Below are positions 1 to 64,000 of a stretch of 64,000 nt of DNA, one piece after another; within the stretch, counting starts at the first letter, position 1; each line of letters begins with the position of its first letter. Both the position numbers and the translations under genes were made by a program. This DNA is from Planctomycetota bacterium (GTDB lineage: Bacteria; Planctomycetota; JAJSAM01; JAJVHW01): the NCBI GenBank assembly GCA_965248445.1, contig CBDFJG010000001.1:96001-160000 (forward strand), read 5' to 3'. The notes beneath the pieces are model-generated. The model saw only the letters and a program-made list of their open reading frames with translations. It ran no database searches and was not told the origin of the DNA.

Positions 1-63
1 GAGACGGTGGCACCCGTGGTGATGCAGCCCGTGCCGCACGCGGCTGAGTGGCTGCTCGGGCCA
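1..63 (+). pseudogene. C-terminal remnant of phage head-tail connector (gp6/gp15-like); runs off window start
   Basis: Frame 1 reads ETVAPVVMQPVPHAAEWLLGP, resembling the connector C-terminus (..P..A..LL.PYR), then loses similarity. Sits directly before the adaptor gene. Confidence 0.55.
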
Positions 64-322
64 GTCCGTCGAGACCTGGCTCCCTCTCGCCACGGTCTGG
101 GCGCGCGTGGAGCCGCTCGGCGGACGGGAGGGCTTCGGCCAGCAGCAGTTCGTCGCAACAGGCGACCTGCGCTTCACCATTCGCTGGCGACCGGACGTGA
201 CGCCGCTTCACCGCGTCGTCCACGACGGCGTCCCCTACGACGTGGTCTCCGTAGCGGAGGTCGGCCGCCACGAGGGGCTCCTCATCGTCGGGCGCGGACG
301 CACGGATGAGAGGAAGCCGTGA
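56..322 (+). pseudogene. Phage head-tail adaptor/head closure protein (SPP1 gp16-like), N-terminus missing
   Basis: Frame 2 reads GQSVETWLPLATVWARVEPLGGRE...RFTIRWRPDVTPLHRVVHDGVPYDVVSV, the typical adaptor pattern. No start codon lies upstream of the conserved part (in-frame TGA at 20-22). Confidence 0.75.
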
Positions 323-825
323 CTCGCGTCGACGTGGAGGGTCTGGAGGAGCTGGACCGTGCGCTCGCGGAGATCCCCGAGGCGTTGCGCCGCAACGTCG
401 TCCTCGCCGCGCTCCGCAAGGCAGCGCAGCCGATGGTGCGCGAGGCCAAGGCGCGCGCGCGGCGCGGGACCGATCCGCGTCGGCGCGGCTCGCAGAAGCA
501 ACGGACCTCCGGCGAGTCCGAACGCATCGGGCACGGCGTGGACTCCATCACCGCGCGCGCGGTGCGAACCGACCGTCCGAACGAGGCGGCCGTCGCGCTC
601 GGGCCCGACGCCAAGCACTGGTACATGCTCTTCGTCGAGTTCGGCACGTCGCGCCAGGCCCCCGATCGCTTCCTCACACCGGCCTTCGAGATCCACAAGG
701 AGGCGGCGATCAAGGTGACCGGCGAGGAACTCTGGAAGTCGCTCTCCCGCACGGCGAGGCGCCTCGCCAAGCAGGCCGAGACGGGCACGCTCTCGAAGAA
801 GGCCCACAAGGCGCTGCAGTCGTGA
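319..825 (+). CDS. HK97 gp10-family phage morphogenesis protein
   Basis: VEGLEELDRAL...ALRKAAQPM..EAK and WY..FVEFGTSRQAP.RFLTPAF motifs; GTGA overlap with the adaptor gene. Confidence 0.85.
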   Translation: MTRVDVEGLEELDRALAEIPEALRRNVVLAALRKAAQPMVREAKARARRGTDPRRRGSQKQRTSGESERIGHGVDSITARAVRTDRPNEAAVALGPDAKHWYMLFVEFGTSRQAPDRFLTPAFEIHKEAAIKVTGEELWKSLSRTARRLAKQAETGTLSKKAHKALQS

Positions 826-1220
826 CGCTCGGCAAGTACCTGCGGCTCCTCCTCACGGCCGATCCCGGCGTCTCGGCACTTGTCGGCGATCGCGTCTACA
901 CCGAGGTCCTGCCGCAGGACCCGACCGTTCCCGCGGTGGTCTTCACGGAGGTCGCGGGCGGGGACGACTACGCGCTCGACGGACCGACCGGCACGGGCTC
1001 GCGCCGCGTCCAGGTCGATGCGTGGGCGAAGACGCGAGCCGAGGCAACGGCGCTCGGGCTCGCGCTGCGGCGTGTTCTGTCGGGGCACACGGGTGCCGCG
1101 GGTGGGCTCGAGGTCGCGGGCGTCTTCCTGCTCAACGAGCGGTGGGATTTCGACGCCCAGACCTCCCTCTACCGGACCAGCCAGGACGACGAGATCAGGA
1201 CCGTCGAAGCGGTCGCTTGA
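822..1220 (+). CDS. DUF3168 / tail-completion (gp17-like) protein
   Basis: GTG at 822 overlaps the gp10 stop; L.AD..V.ALVGDRVY...LPQ...P and RVQVDAWA motifs. Confidence 0.8.
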   Translation: MTLGKYLRLLLTADPGVSALVGDRVYTEVLPQDPTVPAVVFTEVAGGDDYALDGPTGTGSRRVQVDAWAKTRAEATALGLALRRVLSGHTGAAGGLEVAGVFLLNERWDFDAQTSLYRTSQDDEIRTVEAVA

Positions 1221-1352
1221 GGCATCTCACAGCTTCCAAGTCAAGGCCATTCTCGTCGCCTCGAAACCTTTGTGTTTCCTGTGTTTCAGGGCGGCGACAC
1301 CTCGCTATCGAGCGCGCAGTCGAGCGAATGTCCGCAGACAAGGAGGTGCTTC

Positions 1353-1811
1353 ATGACCAAGCACGCACAGCGCAAGCGGACCCGGTCCGCGCCCCCGACC
1401 ACAAAGGCCACGAAGACGACCGCTACGAAGAAGGTGGCGAAGAAGACCGTGAAGGCGCCGCGCAAGACGGCGACGCCGCCAGCCGCCAAGCCGAAGGAGC
1501 CCGCTCCCCAGCGGCCGCGCGACCCTCGCATCCCCCCGGCGGGAACGACGCTCATCCGGCCCTACAAGGGGCGGGAGATCCGGGTCGTCGTCCTGGACGC
1601 GGGCTTCCGCTGGGAGGGCCGCGAGTACCGCTCGCTCTCCGCGCTGGCGGCCAAGGTGACGGGGGCTGCCAGCATCAACGGACCGCTGTGGTTTCGACTG
1701 ACGAAGCCAAAGCCTTCGACGTCGAAGTCGCGGATCGCGAAGCCCAAGAGCGGGACGCCGAAGAAGGCCGCTCAGGAGCCCACTCCGACGACGGAGACAC
1801 CGACGGTCTGA
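1353..1811 (+). CDS. DUF2924 domain protein with basic Lys/Thr-rich tails
   Basis: RBS AGGAGG at 1341; RDPRIPPAGTTLIRPYKG..IRVVV...GF.WEG..YRSLSA.A..VTG...NG..WF motif. Confidence 0.85.
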   Translation: MTKHAQRKRTRSAPPTTKATKTTATKKVAKKTVKAPRKTATPPAAKPKEPAPQRPRDPRIPPAGTTLIRPYKGREIRVVVLDAGFRWEGREYRSLSALAAKVTGAASINGPLWFRLTKPKPSTSKSRIAKPKSGTPKKAAQEPTPTTETPTV

Positions 1812-1870
1812 CGCTTGGGGCCAACTTGCCCACCGGAAGGCAAAGGCGACTGGCGGCGCGATCCGCGCCG

Positions 1871-2254
1871 CTAGTTGGCGTCGTTAGTCAAGGTAACCCC
1901 GCCGAACCCAGACTCGCTCCGAGCTACCGTTCCTTCTTCGGTGGCAGCCCTCGGCGGCAGCCCCCGTCCTTTCCGGATCGCGTTCACGCGTGCGAGCCAC
2001 TGCTCGGGCGTTAGTCCGGCCCAGGAGCTCTTGCGGGGCTTCTTCGACTTCGTCCGTGGCTTGGCAGCCTTGCGCGCCGCCTTGGGCTTCCTCGGAGTCG
2101 GCTTCCGGCGCTTCGTCGCCTCGCCGCTCACGAGGGAGCGTACATCCGCGAGCGCCTCTTCGCGGCCCTCCTTGCGTGCGGTCTCGGCCAGTCGCGCGAG
2201 TCGGTTACTCAGGTCGGCAAGAAGGGCGTCGGTGGTATTGGCGGTTCGCGGCAT
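1871..2254 (-). CDS. Small basic hypothetical protein (possible nucleoid/DNA-binding)
   Basis: RBS GGAGGA upstream; N-terminal coiled coil, Lys/Arg-rich linker and a SWAGLTPEQW..RVNAIR helix. Confidence 0.65.
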   Translation of the reverse strand: MPRTANTTDALLADLSNRLARLAETARKEGREEALADVRSLVSGEATKRRKPTPRKPKAARKAAKPRTKSKKPRKSSWAGLTPEQWLARVNAIRKGRGLPPRAATEEGTVARSESGFGGVTLTNDAN

Positions 2255-3315
2255 GTGGTTCGTTCCTCCGGGGCACCAGGTTTGAGTCGGCCCGGCCCAT
2301 GTCCTATGTGAAGTCGCGCATCGTACTGTCTGGTGCCGCTGCCTTGAACGACTCTCCGGAGCCCTCGACGCTCAAGATCAGAGCGCAACCACGGACCACG
2401 TTCGGGGTGGAGGCGGTAGGCCGCGTCGAGGACGACCGATCGGGCGGCGAGGGCAGCCTCGGCGCGGCCGTAGTGGACGGTCTCGGGCGTGAGCAGTCCG
2501 AGACCCAAGTGGCGATGCTCGCGGTTGTACCAGTCGAAGAAGGCGCGGCAGTGGGCGCGCGCATCCTGGATCGAGCCGAAGCGCGCGGGGAAGTCCGGCC
2601 GGTACTTCATGGTGCGGAACTGGCTCTCGCTGAAGGCGTTGTCGTTGGACGTGTACGGCCGGCTGTGGGACTTGGTGACCCCGAGGTCCGCGAGCTTGAG
2701 CGCCAGCGTCTTGGAGATCATCGGCGCCCCGCGATCGGCGTGCAGCGTCAGCTCACCGGCGCGGGTCCCCTGCTTGTCGCACGCGTGCGCGACGAGTTCC
2801 TTGGCCAGCGTGCCGCTCTCGCACGCAGCCAGCGTCCAGCCGACGACGCAGCGAGAGTAGATGTCGATCACGACGTAGAGGTAGTCGTACGTCCACTTCA
2901 CCGGGCCCTTGAGCTTGGTGATGTCCCAGCTCCACACCTGGTTGGGCGCCGTCGCCAGCAGCTCGGGCTTGCTGTACGCCGGATGACGCAGTTGGTTGCG
3001 GCGCTCACGCACGGCGCCGGCGGCCGCGAGGATGCGATACATCGTGCGCGCCGAGCACAGGTAGCGCCCCTCGTCGAGCAGCGTGGCCCAGATCGTCCGC
3101 GGCGCGTGGTCCACGAAGCGCTCCTCGTTCAGGACGGCGAGCACCGCCAGGCGTTCTTGGGTCGAGAGCGCCCGCGGCGACGGCGGGCGCGGCTGCTGGG
3201 GCCGGGGGCACGCCCGTGCCGCCCGGCGCCGGGAGAGCGTGGCACGCGCAACGCCGAGCGCGCGGCAGGCCGGGGCGACGCCGACGCGTCCTCCCAGGTC
3301 CTCCGCCGCGCTCAC
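2209..3315 (-). pseudogene. IS3-family transposase OrfB (DDE integrase core), aberrant C-terminus
   Basis: PNQVWSWDITKLKGP, LHADRG, SNDNAFSESQFRTMKY and YNREHRH motifs; the last ~60 codons are read-through. Confidence 0.85.
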
Positions 3316-3888
3316 GTGTCGCTCCCGCTCGTCTCGGGCATCTCGATGCCCAGCAGCCGTGAGACTTTTTTCTGCACGGCGAGGATCGTCTCAGCGGTCT
3401 CAAGCCGCTGGCGCAGCCGGACGTTCTCGCGCTCGCGCTGCTCGTTGCGCTTCCTGAGCGCCCGGGCCGGGTCGGGCCTGGGACCGCGCCGCTTGGGCGC
3501 CAAGGCTTCGAGTTGGCCCTGGTCCCGCGCCCGCCGCCACGTCACCAGGTGCGACGTGTAGAGCCCTTCACGACGCAACACAGCGCCGATCTCACCGGGC
3601 TTCGTGCACCTGTCGGCCTCGCCCAGGATGCGCAGCTTGTACGCCGCGCTGAAGCGCCGCCGCGTGGCGCGCGGCACGACCTCCGGGTCGGGGACGCCCC
3701 CCTCCTCGCGGTCGCGCGCGCCGGGGGAGCCCCCTGCGCCTCGTGAGGGCTCGCTCCGCTCGCCCTCCCTCGGCTCCGGGTTCTCCCCCGGCAATTTGGT
3801 CTCCTTCTTCGTCATCGCTGATTCCTCCACCGCCCTGCACAGTAATCATCCGGGGGGTCGGTGTCTCAGCGATGTTGGCACAGAGGGG
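2390..3888 (-). mobile_element. IS3-family element, right end truncated
   Basis: Left-end-like sequence TGTGCCAACATCGCTGAGACA (3882-3862, minus strand) plus orfA/orfB. No matching right IR was found and OrfB loses similarity after HPER (~2400). The left coordinate is approximate. Confidence 0.8.
3312..3815 (-). CDS. IS3-family transposase OrfA
   Basis: PDPEV..RA.RRRFSAAYKLRIL.EAD.C..PGEIGAVLRREGLY motif; A6G slippery site near the end (QKKV). Confidence 0.85.
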   Translation of the reverse strand: MTKKETKLPGENPEPREGERSEPSRGAGGSPGARDREEGGVPDPEVVPRATRRRFSAAYKLRILGEADRCTKPGEIGAVLRREGLYTSHLVTWRRARDQGQLEALAPKRRGPRPDPARALRKRNEQRERENVRLRQRLETAETILAVQKKVSRLLGIEMPETSGSDT

Positions 3889-4224
3889 CCCGAGGTCGTG
3901 TTGACACCGATACCGTCGAAGGGCGTCTGACCAGACGGAGCTTCCTGGTTGCCTTGCGGGGCGCCCATGTCTGACACACTGCTCACCCCATCGTGGTCCC
4001 CGGTCGGGAGCAGGAGGGGCTCCGTGTCCGTGTCGTCGTTGGTGGCGTCGCCGTCTGAGTCGGCCAGGTTCGGGTCGGTTCCCGTGTTGTAGACCTCCTC
4101 GTAGTCATCGAGGTTGTCGCCGTCGGTGTCGGCTTGGTTGGGGTCCGTCCCGATCATCCCCTCGAACACGTCCGAGAGACCGTCGCCGTCGGTGTCTGTC
4201 GCCATGGCGATCGGTGCCAGGAAC
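3889..4224 (-). pseudogene. Internal fragment of a secreted protein with DxDGDG Ca-binding (TSP3-like) repeats, possibly an RHS/YD-repeat N-terminus
   Basis: DTDGDGLSD..E...GTDPNQADTDGDNLDDYEE...GTDPNLADSDGD followed by GVNTTSG; cut by IS ends on both sides. Confidence 0.7.
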
Positions 4225-4803
4225 TGGAGTTCCCCCGGTTCGGTGGACACCCGACCACTGAGGTTGGGAGGATGTCCAGATGCCCAGATCGAGACCACCG
4301 TACGACGAGGAGTACAAGCGCCAGATCGTCGAGTTGCACCGCGCCGGCCGGAGCGTGATGAGCCTCTGCCGCGAGTTCGAGCCGACGGAGATGACGATCC
4401 GCAAGTGGATCAAGCAGGCCGCGCTCGACGCCGGCGAGGGTGACGACGGCTTGACCACCGCGGAGCGCGATGAGCTGCGCAAGCTCAGACGAGATGTGCG
4501 CCACCTGCGCGAAGAGCGCGACATCTTGAAAAAAGCCGCGGCCTGGTTCGCTCGGGAGACGCGCTCGATCCCAGAGAAGGGTTCGAGTTCGTGAGCGACC
4601 ACCAGGCCGAGCACGACGTCGCCACCATGTGCCGCGTCCTCGGCGTCTCGAGGAGCGGATACTACGCGTGGCGGGGACGCGAGCCGTCGACCCGAACCTG
4701 CGAGGACGCGGCTCTCACGGCACGGATCCGCGCCATCCACGAGCGCTCTCGCCAGACGTACGGCTCGCCGAGGATCCACGCCGAGTTGCGCTACGACGGT
4801 GTT
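4225..4803 (+). mobile_element. IS3-family element, partial copy (left IR, orfA, 5' part of orfB)
   Basis: IRL TGGAGTTCCCCCGGTTCGGTGGACACCCG at 4225; orfB (4591-) is interrupted at 4803 by a second copy. Confidence 0.9.
4280..4594 (+). CDS. IS3-family OrfA (HTH_Tnp_1)
   Basis: PPYDEEYKRQIVEL...ERDILKKAAAWFA; A6G frameshift motif at 4529-4535. Confidence 0.9.
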   Translation: MPRSRPPYDEEYKRQIVELHRAGRSVMSLCREFEPTEMTIRKWIKQAALDAGEGDDGLTTAERDELRKLRRDVRHLREERDILKKAAAWFARETRSIPEKGSSS

Positions 4804-4858
4804 TGGAGTTCCCCCGGTTCGGTGGACACCCGACCACTGAGGTTGGGAGGATGTCCAG

Positions 4859-5173
4859 ATGCCCAGATCGAGACCACCGTACGACGAGGAGTACAAGCGC
4901 CAGATCGTCGAGTTGCACCGCGCCGGCCGGAGCGTGATGAGCCTGTGCCGCGAGTTCGAGCCGACGGAGATGACGATCCGCAAGTGGATCAAGCAGGCCG
5001 CGCTGGACGCCGGAGAGCGTGACGACGGCTTGACCACCGCGGAGCGCGATGAGCTGCGCAAGCTCAGACGAGATGTGCGCCGGCTGCGCGAGGAGCGCGA
5101 CATCTTGAAAAAAGCCGCGGCCTGGTTCGCTCGGGAGACGCGCTCGATCCCAGAGAAGGGTTCGGGTTCGTGA
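4859..5173 (+). CDS. IS3-family OrfA
   Basis: Near-identical to 4280-4594; A6G at 5108-5114. Confidence 0.9.
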   Translation: MPRSRPPYDEEYKRQIVELHRAGRSVMSLCREFEPTEMTIRKWIKQAALDAGERDDGLTTAERDELRKLRRDVRRLREERDILKKAAAWFARETRSIPEKGSGS

Positions 5174-6034
5174 GCGATCACCAGGCAGAGCACGACGTGG
5201 CCACCATGTGTCGGGTCCTCGGCGTCTCGAGGAGCGGGTACTACGCATCGCGCGGCCGTGCGCCCTCGAAGAGAGATCGCGAGGACGCTGCCCTGACCGA
5301 GCGCGTCCGCGAGATCCACGAGCGCTCTCGCCAGACGTACGGATCACCGCGCATCCATGCCGAGCTGCGCTACGAGGGCCTCCACATCGGTAGGAAGCGC
5401 GTCGAGCGCCTCATGCGCCAGGCTGGGATCGAGGGCGTGAGCCGCCGCAAGAGAGCCAAGACCACGAAGCGCTCGCAGCGTCAGGCGCCGGCCGCCGACC
5501 TGGTCGATCGCGACTTCACGGCCGACGCACCCGATCAGCTCTGGGTGGCCGACATCACGTACGTGCCGACCTGGACGGGGTTCCTGTACCTGGCGGTCGT
5601 CCTCGACGTCTGGAGCCGCCGGATCGTCGGCTGGTCCATGGCCACGACGCTCCACACCAAGATCGTGCTGGACGCACTCGAGATGGCCGTGCGCCAGCGC
5701 CAGCCCCTCGGAGTCGTCCACCACTCCGACCAGGGCTGCCAGTACACGTCGCTCGCCTTCGGGCGGCGCTGCAGAGAAGCGGGCGTCAGGCCGTCCATGG
5801 GATCGGTCGGAGACGCCTACGACAACGCCATGTGCGAGAGCTTCTTCGCCACGCTCGAGACCGAGTTGATCGACCGCACCAGCTTTTCGACCAAGTCCGC
5901 AGTCCGCAGCGCGGTTGGCGGTGTTCGACTTCATCGAGGGCTTCTACAATCCGCAGCGGCGACACTCCTCCATCGAGGACCTGTCGCCCATCGAGTTCGA
6001 GAGGCGGCGACGGCCGGAGGCCGCCGTATCATAG
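5170..6034 (+). pseudogene. IS3-family OrfB transposase, frameshifted by a 7-bp duplication
   Basis: WVADITYV, HHSDQG and DNAMCESFF motifs. Removing one AGTCCGC (5894-5907) restores ..AARLAVFDFIEGFYNPQRRHSS..* at 6034. Confidence 0.9.
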
Positions 6035-6067
6035 TCCCCGGGTGTCCACCGAACCGGGGGAACTCCA

Positions 6068-6298
6068 GTAAAGGAACTCCGGCGTGATCGCACTGGGCGT
6101 GATGCTGACTGTGACACCGTGCGCGGCAGCGAGGGCTTCCAGGCGCTCCGTGTGTGGTGCGCTGCAGTACGTCGCAAGTCGGGCCGCACCGTCCCCGGTC
6201 GCCAAGGCGAATGCCGCGCGGCCGCCGGAGCCGAGCAAGTGCTCCCAGGGTGGCTCGATGCAGGTCTCGTAGTAGACACCGCCGACAACAGAGATCAT
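6068..6298 (-). pseudogene. 5' fragment of a PfkB/ribokinase-like protein, truncated by IS3
   Basis: MISVVGGVYYETC..P.W..LLGSGGRAA.AL is a ribokinase-type N-terminus. ATGA overlap with the upstream gene; ends at the IS IR. Confidence 0.65.
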
Positions 6299-6621
6299 TC
6301 TGGCCGGATCCTGACCTCGCACCGCCCGCCAGAGAGCGTGGTGACCTCCGCGACGTAAGAGTGGCCTGTACCGATACAGCGGAGGAGATCGGCAAGGGCG
6401 GGAGGTGTCAGAGAGCCGGCGACCTCACCGGCGGACGTGACTGCAAGCAGCACGCGGTCGGACAACGAGACGTCGAGGAGGTCGCCGACCGCGAGCGTCG
6501 CGATCACCTCTGGCTTCGGACTGCTCAGTGTCGTCGTTTCGACGATGTCGCAGTTGTCGACATCCGAAGGACCCGGTCGAATTCCCCCAAACCCACCACC
6601 ACCACCGCCGGATCCGGACAT
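6295..6621 (-). CDS. Hypothetical protein, Gly-rich N-terminus, HIRAN-like beta domain
   Basis: Strong RBS (GAGGGAGG); L.VGD.L.V.L...AV...G.V.G.L...L..C...G..Y.A.V pattern. The fold call is inference. Confidence 0.7.
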   Translation of the reverse strand: MSGSGGGGGGFGGIRPGPSDVDNCDIVETTTLSSPKPEVIATLAVGDLLDVSLSDRVLLAVTSAGEVAGSLTPPALADLLRCIGTGHSYVAEVTTLSGGRCEVRIRPE

Positions 6622-6816
6622 CGTTCCCTCCCTCTCAGACTGTTACACGACTCTCGCTCCGAACGCGTGAGTGACGTCCTTGGATGCACTTGAGCCAATG
6701 CGATCCGAGCGTGCCAGCGGCCGTCACGATATCAGACCGGGCATACAGCGAGCGGGTCTGTGCAGTGCGTGCGTAGATGCAGGAGCGCAGCGGCGGATCG
6801 CAATCGAGACGCGTTC

Positions 6817-7320
6817 TCAGGCAGGTAAACGCGCTTGGCGAGCGCCACCTAACGGCGCCGAGAGGCCGCGCTCTGTCCAGCTTCGCGGGAAACTGCGCAT
6901 GTAGTACCAGATCACGCCATCCAGGACGGAGGGCCGCGCCGAGAGGGCGCGCGCGAACTCCAGGTAGCGCGCCTCCAGTGAGAAGTAGCTCCGAGCAGGG
7001 GAAGCGTCCGGCTCAAAGACCCGGGCCGCGATGCAGGCACGAATCACGTGGATGTCGAGGATCGCCACCAGGTCACAGCCGGTTCGGTTGCGAACGATCC
7101 ACGAGGCCGTCTTTGGGCCGATGCCCGGGAGACCGCAGAGGAAGTCGCGCAATTCCAGGCCGCCCGTAGGGAGCGTCGCGTCTCTCAGGGCCGCGAGGCA
7201 ACGCGCGATTCGGTCGGCTCGCTGGCGTGGGAAGCGGTAGCGGACCGAGTTGCCGCGCACAAGGAGGCGGCCGCGCAGCACGCGCTCGATCTCTGCCGCG
7301 GTCACGGCCGAGTGGATTAG
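6817..7320 (-). pseudogene. HhH-GPD DNA glycosylase/AP lyase (8-oxoG glycosylase, OGG-like), 5' end removed at IS1380
   Basis: RYRFPRQRA, HhH LPGIGPKTASWIVRN, VAILDIHV (catalytic Lys/Asp) and LD..IW motifs; frame open up to the IS end. Confidence 0.8.
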
Positions 7321-8990
7321 CCCGAATCGTTCACCAGCCGGGAATCTGAGCGGGCCGTCGTCTGTCTAAGTGCTCGTACTCGCTAGTACTTGCACCGACA
7401 GGAGCGCCGGCCCGATGACGACAGACTGTAGCCCGCAGGGGACCCTCTTCGCGGGCATCTGTGGACGCACCGCGGTGACGCGCTTCGACGCCGGTACCGT
7501 GACGAGCGACGGGGGCGTGCTGCTGCTCGAGCGGACCGATCGTCGCATCGATCTGCTCTCGCGGTTTGCGCGCTGCTTCGGGGACCACCGGGACCCGCGT
7601 CGGGTCGAGCACACGGTCGGCCAGATGCTGCGTCAGCGGGTCTTCGGGCTGTGCGCGGGCTACGAGGATCTGGTGGACCACGACCATGTCGGCAAGGACC
7701 CGCTGTTTGCCGCGGCGTGCGGCAAGCGCGAGGGTGCTCTGGCCACGCACCCGACGCTCTCGCGGCTCGAGACCACGCAGCTCGGCGCCACGGCACAGAC
7801 GCGCTACGCCAAGATCGAGATGGACCAGGAGCGCGTGGACAGCGTGCTCAGCGACGTCTTCTGCGAGGCCATGGGGCCGGAGGATCCGGGCCTGCTCGTG
7901 CTGGACCTGGACCACTCCGACGTGCGGCTGCACGGCCGGCAGGAGGGCCGCTTCTTCCACGGCTACTACGGGCACTACTGCTACCTGCCGCTGTACGTCT
8001 TCTGCGGCGAGCACCTCTTGCTCGCTCGGCTCCAGACCGCTGACAGAGATCCCGCGCGCGGAGTCGTGGACGAGCTCCGTGCGCTGGTCTTACGTCTGCG
8101 GCGCCGCTGGCCCCGGGCCAAGGTGCTCGTGCGCGCAGACTCGGGCTTTTGCCGCGAGGAGCTGATGGCCTGGTGCGAGGCCGCCGGCCACTTCTACCTG
8201 CTGGGCATGGCGCGCAATGAGCGCCTTGAGCGACACGTCGAAGACGCGCTCGATGAGGCCGCAGCCCGTGCCGTGCAGACCGGCCGAGCAGCCCGGGTCT
8301 TTCGCGACTTTGCCTGGACCACGCTGGGGAGCTGGAGCCAGAGGCGTCGCGTGGTCGCCAAGGCCGAGCACCTGCCGGGCGGCAAGCGCAATCCCCGCTT
8401 CGTGGTGACCAATCTGCCGCCTCGTAGCTGGAGCAGCAAGCGTCTCTACGAGCAGCTCTACTGCGCCCGGGGCGAGGCGGAGAATCGCATCAAGGAGCAG
8501 CAGCTCGAGCTCTTCGGCACCCGTCTGTCGGTGCACACGATGCAGGGCAACGCCGTGCGGATGGCCATGTCGGCCATGGCCTACGTCCTGACCTGTGCGC
8601 TGCGACGCATCGGTCTCGCCGGCACCGAGATGGCGCGTGCGCAAGCCGGCACGATCCGCCTGCGGCTGCTCAAGATCGGCGCGCTCGTGCGGATCACGAC
8701 GCGCCGGATCTGGGTCTCGATGTCCTCGTCGTGGCCCTGGCAGCACGTCTTCGAGCGCTGCGCGCAACGACTGCTGGCATCCCCGAAGCCGACCTGACGT
8801 CCCGCCGCGCCGTCCGCCACACCACCGCCCGGCCTACGGTCTGCCCACACCGCAGAATCCGCGCCGTTTCGGCCGCTCACTCGCGTTGCCCTTGTGGCAA
8901 CGACGACAGCATCCGCCCTCGCCTGGCCAAGATCTGACCCTGTGGACTCCGAAAGCACCGTCATCGCGACGTCTCGTGAACAGATGCGGC
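7321..8990 (+). mobile_element. IS1380-family element
   Basis: Imperfect IRs (CCCGAATCGTTCAC ... GTGAACAGATGCGGC); TAG on both flanks (7318-7320, 8991-8993). Confidence 0.9.
7415..8797 (+). CDS. IS1380-family transposase (DDE_Tnp_1_4)
   Basis: FDAG.VTSDGG.LLL, LHGRQEGRFFHGYYGHYCYLPL, VRADSGFCRE and YCARGEAENRIKEQQL motifs. Confidence 0.95.
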   Translation: MTTDCSPQGTLFAGICGRTAVTRFDAGTVTSDGGVLLLERTDRRIDLLSRFARCFGDHRDPRRVEHTVGQMLRQRVFGLCAGYEDLVDHDHVGKDPLFAAACGKREGALATHPTLSRLETTQLGATAQTRYAKIEMDQERVDSVLSDVFCEAMGPEDPGLLVLDLDHSDVRLHGRQEGRFFHGYYGHYCYLPLYVFCGEHLLLARLQTADRDPARGVVDELRALVLRLRRRWPRAKVLVRADSGFCREELMAWCEAAGHFYLLGMARNERLERHVEDALDEAAARAVQTGRAARVFRDFAWTTLGSWSQRRRVVAKAEHLPGGKRNPRFVVTNLPPRSWSSKRLYEQLYCARGEAENRIKEQQLELFGTRLSVHTMQGNAVRMAMSAMAYVLTCALRRIGLAGTEMARAQAGTIRLRLLKIGALVRITTRRIWVSMSSSWPWQHVFERCAQRLLASPKPT

Positions 8991-8999
8991 TAGGCGCTT

Positions 9000-9251
9000 C
9001 ACGGGGATCGCGGTGCGATCCCCGTGGCGCGCCGTCGCGCCGATCATCCCCTCCTGCGCGGCCTCCGACCGCTACGGAGGTCTCCGGGCACGGTGAGTGC
9101 GCAGCACTCACCGTGCCCTCGCGATTCACGCAAACAGGTCGGTACACCCTCCTACGGGATCGCGGTACGCATCGCGCCGGTCATCCTGAAGAGACTCGGC
9201 TGTGGGGCGGGGCGCTGCCCCGCCCGCGAGCCGGCGAGGGCACTCTCGCCG
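9000..9251. repeat. Cluster of short-loop palindromes (REP/MITE-like)
   Basis: Perfect stems at 9000-9026 (12 bp), 9086-9118 (15 bp) and 9205-9225 (9 bp), plus 9062-9080 and 9232-9251. Segment 9043-9080 matches 35412-35450 inverted. Confidence 0.75.
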
Positions 9252-9259
9252 CGAGATCG

Positions 9260-9760
9260 CTACGCCGGCTTCTGCGGATCCATACCGACCCAGAGGTTCG
9301 CGCTGTTCAGCTCCGGGCGCCCCGCGCTCTTCAGATACAGGAAGAGCTGCATGCGGTAGGCCGGCAGGGTCTTCAGGACCATGTTGATCCACGCCTCGCC
9401 GACCGCGCACTTGCTGCCCCAGGGCAGCGACGCCTCGCCCTCGAGCGCGTGGCCGGCGCTCACGCGGCCTGCGATCTCGGCGACCTCGTCGGCCTGCGCG
9501 TCCATGCGCTCGGCGAAGTTCTCGAGTGTCACGTCCTCGGTTCGCGCCGAGTACCCCTGCGCGTGATCCCAGTTCTGCGTGTCGGTGTGGATCGCGGGGA
9601 TGACCGTCATCACGGTCATGTACTTCAGCAGCTCGCCGATCGAACGCTGGCCCTCTGTCGGCCGCCAATCGAGCTGCGCCGGGTCAACCTTGGTGGCCAA
9701 GTGCTTGATGATGCGCGTCTCCTCGCGCATGGATGCGACCCACTGTTCAGGCGTGATCAT
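9260..9760 (-). CDS. DinB/YfiT-like protein
   Basis: LDWRPTEGQRSIGELLKY and YRMQLFLYLK..G motifs; RBS GAGGAG. Confidence 0.75.
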   Translation of the reverse strand: MITPEQWVASMREETRIIKHLATKVDPAQLDWRPTEGQRSIGELLKYMTVMTVIPAIHTDTQNWDHAQGYSARTEDVTLENFAERMDAQADEVAEIAGRVSAGHALEGEASLPWGSKCAVGEAWINMVLKTLPAYRMQLFLYLKSAGRPELNSANLWVGMDPQKPA

Positions 9761-9837
9761 CGGGGATCTCCTCTGGTGACTCAGGGGCCGCCGAGCATAC
9801 CGGCCCCGATTGCAGCGCGGCTGCGTATCCTCCGCGC

Positions 9838-11655
9838 ATGGCGGATGACGGCTCCGGCCTGCTCGACCCCGTGGATCGTCCGATGCGGCGGCTGTTCCGC
9901 TACCTGCTGCCCCAGCGCGGCCGGCTGTCGTTCTCGGTCGCGTCGAGCATCCTGAACAAGCTATTCGATCTCATGCCGCCGCTGCTGGTGATGTGGTTCG
10001 TCGACATCGCCGGCGACAACCCGCCGGACTGGCTCGTGCGGCTGGCCGGCGACGGGGACCGTGGGCAAGCGGTCTGGCTGGGCGCCTTGTGCGTCGTGAT
10101 CTTCGCGTTCGAGAGCCTGTTCCAGTGGATGTACGGCTACGGGTTCATGACGCTCGCCCAGGACACGCAACACCGGCTGCGACTCGACGCGTACGAGACG
10201 ATGCAGTCGCGCGAGATGCGGTTCTTCGAAGAGCGCCGGCTCGGCCGGACTCTCTCCATGCTGAACGACGACGTCAATCAGCTCGAGCGTTTCCTCAACA
10301 CCGCGCTGTCCGACATCGTGCAACTGGTTGTGCTGGTGATCTTCGCGAGCTGGGCGCTCCTTGCCAGATCCACCGAACTCGCGATCGTGGGCCTCGTGCC
10401 GGTGCCGTTCATCATCTACGGCAGCCTGCGCTTCTCGAAGGCACTGGAGCCGCGCTACGCCAAGGTGCGCGTAGCAGTTGGGGAGCTCGCTTCGCGGCTC
10501 GAGAACAACATCGCCGGCATTCTCGTGATCAAGGGTTTCACCGCCGAGGCGAGCGAGCGCGAGCGCGTTCGTTCGGCGTCCGACGAGTACCGCCGCGTCA
10601 ACTACTCGGCCATCCGGCTCTCGACCGTGTTCGTCCCTCTGATTCGCATGGTGATCGCACTCGGGTTCGCGGCGTCGCTGGTGCTCGCCACGTGGTGGGC
10701 GGCGGCCGGTGACATCGAAGCCAGCACGATCGTGCTGTTCGGGATGATGATCCAGCGGCTGCTGTGGCCGCTGACGCGGCTCGGCACGACGTTCGACGAG
10801 TACCAGCGCGCTTCCGCCAGCGCGAAGCGCGTATTCAGTCTCCTCGACACGCCGTCCCGAGTGCGTGACCCGGAGGCACCCGCTGCATTCGACCGAGTGC
10901 GGGGCGACGTCGCGTTCGAGAACGTCAAGTTCGACTACCGGGGTGGCGAGAGCGTGCTCCGAGGTCTCAGTTTCTCGGCACGCGCCGGAGAGACGGTGGG
11001 CATCGCCGGTCCGACGGGTGCAGGCAAGTCGACTCTGGTCAAATTGCTGCTGCGCCTCTACGACGTCGACGACGGCGCGGTGACGATCGACGGTATCGAC
11101 GTGCGCACGGTGACGCAACGCGACCTTCGGCGGCAGATCGCTGTCGTCACGCAGGACGTCTATCTGTTCCACGGCACGATCCGCGAGAACATCGCGTACG
11201 GCGAACGGACGTCTGGCGGCACGCCGGACTTCGACGATGTCGTGCACGCGTCGCGCGTCGCACACCTGCACGAATTCGTGGTCTCGCTGCCGGGCGGCTA
11301 CGACACGATCGTCGGCGAACGCGGCATCAAGCTCTCCGGCGGACAGCGGCAGCGGCTCTCGCTGGCCCGCGCGATCCTGAAAGATGCACCGATCCTGGTG
11401 TTGGACGAGGCGACGTCGTCCGTGGACACCGAGACCGAACGGCGCATCCAGGAGAGCCTCGCGGAGATCACCGCCGGGCGCACGGCGCTCGTGATCGCGC
11501 ACCGGTTGTCGACGATCCGCGGCGCCGACCGCATCGTCGTGCTCGACCAGGGTCGCGTGGCCGAGGAAGGGAAGCACGACGAACTCGTGGCAACCGGCGG
11601 CCTGTACGCCGATCTGTGGAGCGTGCAGATCGGCACAGCCGAGGGCGTCGCCTGA
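9838..11655 (+). CDS. ABC exporter, fused permease/ATP-binding protein
   Basis: TM domain plus Walker A GPTGAGKS, LSGGQ and LVLDEATS. Confidence 0.95.
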   Translation: MADDGSGLLDPVDRPMRRLFRYLLPQRGRLSFSVASSILNKLFDLMPPLLVMWFVDIAGDNPPDWLVRLAGDGDRGQAVWLGALCVVIFAFESLFQWMYGYGFMTLAQDTQHRLRLDAYETMQSREMRFFEERRLGRTLSMLNDDVNQLERFLNTALSDIVQLVVLVIFASWALLARSTELAIVGLVPVPFIIYGSLRFSKALEPRYAKVRVAVGELASRLENNIAGILVIKGFTAEASERERVRSASDEYRRVNYSAIRLSTVFVPLIRMVIALGFAASLVLATWWAAAGDIEASTIVLFGMMIQRLLWPLTRLGTTFDEYQRASASAKRVFSLLDTPSRVRDPEAPAAFDRVRGDVAFENVKFDYRGGESVLRGLSFSARAGETVGIAGPTGAGKSTLVKLLLRLYDVDDGAVTIDGIDVRTVTQRDLRRQIAVVTQDVYLFHGTIRENIAYGERTSGGTPDFDDVVHASRVAHLHEFVVSLPGGYDTIVGERGIKLSGGQRQRLSLARAILKDAPILVLDEATSSVDTETERRIQESLAEITAGRTALVIAHRLSTIRGADRIVVLDQGRVAEEGKHDELVATGGLYADLWSVQIGTAEGVA

Positions 11656-11733
11656 CTGCAGCCTGCCCGACGGAAGACTTGGCAGACCCGCCGCGGATTG
11701 GCGATGCTCTCGACAGCGATCGGAGAGATGCCC

Positions 11734-11889
11734 ATGGGTTCGTTGCTCAAAGAGTTTTGGCTCTTCATCAAGGCAGAGAAGAAGTGGTGGTTGACGCCCC
11801 TACTCCTCGTCATGGGTTTGCTCGGGATCGTCGTCGCCGTGGCCGCGCTCAACCCCGCGCTCGCGCCATTCCTCTATCCGCTGATGTGA
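11734..11889 (+). CDS. DUF5989-family small membrane protein
   Basis: EFW.F....KKWWL.P....L.......APFLYPL pattern; RBS GGAGAG at 11722. Confidence 0.85.
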   Translation: MGSLLKEFWLFIKAEKKWWLTPLLLVMGLLGIVVAVAALNPALAPFLYPLM

Positions 11890-12022
11890 TCAACGCCCTG
11901 TTCCACCTCAGGGACGGCGAGGATGCCGCGACTCAGGTCTGAAGTTGACCTGGCGATAATCGAGCAGCCGTACACTCCGCCGACCGCCACGGCCTACGAC
12001 GGGAAACCGGCGCGCGCGACCG

Positions 12023-13420
12023 ATGCTCTTCCAGACACTCGAGTTCTTCGTTCTGCTCGCGGCGGTGATGCCGCTGAACCTGGTCTTGCGAGGCAAGGCG
12101 CGGCTCGGCTTCCTGCTGCTGACGAGCTACGTGTTCTACGGGTGGTTCAGCATCCCCCTGTGCGGGCTGATGGTGTTCTCGACCCTGCTCGATTTCACCG
12201 CGGCGCGTGGTATGACCGCGACGGACGACGAGCGCGTACGCAAACGCTGGCTGATCGCGTCGCTCGCAGGCAACCTCGGGATGCTGTTCGTGTTCAAGTA
12301 CACGAACTTCTTCCTCGAAACGGTCGGCGGCCTGTCGCAGTTGCTGTCCGGCACGGATCCGTTCCCGCGGTACGACATCATCCTGCCGCTCGGTATCAGC
12401 TTCTACACGTTCCAGACGCTCTCGTACTCGATCGACGTGTACCGCCGCCGCATCGACCGTCCGAGCGATCTGCTGACGTTCGCCACGTACGTCGCGTTCT
12501 TCCCACAACTGGTGGCCGGCCCGATCGTGCGCGCGAAGAGTCTGCTCCCGCAACTGCGTGATGGGCCGACGTTCAGTGAGAGCAACGTGCTGCGCGGCAT
12601 CGCGTTGGTCGGGTTCGGACTGGCGAAGAAGGTCGTCATCGCAGACAACCTTGCGCCCATGGTCAACGCGGTGTTCTCCGCGCCGCACGCCCACTCGCCG
12701 CTTGCGGTCCTCGTGGGCATCTATGCGTTCGCGTTCCAGATCTACTGCGACTTCTCGGGGTACTCCGACACGGCGCGCGGCCTCGGGTTCATGATGGGAT
12801 ACGACCTCGGGGACAACTTCCGCCAGCCGTACTTCGCGACGGGGATCCGCGACTTCTGGCGCCGCTGGCACATCTCTCTCTCGACGTGGCTGCGGGACTA
12901 CCTCTACATCCCGCTCGGCGGCAGTCGGGGGAGCGGACTGTTCACGATCCGGAACGTGATGATCACGATGCTCCTGGGCGGACTGTGGCACGGGGCGGCG
13001 TGGACATTCGTCATATGGGGTGCCATCCACGGGATCTGGATCGCGATAGAGAGAGTCGCCACCGGCAACCGCAAAGACGCCCCTGAACGGTCGCCGCTCG
13101 CGCGACTCGCGCTGCAATTCCTCACGTTCCAGGGCGTGTGCGTCACCTGGGTGTTCTTCCGCGCGACGGACTTCGGGAACGCGGCCGACGTGTTCGCGGC
13201 GCTGTTCCGCGGCGGCGACACCATCGTGCCGCTCGCGATGTGGCCGCTCGTGGCCATCCCGTCGATCCTGCTCGTGGACGCATTCGTGCAGCACGAGAGC
13301 GTCTGCGCGAGAGTGAGGGCTAGGCCGTTCCTCTTCTGGCTGACCGTGATCGTCACGCAGGCCCTGATCATCGCGTTCGGCGTGACGACCGCGACCGACT
13401 TCGTGTACTTCCAGTTCTGA
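12023..13420 (+). CDS. MBOAT O-acyltransferase (AlgI/PatA/DltB type)
   Basis: LPLGISFYTFQ, FFPQLVAGPIVR, FQIYCDFSGYSD, FWRRWHISLS and GLWHGA motifs; C-terminal FVYFQF. Confidence 0.95.
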   Translation: MLFQTLEFFVLLAAVMPLNLVLRGKARLGFLLLTSYVFYGWFSIPLCGLMVFSTLLDFTAARGMTATDDERVRKRWLIASLAGNLGMLFVFKYTNFFLETVGGLSQLLSGTDPFPRYDIILPLGISFYTFQTLSYSIDVYRRRIDRPSDLLTFATYVAFFPQLVAGPIVRAKSLLPQLRDGPTFSESNVLRGIALVGFGLAKKVVIADNLAPMVNAVFSAPHAHSPLAVLVGIYAFAFQIYCDFSGYSDTARGLGFMMGYDLGDNFRQPYFATGIRDFWRRWHISLSTWLRDYLYIPLGGSRGSGLFTIRNVMITMLLGGLWHGAAWTFVIWGAIHGIWIAIERVATGNRKDAPERSPLARLALQFLTFQGVCVTWVFFRATDFGNAADVFAALFRGGDTIVPLAMWPLVAIPSILLVDAFVQHESVCARVRARPFLFWLTVIVTQALIIAFGVTTATDFVYFQF

Positions 13421-13422
13421 CC

Positions 13423-14472
13423 GTGCCCGAACCGAACCATCTGCTGACCCTCCTCGCCTGGCTACGCCGCCGGGGGATCGCTCACGCCGTCGGCGGGCTG
13501 CTCGCGCTCATCGCCGTCGCGACACCGCTGGAGGGGCTGTTCCGCGCAACCGACCGCTTCGGGCTCGTGCATCCGCAGTTCGCGATCGAGTCGAAGAAGC
13601 GCGGACTGTGGGTCGGCAAACTGTGGACGCCGCGGGAGTTCATGGCGGTTTCGGGCTTCAACGAGGATGGCATCCGCGGCCCCTCGCTGGACGCCCGGCC
13701 GGGCGAGCGGCACAGAGTCGTCGTCGCCGGCGACAGCTTCGTCGAGGGGCGCCAAGTCCCACACGCGCGGACGTTCCCGATCGTCTCGCAGTCGGAGCTC
13801 GACGGCGTGCGCGTCGTTCCCGTGCGCGTCGGCAACCACGCGTTCCACGAGCGACCGGAGAGGTTCCTCGACTTCTACGAGCGCCTCTTCGACGGTGGCA
13901 ACGGCCGGCCGGCCGCCGACGGCGTGGTGTTCAGCCTCCGGGAGTGGCCGCTGGTCCAGACGCGCCCGCCGCGCCACGCGATCCAGAAAGCCCTGTTCAA
14001 CCGGAGCGGTCTTCGACGCTTCCTCGAGCGCTACTCGATCGCGTCACTGGATGTCGTGGCGTACACGTGCAGGCGGTTGCGAGAGTGGGCCGAGTCGTCC
14101 AACGTGTCGCTGGAAGGCACGGAGGCGGCCCGCCGCGAGACGACCGAAGCGATGATTCACTCGACGCTCGATGTGATCGAGGTGCACGCTCTCAAGGAGA
14201 AACTCCGCCTGGGCGTTCACTACATTCCCGCGGTGCCAGAGGTGCAGGCGGCGCGCCGGGGCATGCCGCCCTCGTGGCACCCCGTCGACTCACTACGCGC
14301 CATCTGCGCGGAACGGGACATCCCGTTCGAGGACGCCACGCGCGACGTCACCGAACACGGGGGGGCGAGTCCGTTCTTCGCGTACGACGGGCACCCCACG
14401 GAGGCCGGTCATCGCGCGATGGCTCCTAGCCTGGTGCGCTTGCTCGAACGGATGGGATACGCCCGCGACTGA
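13423..14472 (+). CDS. SGNH/GDSL-family (AlgJ/AlgX-like) acyltransferase/hydrolase
   Basis: GDSF block I and DGHP...GH block V; N-terminal TM; 2 bp after the MBOAT stop. Confidence 0.8.
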   Translation: MPEPNHLLTLLAWLRRRGIAHAVGGLLALIAVATPLEGLFRATDRFGLVHPQFAIESKKRGLWVGKLWTPREFMAVSGFNEDGIRGPSLDARPGERHRVVVAGDSFVEGRQVPHARTFPIVSQSELDGVRVVPVRVGNHAFHERPERFLDFYERLFDGGNGRPAADGVVFSLREWPLVQTRPPRHAIQKALFNRSGLRRFLERYSIASLDVVAYTCRRLREWAESSNVSLEGTEAARRETTEAMIHSTLDVIEVHALKEKLRLGVHYIPAVPEVQAARRGMPPSWHPVDSLRAICAERDIPFEDATRDVTEHGGASPFFAYDGHPTEAGHRAMAPSLVRLLERMGYARD

Positions 14473-14480
14473 CCGTCGAT

Positions 14481-15905
14481 TCACTGATCGCGAATGAGGT
14501 CGGCGGTAGCGAGTGACACGCCTTCGGGCGGGTCGTCCTTGTTCTGCTCCCACCACTTGCGGGCTGCCTTCGCCTTGCGGCGCCGCTCCGCGTGCGACTG
14601 ATCCTGCGTGACGTCGAAGTCCTCGGTGGTGATCTCGCGCAGCGCGAAGTTGGCCTGCTGCGCGACGTACGCCTCCTTGTCCTCGAGCGCGTCGATCAGG
14701 TATGGCGTCGCATTCCATGCCCTCAGCTGGCTGAGTGAGCGCGCGCATGCCCGGCGCACGAGGAAGTGTTTGTCGTTGACGAGCGCCGAGGACAGCGCGG
14801 GGATCGCGGCGGGATCACCCATCCAGCCGAGATCGTTCGCTGCAGGGAAGCGCACGCTGTCCTCGCCCGAATCGAGCAGCGCCTTCGCCAGGCGCGCCAC
14901 CTCAGCGTTGACCTCGGGCACGACCGGGCCGTTGCCTCCGGCCTCCATCCCCCCGCCCTCGACAGGAGGCTCTGCGCCGCCGCCGGCCGGCGGATCGGCG
15001 CGCTCGGGCGGCGGGACCGGACGCGACGCGACGTCACGCACGCGCTCTGACATCTCGTCGAGGCGGCCCTCGAGCCGGGACAGCCGACCTTCGAGTGCGA
15101 CGTCGGCCTTGGCGAGTTCCGTGCGGACGCCCACGAGCTCTCCGCGGATGGCGTCGAGCTGCAACTCCAAGTCGTCGGTCATCCGGTCGAGTCGGCGGTT
15201 CGTCGCCTCGCGCTGCTCGCCGCTCGTGTCAGCGGGGATGCGGGCCGTCATGTCCGCGAAGCGGGCATCGAGTGATTTCTCGAGCATCGCCACGCGGCCC
15301 TGCAGCGGGTCTTCCGTCTTCGACTTCATGCCGTCGACCATCTGCCCCACGCCATAACCAATTCCCGCGGCGAGACCTGCGACCAGTAAGAACATCACGG
15401 CCGAGCGCGCGAACCCGCCGCCACTACCGGACGATGCGCGCACGCGCACCACCGCAGCGCGGCAGTTCTGGCAGGTGACCTTGTCTCCCTCGCTGAGCGC
15501 CTTGCCCGTGACGACGTGCGAGTGCGGGACCATCGCCGCGCAGACGGTGCAGCGCAGCGGCCCGACCGGGTCGTCGGCCTCGACGTCCGCGGCCATCTCC
15601 GCCTCGACCGCCTCACGACGGGCGGCGCGTTCCCCGGGGTCGGCCTTCGTGCAGATGGCGCAGTGCAGGGAGCCGTACTCCCGCCGTGCCCGGCCGGAGC
15701 GCACGTCGGTCACGGGCACCGAGATGCGGCAGTTCGCGCAGAACAGGAGCTCCAGGTCACCACCTTCCGCGGTGTCGTCGCTGCCGGACTGCGCGGACCG
15801 ATGTTCAGCGCAGACGACCTTGCCGCTGTCGTCCCGCGCGTCGCCGGAATCCACCGTCGCGTTCGGCACGGACACGCCGCAGACATGACAGAAATGGAGT
15901 TCCAT
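14481..15905 (-). CDS. Membrane protein: three Cys-rich Zn-finger-like repeats, TM, coiled coil, C-terminal HEAT repeats
   Basis: CHVC..CAEH, CANC..CAIC, CTVC..CQNC; TM FLLVAGLAAGIGYG; HEAT VRRACARSL / LIDALED. Confidence 0.8.
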   Translation of the reverse strand: MELHFCHVCGVSVPNATVDSGDARDDSGKVVCAEHRSAQSGSDDTAEGGDLELLFCANCRISVPVTDVRSGRARREYGSLHCAICTKADPGERAARREAVEAEMAADVEADDPVGPLRCTVCAAMVPHSHVVTGKALSEGDKVTCQNCRAAVVRVRASSGSGGGFARSAVMFLLVAGLAAGIGYGVGQMVDGMKSKTEDPLQGRVAMLEKSLDARFADMTARIPADTSGEQREATNRRLDRMTDDLELQLDAIRGELVGVRTELAKADVALEGRLSRLEGRLDEMSERVRDVASRPVPPPERADPPAGGGAEPPVEGGGMEAGGNGPVVPEVNAEVARLAKALLDSGEDSVRFPAANDLGWMGDPAAIPALSSALVNDKHFLVRRACARSLSQLRAWNATPYLIDALEDKEAYVAQQANFALREITTEDFDVTQDQSHAERRRKAKAARKWWEQNKDDPPEGVSLATADLIRDQ

Positions 15906-16003
15906 GACCGTTCGCCCCTCCGTCGTAAGTCTACCGGGCATCGCTCCTCCGGGGCGCGGGCGTGGTTTCCCCTCGGAAGAGCCTCGACGCCGCAGGAGGC
16001 GAC

Positions 16004-16018
16004 GCAAGCCGCATGCCC
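16004..16018 (-). promoter_or_regulatory. Putative sigma54 (-24/-12) promoter for the Zn-finger/HEAT gene
   Basis: GGGCATGCGGCTTGC = GG-N10-GC with TTGC, about 100 bp upstream of the ATG at 15905. Confidence 0.6.
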
Positions 16019-16079
16019 CCCGCCACCGGAGCCATCTCCCCGGAGCCCCCCGCCCAAATCATCCCGCGCTCAGCTGCGC

Positions 16080-16160
16080 TCAGATCATGAGGAACAGCGC
16101 GACGACAAAGACCAGGCCTGCGAGGACCGGGAGTTCGGTGGCTGCGTGGCGAACGGACAT
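16080..16160 (-). CDS. Putative 26-aa single-TM peptide MSVRHAATELPVLAGLVFVVALFLMI
   Basis: RBS GAAGGA just upstream of the ATG, GC3-rich codons, hydrophobic C-terminal helix; below the ORF-track cutoff. Confidence 0.55.
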   Translation of the reverse strand: MSVRHAATELPVLAGLVFVVALFLMI

Positions 16161-16296
16161 GGGTTCCTTCCCGCCGACAGGGGCCGGTTCCGCCTCTCGT
16201 TGAGGGCGGTCTCCCGTCGAACGAGGGGAGCCTAGAATCCGGGTCCGACTGCGATTCGGGGTCCGGGAACGCTCCAGGCTCGGACGCCGGGGACGT

Positions 16297-16587
16297 TCAG
16301 TCGGCGTCGCTCACCCGCTGCTTCATCATTCGCCCGACCTTGAACTTCACGACGCGCTTGGCTGGGACGTCGACCTTCTCGAGCGTGCGGGGATTCTGGG
16401 CACGCCGCGCGGGACGCTCCTTGACCTCGAAGACGCCGAATTCGCGAAACTCCAGACGGTTCCCACGCGCCAGCTCGATGATGATCTCGTCGAGGAAGCG
16501 CTGCAGGATGTCCTTGGTGACCACCTTCGTCTGGCCGGTCTGCGCCGCAATGCGGGCGACGAGTTCCTTCTTCGTCACGGTCGCCAT
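16297..16587 (-). CDS. HU/IHF-family DNA-binding protein
   Basis: TKKELV..IA, RLEFREFGVFEV..R..R.AQNPRT and VKFKVG motifs. Confidence 0.95.
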   Translation of the reverse strand: MATVTKKELVARIAAQTGQTKVVTKDILQRFLDEIIIELARGNRLEFREFGVFEVKERPARRAQNPRTLEKVDVPAKRVVKFKVGRMMKQRVSDAD

Positions 16588-16678
16588 GGCGTGTCACGCT
16601 GCGGAGCCAGCCTCAGCCGGCGCCCTCGCGCCCCCCTACTGAACGTGCTTATCCTCGTACTCCAACTCGACTTAGAAG

Positions 16679-16708
16679 AACGTAGCGACCGCTTGGCCCA
16701 GGGGTCAA
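16679..16708 (-). promoter_or_regulatory. Putative sigma70 promoter of the HU/IHF gene
   Basis: TTGACC-N18-TACGTT on the minus strand. Confidence 0.5.
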
Positions 16709-16730
16709 GCGGGATTTTCGGCGGGAATCG

Positions 16731-17528
16731 ATGAGAGACGCAACCGGGGGGCTGCCGGATCGCGTCCGACTGCTGGGCACCGAGCCCGGAAGCGTGCCCG
16801 ACGGCAGCCCTCGGGAGGTGTATCGACGCCTCTCCGCGCTCTCCGCGGAGGTCCTCGCGGTCAGCCGCACGACGAAGACTGCGGTCGTCCAGATTCCCGG
16901 CGGAGGCGCCGCCGTGCGCAAGCAGTGGCGGTTCCCCGAGCCCCGCGACCGTCTGCGGGGTGCGTTCCGAACCACGTTCCTGGCTCGCTCGCCCGCGAGC
17001 CGGGCCTGGAGGGCCATGCGGGACGGCGGCCCGACCGGGTTCCATCCTCCCGCGCTGGCGGCGTTCGACGACCGTCGAGGCGGCGTCCTGCACGAGTGTC
17101 TGTTGCTGCTGACGTACATCCCGGGAGCCCGCGATCTCGCGATCTTCCTGCGCGACGAGCGGGATCCGGCGTCGCGGCACAGCGTGCTGACGGACCTCGC
17201 AGTCCGGCTGCGTGCGATGCACGACGCCGGGGTGGCCGACGGCGAGATGCACCCCCGCAACGTGCTCGTGGCGGAGGGCCGGACCTACAAGGTCGACTGC
17301 GCCCGTCAACGGCGCTTCGCGGGCGGCGCTCCGCGCCGCAGGCGCGCACACGACCTGGCCTGCCTCGACGTGGGACTCCTGCGGCTCGCCTCGCGCGTCG
17401 AGCGGGCACGGGCTCTTCGTGCCTACGCCCGCGACGTTGGGGATCTGCGTCCGCTCGCGCGGCGGATCGAGCATCTGCGCCGCGGACTCGCGGAGCGCGA
17501 GGAACGCCGTCTGCCGTCCGCGGATTGA
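16731..17528 (+). CDS. Lipopolysaccharide kinase (Kdo/WaaP/InaA)-family protein
   Basis: MHDAGV.DGEMHPRNVLV, KVDC and DLACLD motifs. The catalytic-loop Asp appears as Glu, so it may be atypical. Confidence 0.75.
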   Translation: MRDATGGLPDRVRLLGTEPGSVPDGSPREVYRRLSALSAEVLAVSRTTKTAVVQIPGGGAAVRKQWRFPEPRDRLRGAFRTTFLARSPASRAWRAMRDGGPTGFHPPALAAFDDRRGGVLHECLLLLTYIPGARDLAIFLRDERDPASRHSVLTDLAVRLRAMHDAGVADGEMHPRNVLVAEGRTYKVDCARQRRFAGGAPRRRRAHDLACLDVGLLRLASRVERARALRAYARDVGDLRPLARRIEHLRRGLAEREERRLPSAD

Positions 17529-17628
17529 GTCCGTCCGGCAACCACGATGCCGGTACGACCATTATCTCGTGAGAACGATCGTTGACGCCGTGGACGGCGC
17601 TCCCGCTCGGCCCGCACGGATCCGTCTC

Positions 17629-17643
17629 TGGTACGCCGTTCGC
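17629..17643 (+). promoter_or_regulatory. Putative sigma54 (-24/-12) promoter with no protein gene downstream
   Basis: TGGTACGCCGTTCGC = GG-N10-GC, close to the TGGCACG-N4-TTGC consensus. Confidence 0.55.
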
Positions 17644-17649
17644 TCTTCC

Positions 17650-17890
17650 GAGGGTGCGATCCCCTCAAGAAGGCGGCGTCAGGCGAGTCCCGTGCGGGGC
17701 CCTGGCGCCGTCGACATTTGGGGGGTGAGCGACGGCGCCGCGAAGCGGCGTGAGGATCGTCCCGCGGACGATCCGAGAGAAGCGAACGCGTAGCGGAGGC
17801 CTCCCGGCCGAAGCGGAGTGGGCAACGCGCTGAGCTGTCAAACGGGCGCGGACCACGTGTGCGAGCTGAGAGTCCGCAAACACGTACCGA
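17650..17890 (+). ncRNA. Candidate structured ncRNA (family unknown)
   Basis: Dense hairpins at 17650-17666, 17672-17712, 17736-17750, 17754-17774 and ~17855-17885 inside a 700-bp gap between convergent genes. Ends are approximate. Confidence 0.4.
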
Positions 17891-18236
17891 CGTCAGTCGC
17901 GCGCCGGTCCGATTACCGCGACCTCGCGATCCCGACGCCAGACGGCGAAGCACACGCGACCGCCGTTGCGAGCCGCCGGCTTGACGAACACGGCGCCGGG
18001 ACGTGCGTTCGCGTACCAGTGAATCTGTCGGCGGGCCACCCACGACGCCCCGTTTCGCAGCGCCGTCTTGCGCAATCGATACGTCCCCTTGGTCTGCGTC
18101 TCACGGTGACGCTCGGGGAACGCGGTCATCGTCGCAAGGCAGACCGCCACTGCGGAAATGAACGACGACTGGACCAGAGCGAGTCGCCGCCTAGGTCGCT
18201 GTGGCGGTGGCGGCGTCCGAGCCACGAGCAAGGCGG

Positions 18237-23528
<5,292 letters not shown>

Positions 23529-23592
23529 GCGGGTCTTCCGGAGGGACTCGTAGTGTCTCGCCCGCTCAATCTAACTGCGCGAGGAACGCTCC

Positions 23593-24003
23593 ATGGGACG
23601 CATCCGGGAACCCAGGCACCCACTCGAGAAACGCGAATTGCTGCACCGGGAGAACCCGGATGCCCGCCGCATCGACGCCATCGCAGAGGAATTCCTGTCC
23701 ACAGGGCGCGCCGGAGAGGCCGTGGACTACATCGAGGTGACCTGCAACCCGGAGCTGATCGCGGAGCTCGAGCGCGTCGGCAAGGCCGCGTCGTCTCCCT
23801 TCCTCGTGGCGCAGGCCGAGCGGCTGAGCGGCGTCAAGCCCGACCCTGCGGACTGGATCGCCCTCGCCGAGACGTGCCTCGCGTCCGGTCGCGCGATCGA
23901 GGCCGTCCGCGCCCTGACGCTGGCCGGCGAAGAAGCGCGCGCGGAAGCGATCCGCTTGGAGCACTGCCCGGACTACGAGCCGTTCCGGCCGCTGGGCAAG
24001 TAG
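23593..24003 (+). CDS. Hypothetical protein
   Basis: RBS GAGGA, genome-typical codon usage, helical; divergent from the kinase-activator gene. Confidence 0.7.
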   Translation: MGRIREPRHPLEKRELLHRENPDARRIDAIAEEFLSTGRAGEAVDYIEVTCNPELIAELERVGKAASSPFLVAQAERLSGVKPDPADWIALAETCLASGRAIEAVRALTLAGEEARAEAIRLEHCPDYEPFRPLGK

Positions 24004-24013
24004 GCCGGACACT

Positions 24014-24048
24014 TCTCCCTACACTGGTCTCCCTACACTCGTCTCCCA
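24014..24048. repeat. 14-bp tandem repeat x2.5 (TCTCCCTACACTSG)
   Basis: Units at 24014-24027, 24028-24041 and a partial unit from 24042. Confidence 0.7.
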
Positions 24049-24128
24049 ATACCGGCGGCATACCCCGTGGCCTGACCACGTTCAGGATTGCGGGATGACG
24101 CATCGTGGACCTTCCGGGGAGGTGGCGC

Positions 24129-24725
24129 ATGGCCGCGAGCGACTCTGCGCGCGCAGACCTCGTCCGACTGCTCCGCTGGGCGCACGCTGGAGAACGCGCG
24201 GCGGCGCTCGCGTATCGCGGGCACGCGTCGTCCGTGAGGGACGCAACCGAGCGTGCCGCGATCCGCAAGATCGAACGCGACGAGTGGGAGCACCGCGAGG
24301 CGGTCGGTGAGATGCTCACGGCGCTCGGCGCGGGGCCCAGCCACATACTCGAGTTGGCGCACCTGATCATCGGGCGCACGGCGTCCGCACTGTGTCACGT
24401 CACGGGTTGGTATGCGCCGATGTACGGCGCCGGCGTCCTCGAAAAGCACAACGTGCACGAGTACGACACGGCTGCGGCCCACGCCGTCGACGCCGGATTG
24501 CCCCACCTGGCGCCGGAACTCCGCGCCATGGCCGCGACCGAGCGTGAGCACGAGGCGTGGTTCCGTACGCGCGTCACGTCGCACCGCCTCTCTCGCATCG
24601 TGCGACCGTGGCGCCTACCAGCCGCGGACAGGCTGCCAGGAGTCGACGACGCGGTCGCCGCGGACGACGTGAATGCGCTCGAAGTTGGCGGCCGCGAGGC
24701 AGGAGTGGTTCGGCAGCACACGTAG
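24129..24725 (+). CDS. Ferritin-like diiron protein (Coq7/demethoxyubiquinone hydroxylase-like)
   Basis: AHAGERAA..AYRGH, DEWEH, LE..NV.EY and EREHE diiron motifs. Confidence 0.8.
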   Translation: MAASDSARADLVRLLRWAHAGERAAALAYRGHASSVRDATERAAIRKIERDEWEHREAVGEMLTALGAGPSHILELAHLIIGRTASALCHVTGWYAPMYGAGVLEKHNVHEYDTAAAHAVDAGLPHLAPELRAMAATEREHEAWFRTRVTSHRLSRIVRPWRLPAADRLPGVDDAVAADDVNALEVGGREAGVVRQHT

Positions 24726-25727
24726 CTTCGTCCCGACCCGGAGCGCACCGGCGGCTCCGACGTGCCCCTCACGAGACCGGAGCTTGCCGTGCTCCTGCGA
24801 CAGATCGTGAAGCTCGAGCGCCGGGGCACCGAACGGCGCGCCGAAACCGCCGGACCAGCCAGGGACGTGCGTCGCACCGCGGTCCTTCGAGAAGACGAGG
24901 GCCCCGCCATCGACGATCGCCGCATCCCGCGCCGGGTACGCCCCGATCACGGAAACCAGCACGCTGAACGCGATGTCTGCCGCGTCGCACGATCCGATCG
25001 CGGCCTGGAATCGGTCGAACAGCGCGTAGTTCCCCGGGCGGGTCTCGTCGACACCGGTGAGGTCGCCTGCGTGGCACATGGTCGGCGTCGAGCCGATGCT
25101 CACGACAGGCACGTCGATGCCCGCATCGCGCAGGCGCGTCGCGAACCCTGCGGTGACGTCACGCTCCTCGTCCGCCACCGCGCGAACACCGTCCGAGTCC
25201 GTGGCGGCGTACGCGTGTCCGCCGTGGGCAAGCACACCGGCGAACGCGATCCCGTCGGTTGCGGTCATGCGGCGTGCCAGAGCGAGTCCGAGTTCTCCCT
25301 GCGGATCGACTCCCGCGCGACCGTATCCGCAGTCCACCTTGAGGAACACGGAGACCGTCCGCGGTGCGTGGGACGCGATCGCGTCGAGGGCGTCCTCCGA
25401 GTCGACGAGCAGGTGCAGCGCGTCGAGCGACCCGGCCAGGTCGAGCGCCTCGGCGGCGCGGGCCGGAGCAAGGGGCACGGCGTAGGTGATGTCCGTGAAG
25501 CCGCCGGCCGCGAACCCCCTCGCTTCCGCGAGAGTCGAGACGGCGATGCCGCCGAAGTGGCCGCGCACCTGCAGCCGCGCCGCCTCGACGCACTTGTGGG
25601 TCTTCACGTGCGGGCGCAGGCGCACGCCGAGAGACGTCATGCGCTCGGACATGCGCGCACAGTTGCGCTCCAGCACGTCGAGATCGATGACGGCGGCCGG
25701 CGTGGGCAGATCCAGAAGCGCGGTCAC
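24615..25727 (-). CDS. PLP-dependent alanine-racemase-fold enzyme (DSD1 / D-threonine aldolase family)
   Basis: LPTPAAVID, RPHVKTHK, GSTPT, RPGNY, SQEHG and PNHSC motifs. Confidence 0.9.
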   Translation of the reverse strand: MTALLDLPTPAAVIDLDVLERNCARMSERMTSLGVRLRPHVKTHKCVEAARLQVRGHFGGIAVSTLAEARGFAAGGFTDITYAVPLAPARAAEALDLAGSLDALHLLVDSEDALDAIASHAPRTVSVFLKVDCGYGRAGVDPQGELGLALARRMTATDGIAFAGVLAHGGHAYAATDSDGVRAVADEERDVTAGFATRLRDAGIDVPVVSIGSTPTMCHAGDLTGVDETRPGNYALFDRFQAAIGSCDAADIAFSVLVSVIGAYPARDAAIVDGGALVFSKDRGATHVPGWSGGFGAPFGAPALELHDLSQEHGKLRSREGHVGAAGALRVGTKLRVLPNHSCLAAANFERIHVVRGDRVVDSWQPVRGW

Positions 25728-26530
25728 TCGCCCAGGACCTCGCGCATCCGCGGACGCAAAGTGAACGGCAGGTTCCTCTCCGGCGCGTTCTCGCGCAGCC
25801 ACTCGAGTGCGACTCGCTCCTCGTCGAACAGCTTCAGCTGTCGCGCCGCGCGGGACGCGCGCGCCTCGACCGAGACCCGTCCCCCAAATGGGATCGCGAC
25901 GTGACGTCGATAGCGTCCGGCGAGTTCACGCACCTGGCGGGCATCCGCGTCGTTGTCCGTCGAGAACGACATGATCAGGTCGAACAGTGCGCTCGCTCCC
26001 TCCAGAGTCGCGCCGCCCTCGGAGATGGCGTCGCGGTAGCGACCGCGGGCCAGCTCGAGGTGGCCGAGGCGCTGGAGTGCAAGGCCCAACCGACGCAGGA
26101 CGTACGGCCGAGCGTCGGAGGCGAGCTCCGGGAGGATTGCGCGGTAACGCGACACCGCACCGGCCAGGTCCTCGTTCTTGCCGAGGCGCTCCTCCGCTTC
26201 GAGAAGGAGTTGGTTGGCGGGGACGCCCACGAGCCGCGGGTCGTTGGTCGACACCCGGGGCGGCGCGGCATTCGCGCCCGGGCCTCCCGTGACGGCCTCC
26301 GTGACGTTGGCAGGCGGCGCGGCGATGACGCGATCCCGGCGGGTTGCCGTCTCGTGCCTCTCCGCCAGCCGCCGCTCCAGTTTGGCGATGCGCTCGGTCA
26401 GCCGCGACAGCTCCCGGGCGGTGCGCTCGTCATCTGCCGGTGCCACACCACCACGACCGAGAAGCGCGACAAGCACGACCGTCTGCACGACAACGATGCC
26501 GAGGACGACGGCGATCGTGCGTGTGCTCAT
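25724..26530 (-). CDS. Membrane-anchored TPR-like hypothetical protein
   Basis: N-terminal TM, coiled coil and TPR-like helices; 4-bp overlaps with both neighbours. Confidence 0.75.
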   Translation of the reverse strand: MSTRTIAVVLGIVVVQTVVLVALLGRGGVAPADDERTARELSRLTERIAKLERRLAERHETATRRDRVIAAPPANVTEAVTGGPGANAAPPRVSTNDPRLVGVPANQLLLEAEERLGKNEDLAGAVSRYRAILPELASDARPYVLRRLGLALQRLGHLELARGRYRDAISEGGATLEGASALFDLIMSFSTDNDADARQVRELAGRYRRHVAIPFGGRVSVEARASRAARQLKLFDEERVALEWLRENAPERNLPFTLRPRMREVLGE

Positions 26531-28158
26531 TCTTCGAGCGTCTCCAGCAGCGCCAATGCCTCGGGCATCCCGGGCACGACCGCAAGCGCCTCGTGCAGGC
26601 GCTTGCGTGCCTCGTCGGGGCGATCGGTGTTCTTCAGCACCACCGCCAAGTTGTACCGCGCGCGGGCAGCGATGCGTCGTGCGCGCGTCAGTTCGATTGC
26701 GCGGAGCAGGTCGCGCTCCGCGCCCTCGAAGTCGCCGGTCTCGAGGCGCAGCGTGCCGAGCAGGTAGTACTCCTCGGCAGGCTCCTCGACGCGCGTCGCA
26801 AGGTCGGTCAGAAGACCGACTGCCTCCGCGTGATCCGCCGCCGCGCCGGTCTCAGAAAGCGCCAGGGCGAGGCGATTCGTCGCTCCGCGTGCGCCGGGGT
26901 ACTGCGCGAGGACGTCGCGGTCGAACACGATCTCGTCGTACCAGACCGGGGCACGCAGATGCGAAACGGCTCCGAGCACGACGAACAGTCCCATCGTCAC
27001 CGCTGGTGCGGCCGCGGAGCGCAGACCGACGAACACGCGCTCGAGTCCCTCCCCCGCGAGCAGGTAGAGGAATAATGCCGGGAGGTAGAGGAAGCGGTCC
27101 GCCACGATCGCTCCGATCGGCACCACCTGCAGGACCGGAACGAGCAGCAACACGAACGCGAGAAGGGGGAACGCCACGCGAGGGTGCTTGCTGAACGCGA
27201 ACGCACCGAGTGCAACCATCGCCAGGAGCAGGAGCAGTCCGAGAACCGCGACGCCGCCGAGCTGCCTGGGATCGGCCGACCATGCCGGGTCCGCCGCATA
27301 GTCGCCGCAGAGGTTGACGGGCAGGATCACGTTCGCAGTGAGCAGCGCGAATCCACGGCCGACACCGAGAGCGGCACCCCAAGGATCGACGTCGTGCCAC
27401 GCCAGACCACCCTTCTCCGGGAACGTCGCGCCGAGCACCTGGATCCGCGCCCACATCCAGAGCGCAGCGGGGACCGCGAACCAGGAGAGGCGCAGGAGCG
27501 ACCGCTTGCCGAACAGGCGGAACAGCGGCAACCCCTGGTACGCAACAACACCGAGCACCACGACCAGCGGAAGCAGCGCCGCCGTCGCCTTGGCGAACAA
27601 GGAGAGCCCGAACAGCGCGACCGCAAGCGGGAGCGCGCGCTTGTCACCTGGACTGCGCAGCAGCAGGATGCCCATCGCGAGTCCGAAGAACGTCGCGAGC
27701 AGGTCGCAACGGCCGACGATCCACGCAACCGGTTCCACGGCCAGCGGATGGACGGCAAACAGCGCCGCCGCGAGTATCGGCGCGCCGAGCGCGCGCTTTG
27801 TCAGGTGCGCGAGGAACAGGTACGCCAGGGCCGAGTTCGCAGCGTGCAGAACCAGGTTGACCCGCCGGAACCACCACACGGTCGGGTCGCCCGGCGCGCT
27901 ACCGGAGACGAACCAGTCGATCGCGAACGACGCGTTGACGACCGGCCGGTACATCTCGACGTCGTTCGGCGGCAGGAAGTAGGGCTCCGCGAACGCAGTG
28001 AAGACGGTGGAGAGATCAGCCAGCCGCGGATCGCGCAGCAGGAAGATCGTGTCGTCCCAGACGAGCCCCGTAGCTCCCAGGGTTGCACACTGAGCAAGCA
28101 GCGCCAGGCAGGCGACGATCACACAGCCGGTGAGCGGCCCGCCGGGGGTGAAGCGCAC
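26527..28158 (-). CDS. TMTC-like GT-C glycosyltransferase with C-terminal TPR
   Basis: VWDD, YRP, NLVLH, LFAVHPLAVEPVAWIVGR.DLL and ADRFLYLP motifs. Confidence 0.85.
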   Translation of the reverse strand: MRFTPGGPLTGCVIVACLALLAQCATLGATGLVWDDTIFLLRDPRLADLSTVFTAFAEPYFLPPNDVEMYRPVVNASFAIDWFVSGSAPGDPTVWWFRRVNLVLHAANSALAYLFLAHLTKRALGAPILAAALFAVHPLAVEPVAWIVGRCDLLATFFGLAMGILLLRSPGDKRALPLAVALFGLSLFAKATAALLPLVVVLGVVAYQGLPLFRLFGKRSLLRLSWFAVPAALWMWARIQVLGATFPEKGGLAWHDVDPWGAALGVGRGFALLTANVILPVNLCGDYAADPAWSADPRQLGGVAVLGLLLLLAMVALGAFAFSKHPRVAFPLLAFVLLLVPVLQVVPIGAIVADRFLYLPALFLYLLAGEGLERVFVGLRSAAAPAVTMGLFVVLGAVSHLRAPVWYDEIVFDRDVLAQYPGARGATNRLALALSETGAAADHAEAVGLLTDLATRVEEPAEEYYLLGTLRLETGDFEGAERDLLRAIELTRARRIAARARYNLAVVLKNTDRPDEARKRLHEALAVVPGMPEALALLETLEE

Positions 28159-28200
28159 GGTTACAAGAGCACGTCCGCTCGCGGGCGACGCGACGCGGCC

Positions 28201-30807
28201 CTACTTGTCCTCGTCCTCGTCCTCCATGTCCTCGTCGTCCCACGGGTCGTCGTCGTCGCTCTCCATGTTCCCTTCGGGAACGGACGTATCGACTGCCGGG
28301 CGTTCGCGGGTCAGGCTGTCCCGCTCGGTCCGTCGGTTGCAGACCTGATCGAGGTACCACCAGTACTCGTCGCCGACCTTACCGAAGTCGTTCTTGCTCT
28401 TCAGCTTGAACGCCGACACGAGAGCGTCGGGACCGTTCGTCCCCGCCAGCTCGTGGCGCATGTACTCAAGGATGTTGTCCCGGTATTTGCCGTTGTCGTA
28501 GAAGTACGCGAAGTGGACGAACGCCCAGGCCTGGGCGTAGAACACGTTCGCCAGCAGGTTCCCACGCCCAGGTGCAATCTCGTTCCCGATGCGGCTGAGG
28601 TCGCCGTTGTGGTTCGGCTCGAGCATGCGCGGGAGTGTGAAGCTCTGCTTGCGCCACTCCGGGTTCCGGCGGCGGTACATGCGCATCAGATCCGTGCGCT
28701 CGATGAGGATGCGGTTGTGCCGGAAGGTGGCACCCTCGAAATCGAGGAAGTGCTCCTCGTCCACCTCCGCCGCGCCCATGAACTCGGCGATGCCCTCTCC
28801 GAACCACATCGACTTGCGGGGCTGCACGAAATCGACGCCGTCGGTCAGCGGCTTGCCCTGGTAGATCGCGCCGTACTCGTGCATGAGTTGGTGTGTGCCC
28901 TCGTGGAACGTGACCTGGTCTGCGTAGGGCTGTACGAACCCGCCTTTTGCCTTGAAGAAGTTCTGCTCCGTGAGAGAGTCCTGGCCCACGTAGTGGGTGA
29001 TCAGCTTCTCGGTCGGGCTGTACCACGCACGGGCTCCGGGGGGAGCGTTGTCCTTCTGCGCCGCGAGCCACTTCTGAAGCAGGTTGGCGTCCCACAGGAT
29101 CACCGCTCGCAGGATGCGGTCCCCGCCCGCCTCCGTCTCGAGCGAAGGCAGGCTGAACTTGTCAGCGAACAGCTCCCGGTAGCGCCGGTTCAGTTCGTTG
29201 AAGACGATGCCGTCGCGCTTGGCGTACTTCGCCGCCTTGGCCTCACGTTCCGCGACGAGCTTCGGGTCGAAGCCCTTGTCGCGCAGGTCCTCATCCTCGT
29301 AGTTCTGGAAGATGACGTAGGGGTCGTCGAAGCGGAAGATGAACTTCAAGTCCTTGAACAAGTCGTTCTTCCGGATGAAGTTCATCATGTCTTCCGCCTG
29401 ACGCAGTCGCGGGTTGTCCCTCAACTGCTTCTCGCGCTCGCGGACGTGGTTGACGATCACCTGCAGTTCCGCGAAGCGCGCCGGATCGACCCACGAGTCC
29501 TTGTCGAGGTCTTCCATCGCGGCGAGCAACGCCTTCTCGTTCTTGTTGGCGTTGTCCATCGCGTACAGACACTCGTCGATGCAGAGCTTGACCAGCGCCT
29601 GGGCGTTCTTCTTGCCGATGCCCTCCTGCGCCCAGTCGACGTCCTGGTCGATCTTGATCGCTTCCTTGGCGATGCGCTCGCGGGCCAGCTTGCCGGCGGT
29701 CGTGACGCGGATCCGTTCGTCATAGAACCAGTCGTAGAGACCCTTCAGCTTCGCGGTGTCGCCGAGTGCCGGCTGCAGCTTCAAGGTCAACTCGGCGTGC
29801 TGGTCGGTCGCGGACATCGCGAGGTACGTCCCCCACGCATCGAGCCCAACCGGTGCGGTGGAGTCCCCGTTGGCGTTCGCGCCGGGGTTCGCAGCCGCGT
29901 TGCCGCCGCTCTCGCTGCCGTTGACCACGGCAGGATCTCCGTTGGCGCCACCGTCGTCCCCGCCCCCGCCGAACAGGAAGAACCCGCCGCCGCCCAGCGC
30001 GAGCACGCCGACGGCGATGCCGACGATCAGACCGGTGTTGCCCTTCTTCTCCTCGCGCGCCGGGCGCTCTCGACGAGCAGACGACGACTTGCGGGAACGG
30101 GACGACTTGCCGGTGTTCGCCGGCGGAGGGGCAGCGACTGCCTGCGAGCCACCCGCGCGCTGCGCGACTTCCTGAGTGGACGACGACGCGGCGCGTTTCT
30201 GCATGGCCTTCGGCAATCGCGGCGAGCTCTTCGCCGGAGACTGACGCGCGCTGGCGGAGGGCTTTGCGGCGGGCGCTGCGGGCTTCGCGGCTGGTGTGCC
30301 GCGCGCTTCGGCGAGCAGCTTGCGCATCTGGTCCGGAGGGACGACCGCGGTCGCAGGCGGATCGACGCGCGACGTGCGACGCGGCGCCGGCGCGCGGCCC
30401 GACGGCTTCAACGTGCGTGCTTGCGGCTTGACTCCGGATGTTGGCTTGACGCGCGACGCCGGCTTGACGCCCCCCACTGGACGCGACGGGCGCGGGGTGC
30501 GCGCGGCACGACGGCTCGTGGCAGGATTCGGGGCAGGGACCGGAGCAGCGCTCTTCTCTGCGGCGACGTCCTGCGACGCACGCAGCGCGCTCTTCATCTC
30601 GTCCGGCGACATCATCACCGTCGGGGGGGGCTTCGGCCGCCCGCGAGTCGACCGCTGCACCTCAGCTGCTCCGAGGGGCTGGATGATCGGACCCGCCTCC
30701 GGGACCTGGAGGACGTTCCGGCACTGGCCGCAGACGAAGCTGGTCCCGGGTGTCATGGTCGCGACGTCGAACTGCGAGGTGCACTTAGGACAGCTGATCA
30801 GCCTCAT
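28201..30807 (-). CDS. Zn-ribbon + Pro/Ala linker + TM + DUF1570-like HEXXH (zincin) domain protein
   Basis: CPKC/CGQC, TM LIVGIAVGVLALGG, FHEGTHQLMH, WFGEGIAEF and FYAQAWAFVHF motifs. Confidence 0.85.
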   Translation of the reverse strand: MRLISCPKCTSQFDVATMTPGTSFVCGQCRNVLQVPEAGPIIQPLGAAEVQRSTRGRPKPPPTVMMSPDEMKSALRASQDVAAEKSAAPVPAPNPATSRRAARTPRPSRPVGGVKPASRVKPTSGVKPQARTLKPSGRAPAPRRTSRVDPPATAVVPPDQMRKLLAEARGTPAAKPAAPAAKPSASARQSPAKSSPRLPKAMQKRAASSSTQEVAQRAGGSQAVAAPPPANTGKSSRSRKSSSARRERPAREEKKGNTGLIVGIAVGVLALGGGGFFLFGGGGDDGGANGDPAVVNGSESGGNAAANPGANANGDSTAPVGLDAWGTYLAMSATDQHAELTLKLQPALGDTAKLKGLYDWFYDERIRVTTAGKLARERIAKEAIKIDQDVDWAQEGIGKKNAQALVKLCIDECLYAMDNANKNEKALLAAMEDLDKDSWVDPARFAELQVIVNHVREREKQLRDNPRLRQAEDMMNFIRKNDLFKDLKFIFRFDDPYVIFQNYEDEDLRDKGFDPKLVAEREAKAAKYAKRDGIVFNELNRRYRELFADKFSLPSLETEAGGDRILRAVILWDANLLQKWLAAQKDNAPPGARAWYSPTEKLITHYVGQDSLTEQNFFKAKGGFVQPYADQVTFHEGTHQLMHEYGAIYQGKPLTDGVDFVQPRKSMWFGEGIAEFMGAAEVDEEHFLDFEGATFRHNRILIERTDLMRMYRRRNPEWRKQSFTLPRMLEPNHNGDLSRIGNEIAPGRGNLLANVFYAQAWAFVHFAYFYDNGKYRDNILEYMRHELAGTNGPDALVSAFKLKSKNDFGKVGDEYWWYLDQVCNRRTERDSLTRERPAVDTSVPEGNMESDDDDPWDDEDMEDEDEDK

Positions 30808-31027
30808 CGGGCTCCCTCCAGGAGTGACGGCGGTCCGCTCCCACCGTAAGCCGCGGATTCTACTGCCCCAGTGTCCCAATCCCATGCCTCAGCGTGCGCG
30901 AGGAGGCTGCGGGGCCCCATGACGCCGCCCTGGCGGCCACGTGTCGGCCGCGGCACACTGGGCTCTGGTGCGCCCGTTGCGCACCCGGGGAGCGCCCGGC
31001 CGCCCGGCCGCGCGCCGGAGGGAGCCC

Positions 31028-31975
31028 GTGCAAGGTCCTGGTCACCCACGCAGAACGCCCGCGCGCTTGCCGTTCCCCGGAGTGCTCGTCATCTTGGCGC
31101 TCGGGCTCGCCGCAGCGGCAGCTCCGGACCGGCCGCGGGTCGGGCTCTACGCGGAGACCGGCGCCCCGGGCGCGATGCCCGCGATCACCGGCGTGCGGAA
31201 CGGCTGCCGTCGCGGCGAGATGGACCTGCTCGAGCGCGCCGTCCCGGCAGAGCGCGCCGAGGCCACGGGCGTGCTGGCTGAGCTCGCCCTCGAATCGGTA
31301 GACGTGCTGGTCACCGTCGGTCCGCGCGCGGCGACGGATGCGCGCGACACCCGGCGGGCGACGGCCACTGTCTTCACGGGCGTGATGCGGCCCGAGGCGC
31401 TCGGCCTGCCGGGCCGCGCGACGCTCTGCGGAACAGCTGGAGGCGTGTCGGCCGAGGATTTGGTCGCCGCGATACGCCGCGCCGCGCCGTGGGTCCGAAG
31501 GCTCGTGGTGGTCATGACCCGGGACGACGCAGAGGACGAGGCACTCTTGGAGGCGTTGTCCGTCACTCCAGCGGCCGCGGGATTGACGATCGCCACTGAC
31601 GCAATCAGCCAGGCCGACGCATTGAAGGACGCCGCGCTCGTCCTCGCCGAGAGCGTGCCCGGAGCTCGCGCGAACCGAGTGGTGCGCCGCCTCGAGGGCA
31701 AGCGCGTGCTCCTCGTCGGAACACGAAGGGCGCACCTCGACGCCGGTGCGGCGCTCGTCGTCCGTACGGATCCGAAGGCGCTCGGCGCGACCGCCGCGGA
31801 TCTGGTGCGCCGCATCGTGAACGGCGAGGCGCCCGAGCAGATCGGCGTCGTGCGGCCGCGGCGGGTGCTCTTCGAACTGAACCTGACGGCGGCGCGACGG
31901 CTGGGCGTCGAGATCCCGCTCTCTGCCATTGCGGGCGCGGATCACGTCGTGCCGGACTTCGGGGGCCGCCGGTGA
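31028..31975 (+). CDS. ABC_sub_bind-like substrate-binding protein
   Basis: DVLVTVGP.A, TVFTGV..P and G...A.LV.RI..G...ELNL.AARRLGVEIP..AD.V motifs. The start is uncertain. Confidence 0.7.
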   Translation: MQGPGHPRRTPARLPFPGVLVILALGLAAAAAPDRPRVGLYAETGAPGAMPAITGVRNGCRRGEMDLLERAVPAERAEATGVLAELALESVDVLVTVGPRAATDARDTRRATATVFTGVMRPEALGLPGRATLCGTAGGVSAEDLVAAIRRAAPWVRRLVVVMTRDDAEDEALLEALSVTPAAAGLTIATDAISQADALKDAALVLAESVPGARANRVVRRLEGKRVLLVGTRRAHLDAGAALVVRTDPKALGATAADLVRRIVNGEAPEQIGVVRPRRVLFELNLTAARRLGVEIPLSAIAGADHVVPDFGGRR

Positions 31976-33507
31976 GCGCCGACGACGTTCCGCTCACGAA
32001 GTCCCTGGTCTTCAGGACCACGGCCGCACTCGGCCTCGGGCTGCTGCTCGCGACCATCGCCCTGCTGCTGCTGTTCCGGCCGTACCTCCGAACCGAATTC
32101 CGCGATGAAGCGCGGGCGCTGCTGGACGACCAGGCCTTGCGCACGCGCGCGCTGGCGCGCAAGTCCGCCGAGGACACGCAGCAACTGGTGAGCGAGACCG
32201 CAAGGCATGCCCATCGATCGGCGCGCGACGTCGTCGCCGACGCTCCGCTGGAGGTCCTCGCCGGACGGCCGGACGAGGTCAGGAAGCTGCTGGACGAACA
32301 ACTCGCGACGATCGAGGGACAGTCGGAGCAGACCGTGAGCGTGCTCTCCGGCGAGATCCGCTCGCGCACCGAGAGCTGGGTGCGCGCGGACGAGGAGCGG
32401 GTTGCGGAGCGCGCGGAACAGCGTGCGGACGACTTCGGCAACTCCGTCGCGCGGAGGGCGGCCGCGCTGCTCATCGCGCTGCTTGCGGCGCTGTTCCTCG
32501 TGCACGGCGCGATCCTGCTGCGCACCGTCATCGCGCCGATCGCACGGCTGTCGGCGGCGACCAAGGCTGTCTCGCTGGGAGATCTCGACGTCCGGCTGCC
32601 GGCGGTGGGTGACGACGAGGTGGCGCGGCTCGCCGGCTCCTTCAACGCGATGACCGGCAGCCTGCAAGAGGCGCGCGCGGACCTCGAGACCGCCAACGCG
32701 GGCCTCGAACACCGTGTGCGGGAGAAGACGACGGAGTTGCGCGATGCACTGGCACAGAGTCACGAGGCGAACGAGCGGCTCCAGCAGGCGCTCGAGGACC
32801 TCGCCGCGAAGGACGTCGAGTTGCGCCGGGCGGATCGCATGGCGTCTCTCGGCACTCTGGCCGGCGGCGTCGCGCACGAGTTCGGCAACCTGCTCGGCGG
32901 AATACTCGGCTGCGCCGAGGATGCGCAGGACGAGGAGGACGCGCAGGACCTGCGCGAGACCCTCGCCATGATCGAGCGGACTGCGCGCCGCGGCACCGCG
33001 ATCACCAGCAATTTGCTGCGATTCGCCCGGCCCGGATCGGGCCAGCGCGAGTTGCTCGACGCGAAGTCCGTCCTCGACGACGTGACGACGCTCATCGCGC
33101 CCGAAGCCGCCCGCCGTGGCGTCACCGTGCGGGCGCGCTGCGACGAGGGACTCACGATGCGCGGCGATCCGTCAGGGTTGCACCAGGTTCTGCTCAACCT
33201 GGCGACGAACGCATTGCACGCGGCAGACGATGGTCGCGGACGACTGGACCTCTTGGCGGAGGGTGCCGGCGGCGACGTCGTGCTGATCGTCCGGGACGAC
33301 GGTCCGGGTATGACGCCCGAGACGAGGGAGCGGCTGTTCGAGCCGTTCTTCACGACGCGCGGGCCGGAAGGCACGGGACTCGGCCTGTCGGTCAGCTACG
33401 GAATCGTCCAGGCGCACGGCGGGAGGATCGACGTGCGCAGCGAGCCGGGCGAGGGCGCGGAGTTCCGTGTCGTGCTCCCCGCATCGCGCGAAGGAGAAGA
33501 AGCATGA
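31972..33507 (+). CDS. HAMP-domain sensor histidine kinase (NtrB-like)
   Basis: Two TMs, HAMP, AHEFGNLL, QVLLNL..NA, DDGPG, FEPFFTT and GTGLGL motifs. Confidence 0.95.
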   Translation: MSADDVPLTKSLVFRTTAALGLGLLLATIALLLLFRPYLRTEFRDEARALLDDQALRTRALARKSAEDTQQLVSETARHAHRSARDVVADAPLEVLAGRPDEVRKLLDEQLATIEGQSEQTVSVLSGEIRSRTESWVRADEERVAERAEQRADDFGNSVARRAAALLIALLAALFLVHGAILLRTVIAPIARLSAATKAVSLGDLDVRLPAVGDDEVARLAGSFNAMTGSLQEARADLETANAGLEHRVREKTTELRDALAQSHEANERLQQALEDLAAKDVELRRADRMASLGTLAGGVAHEFGNLLGGILGCAEDAQDEEDAQDLRETLAMIERTARRGTAITSNLLRFARPGSGQRELLDAKSVLDDVTTLIAPEAARRGVTVRARCDEGLTMRGDPSGLHQVLLNLATNALHAADDGRGRLDLLAEGAGGDVVLIVRDDGPGMTPETRERLFEPFFTTRGPEGTGLGLSVSYGIVQAHGGRIDVRSEPGEGAEFRVVLPASREGEEA

Positions 33508-34265
33508 ATGAGACGAAGGCCATCGTCCTGGTGGTGGACGACGAGGAGAGCATGCGCTACTTCCTCCGCAAGACCCTGCGACGGGAGGGCTACGAAGTGA
33601 TCGAGGCCGCCGACGGCCCCAGCGCGCTGTCCGCCGCTGCGTCGGGGGCCCCCGACGTGGCGCTGCTCGACGTGCGGATGCCCGGAATGGACGGCGTGGC
33701 GCTGATGCGTGCGCTCCGCACCACACACCCCCATCTGCCGGTCGTGCTGATGACCGCGTACGGCTCCGTCGAGAACGCGCTCGCAGCGATGAAGCACGGC
33801 GCGACGGACTACGTCACGAAGCCGTTCCGAGTCGACGAGATCCGCACGACCGTCGCGAAGGCCCTTGCGGAGCGGGCCGCGCTGCCCCGCCCGCCGACAC
33901 TTCGCGACGTGCACGCCGCAGGGGAGCCGGCGGCGCCCGCAGCGGCGGAGAGCGATGCGCCGGACCCCCGCCGCGAGCATGTGCCGGCGCGCAACATCGC
34001 AGCGTTCCTGCGCGAGCGATGCCGGGAACGCAGCTTGCCGCTGACGACGGAGACGGCCTCCGGCGATCTCGGCCTGCGCGACCTCACCCGCCTCGCCGAG
34101 ACCGTCTACGTGGACGAGTTGCTGCGCTTGACCGTCGGCAACGTCAGCCGCGCGGCGGAGATCGCGGGGATCACCCGCCCCAACATGCACCGCAAGATCG
34201 TCGACCTCGGTCTGGCCGCAGACGCTTACCGGCGCGCGAACGGCGCGCGGGGAGGGACATCGTGA
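33504..34265 (+). CDS. Response regulator, REC + Fis-type HTH (no AAA+ domain)
   Basis: VVDD, LLDVRMP and KPF; C-terminal GNVSRAAEIAGITR.NMHRK. Confidence 0.9.
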   Translation: MNETKAIVLVVDDEESMRYFLRKTLRREGYEVIEAADGPSALSAAASGAPDVALLDVRMPGMDGVALMRALRTTHPHLPVVLMTAYGSVENALAAMKHGATDYVTKPFRVDEIRTTVAKALAERAALPRPPTLRDVHAAGEPAAPAAAESDAPDPRREHVPARNIAAFLRERCRERSLPLTTETASGDLGLRDLTRLAETVYVDELLRLTVGNVSRAAEIAGITRPNMHRKIVDLGLAADAYRRANGARGGTS

Positions 34266-35287
34266 AGCCGAAGCTGTTCGTGGGTGCTCTCGTACTGATG
34301 CTCGCCGCGTTCGTCGCGGCTGCGTTCCTGTGGCCGAAGCAGGAGGGAGTCACTCTGTACTGCGCGGTGGACGACGTGCACGCCAGGCCCATTCTCGATG
34401 CGTTCGAGCAGGAGACGGGCATCCACGTCCATCGCAACTTCGACACCGAGGCGAGCAAGACGGTCGGCCTCGTGGCGAAGTTGCGCGAGGAGAGAGGCAG
34501 TCCGCGCGCGGACGTCTTCTGGAACAACGAGATCCTGCACACGCTTCGCCTGTCCAAGGAGGGCGTCATCACGGCGTACGACTCGCCGTCGGCCGCCGAC
34601 ATTCCCGACGCGTTCCGCGACCCGGCGCACCGCTGGAACGGAATCGGTGCCCGCGCTAGGATCCTCATCGTCAACACCGAATTGGTCGGTCCCGACGAAC
34701 GGCCCACGTCGATGCACGACCTCGCCGATCCGAAGTGGAAGGGCCGGACGTCCTTCGTGCGACCGCTGACCGGCACGACTCTCACGCATGCGTCGGTGCT
34801 CTACACGGTCATGGGCGACGACGCCGCGCGGGCCTGGTTCAAGGGACTGCACGACAATGGCTGCCTGTTCCCGAGCGGCAACGGCCCGCTGGCCCGCAGC
34901 GTCGCCACGAGTCAGTCCGCGTTCGGGTTCACCGACACGGACGACTTCGAGAAGGTCCGGGCGGACGGCAAGCCTGTCGCGCGCGTGTTCCCCGACCAAG
35001 GGGACGGCGGGATCGGCACGCTGCTCATCCCCAACACTGTCGCGCTCGTCGCGGGCGGCCCCCGTCCCGACCTGGGCCGAGAGCTGATCGACTTCCTGCT
35101 GTCGAAAAAGGTCGAGGCGATGCTCGCCGCCGGCGACAGCCGCCAGATTCCCGTCCGCGGCGACGTCACCCGCCCGCCGGACGTCGTGGGACCACCTGAG
35201 TACCGCGTCATGGAAGTGGACTGGAACGACGTGGTGGAGAACTTCGACAAGCGGTTGACGGAGTTGGAAGCGCTCTGGCGGGACTAG
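34262..35287 (+). CDS. Extracellular solute-binding protein (AfuA/Fe3+-like, SBP_bac_6)
   Basis: VTLYCAVD, DTEASKTVGL, ADVFWNNE, TDTDD and PNTVAL motifs; GTGA overlap. Confidence 0.85.
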   Translation: MKPKLFVGALVLMLAAFVAAAFLWPKQEGVTLYCAVDDVHARPILDAFEQETGIHVHRNFDTEASKTVGLVAKLREERGSPRADVFWNNEILHTLRLSKEGVITAYDSPSAADIPDAFRDPAHRWNGIGARARILIVNTELVGPDERPTSMHDLADPKWKGRTSFVRPLTGTTLTHASVLYTVMGDDAARAWFKGLHDNGCLFPSGNGPLARSVATSQSAFGFTDTDDFEKVRADGKPVARVFPDQGDGGIGTLLIPNTVALVAGGPRPDLGRELIDFLLSKKVEAMLAAGDSRQIPVRGDVTRPPDVVGPPEYRVMEVDWNDVVENFDKRLTELEALWRD

Positions 35288-35362
35288 GAACTCATGTAGG
35301 GGCGGGCGGGAAGAGGAGGGGCGCCGCAACACCGACGGGGCGCGCACACCCGCGAGCGAGGA

Positions 35363-35450
35363 GCGGCGCGTGAGTCGCGAAGCGACTCGCGTGCCGCCCC
35401 GCAGCGAGCCTCCTCCGTAGCGGCCGGAGGGCCGCGTAGGAGGGCATGAT
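35363..35450. repeat. REP/MITE-like palindromic element
   Basis: 16-bp stem with GAA loop (35363-35397); 35412-35450 is 35/39 identical to the reverse complement of 9043-9080. Confidence 0.75.
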
Positions 35451-35511
35451 GCGCGCAAGGAGCGGCGCGGCGGTTGCGCAGCAAGCGTCGTGAAGCGACG
35501 CAGCAAGCCCG

Positions 35512-36312
35512 TCAGAACTCGAAATCCAGGTCGTTGCGGAAGTAGTCGGCGGTGTGCATCGCGCTCTCGCGCGCGTTCGTCTGCGGGACGTCGGACACGC
35601 CGATCGCCCACCCGGAGAACCCGGTCATCCGCATCGTGTCGGCAACGGCCTTCAGATCCAGCGTGCCACGGCCGGGGTCCGCGTACGGATCCAACTCCGA
35701 CCGCGGATCCGCCGGGTCGCGAACGTCGCGCAGGTGCACGACACCGATGCGCGCCTTGTGCTGGAGGAGGAAGAACGTCGGGTCCGCACCCATCTTGTCG
35801 AAGCGTGCCGTGTCGACCGAGACTCCGACGTTCGCGGGGTCCGTGTTCCCGATCAACTCGGAGATCGCGTTCAGACCGGCGAACGGACTCCCGAGATCCG
35901 GCTCGTAGAGGAACGAGACTCCTGTCTCCGCTGCGATCTCGCCGATGGCATTCAGCAGCTCGGAGGCGTGTCCCATGTCTGCGACGGGGTCCCCGCTCGG
36001 CTCGCCGCCGTAATAGATCGCGTAGTCGCCGCCGGCCTTCTTCGTCCACTCGAGCAGAACGCGCCAAGCCAAGATCTCGGACGCATGGAAGTCGGGGCTG
36101 GTGAGTGTGCCGCCGGCGTGGACGCCGGCAAGCTGGACCCCGGCGATCTCGGAGAAGACAACGAACTCCTCCGGCTTGTCGGCTAGCACGTGCGACACGT
36201 CGGAGTACGCCTCGATGCCCTGGAATCCGGCCCTCGAGGCCTCGTGCAACGCCAGCAGGACGTGGTCGCTGCCCCAGGCGCTCGCATGGAATCCGCAACG
36301 TGCATTCGCCAC
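35512..36312 (-). CDS. Sugar phosphate isomerase/epimerase (AP2/xylose isomerase-like TIM barrel)
   Basis: AGFQGIE, DTA, VHLRD, G.G.LD...V and GFSGW motifs; several metal ligands look substituted. Confidence 0.8.
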   Translation of the reverse strand: MANARCGFHASAWGSDHVLLALHEASRAGFQGIEAYSDVSHVLADKPEEFVVFSEIAGVQLAGVHAGGTLTSPDFHASEILAWRVLLEWTKKAGGDYAIYYGGEPSGDPVADMGHASELLNAIGEIAAETGVSFLYEPDLGSPFAGLNAISELIGNTDPANVGVSVDTARFDKMGADPTFFLLQHKARIGVVHLRDVRDPADPRSELDPYADPGRGTLDLKAVADTMRMTGFSGWAIGVSDVPQTNARESAMHTADYFRNDLDFEF

Positions 36313-36429
36313 TGTGGGAGGTCCCCTCGGCTGTTCTCGCCCGCCACTCTCGCTGCGACCCGGCTGAAACACGCTGCCCGGGACCGCTACAAGAGACTTC
36401 GGCCACCTCGTGGTAGCCCTACAGCCGCG

Positions 36430-37245
36430 CTAGTCGAACTTCTTCTCGTTCGCCTTCAGCCAGGCCTTCCACTCGCGGTGCGTGCGGTACTCCTTGTCCG
36501 TGATCTCCTTGAGCGCCCAGCGGACCCAGCCCTCGCTAACCTGCCACAGCTTGTAGCGGGCCTCCCAGTAGCTGGGGGGGGGGTTCGATCCGCTGTTGAC
36601 GTTCGCCGGGATCGGTTCCTCGACCATGAACACGAAGCGCGGCACCGCCTTCTCCCACTTGTTGGTACCGAGATACAGCACGGCCGACTGCACGAACGAG
36701 TGCGTCCACGCGCCGGGCGCGCCCTTGAGGAAGATCTTGTCGAGCTGATCGAGCACGGCCGCCTCGTGACCCTCGATCGCCAGCACCGCGAAGTAGTGGA
36801 CGCACGCGACCATCACGGTGCGCGAGTTCGCCGGGTTCTCGTCGTCCTTCTTCTTCTTCTTCTTCTTCTTGACCTTCTTCTTCTTCATCGACGAGTAGAG
36901 CTTGCTGATCGTCTTCTCTTCGTCAGCGAGTTCGTGCGACGCAGCAGCGTGCACGGCCTGGGCCAGCACGCCCGCGTCCTTCGACTTGAGGCCCTCCTTG
37001 ATCCAGGGGACGAAGTCCTCGTGGTGCCGCTCGCGCATCGAGTAGAGCGCGTTCATCATCAGCTCGGTGTCCTTGTCGGCTTTCGCCTTCTCGACCGCCG
37101 CCATGATCTTGTCGTGCTCTTCGTCCGTCGCCGGGATCACGGCGGGGACTTCCGGCTTGGACGGTTCCACACCTCCTCGCGCCGGCGGCGCGAGCGCCAC
37201 GAGGGCTAGGAGGACCATCGCCAGAGGTCGGATTGCGATGCGCAT
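36430..37245 (-). CDS. Secreted HEAT-like hypothetical protein with poly-Lys tract
   Basis: Signal peptide; C-terminal ALKEIT......W..W seen in other HEAT genes here. Confidence 0.75.
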   Translation of the reverse strand: MRIAIRPLAMVLLALVALAPPARGGVEPSKPEVPAVIPATDEEHDKIMAAVEKAKADKDTELMMNALYSMRERHHEDFVPWIKEGLKSKDAGVLAQAVHAAASHELADEEKTISKLYSSMKKKKVKKKKKKKKDDENPANSRTVMVACVHYFAVLAIEGHEAAVLDQLDKIFLKGAPGAWTHSFVQSAVLYLGTNKWEKAVPRFVFMVEEPIPANVNSGSNPPPSYWEARYKLWQVSEGWVRWALKEITDKEYRTHREWKAWLKANEKKFD

Positions 37246-37322
37246 GACGCGCCTAGTCTATCCGCCCGCACCGCGTCAGATCACGCCTCGCGGGCCTGGC
37301 GACGCCGCCCGCGACGGAGACA

Positions 37323-38072
37323 TCAGCTTCTGAGCTTGGCGGTCCGTCGCTGGCGGATCTCGGCGGCGACCCTGCGGCCACGGAGCCAGATGATCGCCAC
37401 GAGGGCGGCCACGACCGCGGCGCCGGCCGCCTGGAACTCCCACGAGCGCGCGAGATCCTCGGTGAGCACGCCCTTCAAGCGGTCCGCGAAGTAGGCCATC
37501 CCATAGGCCCCGACCGCGGCACCGAACGCGATCGCCGCGAGCGTGCGCAGAGCCGGCAGACCGAGAAGGCGCCCAAAGATGGAGCCGCCGATGGCTCCGG
37601 TACCAGTGAGAGGGAACATCACGAACATCACGACGCCGAGGAAGGTCACGCGGCCCAGCCAACGGCGCCGTTGCAGCATGTAGAGGCCGTGCTCCGCGAG
37701 TTCCTCGACCAGCGGCCCCACCCGCTTCAGGCGATAGACACGCGGGAGGTTCAGGACCAGGAGCGTGGCGATCGTGACGTCCATGTAGACCACGATCGTG
37801 GCGAGTTCGTAGGGGCTGAAGGGGCTGTCGCCGCCGATCCCGAAGAGCACAGCGAACTTGCCGGCGATGAAGAAGATGAGCACCGCCGTGACGACGAGCT
37901 GGCTCGCCAGCGCAACGCCGCCCATCACGGCAGCCACCACCAGGATGGCCACCGTCACGGCGACCGGCCCCCAGAACGTGATGGCACGCAGGCGCTGGCC
38001 GTCGGCGCCGGCTGTCCGCTGTTCCTCCTCCTCGAGGAGTGTGCGGATGTCAGGCGGGTCGTTGGTCACCAT
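37323..38072 (-). CDS. Small multidrug export-like (DUF819/COG2426) membrane protein
   Basis: LGVVMFVMFPLTGTGAIGG....LLG motif. Confidence 0.8.
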   Translation of the reverse strand: MVTNDPPDIRTLLEEEEQRTAGADGQRLRAITFWGPVAVTVAILVVAAVMGGVALASQLVVTAVLIFFIAGKFAVLFGIGGDSPFSPYELATIVVYMDVTIATLLVLNLPRVYRLKRVGPLVEELAEHGLYMLQRRRWLGRVTFLGVVMFVMFPLTGTGAIGGSIFGRLLGLPALRTLAAIAFGAAVGAYGMAYFADRLKGVLTEDLARSWEFQAAGAAVVAALVAIIWLRGRRVAAEIRQRRTAKLRS

Positions 38073-38202
38073 TGTGGACGTGCGCGAGGGCCGGGCATTC
38101 TGCCGGAACCGATGGAGGCGCCGAGATTCTCCCGCCGCGTCTGCCTCCGCACACGCGCACCGGAGCCGAGGCGATGGACCGGCTGCTTGCTACGATCCCG
38201 CG

Positions 38203-38676
38203 ATGCCGCCTCCCCCGCTGGTATCGCGCGACCTCTGGAACCTCGAGAGTCCGATCTTCGGGCCGGAGGAGATCCGCGAGGCGAACCCGCAACGGTTCGA
38301 GATGGAGCAACTGGACGCAATCACGTACCTCGACGTCGACAACGCCGCGTGCGTGGGATGGAAGAGCGTCCGTGACGACGAATTCTGGGTCCGCGGCCAC
38401 ATCCCGGGGCGCCCCTTGATGCCGGGGGTCGTGCAGGTCGAGTGCCTCGCCCAGATCTCGAGCTTCCTGACGAAGAAGACCTACGACGTCCCCGGGTTCT
38501 TCGGCTTCGGCGGCATCGACGGCGTGAAGTTCCGTGCCCAGGTCGAACCGAGCGACCGTCTGGTGCTGATCGCCCGCCGCATCGAGATCCGGAAACGCCG
38601 TGCGCTCTACGACACGCAGGGTTGGGTGGGCAACAAGCTGGCCGTCGAGGGCCGGATCACCGGCGTTCTGCTCTAG
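38203..38676 (+). CDS. fabZ: 3-hydroxyacyl-ACP dehydratase, FabZ/FabA family
   Basis: NPQRFEM, FWVRGHIPGRPLMPGV..VE.LAQ and VKFR..V.P motifs. Confidence 0.85.
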   Translation: MPPPPLVSRDLWNLESPIFGPEEIREANPQRFEMEQLDAITYLDVDNAACVGWKSVRDDEFWVRGHIPGRPLMPGVVQVECLAQISSFLTKKTYDVPGFFGFGGIDGVKFRAQVEPSDRLVLIARRIEIRKRRALYDTQGWVGNKLAVEGRITGVLL

Positions 38677-39793
38677 CAGCCGCCTCGACGGGCCGATCCG
38701 GCGCGAAGGCCGAGAGGTCGCGCGCCGTGTCCCCGTCCAGCAGTTCGCGCACGATCCGAGCGGTCACCGGCGCCAGCATGATGCCGCTCCGAAAGTGCCC
38801 GGTGGCGACGAGGAGGCCCGGACGAAGCCACCCGAGCACCGGCAGGTGATCCGGGGTGTCGGGCCGCAGACCCGACCACGTGGCTTCGACCGGTGCGTCC
38901 AGGAGCGCCGGCGCAAGACGACCCAGCGCCCGCGTAATCGTCGCAAGTCCCGCCGCAGTGACGCCCCGCTCGAAACCGACGTACTCGACCGTGCTGCCGA
39001 CGAGCACGCGACCGTCCGCACGCGGGACGAGATACGAACCGTCGCTGCCGAGCAGCATGTGCCGCAAGGAGCCCGGCCGCGTCCGCAGGAGCAACATCTG
39101 GCCCCGCGCGGGAATCGTCCGGGCTGCGCGTGGTGCCGCGTCGCCGAGCAGCGCCCCGGACCACGCGCCTGCGGCGACGACAACCGTTCCCGCGTGCACG
39201 TCGCCTGCGGTGGTGCGCGCGCCGACGACCCGCTCGCCGTGCGTCAACAGCGAGAGCGCCGAGGTCTGCTCGTGCACGACCGCGCCGCGGGCGGCCGCCG
39301 CGGTCGCGAGTGCCGGCGCCGCGCGATGGTTGCGCACCTGCCGCAGATCAGGGAACCGCAGCGCCCCGCGCAGCGCCGGCGAGAGCGTCGGCTCGAATGC
39401 ACGCAGGCCCTCCGGCTCCAGGCGATCCACCGCCTCGCCGCGCTCTCGCTTCCACGCAATGCGCCGCTCGGACTCGGACTCGTCCGCGTCGCTCTCGATC
39501 AACGCGAGGAGCCCGGTGGCGCGGAGCTCGAGGTCCACACCAGTCTCGACGCGCAGCCGCTCGGCCAGCGGCCTCCACAATCCGAGGCTCTCTCTGTCGA
39601 GACGCAGCACCACGTCGGAGTAGTTCCATGGGTGGACCGGCGTGAGCAAGCCCGCCGCTGCGCGGGACGCCTCGCCGCCGACGCTGCCCCGTTCGACGAG
39701 CACGACGCTGCGGCCGTCACGCGCAAGGCGTTCGGTGATCGCCCCGCCGACGATTCCACCGCCGATCACGAGGACGTCCGCTGTCGCGGTCAC
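38657..39793 (-). CDS. thiO: Glycine oxidase ThiO / DAO-family FAD oxidoreductase
   Basis: GGGIVG, ASRAAAGLL, RGQML, GSTVE, WSGLRP and GHFRSGIMLAP motifs. Confidence 0.85.
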   Translation of the reverse strand: MTATADVLVIGGGIVGGAITERLARDGRSVVLVERGSVGGEASRAAAGLLTPVHPWNYSDVVLRLDRESLGLWRPLAERLRVETGVDLELRATGLLALIESDADESESERRIAWKRERGEAVDRLEPEGLRAFEPTLSPALRGALRFPDLRQVRNHRAAPALATAAAARGAVVHEQTSALSLLTHGERVVGARTTAGDVHAGTVVVAAGAWSGALLGDAAPRAARTIPARGQMLLLRTRPGSLRHMLLGSDGSYLVPRADGRVLVGSTVEYVGFERGVTAAGLATITRALGRLAPALLDAPVEATWSGLRPDTPDHLPVLGWLRPGLLVATGHFRSGIMLAPVTARIVRELLDGDTARDLSAFAPDRPVEAAARAERR

Positions 39794-39797
39794 TCGC

Positions 39798-41258
39798 TCA
39801 CTCCGTCTTCGACTGCCCCATCGAGTCGCGCGATAGCCGCTGGAGGAACGACCGCTCCGTGCCTTTCGTCGCACCGAACCCGATGGTGTTGATCGCAACC
39901 TTGCGCGTGCGGTTGACGCTGCGCACCGCGTCGCCGACGCGGTTCTTCACGGTGTGGTCGCCGCAACTGGGAGCACCGTCGGAGAGCAGGTACACGGTGT
40001 CGACATCATCCTGTCCGATCGCGAGCAGCAGCCCCTCGAGCAGGTTGCCGCGTTCACCGGGGCTCACGCGCTTCAGGAAGGACGCGATCGCCTTGCGCGA
40101 CTTCTTGCCGATCTCCTGCGGCCGCTCGAACGCGGCCTTCGCCTGCTCCTGGAAGACGACGACGTTCACACGCGTGCCGTCCGCCAGCGCGTCGACGGCC
40201 CGTTCGAGCTCTTCGCGCGCAGACTCCCAGCGGGTCTTCCCGCCCGCCCCGGCAAGCTCATCCTTCATGCTGCCGCTGGCGTCCACCACGAAGACGACCT
40301 GCCCCGAGAGGATCTCCATGCCGTGATACACGGCGCGCGTTCCGCCATCTTCCGAGGGGACGTCACCGCCGGCACGCTTCTTCGGAGTCTCCCACGCCTC
40401 GCGATTCGCGTCCCACCACGCCTTCCAGATGTCCGCATCGCGGCCGAGTTGCTTGCCGGTGATCTCCACGAGTGCGCGGTGTGCAGCCGCGGCGACACGA
40501 AGGCGCGCGTCCCCCACCAGGACGACCAGCGCGTCGAGAGACGGCCCGTCCATCAGCCAGTACGCGTTCTCGACGAGCTGGGCGCGCGTGCGCCAACCCT
40601 CGTCCGCAATCGACGCGGCGAGGTCCTCCGCCGCCCGCGGTTTGTCCACGAAGCGCAGCTCCATGCGCGCGACGGCGCGGACGCCCTCGTCGGCATCGCC
40701 CAGCGCCTTGTGCACGACGGCGACCGCGGCGTCGCCGCGGATCCGCCCGGCGGCCTCGACGGCTGCGGCACGTACCGACTCGTCACGGTCCTCGGCCGCC
40801 TCGGCGCTGATGGCGACGGCGTCCTCGTTGCCGCGGAACCCCCACAGCGCATCGAGGGCAGCGATACGCACGCGCGGTGACTTGTCCTTACGGGCCAGGC
40901 GAGACAGCGTCTCGAGAGCCGCAGGCGACTTGGTCTTGCCGAGAGCCGCCGCGACGTTCGCGCGCAAGAGTTCGTCGCGTCCCTTCGCGGCGGCTGCCAG
41001 GACGCCGACGGCCGCCTCGTCGCTGATCTTGTCACACGCGTTCACGGTGTGATCGCGCACATACGGGTTGTCGTCTGCCAGGAGCTTGCAGAGAATCTTC
41101 GCCGCCGCAGGCGTGCCGTCCTTGGCGAGGGCTCGCGCGGCATCCGAGCGCTTGAACGAATCCGCGTCCTCGGCCAGCTTGCGGAGGTCCGCATCCACGG
41201 CGAAGGCGGTACCCGCAACGGCGACGAGGGCGAGCAGGGTGAGACGGAAGCTACGCAC
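39798..41258 (-). CDS. HEAT-repeat + VWA domain protein
   Basis: Signal peptide, HEAT repeats, MIDAS FVVDASGSM and LLSDG.P. Confidence 0.88.
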   Translation of the reverse strand: MRSFRLTLLALVAVAGTAFAVDADLRKLAEDADSFKRSDAARALAKDGTPAAAKILCKLLADDNPYVRDHTVNACDKISDEAAVGVLAAAAKGRDELLRANVAAALGKTKSPAALETLSRLARKDKSPRVRIAALDALWGFRGNEDAVAISAEAAEDRDESVRAAAVEAAGRIRGDAAVAVVHKALGDADEGVRAVARMELRFVDKPRAAEDLAASIADEGWRTRAQLVENAYWLMDGPSLDALVVLVGDARLRVAAAAHRALVEITGKQLGRDADIWKAWWDANREAWETPKKRAGGDVPSEDGGTRAVYHGMEILSGQVVFVVDASGSMKDELAGAGGKTRWESAREELERAVDALADGTRVNVVVFQEQAKAAFERPQEIGKKSRKAIASFLKRVSPGERGNLLEGLLLAIGQDDVDTVYLLSDGAPSCGDHTVKNRVGDAVRSVNRTRKVAINTIGFGATKGTERSFLQRLSRDSMGQSKTE

Positions 41259-42087
41259 CGATCCGCTCCACGATTCCCGTGATCAACCGGAGCAGATCCG
41301 CGCTCCGAGCGCCTGCCACTTCGACAACTTCCTCTTCGGCCGTCTTCCCCGCCGCGACTTCGCCCGCGGGGTTCACGACCAGTGAGAGCACGAGAGTCTG
41401 CAGTCCCATCTGCGCCGCGGCCAAGACCTCCGGCACCGTGGACATGCCGGTCACGTCGACTCCGAGTGCCCGGAGGCGTCGCACCTCGGCGGCCGTCTCG
41501 AAGCTCGGGCCGTGCTGCGCCGCGTAGACGCCCTCTTCTAGCGGCATGCCGAGGTCCGCCGCCGCGTCCGACGCGAGCATCCCGAGCGCCGGGTCGTAGG
41601 CGCGACCGGCCGTCACGGGGAAGCGCGGTCCCCACCGCTCGTCGTGCACTCCCCGCAGCGGATCGAACCCGAGCAAGTTGATGTGATCCGTGACGCGCAC
41701 GATCGTGCCGGCGGGCATCCCCTCGCGCACGCCTCCGCACGAGTTGGTCAGGATCAGGCGGCGCACGCCGAGCAACCCGACCGCCCGCACGAGGCGGATC
41801 ACCTCGGCGGGTTCGTGCCCCTCGTACGCGTGGAGGCGGCCTTCCAGCAAGAGCACGGGAACCCCCGAGAGCAGCCCGTGATGCATGCGCCCGCGGTGTC
41901 CCGGTGCCGTCGCCTCGGCGATCCCAGGCACGTCTCCGAACGAGAGCGACGTCGCGTCGCCGAGTTTCGGCAGGGGGATGCCCGATCCGGTCTGAATCGC
42001 GACCACGGCGGTCCCGTAGCCGGCCTCACGCAGATGGGCAGCGGTCCCTGAGACCAGGTCGTACTCGGCGCGGTGGTCGGGCTTCAC
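41251..42087 (-). CDS. punA: Purine nucleoside phosphorylase (trimeric, PunA/XapA type)
   Basis: GSG, PGH.G, GRLHAYEG, LTNSCGG, DHIN, GPSFET.AE and GMSTVPE motifs. Confidence 0.9.
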   Translation of the reverse strand: MKPDHRAEYDLVSGTAAHLREAGYGTAVVAIQTGSGIPLPKLGDATSLSFGDVPGIAEATAPGHRGRMHHGLLSGVPVLLLEGRLHAYEGHEPAEVIRLVRAVGLLGVRRLILTNSCGGVREGMPAGTIVRVTDHINLLGFDPLRGVHDERWGPRFPVTAGRAYDPALGMLASDAAADLGMPLEEGVYAAQHGPSFETAAEVRRLRALGVDVTGMSTVPEVLAAAQMGLQTLVLSLVVNPAGEVAAGKTAEEEVVEVAGARSADLLRLITGIVERIGA

Positions 42088-42116
42088 GTCGAGAGTGTAG
42101 GGTCCCGCACGTCGCG

Positions 42117-43289
42117 TTACGGGATCGGGAAGCTCGTCGTCCCGAACTTGTTGCCGTCGAACGTGTTCTGGTCCTCGGCAACCTGGCTGAACAGGTCCGT
42201 TGATGCGCTGCCGCTCACCTTGTTCTTCGTGAACGTGTTGCCGATCGTCTGGACTCGGATGCCCAGGTCCGTTGAGCCCTTCACGACGTTCCTGTCGTAG
42301 AGGCTCCCTCCGGTCGACTCGACTCCGACCTGTACCCGGATGCCCGTGTCGGCCCCGAAGACCTTGTTCCGCGTTATCTCGGACTCGCCGACCCTGGCGC
42401 TGATTCCGATGGTTCCACCGCGAATCGTGTTCCTGGTGATGACGATCGGCTGCGCGATCGGGGTCGTCGAGATCCCGGCGAAGCCAACGTCTTGGACCTT
42501 GTTCCGCGACACCTCGATGCCCCGCGCGGTGAGGCTTATCCCGACTCCCGAAGGCGCCGAGACCTTGTTCCTCGTGATGACGGATCCGGTCATGTCGGTA
42601 CCGACCTCCGTCGAGATCCCGGTGTTGGCGCCGACCACGGTGTTTCGCTCGCACCGCGCATTGACGCCAGCCAGCACCAGCGCGCCCCCGACCGACGCCG
42701 TGAACTTGCTCTTGCGGATCACGACGTCGTTGATGGCGACGCCGCCGCTCATGTTGACGCCTACATTCACCGTGTCGACCGCCGTGCATCGGTCGATCAG
42801 GACTCCGTCCACCGAGGCCGGGAAGAACCCGTTCGAGACGTTGCTTGCGACGCACTTCATGAAGCGATTGCCGGTCCCGAAGGTATCTCGGAATCCGTTC
42901 GCCATGCCGTCGGCCGTGCACTTCTTGAACGTGCACGACACGCTGTTGCTCGTGGTCACGCCGTCGGAGCCGGTGCTGATCAGGCTCAGCCCCTGCACCG
43001 TGGTGTTCGTGCAACCGGTCACGGAGACCACGGAGATCGCCGCGCCTCCGTCCAGAACAGGCCGGCCCTTGCCGATCACCTTCACATCGGTCAGCCCGTC
43101 CAGGATGAGCCGCTCACCATAGGTCCCCTTCTTGATGACCAGCTTGTCGCCGTCCTCGAGCTGTGCAACGCCATCGGCGAGTGGGGTGCCATCGCCCGGC
43201 ACCACGGTCACGGTCTTGGCATAGGCCGTAGTCGCCAGCAACGCCACGGCCGCGACGAGCAGCAGGTTTCTGAGTTGGGTCGTCTGCAT
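42117..43289 (-). CDS. Secreted right-handed beta-helix repeat protein
   Basis: Signal peptide, GD....GTY.E and many I.RN.V repeats. Confidence 0.85.
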   Translation of the reverse strand: MQTTQLRNLLLVAAVALLATTAYAKTVTVVPGDGTPLADGVAQLEDGDKLVIKKGTYGERLILDGLTDVKVIGKGRPVLDGGAAISVVSVTGCTNTTVQGLSLISTGSDGVTTSNSVSCTFKKCTADGMANGFRDTFGTGNRFMKCVASNVSNGFFPASVDGVLIDRCTAVDTVNVGVNMSGGVAINDVVIRKSKFTASVGGALVLAGVNARCERNTVVGANTGISTEVGTDMTGSVITRNKVSAPSGVGISLTARGIEVSRNKVQDVGFAGISTTPIAQPIVITRNTIRGGTIGISARVGESEITRNKVFGADTGIRVQVGVESTGGSLYDRNVVKGSTDLGIRVQTIGNTFTKNKVSGSASTDLFSQVAEDQNTFDGNKFGTTSFPIP

Positions 43290-43303
43290 CACGAGACTCC
43301 GGG

Positions 43304-44473
43304 TCAGTTGAATTCGGTCGTGCCGAACTTGTTCTTCACGTACGTGTTCTCGCTCTCGGCCTCGACGCTCAGGAGGTCGGTATCCGTGCTGTCGCTCGCC
43401 TTGTTCCTCGTGAACGTGTTCCCGACGGAGAGCACGAAGAAACCGAACGTCGAGTCCTGCACCTTGTTTCTTGCGAAGATGCTGCCGGGAGTTCCGTCCG
43501 CGCCGGCATCCGCCCGCACGCCGACGCGGCAGCCGTTGACCCTGTTCTTGCGCACCACGGCATCGTCCATGACGATGAACAGGCCGGTGTCGAAACCGCT
43601 CACCTTGTTGCCGGTCACGACGACCGGCTCGGCCTCCGCGGTTGTTCGAATTCCGAACGCGCCGTCACCCGAGACGGTGTTCTTCGAGACGGTGACGCCC
43701 CGGCTCCGCACCTGGATCGCGTACGCGGTGATCTCGACGTTCGAGATCCGGTTTCTGGAAATCACGGAGCCCGTCATGTCCGTGTCGAGCACGGTGATCA
43801 CGCCAAACGAAGCACCGTCGACCGTGTTCCTCTGACAGATCGTCCGGAGACTGGCGAGGTTGAACGCACCGCCCGTCAGGTTCGTCACGCGGTTCCTCTT
43901 GATGACCGCATCGGTCGTCAGCGTCAGGTCATCGCCGACCGTAACACCCGTACGGCAGTCGGAGATCGAGCAGCCGAGAATCGTCGGCCGCTCGACCTCG
44001 GAGATCGAGATTGCGCACAGGCAGTTCGCGATGATGCACTTCACGAGCTTGACGCGCGCCCCCTCGAAGATCCTGACTCCGTTGATTGCAGTGCTCTCCA
44101 CGCGGCAGTCCTTGAGCGTGACGTCGGTGCACCTGAGGATCTGCACGCCGGTGTTGCCACCTTGGTCGAAGATGATCCCCTGAATCGTCACGCGCGCGCA
44201 GTCCGTCACGGCGATCCCGAGCCCGATCGGCGGAGAGAGAACGGGGTCGCCCTTGCCGATCACCTTGACCTTCGAGAGACCGGTCAAGAACACACCCTCG
44301 GTGTACGTGCCGGGCTTCACGATCAGCTTGTCCCCGTCCGCGAGTTGCGCAACCGCGTCAGCGATCGGCGTACCGTCGCCCGGCTCCACGGTCACCGTCT
44401 TCGCGTACGCGGGCGCTGCGAACGCAATCAGCGCGCAGACTGGCAGACAGAATCGCAGCGTCTGGGGCCCCAT
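43304..44473 (-). CDS. Secreted right-handed beta-helix repeat protein (paralog of the adjacent gene)
   Basis: Shares AYAKTVTV.PGDGTP.AD.VAQL.DGDKL, TDMTGSVI.RN and NKFGTT with 42117-43289. Confidence 0.85.
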   Translation of the reverse strand: MGPQTLRFCLPVCALIAFAAPAYAKTVTVEPGDGTPIADAVAQLADGDKLIVKPGTYTEGVFLTGLSKVKVIGKGDPVLSPPIGLGIAVTDCARVTIQGIIFDQGGNTGVQILRCTDVTLKDCRVESTAINGVRIFEGARVKLVKCIIANCLCAISISEVERPTILGCSISDCRTGVTVGDDLTLTTDAVIKRNRVTNLTGGAFNLASLRTICQRNTVDGASFGVITVLDTDMTGSVISRNRISNVEITAYAIQVRSRGVTVSKNTVSGDGAFGIRTTAEAEPVVVTGNKVSGFDTGLFIVMDDAVVRKNRVNGCRVGVRADAGADGTPGSIFARNKVQDSTFGFFVLSVGNTFTRNKASDSTDTDLLSVEAESENTYVKNKFGTTEFN

Positions 44474-44578
44474 CGCACACTCCTTCTTCCCCGGCCATGG
44501 CCGGCGAGGACAAGGAGTATCCCGGAATGACTCCGAACCCGCAACCCGGCAGGCGCACGCGCCCGCGTCGGCCTAGTG

Positions 44579-45319
44579 TCAGCCGACGGGAGCGGAGTGG
44601 CGCAGCGTGTAGCCGTGCTCGCCCCAGAAGCGCAGCCATGTCGACGTGATCAGAGCAGAGCGCCCGAACTTGAGGTCCGTGTCGGCTGGCCCGCCGGGCG
44701 GATGGCCGGGCAGCGCGCCCGCGATGATCGCCTCGACGATTCCCCGCCAGTCCGTCTTCGCCAGCTCGGGGTAGGCCACGCGCAAGTGCTCGCCGACCGC
44801 CTTGTCGAGCTCTTCGGCGAGTTGCGCTCCGTCTTCGGGAGTGATGTTCTTCTGCATGCTGCGCGTGAGTTCCAGTCCGAGCCACGGGATCTCCGGCACC
44901 GGAAACGGTGCGATCGGCCAGTCCATGTCGAGCTGGTGCAGCACCTGGTGCTTCGTCAGTTCCCACACCGGGCGCCCGTGCATTTCCTCGACCATGGCGT
45001 CGGGCTCGAGCGGCCACGCCTCCGTGGAGTCCGCCATGCGCTTCTTGAACCACTTGGTGGCCTTCGGGTCCATGCCGATGCGCGGCGGATCGAGATCCGA
45101 ACCCGGATAGCAGTGACACGCCGCGATCTGCCGGTCCAGCAAATCGAGCTTGTTCTTCAGGTGCCGCCGCCGCTTGCGCTTCGTGGACGACATCAGGATG
45201 GCGCCCACGCCGATCGCCTTCAGCTCGGCCAGAACCTCCTCACGCCCCGCCACGAAGCCCGCGTGATCGTCCACGTGCTCTGCCTTGAGCTTCCGCATCA
45301 GCGTCCATGTCTCGGGCAT
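44579..45319 (-). CDS. Hypothetical protein
   Basis: From MPETW; genome-typical codon usage; no recognised motif. Confidence 0.65.
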   Translation of the reverse strand: MPETWTLMRKLKAEHVDDHAGFVAGREEVLAELKAIGVGAILMSSTKRKRRRHLKNKLDLLDRQIAACHCYPGSDLDPPRIGMDPKATKWFKKRMADSTEAWPLEPDAMVEEMHGRPVWELTKHQVLHQLDMDWPIAPFPVPEIPWLGLELTRSMQKNITPEDGAQLAEELDKAVGEHLRVAYPELAKTDWRGIVEAIIAGALPGHPPGGPADTDLKFGRSALITSTWLRFWGEHGYTLRHSAPVG

Positions 45320-45371
45320 GGCGGCGGACGGTAGCGATCCGGCGACCGACCGCGAAGAACACGCGGCGCGT

Positions 45372-46053
45372 CTAGGTGGCCGAGTGCCGGAGCGCGGCCT
45401 GCACGAACCCGGCCACGACGGGATGCGGCTGCTCGGGCGAGAACTGGGGCAGGTAGAGCGTCCCCACGAAGAACGGGTGGTCTGTTCGCTCGACGGCCCG
45501 TGCCTCGCCGGTGCCGTCGGTCGCGACCACGCGGAGCCCCGACCCGTCGACCTCGGCCTGCAGCGAAGGATCGAGCCCGTACCTGCACGTGGTGCGCTCC
45601 TGCAAGGCCGCGCGATCGTCGTGCAGGGCGCGTAGCCGGCTCCCCGGGAGCAGCGCGACTTCGATGACGGTGTCGCTGAGATCGCAGGAGAGCGGGGTGA
45701 CGACGGCGCGGGCGCCGGTCTCGCCGTACTCCGCGTGCGCGGCCCCATGGATGCCGAGCACGGTGCGGGCATGTTCCACCAGAACATGCTGGAACCCGCC
45801 TCAAGGTCGCGAGCAACGGGATCTGCTCCTCACGGCAGCGGCGAATCAGCGCGAGCACGGCGTCCAAGTCGGCGTACGGACTGCCGGGCCCGAGCAGCAC
45901 CCCGTCGGGCGTCGAAGAGACGGAGAGCGCATTTGTGTGCACCCAGCGCAGATCCACATCAACCGATGCCGCACGCAGCGCGGCGAACGTCGTCGTGTGA
46001 TACCGCGAATCCGGTCCCAGATCGATCACGACGTCGATGCGGGCGGCGGTCAT
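45372..46053 (-). CDS. CTP synthase C-terminal (GATase)-related protein, probable selenoprotein; one extra base at 45803/45804
   Basis: N-half DGVLLGPGSPY..IPLLAT and C-half GGFQH.LVEHAR.VLGI..A.HAE..C.YGL..HPFFVGTL. TGA (45803-45801) sits at the nucleophile position of T-C-GGFQH; SECIS-like hairpin follows. Confidence 0.8.
45765..45799 (-). promoter_or_regulatory. Putative bacterial SECIS element
   Basis: GCGGG-TTCCA-GCATGTTC-TGGTG-GAACATGC-CCGC. The 8-bp upper stem starts 11 nt after the TGA and has a G-containing apical loop. Confidence 0.7.
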
Positions 46054-46931
46054 GCCAGGGGTTTACCGAGTGCGGCCGGCGGGCGCGCCTTTCCAACGAC
46101 GCCGGACAGGACGACGAGCGTGATCACGTAGGGCAGCATGCGCGGGATCTCGTCCGGGATCTTCGCCACCACCTGGAGCTGGTTGGCGAGAGCGGTCAGC
46201 AGCGCGAACCCGATCGCGGCGCACGCGGCGTAGGCCGGACGCCACTTGCCGATCACGACGCACGCCAGCGCCAGGTACCCGCGCCCCCCCGCCATGTGCT
46301 TGCTGAACGAGCCGACGTCGAACGCCAGGTACACGCCTCCGAGCCCGGTCAGGAGGCCCGCGGCGACGACCGCCCACGTGCGCACCGACGCGGCGGACAC
46401 GCCGAGGCTCTCGGCGCAGGCAGGGTTCTCGCCGACGGCGCGCAGTCGTAAGCCGGGCTTGGTGCGGCGGAGTGCGGCCATCACCAAGGGGATCGCGAGC
46501 AGTGACAGCCACGTCAGCGGGGAGAGGCCCGCGATCGCCGCTCCCGACAGCGCCTCCATCTGCGCGTCCGGGAACGGCTCGCTGGCGCCCTTGGCGCTCC
46601 AGATCGAGACGAGCGCCGCGATCGTCGCCGCGTCCACCAGGAGGTTCAGCGCGACACCGGCCACGACGTGGTCCGCCCGCGTGCGCGTGCAGATGACCGC
46701 GTGCAACAGAGCGACCGCGCCCGCCGCCGCCACGCCGACGCCCGCGCCAACCAAGACACTCCCCGTGAGCAGCGCACCCGCCGCGCCGCCGAACGCCCCC
46801 GCCAAGAGGTAGCTCTCGAGGCCGAGGTTGATCACGCCGGACCGCTCGGACAACACGCCACCGAGCGTCGCGAACAGCAGCGGCGTCGCCTCACGGAGCG
46901 TGGCGCCGGCGATGTCGAGGATGCCGCTCAC
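46050..46931 (-). CDS. Nucleoside ABC transporter permease (NupC/NupQ-like)
   Basis: SERSGVINLGLE, GLRLRAVGENP, GRGYLALA and P.ALG.P motifs. Confidence 0.9.
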   Translation of the reverse strand: MSGILDIAGATLREATPLLFATLGGVLSERSGVINLGLESYLLAGAFGGAAGALLTGSVLVGAGVGVAAAGAVALLHAVICTRTRADHVVAGVALNLLVDAATIAALVSIWSAKGASEPFPDAQMEALSGAAIAGLSPLTWLSLLAIPLVMAALRRTKPGLRLRAVGENPACAESLGVSAASVRTWAVVAAGLLTGLGGVYLAFDVGSFSKHMAGGRGYLALACVVIGKWRPAYAACAAIGFALLTALANQLQVVAKIPDEIPRMLPYVITLVVLSGVVGKARPPAALGKPLA

Positions 46932-47941
46932 GAGTCGCCGCCGAGCCGGGCGCCGGCCAGTGCCGCGGCAACGAGGATGACGACGCCCTGCACGATACTG
47001 GCCGCCTCGCGAGGCGCGACGCCGAGTGCGTCCATCGCGAACGCGCCGCTGCGTAGCGCGCCGAGCGCCAATGCCGCGAGAACGACGCCGACTCCGGTCG
47101 ATCGGCCGAGCAGCGCGACCGCGATGGCGGTGAACCCGAATCCCGGCGAGAACCCGTCCACGTAACGGCCGTGCTGGTCGAGCACCTGCTGTGCGCCCGC
47201 GAGCCCGGCCAACGCACCCGCGGCTGTGAGCGACCAGAAGATGCCGCGCGCGACCGGCAGTCCCAGAACCTGCGATGCACGCGGTGCGTGTCCGATGGCC
47301 CGCGCGGTCAGCCCGGTCCGTGTGCGCGAGAGCCACACGTCGAACGCTAACGCCACGAGCACCGCGAATACGAGCGCTGGATAAACGTGCGACAGTGTCG
47401 CGGTCGCGGGCTCGGTCTGCAGGATGGGGCTGTCGGCCCTGGCCCACTGTTGCGAGATGACGAGCCCGGCCAGAGGGACCGCAACGAGGTTCATGAGGAT
47501 CGTCGACAGAACCTCGTGCACACCGAGGTGCGCGCGCAGGACGCCCGGGATCGCGCCCCACACGCCACCGACGAGCAGTCCGACGAGCACGGCCAGCGGG
47601 ATCGCCACCGCGGACGGTACGACTGCCGCGACCAAGCCTGCCGCGAGACCGCCGAGAATCAGCTGGCCCTCCGCGCCGATGTTGAAGAGGCCGAGCCGCA
47701 GAGGCAGCGCGACGGCCAACCCGGCGAACACGAGCGGCACCGTCTCGACCAGTGTGCCGTGGATCGACGGCCCGCTCCCGAACGCGCCGTGCACGACGGC
47801 AGCGAGAGTCCGGAATGGGTCGTACCCGAGCACGGCAACGACGAGGCTCGATGCCAGGATCGCAATGCCGAGCACCTCGAGCGCGGAGAGTACGCGGTCA
47901 AGCGGTCCCGCGCGATGGCCGGTCGCGACGGCGTCGCTCAC
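46928..47941 (-). CDS. Nucleoside ABC transporter permease (NupB/NupP-like)
   Basis: GLFNIGAEGQ, HEVLSTILMN and GF.AIAVALLG motifs. Confidence 0.9.
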   Translation of the reverse strand: MSDAVATGHRAGPLDRVLSALEVLGIAILASSLVVAVLGYDPFRTLAAVVHGAFGSGPSIHGTLVETVPLVFAGLAVALPLRLGLFNIGAEGQLILGGLAAGLVAAVVPSAVAIPLAVLVGLLVGGVWGAIPGVLRAHLGVHEVLSTILMNLVAVPLAGLVISQQWARADSPILQTEPATATLSHVYPALVFAVLVALAFDVWLSRTRTGLTARAIGHAPRASQVLGLPVARGIFWSLTAAGALAGLAGAQQVLDQHGRYVDGFSPGFGFTAIAVALLGRSTGVGVVLAALALGALRSGAFAMDALGVAPREAASIVQGVVILVAAALAGARLGGDS

Positions 47942-49449
47942 CGGTGCGCTCCGGCCATCAGCAGTCCGATCTCGTCCTCCGTCGTCTCCTTCGGACGGAC
48001 CTCGCCTGCGATGCGGCCCCCGAACATGACGAGGATGCGGTCGCAGGTGTCGAGCAGTTCGCCGAGGTCGGTGCTGACGACGACGACGGCGCCGCCTTCG
48101 TCGCACACGCTGCGCAAGCGGCGATGCACGGCCTCGGTCGCGCGGAAGTCCAGTCCGCGAACGGGTTCAGCTGCGAGGAGCACGCGCGGATTGCGCCGCA
48201 GCTCGCGCGCCATGAGCACCTTCTGCTGATTTCCCCCCGAGAGTGCGTTACAGAGCGCATCGGGGTCCGGCGGCCGCACATCGTGCGTCGTGACGACCTC
48301 GCGCCCCTCGTCGATCACCTTCTCCCGCACGATCCACCCGCCGCGGAAGAAGCCGCGCGCAGCCGCCGTGCCGAGCACGAGGTTCTCGGCGACGGTCATG
48401 TCGCCGACAAGACCGTCGTGCACGCGGTCCTCGGGAACGTAGCCGAGACCCGCGAGGCGGCGTCGTCGCACCGGAAGGCCGAGCAGCGACGATCCGGCGA
48501 GCGTCGCCGTCCCCCCCGCCACGGGACGGATGCCCGCAAGCGCTTCGAGCAGCGCAACTTGACCGCTGCCCGCCACACCGGCGATTCCGACCATCTCGCC
48601 TGCGCGGACAACGAACGACGCGTCCGCCACCGCCGACCGGGCACCCCGTCCGTGAACCGTCAGCCCGTCCACGAACAGAAGAGTCCTCGCCGCGGGGTCG
48701 CGCACCCTCTCCGTCCGCGTATCCAGATCGAGGTCCTCGCCGATCATCAGTCGCGCCAGCTCGCGTTCGTCGCTCGCAGCCGTGTTGCGTTCGCCGGTCA
48801 CGGCGCCGTGCCGCAACACGCTCGCGCGCGAGCAGACCGCGAACACCTCGCGCAATCGATGGGTCACGAGGACGACCCCACAGCCTTCGCTCGCCAGCCG
48901 CTCCATCAGCGTGAACAGCTCCTTCACCCCCTGCGGCGGAAGCAGCCCGGTCGGCTCATCGAGCAGCAGGAACCGCGCGCCGCGCACGAGCACCTTCAGC
49001 AGCTCCACGCGCTGCTGCGCGGACACCCCCAGGTCGCCGACGCGCGCCTCGGGATCGACGTCGAGGCCGAAGCGTTTCCCGCAATCGCGTACCTCGTCCG
49101 CGGCAGCGTCGAGATCGAGCAGCGGTCCCGTACCCGGCTCGCGGCCGAGCACGACGTTCTCCGCCACGGTCAGCTCCGGGATGAGCAGGAAGTGCTGATG
49201 CACCATGCCGACGCCCCGCGCTGCGGCGTCCCGCGGGCCGCGCAGCCGCACGGCGGAACCGTCCACCTGCACGGAACCGGCGTCCGGCTGCAGGAACCCG
49301 GACACCACGCGCAGGAGCGTCGTCTTGCCGGCGCCGTTCTCACCGATCAGCGCGACGATCTCCCCCGGCGCGACGTGGAAATCGACGTCGGACAGCACGG
49401 TTTTCGCACCGAAGCGCTTCGTGAGACCCGCGACTCCGAGACCGCTCAC
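47938..49449 (-). CDS. Nucleoside/sugar ABC transporter ATP-binding protein (double NBD)
   Basis: GENGAGKT, GMVHQHF, YVPEDR and LSGGNQQK motifs. Confidence 0.93.
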   Translation of the reverse strand: MSGLGVAGLTKRFGAKTVLSDVDFHVAPGEIVALIGENGAGKTTLLRVVSGFLQPDAGSVQVDGSAVRLRGPRDAAARGVGMVHQHFLLIPELTVAENVVLGREPGTGPLLDLDAAADEVRDCGKRFGLDVDPEARVGDLGVSAQQRVELLKVLVRGARFLLLDEPTGLLPPQGVKELFTLMERLASEGCGVVLVTHRLREVFAVCSRASVLRHGAVTGERNTAASDERELARLMIGEDLDLDTRTERVRDPAARTLLFVDGLTVHGRGARSAVADASFVVRAGEMVGIAGVAGSGQVALLEALAGIRPVAGGTATLAGSSLLGLPVRRRRLAGLGYVPEDRVHDGLVGDMTVAENLVLGTAAARGFFRGGWIVREKVIDEGREVVTTHDVRPPDPDALCNALSGGNQQKVLMARELRRNPRVLLAAEPVRGLDFRATEAVHRRLRSVCDEGGAVVVVSTDLGELLDTCDRILVMFGGRIAGEVRPKETTEDEIGLLMAGAHR

Positions 49450-50492
49450 TCGGTCTCCGGCGGCATGGCCTCGACCGCGAGTTCGCCCGACGAGATGAGG
49501 CGCTCGAGAACGGCGAGGCGCGCCTCGTCCTCGGCGGACACGAGTGGCCGGTTGTGCTCGTCGAGCGCCCAGCCGACGCCGCCTTCGGCGACGCCGAACG
49601 ACTGGAACCCGCCGGTGAGCACGCCGTCCGCGAGACGCTTGCACGTGTCGAACACGGCGACGTCCACGCGCTTGACCATCGACGTGAGCACGGTGCCCGG
49701 TCGCTCGTGGTTCTGATTCGCGTCCACGCCGATCGCGTAGATACCCGCTTCCTTGGCTCCGGCGATCACTCCGTTCCCGGTCTGGCCGGCCGCCTGGTAC
49801 ACGACGTCGGCGCCCTGCTCGACGAGAACCCGCGTCAGTTGTTTGCCCTTCACGGGATCGGCGAAGCTGCCTGCGACGACCGAGATCACACGCACGTCGC
49901 CGGACGCCTCTCCGAGGTGTTTACTCTCGGCGATGAAGCCCTGCCGGTACCCGTGCTCGAACTTCATGAGCAGCGGAACGTCGAGACCCTTCACGATCCC
50001 CGCGATCCCCGTCTTCGTCTTCCGTGCCGCGAGCGCGCCGACCAGGTAGCTCCCCTCGTGCTCCCGGAAGACGAGTGAGGACACGTTCGGCATGTCGAGC
50101 GCGTAGTCGATGATCGCGAACTGCGTGTCCGGATGGTGCGCGGCGACCTTCTCGAGAGCCGAGGCCATCAGGAACCCGACCCCGATGACCAGGTCGAAAC
50201 CCTCGGAGGCGTAGAAATCGAGGTAGCGCTCGTCCTCGCTCATGGCGGCCGGTTCGCCGTATGTCGCGACGATCCCGAGTTCGTCGCGGGCGCGCATCAG
50301 CCCCTCGTAGGCCATGTCGTTGAACGAGCGGTCGCCGCGCCCACCGACCGAGAGCACGACGGCGACCCGGTGCTTGCCCTCCTCGGGAGCCGCCGTCTCC
50401 CCGGGACCGCGCCACACGGCGCCCGCCGCGAGCAACGCCGTGGCCGCGAGGACCACGACCCGCACCGTCCTCGCACGCCTGTTCCTCTCCAT
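49446..50492 (-). CDS. BMP/PnrA-family nucleoside-binding protein
   Basis: GDRSFN, FREHEGSYLVG, AG.TGNG, IGVDANQ and SMVKRVD motifs. Confidence 0.93.
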   Translation of the reverse strand: MERNRRARTVRVVVLAATALLAAGAVWRGPGETAAPEEGKHRVAVVLSVGGRGDRSFNDMAYEGLMRARDELGIVATYGEPAAMSEDERYLDFYASEGFDLVIGVGFLMASALEKVAAHHPDTQFAIIDYALDMPNVSSLVFREHEGSYLVGALAARKTKTGIAGIVKGLDVPLLMKFEHGYRQGFIAESKHLGEASGDVRVISVVAGSFADPVKGKQLTRVLVEQGADVVYQAAGQTGNGVIAGAKEAGIYAIGVDANQNHERPGTVLTSMVKRVDVAVFDTCKRLADGVLTGGFQSFGVAEGGVGWALDEHNRPLVSAEDEARLAVLERLISSGELAVEAMPPETE

Positions 50493-50597
50493 GTCGCGGA
50501 GAGGCTACCGAGAGACCCGCCGCGCCGCGCCTCGCGATCTCGGCGGCTCCGGACGCCCTCTCGGGCGAAACTGAGTGGAGACGGGAGTGGAGGGGGC

Positions 50598-51248
50598 ATG
50601 CCGGGTCACGACCTCGCGGCGTTCATCGATCACTCGGTGCTCGCGCCGAACACGCGCTCCGCGGACATCTCGGCGGCCTGCGCCGCGGCGCTCCAGTTCA
50701 ACTTGCGCTCGATCGTCGTGACCAGCGGGTTCGTCGGGCAGGCGAAGCGTCTGCTGACGGACTCGCAGATCGGCGTGGTGAGCGTCGTCGCCTTCCCCCA
50801 CGGCACGAGCGGACCGGACACGAAGGTGTACGAGGCCACGCGCGCGGTCGAACTCGGCGCGGACGAGATCGACTACGTCATCTCGATCGGTGCCGCACTC
50901 GACGACGACCTGCGCTTTCTGACCGAAGAGGCGCGCGCCATCTGCCGCGCAGTTCCCGGCCACGGTGTGAAGGCGATCCTCGAGACGGGGTACTTCACCG
51001 ACGAGCGGATGTTTGCGGTCGCGGGCGCCGTGCTTGACGGCGGTGTGGCGGTCGTCAAGACGTCGACGGGGTACGGCCCGCGTGGAGCAACCGAAGACGA
51101 CGTGCGCATCCTCGCGCGCGCCGCCGCCAACCGCGGCTTCGTCAAGGCGTCCGGCGGCATCAGCGACCGCGCCCGCGCCATGTCCATGCTCAACGCGGGT
51201 GCCTCGCTGATCGGCACCAGCCACGGACCAGCGATCTGCACGCCGTGA
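50598..51248 (+). CDS. deoC: Deoxyribose-phosphate aldolase
   Basis: IDHSVL, FPHG, GADEID.V, VKAILET, VKTSTG, VKASGG and IGTS motifs. Confidence 0.93.
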   Translation: MPGHDLAAFIDHSVLAPNTRSADISAACAAALQFNLRSIVVTSGFVGQAKRLLTDSQIGVVSVVAFPHGTSGPDTKVYEATRAVELGADEIDYVISIGAALDDDLRFLTEEARAICRAVPGHGVKAILETGYFTDERMFAVAGAVLDGGVAVVKTSTGYGPRGATEDDVRILARAAANRGFVKASGGISDRARAMSMLNAGASLIGTSHGPAICTP

Positions 51249-51275
51249 CGAGTCGTCCCGTACTCTGAACGACGC

Positions 51276-53603
51276 ATGCGACAGCTCATCTGCGGCACGT
51301 TCTTGGCCCTGCTCATTGCGTTCACTCCCGCAGTCGCGCAAGACGGCGCAGACGCGGACCTCATCGCCGACCTGGTGGCCGATCTCGGTGCGACGGAGGA
51401 ACACCTACGGAACGAAGCGCGCGAGGCGCTCGTACCGATCGGGGTGCACGCCGTTCCGGCGCTGGTCGCGGCGCTGAAGGGACGCAACGAGGTCGGCCGC
51501 ATCGGCGCGGCGCGAACACTCGGCGAGATGGGCAAGGTTGCGATCGCCGCGGTACCCGCGTTGGTTGCCGCCAAGGCGTCGAAGGATCCGGGACTGCGCG
51601 AGGCAGCCGCGCGTGCGCTGGAGAAGATCGACCCCGCGAAGTTCGCCCCGAAGCCCGCTCCGAAACCCGGTGACCCGCTGGCCGGCGCGTCGATCGATGT
51701 CCTGGTGAAGGCGCTCGCCGACGGAGACAAGGCGAGGCGCCTCTCGGCAGTCAAACACCTGACGCGCGCCGAAGCGCCGTCCGAGCGGATCGTGGACGCG
51801 CTCGCGACTCTGCTCGGCGACGGCGACCCGGACGTCGTTCACGACGCGCTGCGCGGCATCGAGTTCCACGGTACGAAGTCCGCGCATGCCGCCGGGCAGG
51901 TGCTGTCGGTGCTGCACAAGCCCGATCCCCGCCTGCGCGCCGCGGCCTACGACGCGCTCACGCGCATGCGTGCCGGCGCCGTCGCTCCGCTGCTGACTGA
52001 ACTTTCGCGGCTGCACGAGTTGCGGCGCGACGACGACGGCGTGCGGCCGTGGGTCCTGGGCGTGTTGTGGGAGTCCGGTGCGGACGTGACTCCGCTGGCT
52101 ATCGACGCGCTCGGTTCGAAGGACGCTCCCATGCGCGCCGCCGGAGCCGACGCCCTCGGCGCGGTCCGCGCGGACGATCCCCTGGTTCGCGCCGCGCTCT
52201 TCCAGGCGCTCGGCGACAGCGCTTCCGTCGTGCGCCGACAGTCAGCGGAGGCGATCGGTGCCCTCGGGGCGAGTGCGGCGAAGGATGGGTTCGAACCGCT
52301 CATTGCGCTCATGAACGACGCAGAGTCCCGCGCCCAGACCGACGCGGCCCGCGCACTGGGCCAGATCATCGTGGACGTGGTCCGGCAGACGCCGCGCCCG
52401 TCCAGCACGCCTGCGGACGCCAACAAGTCCATCGCGGCCGGGCTGGACTGGCTCGTGCGTCACCAGGGTGGTGACGGACGCTGGAGTTGCGCCTTCTTCG
52501 GCGCGCACTGCCGGGCCGGTGACGAGTGCACCGGTCCCGGGTACGCGCGGAACGACACCGGGCTGACGGGACTCTGCGTCCTGGCGCTCCTGCAGGGCGG
52601 CGCCACCGGAAGGCTGTCGGACGACGACCCGCGCTCGCAGGCCGTACGGATGGGACTGCGCTACCTACTGTCGGTTCAGGACGGCGACGGCGCGTTCGGG
52701 CCGCGCGCGGGGAACGACCAGTGGATCTACGGGCACGGCATCTCCATCCTAGCGTGCTGCGAAGCCTGGTCCCGGACGCGCAACCCGCTGTATCGAGGTC
52801 CCATCCAGAAGGCGCTCGACTTCACGGCGACTGCGCGCAATCCGGATTCCGCGTGGCGCTACGGAGTCCGCCCCGGAGATGACGACACGTCCGTCACAGG
52901 GTGGATGGTGGCGGCTCTCAAGACGGGTCAGCGCGCCGGACTGCACGTGGACCGCACCTGCTTCGACGGCGTGCTCTCGTACCTCGACTCCGTCACGAAC
53001 AAGGAGACCGGCGCGGTGCGTTACTGGACGCAGGGCCCGACGACCGCGGCGCGCATGGGCGAAGTCGCGGAGTCCCATCCGTCGCACATGTCGGACGCGA
53101 TGACGGCATCGGGGCTTCTGCAGCGCCTGCACCTCGGGCACACGCCGAACTCACACGCGTATCTCAAGAAGTCGGTGGAGCGTCTCGGGAAGTTGCGACC
53201 CGAGTGGAACCACGCGAGCGGCGTCATCGACCTCTACTTCTGGTACCCGGCGACCGTCGCACTGCACGAGCTCGGCGGGGAGGCGTGGCGTAAGTGGCGA
53301 GTGGCCCTGCGCAGCACGCTGGTCGGGGCGCAGAACTCGCCGCGCTCCGGGTGCCGCGAGGGATCGTGGGAGCCGGAGGACGCATGGCGCGTCGCAGGCG
53401 GCCGTGTGTACACCACCGCCATGGCCGTGCTCTGCCTCGAGGTCCACAACGACTACGCGCTGCCGATCTCTCGCGCATTCGGATCCAAGGGCCGCGTGCT
53501 GAAGGCGCTACGCGCGCTCACGAAGGTGCGCGACGACGGCGACGCACGCGAGAGCGTCCGCGCCGCCGCCCGCGACGCGCTCGCGACGTACGAGTCGTTC
53601 TGA
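51276..53603 (+). CDS. HEAT-repeat + prenyltransferase/squalene oxidase-repeat protein
   Basis: HEAT repeats; GLDWL..HQ..DG.W, TGL..LALL, WRY...DDTSVTGW and GGRVYTTA motifs. Confidence 0.88.
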   Translation: MRQLICGTFLALLIAFTPAVAQDGADADLIADLVADLGATEEHLRNEAREALVPIGVHAVPALVAALKGRNEVGRIGAARTLGEMGKVAIAAVPALVAAKASKDPGLREAAARALEKIDPAKFAPKPAPKPGDPLAGASIDVLVKALADGDKARRLSAVKHLTRAEAPSERIVDALATLLGDGDPDVVHDALRGIEFHGTKSAHAAGQVLSVLHKPDPRLRAAAYDALTRMRAGAVAPLLTELSRLHELRRDDDGVRPWVLGVLWESGADVTPLAIDALGSKDAPMRAAGADALGAVRADDPLVRAALFQALGDSASVVRRQSAEAIGALGASAAKDGFEPLIALMNDAESRAQTDAARALGQIIVDVVRQTPRPSSTPADANKSIAAGLDWLVRHQGGDGRWSCAFFGAHCRAGDECTGPGYARNDTGLTGLCVLALLQGGATGRLSDDDPRSQAVRMGLRYLLSVQDGDGAFGPRAGNDQWIYGHGISILACCEAWSRTRNPLYRGPIQKALDFTATARNPDSAWRYGVRPGDDDTSVTGWMVAALKTGQRAGLHVDRTCFDGVLSYLDSVTNKETGAVRYWTQGPTTAARMGEVAESHPSHMSDAMTASGLLQRLHLGHTPNSHAYLKKSVERLGKLRPEWNHASGVIDLYFWYPATVALHELGGEAWRKWRVALRSTLVGAQNSPRSGCREGSWEPEDAWRVAGGRVYTTAMAVLCLEVHNDYALPISRAFGSKGRVLKALRALTKVRDDGDARESVRAAARDALATYESF

Positions 53604-53631
53604 GGCGCGACCGCGATCACCGCTCCCGGTA

Positions 53632-54459
53632 TCAGACGTTCACTGCGAAGAACCCGAACTGCAGTGCGTTGAACACGGCATGCGCCACGATCGCGGTGAC
53701 GAGCGAACCGGTGCGGTGGTACAGCCACCCGAGGGCGGCGCCGACGAGCGCCAGAGGAATCGCGAGCACGAGCGTGTCAGCGGAGGACACGTGCATCAGC
53801 CCGAACACGATCGCTTGGATCGTGTTGGCCCGGGTGAACGACATGCGGAACAGCGGCGGGAACCCGGACGCCGGACGCCGCGGCGGGCTGCCGATCGGCG
53901 GGGGGCCCGGGCTGCGGTTGGCGAGCGCAGAGAGCAACGCGCCGCGGTAGACAATCTCCTCGGCCAACGGAGCGCCGGCCGTCGCACAGACCGCGATGAT
54001 GCACCACTCGAGGCCCTCGACCTGGCTGAGGATCTCGACCACCGGCTGCTGCGGGATCGGATGACCGAGCCGCGCGTACGTCCACGCGATCAGCGCTGTC
54101 AGGGCGAGCGTGAAGCCGAAGATCACGACGCCGCCCAGTAGGCCGGTCAGCACGCGCCGGGGAACACGGATGCGGGAGACGAGTCCGCCCCCGGCGACGA
54201 TCGGCCACAGCACCACCGCGATCCCGACGTGCACGGACGTGATGACCAGCAGCCGCGACACCAGGCCCTCGACGGCCGTCGCGGCGAACGTGCCGCCAAT
54301 CACCCACAGCAGAAACGCCGCCGCGAACGCGGGGAACGTGTCCGGGAACGAACCTGCGGGGCGCGGTCCGAGCGCGTCCATGCCGCGCCGGCGCGCGAAG
54401 TACAGGTAGCTCAGCACTGCGGTGACCGCGGCGCCGACCGCGACAAGGAACTCGGTCAC
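53632..54459 (-). CDS. CPBP (Abi/CAAX) intramembrane metalloprotease
   Basis: P.AEE..YRG, FG..H and H..FN motifs. Confidence 0.88.
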   Translation of the reverse strand: MTEFLVAVGAAVTAVLSYLYFARRRGMDALGPRPAGSFPDTFPAFAAAFLLWVIGGTFAATAVEGLVSRLLVITSVHVGIAVVLWPIVAGGGLVSRIRVPRRVLTGLLGGVVIFGFTLALTALIAWTYARLGHPIPQQPVVEILSQVEGLEWCIIAVCATAGAPLAEEIVYRGALLSALANRSPGPPPIGSPPRRPASGFPPLFRMSFTRANTIQAIVFGLMHVSSADTLVLAIPLALVGAALGWLYHRTGSLVTAIVAHAVFNALQFGFFAVNV

Positions 54460-55235
54460 TACTCGATGATGCCGGTAGTCGGCGAAGACGCCGCGCCGCC
54501 GGGCGTCTCGGCCATGCGCCCGGCGAGGTAGCCGTGACGTCCGGCGTCGCAGCCGAGTCGCATGCCGTGCGCCATCGCGACGGGATCGTTCGCCTTGGCC
54601 ACTGCGGTGTTGACGATGACTCCGTCGGCGCCGAGCTCCATGGCCTGCGCCACGTGTGACGGGGCGCCGAGGCCCGCGTCCACGAGCACGGGGACCGTCG
54701 CGTGGTCGATGATCATCGCGATGTGGTGCGGGTTGAGGATGCCCATGCCCGAACCGATGGATGATCCGAGCGGCATCACCGCGTGGGCGCCGCGTTCCTC
54801 GATGCGCTTGGCGAGGACCGGATCGTCGCCGCAGTACACCATCACGGTGAACTCGTCCTTCACGAGCTCATCGAGCGCGACGAGCGTCTCGAGCGGCTCC
54901 GGCAGCAGCGACGCCTGGTCGTACAGCACCTCGAGCTTCACGAGGTCGGTTGCCAGCAACTCGCGCGACAGCCGCGCCGTTCGCACGGCGTCCTCGGCGT
55001 TGAAGCACCCGGCGGTGTTCGGGAGGATCGCGTAGCCGTCGAGGTGGTGGAGGATGTTCTTCCCGGGCTCGTCGAGCGGCACGCGCCTGATGGCGACCGT
55101 GACCAGTGCGGTTCCTGACGCGGACAGTGCCTGTTCCATCACCTCGAACGTCGTGTACTTGCCGGTGCCGAGCACGAGCCGCGACTCGAAGCAGTGCGCC
55201 CCGACGTTCAGATGGTCGTGGTTGTTGTCGCTCAT
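54459..55235 (-). CDS. thiG: Thiazole synthase
   Basis: SRL.LGTGKY, LPNTAGC, VKLEV, MPLGS.IGSG.G, VDAG and ASSP motifs. Confidence 0.95.
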   Translation of the reverse strand: MSDNNHDHLNVGAHCFESRLVLGTGKYTTFEVMEQALSASGTALVTVAIRRVPLDEPGKNILHHLDGYAILPNTAGCFNAEDAVRTARLSRELLATDLVKLEVLYDQASLLPEPLETLVALDELVKDEFTVMVYCGDDPVLAKRIEERGAHAVMPLGSSIGSGMGILNPHHIAMIIDHATVPVLVDAGLGAPSHVAQAMELGADGVIVNTAVAKANDPVAMAHGMRLGCDAGRHGYLAGRMAETPGGAASSPTTGIIE

Positions 55236-55436
55236 CTACCCGCCCCCGACCATGGTCACGATCTCAATGCGGTCACCGTCTTTCAGCGACGTGGCGTCGT
55301 GCTGCGCCCGCGGCACGATCTCCCTGTTGCGCTCGACGGCGATGAACTTCGTGGGCATCTCGAGATGCGTGAGCAGTGCCGCGACCGTGAGGCCGCTCGG
55401 GACGTCACGCTCTTCGCCGTTCACGACGACGAGCAC
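55236..55436 (-). CDS. thiS: Sulfur carrier protein ThiS
   Basis: VNGE, AVE.N.EIVPR and GD.IEIV..VGGG C-terminus. Confidence 0.93.
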   Translation of the reverse strand: MLVVVNGEERDVPSGLTVAALLTHLEMPTKFIAVERNREIVPRAQHDATSLKDGDRIEIVTMVGGG

Positions 55437-56731
55437 TACTGCTTCTCCCACTTGTAGAGCTCGATCACGTCGGCCAGCGTGCGTCCCTCGTGGACGATCT
55501 CGTGGCGCACGCGGTTCTCCTTCTCGAGGCAGTCGAGTGCGCGATTGGCCATCTCGACGGCACGCTCCTTCGGGAGGACGATGACCCCGTCGTCGTCCGC
55601 GACGACCCAATCGCCCGGGCGGATCGTGAAACCGCCGATCCGCAGCGTGACGTCCTCCTCACCGAACCCCTTCGGCTCCCCCGCGTGCGGGACGATGTGC
55701 GTCGCCCACGCGGGGAACGCAACCTTGCGGATCTCCGGCGTGTCGCGAATGGCACCGTGGATCACGACGCCCGCGATCCCTCGCTGAATCGAGCTGTGCG
55801 TCGCGAGTTCCCCCCAGATCGCCGGTGGGACGCCGCCGGTGTCGATCACGATCACGGACCCCGGCGGCGCGTTGTCGATGGCCTCGACGGGCTTCGCCCA
55901 ATCTCCCGGCGCGGCCCTCACCGTGTACGCCGGCCCGACCGCGCGGGCGCCCGGCACCACGGCACGCAGACCCGGCAGCGGGGGATGACGGTGAAAACCG
56001 TCCGAGACGTTCGGCACGCTGACTTGCTCGAGGATCTCCCGGATCTCTCCCTCGCCGCCGCGCTTGAAGAGCGTGGTCGCGGTGCCCTCGCCCGTGTCGA
56101 TCGCCTTGCGGATCTGCCGCGCCGCCTCGGTCGCGTCCTCGGCCTTGTTGATGAAGCCGCCGACAATTACGACGCGGGCGCCCGCGGCCACCGCCGCCGC
56201 CGCCGATTCGCTGTGCAATCCGCCGGCACAGGCGACGGGGATATCCACCGCCGCAGCGACCCGCCGAAGCAGGTCGAACGGGTCGCGGCCGGCCATCTGG
56301 TCGTCGATCGGGCAGTGGACGCCGACCACGTCGGCCCCCCAGGCCGCGGCCTCCTGCGCGCGCTCCTCCGGCGCGGGGTGTCCGAGTAGATCCACGTACA
56401 CCTTGCAGCCGTAGTTGCGGCCGGCCTCGACGCACTCCTTGATCGTCTGATCCGAGGCCACGCCGAGGACCGTGACCATCGTGGCGCCGGCCTTGGCGGC
56501 GATCTCGAACTCGGCCCGTCCGGCGTCCATCGTCTTGCTGTCGCAGACGATCGCCACGCTGCCGAACTCGCGCCGGAGAGCCCGCACGGCCTCGAGGCCC
56601 TCGGCCTTGAGGAGCGGCGTCCCGACCTCGAGGACGTCTGCGCCACCGGCCAGCGCCTCCCGCGCGCACTTCATCGCCCGCGAGAGGTTCACGTAGTCGA
56701 GCGCCACCTGCAGTCGGACCCTGTCCTGCAT
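55436..56731 (-). CDS. Bifunctional 3-hexulose-6-phosphate synthase / RraA(MenG)-like protein
   Basis: LQVALD, EVGTPL, D.KTMDAG, H..ID.Q and AGGL (HPS); N.SD, G.A.TV, WGEL, G.IRD and PGD..V.D.DG (RraA). Confidence 0.9.
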   Translation of the reverse strand: MQDRVRLQVALDYVNLSRAMKCAREALAGGADVLEVGTPLLKAEGLEAVRALRREFGSVAIVCDSKTMDAGRAEFEIAAKAGATMVTVLGVASDQTIKECVEAGRNYGCKVYVDLLGHPAPEERAQEAAAWGADVVGVHCPIDDQMAGRDPFDLLRRVAAAVDIPVACAGGLHSESAAAAVAAGARVVIVGGFINKAEDATEAARQIRKAIDTGEGTATTLFKRGGEGEIREILEQVSVPNVSDGFHRHPPLPGLRAVVPGARAVGPAYTVRAAPGDWAKPVEAIDNAPPGSVIVIDTGGVPPAIWGELATHSSIQRGIAGVVIHGAIRDTPEIRKVAFPAWATHIVPHAGEPKGFGEEDVTLRIGGFTIRPGDWVVADDDGVIVLPKERAVEMANRALDCLEKENRVRHEIVHEGRTLADVIELYKWEKQ

Positions 56732-56940
56732 GGCCGACACGTTAGCCGCGGGGTCCGGGGGCCGCGTTGAATCCCACGCGAGCGGTCGGCGTGTCGTGAA
56801 CGGAACAGCCCCGAGCCTCGGCCTCGCCGGGACCCCCTACGGGGGTCTGCTTCGCCCTTTGTTTGCCTTCGACTCTGGGAGCGGCTATCAAGGCTGGCTT
56901 GGCTCGGCGACGAGCCGCGTCAGCGCCGCGTCAGCGGTTG

Positions 56941-56970
56941 GCGGCGGGTAGCAACCCTGTCGCTTTTTTT
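56941..56970 (+). terminator. Intrinsic terminator/attenuator in the nusA leader
   Basis: GCGGCGGGT-AGCA-ACCCTGTCGC followed by T7, 35 bp before the nusA start and on the same strand. Confidence 0.75.
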
Positions 56971-57005
56971 GTCGGTCGAGTTTCGAACACCTGCGGAGGA
57001 CGGAC

Positions 57006-58331
57006 GTGCAAGGCGACGAGCTGCTGCGACTCGTGGACGCGATTCATCGCGACCGCAGCGTGGACAAGGAGGACCTGTTCCAGGCACTGGAGCATGCCCT
57101 TCTGACCGCCGTGCGCAAGAAGTTCGGAGAGTCCGCCCGCATCGCCGCGTTCATCGACCGCGAAACCGGCAACATCCGAATCGTCGGCCCCGAGGGCGAC
57201 ATCGACATGTCGGAGCTCGGACGCATTCCGGCCCAGACCGCCAAACAGGTCTTCGGGCAGATCCTGCGCGAGCGCGAACGCGAGGTCATCTTCAGCGAGT
57301 TCGACCGCTTCCAGCGGGCGCTCGTCAACGGCACCGTGTACCGCCTGGACGGCACGGCAGTGATCGTGAACCTGAACAAGACCGAGGGCTACCTCCCCAA
57401 GCACGAACAGGTTCGGGGTGAGTCGTATCGCGTCGGCGACCGCGTGCTCTGCTACGTGGTCGAGGTGAAGAAGATCGGCAACCGCGTGAAGATCATCCTC
57501 TCGCGGTCGCACCCCGACATGATCCGGCGCCTCTTCGAGCGCGAGATCCCCGAGATCGCCGACGGCGTGGTCGAGATCGTGAAGCTGGTGCGCGAGGCCG
57601 GCTACAAGACCAAGGTCGCGTGCTTGAGCAGCGACCCGAAGGTCGATCCGATCGGCGCGTGTGTCGGCGTGCGCGGCACACGCATCAAGAACGTCACCGA
57701 AGAACTCGGCGGCGAGAAGATCGACATCATCCGGTGGAGCGACTCCCCCGAGGTGTTGATCGTCAACGCGCTGAAGCCCGCGCAGATCAACTCGATCACG
57801 CTCTACGAGGACCACCGCAAGGCGTTGGTCGCCGTGGACGAGGACCAGCTCTCGCTCGCGATCGGCAAGAAGGGCGCCAACGTGCGCCTCGCCTCGAAGC
57901 TCTCCGGCTGGGACATCGACATCCTGTCCGAGCAGGAGGCCCGCGAGCAGGGCATGTTCGACTCGCCCGCCGAGACCGAAGCGGTCGCCGCTGACGCGGC
58001 GGTGATTTCTGGCCCATCCGCGTCTTCTGGCCCATCTGCTGACGCAGATGGCGCGGTTGGTGCGACGGGTGCAGATGGTGCGACCGGCGACGTTGCTGCG
58101 ACGGGTGCCGTTGCTGCTGCGGCGGCGGTTGTGCCGGACGCGGCCGAGACCCCGGCTGCCGAAGAGACGGCCGCGGTAGAGACAGCGCCCGAAGACACCG
58201 CCGCCGCGGAGGCGGCGACCGAGGAGACCGCCGCGGCGACGCCCGACGGCGAACAGGAGGTGGCCGCGGTGGCCGCCGAGACGACCGATGACGCAGAGTC
58301 CGTTGCGCGCGATAGCGAGGGGACCGCCTAG
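57006..58331 (+). CDS. nusA: Transcription termination/antitermination factor NusA
   Basis: GRI.AQTAKQ, REAG..TK, GACVG.RG.RI and [13 protein letters not shown] motifs; acidic Ala-rich tail. Confidence 0.97.
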
Positions 58332-58339
58332 CAGCCTCC

Positions 58340-60832
58340 GTGACCGCCACAGCGACAGAACCTGAACGAGAAGAGACCACCCACTTGCGCGTGTACCAGA
58401 TCGCCCGAGAGTTGGAGCGCCCCCACCGGGCGATGCTCCAGCTCCTTCGTGAGCTCGGCCATGACGTCCCAAGCCACATGGCACGTCTCTCCGGCGATCA
58501 GGAAGTGCAACTGCGAGAGGCCATCGAGCGCCAGGAACGGGGCGCACCCGCGGTGCGCCCGGCGCACACGGCCTCGCAGTCCGTCAGCGCCGCCAAGGTC
58601 GCGTCCGTCGTCGGCACGATCGACCTGACCGAGGACACCGAGTGGGACTCGAAGACCGGCGCGCCGCCGCGCCCTGCGGCCACGGGCACATCCCCAGCGC
58701 GTACCGGCCCAGCCCCTGTGCGCCGCCGCGGCCCAGCGCGCGACCGCCGTCCAGGCATCAACCGCGAAGAGCTCGCCGACCGCATCTCCCGTGAGGCCCA
58801 GGAAGAGGGCCTCGAGATGGTGGTGGACGAGGACCTGATCGGTCCTCCGCTCCCGACCGAGGGCCTCGTCGCCGAAACCGGCGTACTCCGGACCGTCGAC
58901 CTCACGGCACTCGAGGACGCGCCGGCCGCGAAGGCCCCGCCGCCCACCGAGCGCCCGCGCCGCGTGCGCACTCCGCGCCGCCACGTGCGCGCGCTGACCC
59001 GCCGCCGCCGCGTCGGCCCGAAGGTCTCGATCCAGGCGTCCCAGAACCTCGCCGTCACCATCCCCATCACGATGAAGGAGCTGTCGCAGGTCTTCGGCGT
59101 GCAGCTCAACGAGATGATGAAGCGGATGTTCGCGACGACTAAAGACTTCAGCATCAACATCAACTCGAAGCTCGACGAGGAGCAGGTGGGGTTCCTCGCC
59201 GAGGAGTTCCAGCGCACCGTCACGCTGACGACGCAGAAGGACGCGGAAGAGAAGCTCGAAGACCTGGTGCTCGAGCGAGAGGTCCAGAACGCCGGTGACG
59301 CGTCGACACGCGCGCCCGTCATCGCGATCCTCGGCCACGTGGACCACGGCAAGACGTCGCTGCTCGACAAGATCCGCGACGCCCACGTCGCCGACAAGGA
59401 GCACGGCGGCATCACGCAGCACATCGGCGCGTTCCAGGTCCAGACCAAGGACGGCCACGCGGTCACGTTCCTGGACACGCCCGGCCACGCGGCATTCACG
59501 TCGATGCGTGCCCGTGGCGCACAGGTCGCGGACATCGTCGTCCTCGTAGTCGCAGCGGACGACGGCGTCATGCCGCAGACCGAAGAGGCGATCAACCACG
59601 CGAAGGTCGCCGAGGTCCCGATCGTGGTCGCGGTGAACAAGATCGACAAGGACAACGCCAAGGTCGAGAAGGTCATCGCCGAGCTCGCCGCGCACGGACT
59701 GCAGGCCGAGGAGTGGGGCGGCGACACCCAGGTCATCAAGGTCAGCGCGCACACCGGCGAGGGCCTCGACACCTTGCTCGAGGCCCTCGCGCTCCAGGCC
59801 GAGATGGGTGAGCTGATGGCACACCCCGAGCTGCCGGCACGAGGTCACGTCATCGAAGCGCGCAAGGACCCGAACCGCGGCGTCATCTGCACACTGCTCG
59901 TGGCGGAAGGCACGCTGCGTCGTGGCGACACGGCCATCGCCGGGCTCGGCATGGGCCGCGTCCGCCGCATGCAGGACGAGAAGGGTCGCCTGGTCAAGGA
60001 GGCGCCGCCGTCCACGCCCGTCGAAGTGTTCGGTCTGGCCGAGCCGCCGGACGCAGGCGAGACGTTCCTCGTCGTGAACGACAAGCTTCTCGCCAAGGAA
60101 ACGCTCGAGGGCCGCCGCCGCCGCGATCGCGACGCGAACGTCCGCGAGCGCCCGCAGGTCACGCTGGCGACGATCTTCGGCGACGGCGCAGAGGATCAGG
60201 CCGCGGAGCTGAAGATCATCCTGAAGGCCGACGTGCGCGGCTCGCTCGAGCCGATCAGGAACGAGTTGCAGAAGCTCGACCACCCCGAGGTCAAGGTCAA
60301 CCTGCTGTACGCGGGCCTCGGCGCGGTCACGCAGAGCGACGTCGATAACGCCATCGTCGCGAACGCGGTGATCATCGGGTTCCACGTCCTGACGGAACCG
60401 GCGGCGAAGAAGGAGGCTGAGCGCCAGAAGGTCGAGATCCGGCCGTACATGATGATCTACGAGGTCGTCGACGACATCAAGGCGGCGATGGAGAACCTGC
60501 TCACGCCCGAGCGGCGCGAGGAGGTCACCGGGCACGCCGAGATCCGCCAGATCTTCAGTTCGAGCAAGCTGGGCAACCTGTCCGGCTGCTACGTCATCGA
60601 CGGCACGATCGGACGCGACGAGTACATCCGCCTCTACCGCGGCGGCAAGCTTCTGTACGGCGACAAGAAGACCGCGCAGGTCGACTCGCTCAAGCGGTTC
60701 AAGGACGACGTCAAGGAGGTCCGCGAGGGCTTCGAGTGCGGTATCCGCATCTCGGCGTATCAGGACGTCAAGGAAGGCGACGTCATCGAGTTCTACGCGC
60801 TGCGCGAGATCAAGCGTTCGCTGGACGGCTAG
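58340..60832 (+). CDS. infB: Translation initiation factor IF-2
   Basis: [30 protein letters not shown] and [12 protein letters not shown] motifs. Confidence 0.98.
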
Positions 60833-61113
60833 TGTTCGTAGGCGTCCTGCAAGTACAGCTCGGCATCCCGGACGCGCACTCGCTCAAGGAGAAGCGCCGC
60901 GTCGTGAAGAGCGTGCTCGACCGCATGCGCCGCACGTTCGAGGTCGCAGCCGCCGAGGTCACCGACCTGGACGTCTGGAACCGCGCGGGCATCGGCATCG
61001 CCGTCGTCAGCAACGACAAGCGTCACGCAGAATCACGTATTCAGAACGTCCTGAACGCCCTCGAGAACGAGTCCGACGCGATGGTCCTCGGCTCGCAAAT
61101 CGAAGTGCTATGA
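60832..61113 (+). CDS. DUF503 (YlxP) family protein
   Basis: AHSLKEKRRVVKS and F.VAAAEV motifs; canonical position between infB and rbfA. Confidence 0.9.
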   Translation: MFVGVLQVQLGIPDAHSLKEKRRVVKSVLDRMRRTFEVAAAEVTDLDVWNRAGIGIAVVSNDKRHAESRIQNVLNALENESDAMVLGSQIEVL

Positions 61114-61125
61114 GAGAAGTCTGAC

Positions 61126-61539
61126 ATCAGTTCCAGCGTACGCCTGAAGCGACTCGAGAAGCTGGCCCTGCAGCGGGCCAGTCAGGTCGTGCTGTACGAA
61201 CTCTCCGACCCTCGCCTCACCCTCATCACACTGACGCGCTGCGAGCTCACCGCGGACCTGTCGTACATCACCATCCACTGGTCGGTGATCGGCGACGACG
61301 CTGATCGTTCGAAGGTGAGTCACGCGCTGAACGATTCGCGCCCGGTCGTACAGGGTGCGATCGGCGATGCGTTCCAGACGCGCAAGACGCCGAAGATCCG
61401 CTGGAAGTTCGACGAGTCCGTCGAGGGCGCCATGAAGGTCGGCAGCCTGCTCGACGACCTCAAGCAAGAGCGCATCCAGCGGGGCGACGACGAGGAACTT
61501 CCCGAAGAGCCGCCGGACGACGGCAAGCCGGCCTTCTAG
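61126..61539 (+). CDS. rbfA: Ribosome-binding factor A; start codon anomalous (ATC)
   Basis: R..RL...L....S......SDPRL, DLS, R.TP...F..D.S motifs. The conserved N-terminal helix lies upstream of the first GTG (61189). Confidence 0.9.
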   Translation: MSSSVRLKRLEKLALQRASQVVLYELSDPRLTLITLTRCELTADLSYITIHWSVIGDDADRSKVSHALNDSRPVVQGAIGDAFQTRKTPKIRWKFDESVEGAMKVGSLLDDLKQERIQRGDDEELPEEPPDDGKPAF

Positions 61540-62874
61540 CTAACCGATTGTCGCAAGTACGAACGCGGCGGCACGATCCGGGACGCCCTCGACGTGCAGC
61601 CGCTGCCGCACCGCGGCCAGCGTCGCGACAACTCGGTCCCTCGACGGGCAGCCGGGCAACAGTCCGAGCAGAGCGTTCGCGATGCGCTGTGCGTCGCCAT
61701 CGAGCGCCAGCATCTCCGGTACGACCTCTTCGCCGGCGACCAGATTGGGCAGCGCGATGAACGGCGACACGACAATCGCCGATGCGAGCAGCTGATCGGC
61801 GTGCCCGGACCGGTAGATCACCACGGGCGGCGTCCCGTGCGCAACCAGGTGCAGCGTCGCGGTTCCGGAGACGGTGATCGCGGCGTCCGCCGCGGCCATC
61901 GCGTCGTCAGCGTGTTCCGGATCGACGACGCGTACCTGAACGTCGGCGGCGGTCGCGACGAACTCCTCGACGACCGGCCGCAGCCGCTCCGACGCGAGGG
62001 CCACCACAAAGCGCGCGTCGGATGCGTGACCAACGACGTGACGCGCGGCCTCGAGCATCAACGGCAGGTTGCCGCGGACTTCTTTGCGGCGACTGCCCGG
62101 TAGCAGCGCGATCAGCGGCGATGCGCCGCTCTGCAGCGAGGCCCGCAGTGTCTCGTCGGGGACCCGTTCGGCCAGGTGCTCGATCGTCGGGTGTCCGACG
62201 TACGCGACGTTGGCTCCGCTGGCGCGGAAGATGGGCGCCTCGAACGGGAGGATCGTCAGGAGCCGGTCCACGCGTCGCGCCAACGTCTTGATCCGCCACG
62301 GCGCCCACGCCCAGACCTGCGGTGCAACATACTGCACGAACGGGATGCCGCGGCGCCGAGCGGCGCGCGCCAGCCGCAGGTTGAGTCCCGGGTAGTCCAC
62401 GCCGACGATGACGTCCGGCCGCTCGTCGGACAGCCGGATCAGTAGACGCCGGTACAGCCTGAAGAAGAACGGCAGCTTGCGCAGGACGGGCAGCAGCCCC
62501 ATCACCGGATCGCTCACCAGGTCCTCGATCAGGTCCACGCCCGCCGCGGACATCCGCGGGCCGCCGACACCGGCGATCCGGAGCTCCGGCGCCATCTTGC
62601 GGAGCGCGATCGCGAGGTCGGCGGCGTGCAGATCGCCGGACGGCTCGCCGGCGACGATCAGAACGCGGGGCGACCCCGACACGGACACGGCGGGCGGCTG
62701 GTCCGGACCGGCATCGCGTCCGTCCCGGAGCAGCGCGAGCACGCGCTCGCGCGTGGACCCCGCCGAGAACGCGCCCGCGGCAAGGCGCACGACGAACACG
62801 ACTCCGCCGAACACCCCGCTCACCACGGTGCCGAGGGTCTCGAACGTGGCGGCTAGGGCCGTGCCCGCTGACAT
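61540..62874 (-). CDS. lpxB: Lipid-A-disaccharide synthase
   Basis: AGEPSGD, VDYPGLN, PQVWAW, ILPFE, YVGHP, LLPGSR and SGTATL motifs. Confidence 0.93.
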   Translation of the reverse strand: MSAGTALAATFETLGTVVSGVFGGVVFVVRLAAGAFSAGSTRERVLALLRDGRDAGPDQPPAVSVSGSPRVLIVAGEPSGDLHAADLAIALRKMAPELRIAGVGGPRMSAAGVDLIEDLVSDPVMGLLPVLRKLPFFFRLYRRLLIRLSDERPDVIVGVDYPGLNLRLARAARRRGIPFVQYVAPQVWAWAPWRIKTLARRVDRLLTILPFEAPIFRASGANVAYVGHPTIEHLAERVPDETLRASLQSGASPLIALLPGSRRKEVRGNLPLMLEAARHVVGHASDARFVVALASERLRPVVEEFVATAADVQVRVVDPEHADDAMAAADAAITVSGTATLHLVAHGTPPVVIYRSGHADQLLASAIVVSPFIALPNLVAGEEVVPEMLALDGDAQRIANALLGLLPGCPSRDRVVATLAAVRQRLHVEGVPDRAAAFVLATIG

Positions 62875-62978
62875 CGCGGCGAGGATACGGCAGCGGCGTG
62901 ACCGCTCCCCCACAACCCACGGCGAATCCGTCCCTCTCGCGGCCCGTGGAGAGATGATGCGCACACAGGAGGTGCGGC

Positions 62979-63551
62979 GTGCTGAGCACGAGCGATTTCA
63001 AGCGCGGAGTGGTGATCGAGGTGGACGAGAAGCCCTGGCGGATCGTCGACGTCAGCTTCAACTCGCCGTCAGCGAGAAGCTCCGGCCTGATCGTCAAGAC
63101 ACGCCTCAAGAACCTGGTCGACGGGTCCGTCCTCGACAAGACCTTCCGGGGCGGGGATCGCGTGAAGGAACCCGACGTCGAGCGGGTGCCGTGCCAGTAC
63201 CTCTACAGCGACGATCGTTTCGCGCACTTCATGGACACGAACACGTACGACCAGTTCCAGCTCGGTCAGGACGACCTCGGCGACACGGCGAAGTACCTGT
63301 ACGACGGCATCGAGGGAGTGTCGGTCACGCTCTGGAACGGCGGTCCGATCACGATCGACCTGCCCCCGCACGTCGAACTCGAGATAACGGAGACGACGCC
63401 GTCCATCAAGGGCGCCACCGCGCAAGCACAGACGAAGCCCGCGACTCTGTCCACCGGGCTGATCGTGCAGGTGCCCGCGTACATCTCGCAGGGCGAGGTC
63501 GTACGCGTGGACACGCGAACCGGGCAGTTCCTGCAGCGCGTCTCGAAGTAG
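62979..63551 (+). CDS. efp: Elongation factor P family (EfpL/YeiP-like loop)
   Basis: QYLY, FMD..TYDQ, KPATL.TG..VQVP and DTRTG motifs; loop SPSAR instead of PGKG. Confidence 0.9.
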   Translation: MLSTSDFKRGVVIEVDEKPWRIVDVSFNSPSARSSGLIVKTRLKNLVDGSVLDKTFRGGDRVKEPDVERVPCQYLYSDDRFAHFMDTNTYDQFQLGQDDLGDTAKYLYDGIEGVSVTLWNGGPITIDLPPHVELEITETTPSIKGATAQAQTKPATLSTGLIVQVPAYISQGEVVRVDTRTGQFLQRVSK

Positions 63552-63640
63552 CCACCACGGACGCGCAGCCGGCGATGTAACCAGTTCGGCTCTCCGCGCG
63601 TCCTCCCCTTATGGGCGGGTGGGGGTTTGGGATGGCGCGA

Positions 63641-64000
63641 CTAGCGCGGCCAGAGTCGGTGCACGCCGAACTTCAAGTATCGCCGCGCCGCCGCGGTGCC
63701 GAGCACCGGATGCCTCGCGATCCGCGTGCGGAACGTTCGCGCCGACACGGGCCGCGACAACAGGACCGTCACGCAGTTCTCGTACATCTCAGCAGAGAAG
63801 CGGAACGCGGCGGGGAAGCGCCGGCGAAAGCGCAGGTCCTGACAGAGCGGCGAGGACGTCAGCTCGAGCATCGTCAGGAAGTTCACGACCAGCGCACCGC
63901 CGGGCCGCACGTGGCCTGCGAGCCGACGCCACCATGGACCGTCCAGACCAGCGGGGCGCATCGGTTCGCCGTCCTCGACACCGAACAGGTCGTCGATGAC
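63641..64000 (-). CDS. Class I SAM-dependent methyltransferase (spermidine-synthase-like), 3' part; runs off window
   Basis: VIDDLF..., L..HVRPGGALVVN motif. Confidence 0.65.
   Translation of the reverse strand, partial: VIDDLFGVEDGEPMRPAGLDGPWWRRLAGHVRPGGALVVNFLTMLELTSSPLCQDLRFRRRFPAAFRFSAEMYENCVTVLLSRPVSARTFRTRIARHPVLGTAAARRYLKFGVHRLWPR

Follow-up and report, generated by a model that had tools for sequence, protein, structure and literature searches.

What does a shuttle-like membrane peptide serve when its gene lies directly in front of an MBOAT gene? This question is raised by the window, the whole 64,000-nucleotide stretch of Planctomycetota DNA that we analyzed and within which all positions are counted unless a contig or locus is named. 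On its forward strand, a 51-amino-acid (aa) peptide with a single transmembrane segment and the C-terminus APFLYPLM (11734-11889) is followed, 133 nt past its stop, by a 465-aa MBOAT ending in DFVYFQF (12023-13420) and, 2 nt after the MBOAT stop, by a 349-aa SGNH-fold protein (13423-14472). The sequence-only reading had pointed out these three genes and both tails, all of which we recovered, and had taken the peptide for a DltX-type tyrosine shuttle within an MBOAT/SGNH cluster. The FXYXXF tyrosine shuttle of DltX and PatA is described in PMC12148441, according to which other MBOAT pathways have no DltX-like microprotein. As portrayed there, DltX, which works with the MBOAT DltB and the SGNH protein DltD in teichoic acid D-alanylation, has in common with our peptide the single-pass microprotein build, a C-terminal F-x-Y-x-x-F hexapeptide, and an SGNH partner.

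By family, the peptide is a DUF5989/SxtK protein. It matched PF19451 with an E value of 1e-15 and 57.8 bits (cut-off 27) over the whole model (positions 2-48 of 49), and UniRef lists 54-aa PF19451 proteins as SxtK. Its gene, the only DUF5989 copy in the source genome, is preceded by a GGAG at 11722-11725; an alternative ATG at 11728 would yield a 53-aa product, and scanning for promoters and terminators brought up no signal beyond the chance level. Hydropathy revealed one hydrophobic segment (residues 20-38), and the structure model, with a mean pLDDT of 90, consisted of an amphipathic helix (2-15), a KKWW stretch, a membrane-spanning helix (20-39), and a helical tail (41-50). No solved structure resembled the peptide (best E 0.15). 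The C-terminal hexapeptide FLYPLM (11869-11886) contains Tyr48 (codon 11875-11877), the predicted carrier residue by analogy with the FXYXXF motif as set out in PMC12148441.

The two genes behind the peptide, separated by 2 nt, have the appearance of an ordinary PatA/PatB-type pair. The MBOAT (PF03062, E 7e-31), the only full one found in the source genome, has the MBOAT domain, the catalytic His, and the fused Tyr tail of the AlgI/PatA type: His323 aligned with the His of the GFWHG motif of DltB, and the tail FVYFQF carries Tyr462. With these features and an SGNH gene directly behind, the pair at 12023-14472 resembles PatA/PatB and AlgI/AlgJ/AlgX; unlike here, a free peptide is not part of those systems. 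The SGNH protein starts with a membrane helix and has both the GDS nucleophile motif and the D-x-H motif of its family, as G103-D104-S105 and D322/H324 were invariant in a 29-sequence alignment whose profile matched solved SGNH, AlgJ, and AlgX proteins; its Pfam match fell below the cut-off (E 0.009), and a search of 40 relatives yielded no close orthologue. Given the 2-nt gap, it is most likely the partner of the MBOAT, an assignment that sequence by itself does not fix.

We found the tail tyrosine to be invariant at position -4 of the family C-terminus, a check that the sequence-only reading had proposed. It was present in 77/77 distinct closed ORFs from 80 metagenome loci, a set collected with an N-terminal pattern and subsequently ordered by tblastn score against the full-length peptide, so that its selection was not wholly blind to the tail. 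The same held for 43 of 44 members from genomes of the phylum, with the 44th having its Tyr at -3, and for all 26 further hits from 20 additional stretches, weak members included; motif counts from sets selected on the tail or on top scores are biased and were left out of this main test. Phe never substituted for the Tyr in the members examined, while the neighboring tail positions varied among hydrophobic residues, the present member ending in Met rather than in the Phe of the F-x-Y-x-x-F hexapeptide. Conservation alone does not make Tyr48 the carrier, because Trp19, Pro22, and Phe46 are equally invariant across DUF5989, where the mean column identity amounts to 61%. A comparison of a profile of 71 DUF5989 members with a profile of 23 MBOAT C-termini gave 31 bits. 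Removing the final six columns lowered this score to 16 bits, and shuffling them left it at 23 bits or less in 28 of 30 trials. The likeness to MBOAT C-termini thus lies in the tail alone and depends on the order of its positions. Among 2,836 genes called in the source genome with a crude script, just two, those of the peptide and the MBOAT described here, ended in F-[ILVM]-Y-x-x-[FILMV].

The tail is predicted to face outward, since the mean net charge before the DUF5989 membrane helix is +2.3 and 117 of 121 members have no Lys or Arg after it. A cytoplasmic C-terminus, named earlier as evidence against a shuttle, is thus not what the prediction gives: hydropathy, charge bias, fusion topology, and the helices of the model all favor a DltX-type arrangement of a single membrane helix with its tail outside the cytoplasm.

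The fusions in question occur in five genomes, where a single ORF starts with a helix and an SGNH domain and continues through linker helices into DUF5989 (L256:3752-6079; L257:4548-6122; L259:6107-7711; L260:6091-7740; L261:5837-7387) and adjoins genes for a carbamoyltransferase and SxtJ. Three of the fusions have three predicted linker helices and the other two have two; with three, the tail would lie on the SGNH side. They came from a search for long open frames ending in DUF5989, for which 20 stretches were fetched and 5 held true SGNH fusions; the other long frames ending in DUF5989 gave no family match explaining their length. Nothing else ties the peptide as firmly to SGNH enzymes as these fusions do. 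Extra free DUF5989 copies follow the fusion in four of the five loci, and the SxtJ-like partners of the fusions end differently (e.g., ARRQA). An SxtJ-like frame joined to DUF5989 (P0183) was set aside as a single record that may be a frameshift. Owing to the invariant Tyr in the DltX/PatA register, the outward tail predicted from the charge bias, and the five SGNH-DUF5989 fusions, the idea that DUF5989 is a shuttle peptide is well supported; the accompanying idea of a DltX-like service to the neighboring MBOAT is not supported by the survey of gene neighborhoods.

Around DUF5989, we found carbamoyltransferases instead of MBOATs. Among 83 other DUF5989 loci, a NodU/SxtI-type carbamoyltransferase was encoded nearby in 76, SxtJ in 74, and an SGNH protein in 48 (none being detected in the other 35), which confirmed the usual carbamoyltransferase/SxtJ/SGNH context cited in the sequence-only reading. 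An MBOAT was found in 1 of the 83, and there together with a carbamoyltransferase and SxtJ. The 83 loci were those counted from 178 examined, had at least 5 kb on each side, and came from the phylum (16), metagenomes (17), and named genomes (50), with two of them overlapping on one contig; 41 short loci were left out of the count, and the neighbor profiles were seeded from some of the same loci and checked by Pfam. Conversely, DUF5989 was present in 0/20 related MBOAT loci, in which the MBOAT profile recovered 22 MBOATs and so works as a detector; all 22 had their own tail, and nine SGNH hits adjoined them. DltX is encoded with a tail-less MBOAT, whereas the MBOAT adjacent to our peptide keeps its own tail. 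The peptide is DltX-like in motif and topology but lacks such a tail-less partner, and its own family goes with a carbamoyltransferase and SxtJ rather than with an MBOAT and a carrier protein. No DltX family appeared among 25 of the 27 Pfam families listed for the 71 DUF5989 members (E up to 1), with homology judged by Pfam matches.

The same pattern held for whole genomes. In a set of 41, DUF5989 was present in 24 and absent in 17, and a carbamoyltransferase scoring at least 537 bits, a line drawn after seeing the data, was found in 23/24 of the former and 0/17 of the latter (best there 466 bits); the 24th genome has its carbamoyltransferase in two pieces beside its DUF5989. SxtJ occurred in 16/24 versus 0/17, and MBOATs in 18/24 versus 10/17. 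Across these genomes, DUF5989 goes with the SxtI-type carbamoyltransferase and SxtJ and not with MBOATs; the counts are descriptions rather than tests, given the relatedness of the genomes and the incompleteness of some. In genomes of the same family as the source, DUF5989 lay beside carbamoyltransferase and SxtJ genes in 7/7, two of these stretches ending close to the peptide gene. The source genome itself has an intact-looking SxtI-type carbamoyltransferase gene and its one SxtJ copy at a single locus on another contig (G000:C3:298759-301019, with SxtJ at 298759-299205 and the carbamoyltransferase at 299208-301019), and the peptide gene is therefore separated from its partners; stand-alone DUF5989 genes also occur in several other genomes. 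Two of the same-family genomes (L270, L271) have second DUF5989 copies beside SGNH genes, with no carbamoyltransferase within the fetched stretch. The family is large, with ~6,000 clusters at 50% identity, and is present in 184 of 401 genomes of the phylum.

The partner enzyme of DUF5989 matched the structures of GdmN and TobZ, O-carbamoyltransferases of the CmcH/NodU family, with E values from 1e-100 to 1e-83; a novobiocin enzyme is a further solved relative. These relatives act directly on small molecules, and TobZ-type chemistry forms carbamoyl-adenylate from ATP and carbamoyl phosphate. Unlike them, the DUF5989-linked subfamily has a conserved helix pair at residues 69-102, often a C-terminal F-x-L-D, and two membrane proteins alongside. 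A signature at residues 68-102, over the two predicted helices, was found in 49/71 linked carbamoyltransferases versus 0/4 other paralogues of the source genome. The enzyme has no signal peptide and no known swinging arm. Across phyla, the mean column identity was 59% for the linked carbamoyltransferases and 18% for the neighboring SGNH proteins, and a conserved carbamoyltransferase next to diverse SGNH proteins fits one shared carrier serving many final acceptors. An SxtJ alignment showed no invariant residue. It did show a conserved SYW motif and a final residue that is F, Y, or W in 159/170 members (often Y-x-R-Q-F).

The same four gene families make up sxtI-sxtJ-sxtK-sxtL of the cyanobacterial saxitoxin clusters, where the 165-bp sxtK matches the 54-aa PF19451 proteins; unlike the saxitoxin genes, the DUF5989 module occurs across many phyla, frequently within gene clusters for envelope glycans, and its carriers include Bradyrhizobium, Leisingera, and Flagellimonas. 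In the gene descriptions of PMC2684587, PMC2679770, and 10.64898/2026.06.11.731795, SxtJ and SxtK are listed as hypothetical or unknown or as acting with SxtI, with no mechanism given there, and SxtL, the SGNH protein of the cluster, is put forward as a decarbamoylase in PMC2679770, which leaves this proposal untested. A search of the main texts of openly available papers found none on DUF5989 or on SGNH-linked periplasmic carbamoylation, and none that describes the relay proposed below.

We suggest that the DUF5989/SxtK tyrosine likely carries a carbamoyl group from the SxtI/NodU-type carbamoyltransferase, with the help of SxtJ, to SGNH enzymes that would modify acceptors outside the cytoplasm. 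For the locus as a whole, we lean toward an MBOAT-free carbamoyl-tyrosine relay whose peptide gene has been parted from its partners and lies beside an ordinary MBOAT/SGNH pair. This reading builds directly on the family membership, the conserved tail, the co-occurrence with carbamoyltransferase and SxtJ, and the natural SGNH fusions, and from these we infer the chemistry and the individual steps. The cytoplasmic carbamoyltransferase would make carbamoyl-adenylate from ATP and carbamoyl phosphate, as TobZ does, and would dock on the membrane via its conserved helix pair (residues 69-102) and SxtJ. The uncharged tail of the peptide would then dip into the membrane-docked complex, where Tyr48 would be carbamoylated, and would deliver the carbamoyl to the Ser of an SGNH enzyme, as DltX does to DltD, after which the SGNH enzyme would carbamoylate an envelope glycan or an exported molecule. 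The MBOAT with its own tail would run a separate, ordinary acyl relay with the SGNH protein behind it. The proposal that two tyrosine shuttles at this locus serve two acyl groups may thus still hold cell-wide, with an acyl group moving via the MBOAT tail and a carbamoyl group via the peptide, albeit as two separate systems.

The weak step of this relay is loading, as the enzyme is cytoplasmic, the tail is predicted to lie outside, and SxtJ has no invariant residue. The 35 loci with no SGNH gene detected nearby and the published view of SxtL as a decarbamoylase also speak against the relay. MBOATs reach an outward tail via their membrane-embedded active site. If the relay holds, it would give a function to the widespread DUF5989 microprotein and to SxtJ, would carry the tyrosine-shuttle principle beyond acyl esters to carbamates and beyond MBOATs to another kind of loader, and would lead one to expect carbamoylated envelope molecules in many phyla. 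SxtJ and SxtK, whose roles have lacked an explanation, would gain a mechanism, and the adjacent SGNH genes that are annotated as hydrolases may encode transferases.

More tentatively, and as something conceivable rather than probable, the module could represent a third route for moving activated groups across the bacterial inner membrane, without MBOAT or AT3. A membrane-docked soluble, ATP-dependent enzyme would load carbamoyl onto the DUF5989/SxtK tyrosine with SxtJ, and one donor module would feed many dispersed SGNH transferases (13 in the source genome), such that the SGNH protein behind the MBOAT could use either an acyl or a carbamoyl shuttle. That protein scored 70 bits on a profile of DUF5989-neighboring SGNH proteins, where nine MBOAT-linked SGNH proteins scored 21-135 bits, and 35 bits on an MBOAT-linked profile built from seven sequences only; because both kinds score on the same profile, the score cannot assign it to the carbamoyl or the MBOAT system. 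All 13 genes for SGNH proteins of this kind lie dispersed in a source genome with one DUF5989, one SxtJ, and one MBOAT.

Of the competing explanations, the one that fares best, though we consider it rather unlikely, makes the peptide a structural subunit for assembling or anchoring the complex of carbamoyltransferase and SxtJ; the aromatic tail of the peptide would recruit the SGNH enzyme, with no covalent tyrosine intermediate. The high conservation of the entire peptide, with Trp19, Pro22, and Phe46 as invariant as Tyr48, is in line with such a role, the SGNH fusions and the co-occurrence would suit an adaptor equally well, and an outward tail would not need to be loaded from the cytoplasm. 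However, a purely structural aromatic tail leaves unexplained why Phe never takes the place of the Tyr when adjacent positions vary among hydrophobics, and why the Tyr has the same register and the same spacing from the C-terminus as in the proven PatA/DltX shuttle; it also leaves open how carbamoyl would reach the SGNH enzyme.

Quite improbable is a membrane anchor, in which SxtJ and the peptide would hold the carbamoyltransferase at the inner leaflet for direct modification of a lipid-linked or small-molecule acceptor, and the SGNH proteins would remove or edit the group outside. Direct action on small molecules by the solved relatives GdmN, TobZ, and a novobiocin enzyme speaks for it, as does the sxtIJKL proposal in PMC2679770, in which SxtI with SxtJ and SxtK forms the transferase and SxtL is the decarbamoylase. 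Yet an anchor explains neither the invariant outward Tyr in shuttle register nor the SGNH fusions, and the conservation of the enzyme across very different clusters fits poorly with varied small-molecule acceptors.

Finally, a role of the peptide as an additional, free-standing acyl shuttle that serves the adjacent MBOAT in the way DltX serves DltB appears very improbable: the DltX precedent, the shared strand with 133 nt between the genes, the only two motif-ending genes of the genome lying side by side, which may be functional, and a peptide gene located away from its usual partners, unlike in the same-family genomes, are outweighed by the near absence of MBOATs around DUF5989 and of DUF5989 around MBOATs, by the MBOAT having its own tail, and by a genome that keeps an intact-looking carbamoyltransferase and SxtJ with a single DUF5989, a gene that stands alone elsewhere as well.

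Returning to the carbamoyl-tyrosine relay, the position of the peptide gene beside the MBOAT in the source genome is probably incidental; the side-by-side position of the two motif-ending genes is striking, yet it is what the window was singled out for, and it recurs once in the 83 loci. A move of the peptide gene driven by an insertion sequence is possible. The window contains tandem IS3-like transposase pieces (4280-6087) and a 475-aa transposase-like ORF (7370-8797), presumably IS1380-like, one further copy of which lies directly behind SxtJ on contig C3. As this ORF has 77 matches in the genome, its nearness proves nothing about such a move. On contig C4 of the source genome (G000:C4:1994324-1999924), a HEAT-hydrolase and a helicase gene lie ~60 nt apart with no cassette between them, and the same two genes flank a DUF5989-carbamoyltransferase-SxtJ cassette in another genome (G064). 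Directly upstream of the peptide gene, an MsbA-like ABC exporter is encoded on the same strand (9838-11655), which we note as context only. Downstream of the SGNH gene follow a 508-aa protein (14481-16007) in which repeated zinc-finger-like CxxC motifs are combined with a membrane helix, a coiled region, and HEAT repeats at the C-terminus, and a 1,763-aa ORF (18237-23528) that, by eye, appears to fuse a protein kinase, an AAA/TPR region, a GAF domain, and a sigma-54 activator.

Follow-up and report, generated by a model that had tools for sequence, protein, structure and literature searches.

The minus strand of the window, that is, the whole stretch of 64,000 nucleotides of Planctomycetota DNA that was analysed, very probably carries a frame-broken gene of a divergent, mostly selenocysteine-type subclade of the protein family NF004836, whose intact form is a predicted selenoprotein with a SECIS-like hairpin. 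A TGA codon stands at the column of the nucleophile and is followed by the hairpin, relatives carry TGA at the same place in frame, and the genome has the selenocysteine (Sec) machinery; in the assembled DNA, one extra T directly before the TGA breaks the frame. Sec insertion itself and the chemistry of the product are what we infer from these observations.

Neither the family nor its Sec form is new to the catalogues. A selenoprotein described as 'glutamine amidotransferase (COG0504, PyrG)' was predicted by deep-Sep in Desulfosediminicola, with TGA-bearing and Cys-bearing homologs (PMC12013277), and a 2026 review lists the family as a predicted selenoprotein with the motif GxUxG (PMC13188914). 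The remark in the original prediction that annotation pipelines know a selenoprotein form was correct (NF004836; PMC12013277, PMC13188914). In the parts of these two papers that deal with the family we found predictions only, and no experiment on Sec insertion or function. New here is a frame-broken member in a divergent, Sec-rich subclade. Its value is mainly for annotation, where the locus turns up as a chimera of 251 aa or a fragment of 135 aa.

The broken gene and its family

The gene starts with an ATG at 46053, which shares the sequence ATGA with the stop of the upstream permease gene. Around the break, the minus strand from 45813 to 45786 reads CTC GCG ACC T TGA GGC GGG TTC CAG CAT. The features of the locus are as follows.

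45805..46053, minus strand: N-terminal coding piece, 83 codons, MTAARIDV...IPLLAT
45804, minus strand: extra T (T to TT), which shifts the TGA and everything downstream out of the start-codon frame
45801..45803, minus strand: TGA at the nucleophile column, Sec84 of the read-through protein
45372..45800, minus strand: C-terminal coding piece, 142 codons, GGFQHVLVEHAR...FFVGTLYLPQF...RHSAT, then TAG at 45374-45372
45298..46053, minus strand: open reading frame of the DNA as assembled, 251 codons, 83 native residues followed by 168 out-of-frame, Arg-rich ones

When the T is skipped, a protein of 226 residues with Sec84 is read from the ATG at 46053 to the stop at 45372. The coordinates, codons, Sec84 and length of 226 aa given in the original prediction all match the minus-strand reading and both translated pieces, and the extra T that it placed before the TGA is indeed present. 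The gene callers' version of the C-terminal tail covers only 45372-45779 (the 135-aa protein P0126). In a bacterial selenoprotein gene the UGA lies in frame with the start, as it does in the relatives G005, G140 and L090 described below; in the window copy it does not, owing to the T at 45804. Since the TGA is out of frame as assembled, this copy cannot make a selenoprotein unless the T is an error.

Looking at the two pieces separately, the NF004836 profile matched the N-terminal one over profile positions 2-89 (48.1 bits) and the C-terminal one over positions 90-227 of 228 (142 bits). No other family scored as high, and the match ran collinearly along the whole profile; PyrG models reached only 54 and 51.5 bits. 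The gene is a member of NF004836. The glutamine amidotransferase model PF00117 gave a borderline match in the N-terminal piece only (22.7 bits for a cut-off of 22.8). With 226 codons and no synthetase domain of CTP synthase, the gene is of the stand-alone type; the true pyrG of the source genome lies elsewhere (C4:311610-312323, inside a 661-aa open frame). The summed score of the window pieces, about 190 bits, is below the curated equivalog cut-off of 260 bits, and so is that of the intact orthologue of G005 (205.5 bits). Eight other members scored from 283 to 338 bits, including G296 (282.6) and the TGA-bearing G140 (304.6). The subclade of the window gene is below the NCBIfam cut-off and is therefore missed by automated naming.

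With the intact G005 orthologue as query, 3701 proteins were found at E ≤ 1e-5 among 8000 candidates scored, and the best 120 were aligned. The column under the TGA was Cys in 120/120 of these full-length homologs (best 120 of 3701), which places the TGA exactly at the catalytic Cys, as had been predicted. The His and Glu of the Cys-His-Glu triad of class I amidotransferases (PF00117) are missing from the window protein, which has L-P-Q there. Its replacement (LYLPQ) had also been pointed out, and it proved to be a trait of the whole family rather than a peculiarity of the window copy, because the triad positions were V/Q/L-P-Q/E, never His-x-Glu, in 120/120 homologs (again the best 120 of 3701). 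The nucleophile motif, G-T-[C/U]-G-G-F-Q-H in the family, reads A-T-[TGA]-G-G-F-Q-H in the window. Its first position is Ala in the window, Gly (G87) in 120/120 homologs and Ser in the related proteins P0125 and P0142; small residues at Gly87 thus seem to be tolerated in the clade of the window gene. A further difference is found at the Y157 column, which holds His in the window and Tyr in 120/120 homologs. Residues T88, U/C89, G90, G91, Q93, E98, H111, E113, C136 and C169 were invariant in an alignment of 13 sequences.

Selenocysteine-type relatives, hairpin and machinery

The family was present in 4 of the 401 sampled Planctomycetota genomes, the source genome included. G005, from the same taxonomic family and 59% identical to the C-terminal piece, reads GGC ACC TGA GGC in frame, G140 reads GGG ACG TGA GGC, also in frame, and G296 has TGC at the nucleophile column. 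A scan of the genome contigs with the G005 protein matched only G005 itself. Among the 80 best metagenome loci, 79 had Cys and one (L090) an in-frame TGA, GGC ACC TGA GGG, a 79:1 ratio that is biased because one of the two search patterns demanded Cys.

Protein calls revealed many more forms of this kind. When the C-terminal piece was used as query, 27 of the best 120 matches were at most 155 aa long, and 24 of these 27 (the window's own included) were proteins of 131-148 aa that start with [MV](LV)EHAR, 6-8 residues past the nucleophile column. This is the product to be expected where a gene caller restarts after a stop at that column. The three remaining short matches were two that begin further downstream and one N-truncated Cys form. 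Conversely, the 87-aa protein P0125 ends ...PTLST exactly before the nucleophile column. At least 23 related public clusters are likewise cut at the Sec codon (P0127-P0173, 23 clusters, together with P0125), with 'CTP synthase (UTP-ammonia lyase)' as the name given to the C-terminal fragments. The pairing of Cys and TGA that the original prediction proposed to look for was therefore found at this column, with TGA seen as DNA in G005, G140 and L090 and 23 split protein forms beside them.

The split forms also share a residue: the His99 of E-H-A-R was present in 24/24 of them and in 1 of the 91 long forms (Y 65, F 23, L 1, I 1, H 1), the latter being those of the 93 long matches that matched the motif search, 2 having remained unmatched. 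In a quick maximum-likelihood tree built on the C-terminal regions, whose rows exclude G005 (lost in trimming), one clade of 26 rows (SH-aLRT 94) united 24 TGA or split forms with 2 Cys rows. The window paired with P0127 in this clade (support 96), and G140 and L090 were placed elsewhere, among Cys forms. The window gene thus lies in a divergent, mostly Sec-type subclade below the NF004836 cut-off.

The hairpin that follows the TGA occupies the following positions.

45765..45799, minus strand: SECIS-like element, upper stem 45789-45781 / 45777-45769, GGU apical loop 45780-45778, lower stem 45799-45796 / 45768-45765

Within it, GCAUGUUC (45789-45782) pairs with GAACAUGC (45776-45769), and the stem begins 11 nt past the TGA. 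The 8-bp stem and the 11-nt spacing of the original prediction hold. Its separate 5-bp lower stem GCGGG/CCCGC does not, since the C with which the upper stem ends is counted in both stems, and the element is made of 8 + 4 bp or 7 + 5 bp, not 8 + 5.

To compare sequences we numbered the nucleotides from the U of UGA, so that window nt 15-23 pair with nt 27-35, and counted the pairs from 16-34 to 23-27. In this fixed register 8/8 pairs were formed in the window, G005 and L090, and 5/8 in G140, compared with 2-6 of 8 in the 79 Cys forms, none of which reached 7. Overall, 29/32 cells were paired in the four TGA forms (90.6%), and 28-50% when the partner was slid. Two pairs showed compensatory changes on both sides (19-31, G-C to A-U; 20-30, U-A to C-G); shuffles matched the observed covariation values in 19/500 and 62/500 trials, which with four sequences only amounts to modest support. 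The hairpin asked of the TGA-bearing homologs is thus kept among them, with compensatory changes.

Whole-region folding energy was dropped as evidence for a SECIS and replaced by this fixed-register count: the energy of the 66-nt stretch did not stand out from that of shuffles (z = 0.01 for the window, -0.27 for G005), and by z-score the TGA forms ranked 6, 10, 13 and 43 of 83 and were not the best folders. Hairpins of 7-9 bp were also borne by 9 of the 79 Cys forms, in other registers. Four of these nine (the metagenome loci L072, L113, L121 and L128) have a perfect 9-bp hairpin at nt 10-30 after the Cys codon, made of TTCCAGCAC or TTCCAGCAT, a 3-nt loop and GTGCTGGAG, which lies 5 nt upstream of the SECIS register and may either be left over from an earlier SECIS or result from the codons for Q-H-x-V-L-E. 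An Rfam scan of 45600-45950 gave chance-level matches only (17-25 bits for gathering scores of 40-59), and comparison of the window hairpin with the selD SECIS of the same genome revealed no obvious common sequence.

The source genome (5.4 Mb, 4 contigs, 92% completeness) contains all the Sec genes whose presence had been made a check on the prediction: selA (502 bits), selB (336 bits), selD (386 bits; L013, C3:1080793-1081719, minus strand) and a tRNA-SeC with anticodon tca. The selD gene has an in-frame TGA of its own, in GGGUACK.

Origin of the extra T

The simplest history of the site is ACC TGA GGC with its T doubled; an alternative history from a TGC or TGT ancestor requires two events. 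We looked for signs of decay at the 46 columns with a conservation of 95% or more: the window departs from 8 of them, and so does the intact G005 gene, which gives no signal either way.

We surveyed frame breaks in the source genome. By tblastn, 255 of 394 G005 ORFs (~550 kb) matched, 154 of them as good orthologs (≥ 40% identity, 100 bits). Ten rows, corresponding to 9 raw sites, had adjacent pieces in different frames, and sorting by eye left 5 convincing breaks, 3 ambiguous ones and 1 gene boundary or antisense shadow. The five convincing breaks comprised two 8-nt tandem duplications, one C6 homopolymer, one GAGAGA context and one charged linker. In the reverse survey, 152 source-genome ORFs against G005 DNA gave 3 raw sites, 1 of them convincing. 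Frame-broken orthologs hence number about 5/154 in the source genome and 1/147 in G005, a difference that is not significant. Broken frames are not rare in the source genome, at roughly 3% of surveyed orthologs.

Some details of these breaks can be given. The two 8-nt tandem duplications, at C2 near 487,666 and C3 near 1,544,809, are located between short direct repeats; one doubles GGACGGCG in the gene of a sigma-54-type AAA+ activator, the other GGCGGTGG in a further conserved gene. They could be slippage mutations or repeat-consensus errors. The other three convincing breaks relative to G005 orthologues (C3 near 540,992, C4 near 407,830 and C4 near 258,580) lie in a C6 run, in the activation-loop region of a Ser/Thr kinase (the GAGAGA context) and in a charged linker. 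G005's own break (L158 near 4488, C18) is in a calcium-binding-repeat-like protein (NGNGN.../LEDRNGNGL).

We give an even chance, or slightly better, to the T being a real and recent insertion, which would make the gene a fresh pseudogene in an organism that still uses selenocysteine otherwise. The other frame-broken accessory genes, with slippage-type 8-nt duplications among them, argue for such an event, and so does the dispensability of the family, found in so few of the sampled genomes of the phylum. Against it, the gene has no second lesion and no excess of change at conserved columns, so that any inactivation must be very recent, and the type of assembly leaves room for errors.

An assembly or sequencing error, the organism itself having an intact ACC TGA GGC gene and making the selenoprotein, is a serious contender that in our estimate falls somewhat short of an even chance. 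It is consistent with the state of the gene, which has no other lesion: the SECIS is intact, 142 codons are open and the conserved columns are as in the intact G005 gene. It is also consistent with the four contigs of the assembly, a contiguity that appears typical of long-read assemblies, with the break in the C6 homopolymer and with the higher number of broken orthologs than in G005, a contrast that, as said, is not significant. On the other hand, a T doubled to TT is no long homopolymer, two of the five other breaks, being 8-nt tandem duplications, resemble the outcome of replication slippage more than a consensus error, and all five are in accessory-type genes. One particular source of error, basecalling at a methylated motif, was considered because the intact site CCTGAGG fits CCTNAGG. 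Depletion of this motif and enrichment of CCTTNAGG would be expected, and neither was seen (CCTNAGG, 195 observed for 176 Markov-expected; T-inserted forms, 80 for 82.5); this candidate was rejected, and the counts weigh against an error.

That something other than a real insertion or an error is behind the extra T, programmed frameshifting included, is very improbable. We give still less credence to the TGA being no Sec codon and having arisen from a Cys codon by plain nonsense mutation, in a gene already dead when the T arrived. A single substitution would turn TGC or TGT into TGA, and Cys forms do dominate the metagenome loci, with the bias noted above in the search patterns; but 24 of the 26 rows of the window's clade are TGA or split forms, the register-specific hairpin is in place, His99 sets the split forms apart from the Cys forms and the genome has Sec machinery. 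Least credible of all is a programmed +1 frameshift, in which a slip at ACC-U-UGA would precede Sec insertion and the extra T would be functional: the extra base does lie exactly at the recoding site of an otherwise undamaged gene, but this reading is disfavoured because the 0 frame (ACC UUG AGG) has no stop or obvious pause signal, an upstream Shine-Dalgarno-like stimulator is absent and the extra base is missing from 3/3 TGA relatives seen as DNA (G005, G140 and L090); codon-anticodon rules also predict that the P-site tRNA would re-pair poorly in the +1 frame, and a +1 site of the prfB type needs a stop or hungry codon in the 0 frame at a slippery site, a stimulator upstream of it and conservation in relatives, which the window does not offer.

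Gene neighbourhood, putative enzyme and comparison with known systems

The frame-broken gene is the last one behind an ABC uptake system of the Bmp/PnrA type, arranged as follows.

46050..50492, minus strand: apparent upstream operon with a Bmp/PnrA-like binding protein, a double ABC ATPase and two BPD_transp_2 permeases
49446-50492, minus strand: Bmp/PnrA-like binding protein
47938-49644, minus strand: double ABC ATPase
46928-48106 and 46050 to ~47000, minus strand: BPD_transp_2 permeases

A protein with a PNP_UDP_1 phosphorylase domain is encoded at 41251-43014 on the minus strand (587-aa ORF, domain at residues 338-582), and a DeoC-family aldolase at 50133-51248 on the opposite, plus strand. 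The 246-aa ORF directly downstream of the broken gene (44579-45319, minus strand) had no Pfam match. From the annotated domains, the local context suggests nucleoside uptake and salvage, a reading based on the translational coupling to the Bmp/PnrA ABC transporter and on the nearby nucleoside phosphorylase and DeoC.

The Bmp/PnrA neighbourhood is absent at G005 and G140, whose neighbours differ. We also extracted 229 flanking ORFs around 79 metagenome family loci and scanned the 121 same-strand ones, among which there was neither a recurring partner nor a Bmp/PnrA neighbourhood; they included adenosine deaminase (twice), GNAT (three times), an amidase, an asparaginase with a permease and, at the TGA locus L090, MFS transporters. 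For these reasons the link to a nucleoside transporter is only local, and a conserved neighbourhood was discarded as a clue to function.

The intact form, as represented by the relatives, would work as follows. At the nucleophile of G/A/S-T-U-G-G-F-Q-H, selenocysteine would be inserted in response to the UGA, and the hairpin, which begins 11-12 nt past the UGA and is capped by a triloop starting with G, would recruit SelB with Sec-tRNA(Sec). The resulting protein, about 226-238 aa long, would have a class I amidotransferase fold and a selenol nucleophile, lack the usual His and Glu and retain two further invariant Cys, one His and one Glu. In the assembly, the extra T before the UGA breaks the frame and fuses the 83 native residues to out-of-frame sequence. 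Because of the invariant residues in the 13-sequence alignment, we infer an enzyme with a selenol or thiol nucleophile. As for its chemistry, our guess, to which we would give a little under an even chance, is that it hydrolyses or transfers amides through an acyl-selenoester, with the general base relocated; a redox role via the extra cysteines is a second guess, possible but more doubtful.

A more far-reaching combination of these elements seems unlikely to us: that the LVEHAR/LYLPQ subclade is a distinct, almost wholly Sec-dependent lineage, split by gene callers, with a non-glutaminase chemistry built on the selenol and the two invariant Cys and with a link to nucleoside salvage here, the T being an assembly error. 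A selenol nucleophile in an amidotransferase fold without His and Glu would be an unusual setting for a selenoenzyme, but the family has already been flagged in print as a prediction. The window copy is broken and therefore adds no insight into function.

Among known systems, two can be set beside the window gene. NF004836 itself has the same stand-alone size of about 230 aa, the same motif x-T-[C/U]-G-G-F-Q-H, the same missing triad His and Glu, the Sec/Cys pairing and a hairpin after the UGA. Unlike its ordinary members, which score 283-338 bits, the window gene reaches about 190 bits in sum and falls in the divergent subclade (LVEHAR, LYLPQ), has Ala for the first motif Gly and is frame-broken. 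The second is the glutaminase domain of the CTP synthase PyrG (e.g. PDB 3nva, 1s1m), which shares the nucleophile elbow G-x-C-x-G-x-Q and the ARNV segment. When the PDB was searched with the family profile, all 25 matches were CTP synthases and none was a structure of the stand-alone family; the match to 3nva (E = 1e-44, positions 3-232 to residues 292-533) covered the whole domain. The QAHPE of 3nva is aligned to LFVPQ in the family and to LYLPQ in the window, the triad His and Glu both being replaced. In contrast to PyrG, the family of the window gene has no synthetase domain and possesses two additional invariant Cys (C136 and C169, G005 numbering), and the nucleophile, which is Cys in PyrG, is a predicted Sec in the window.
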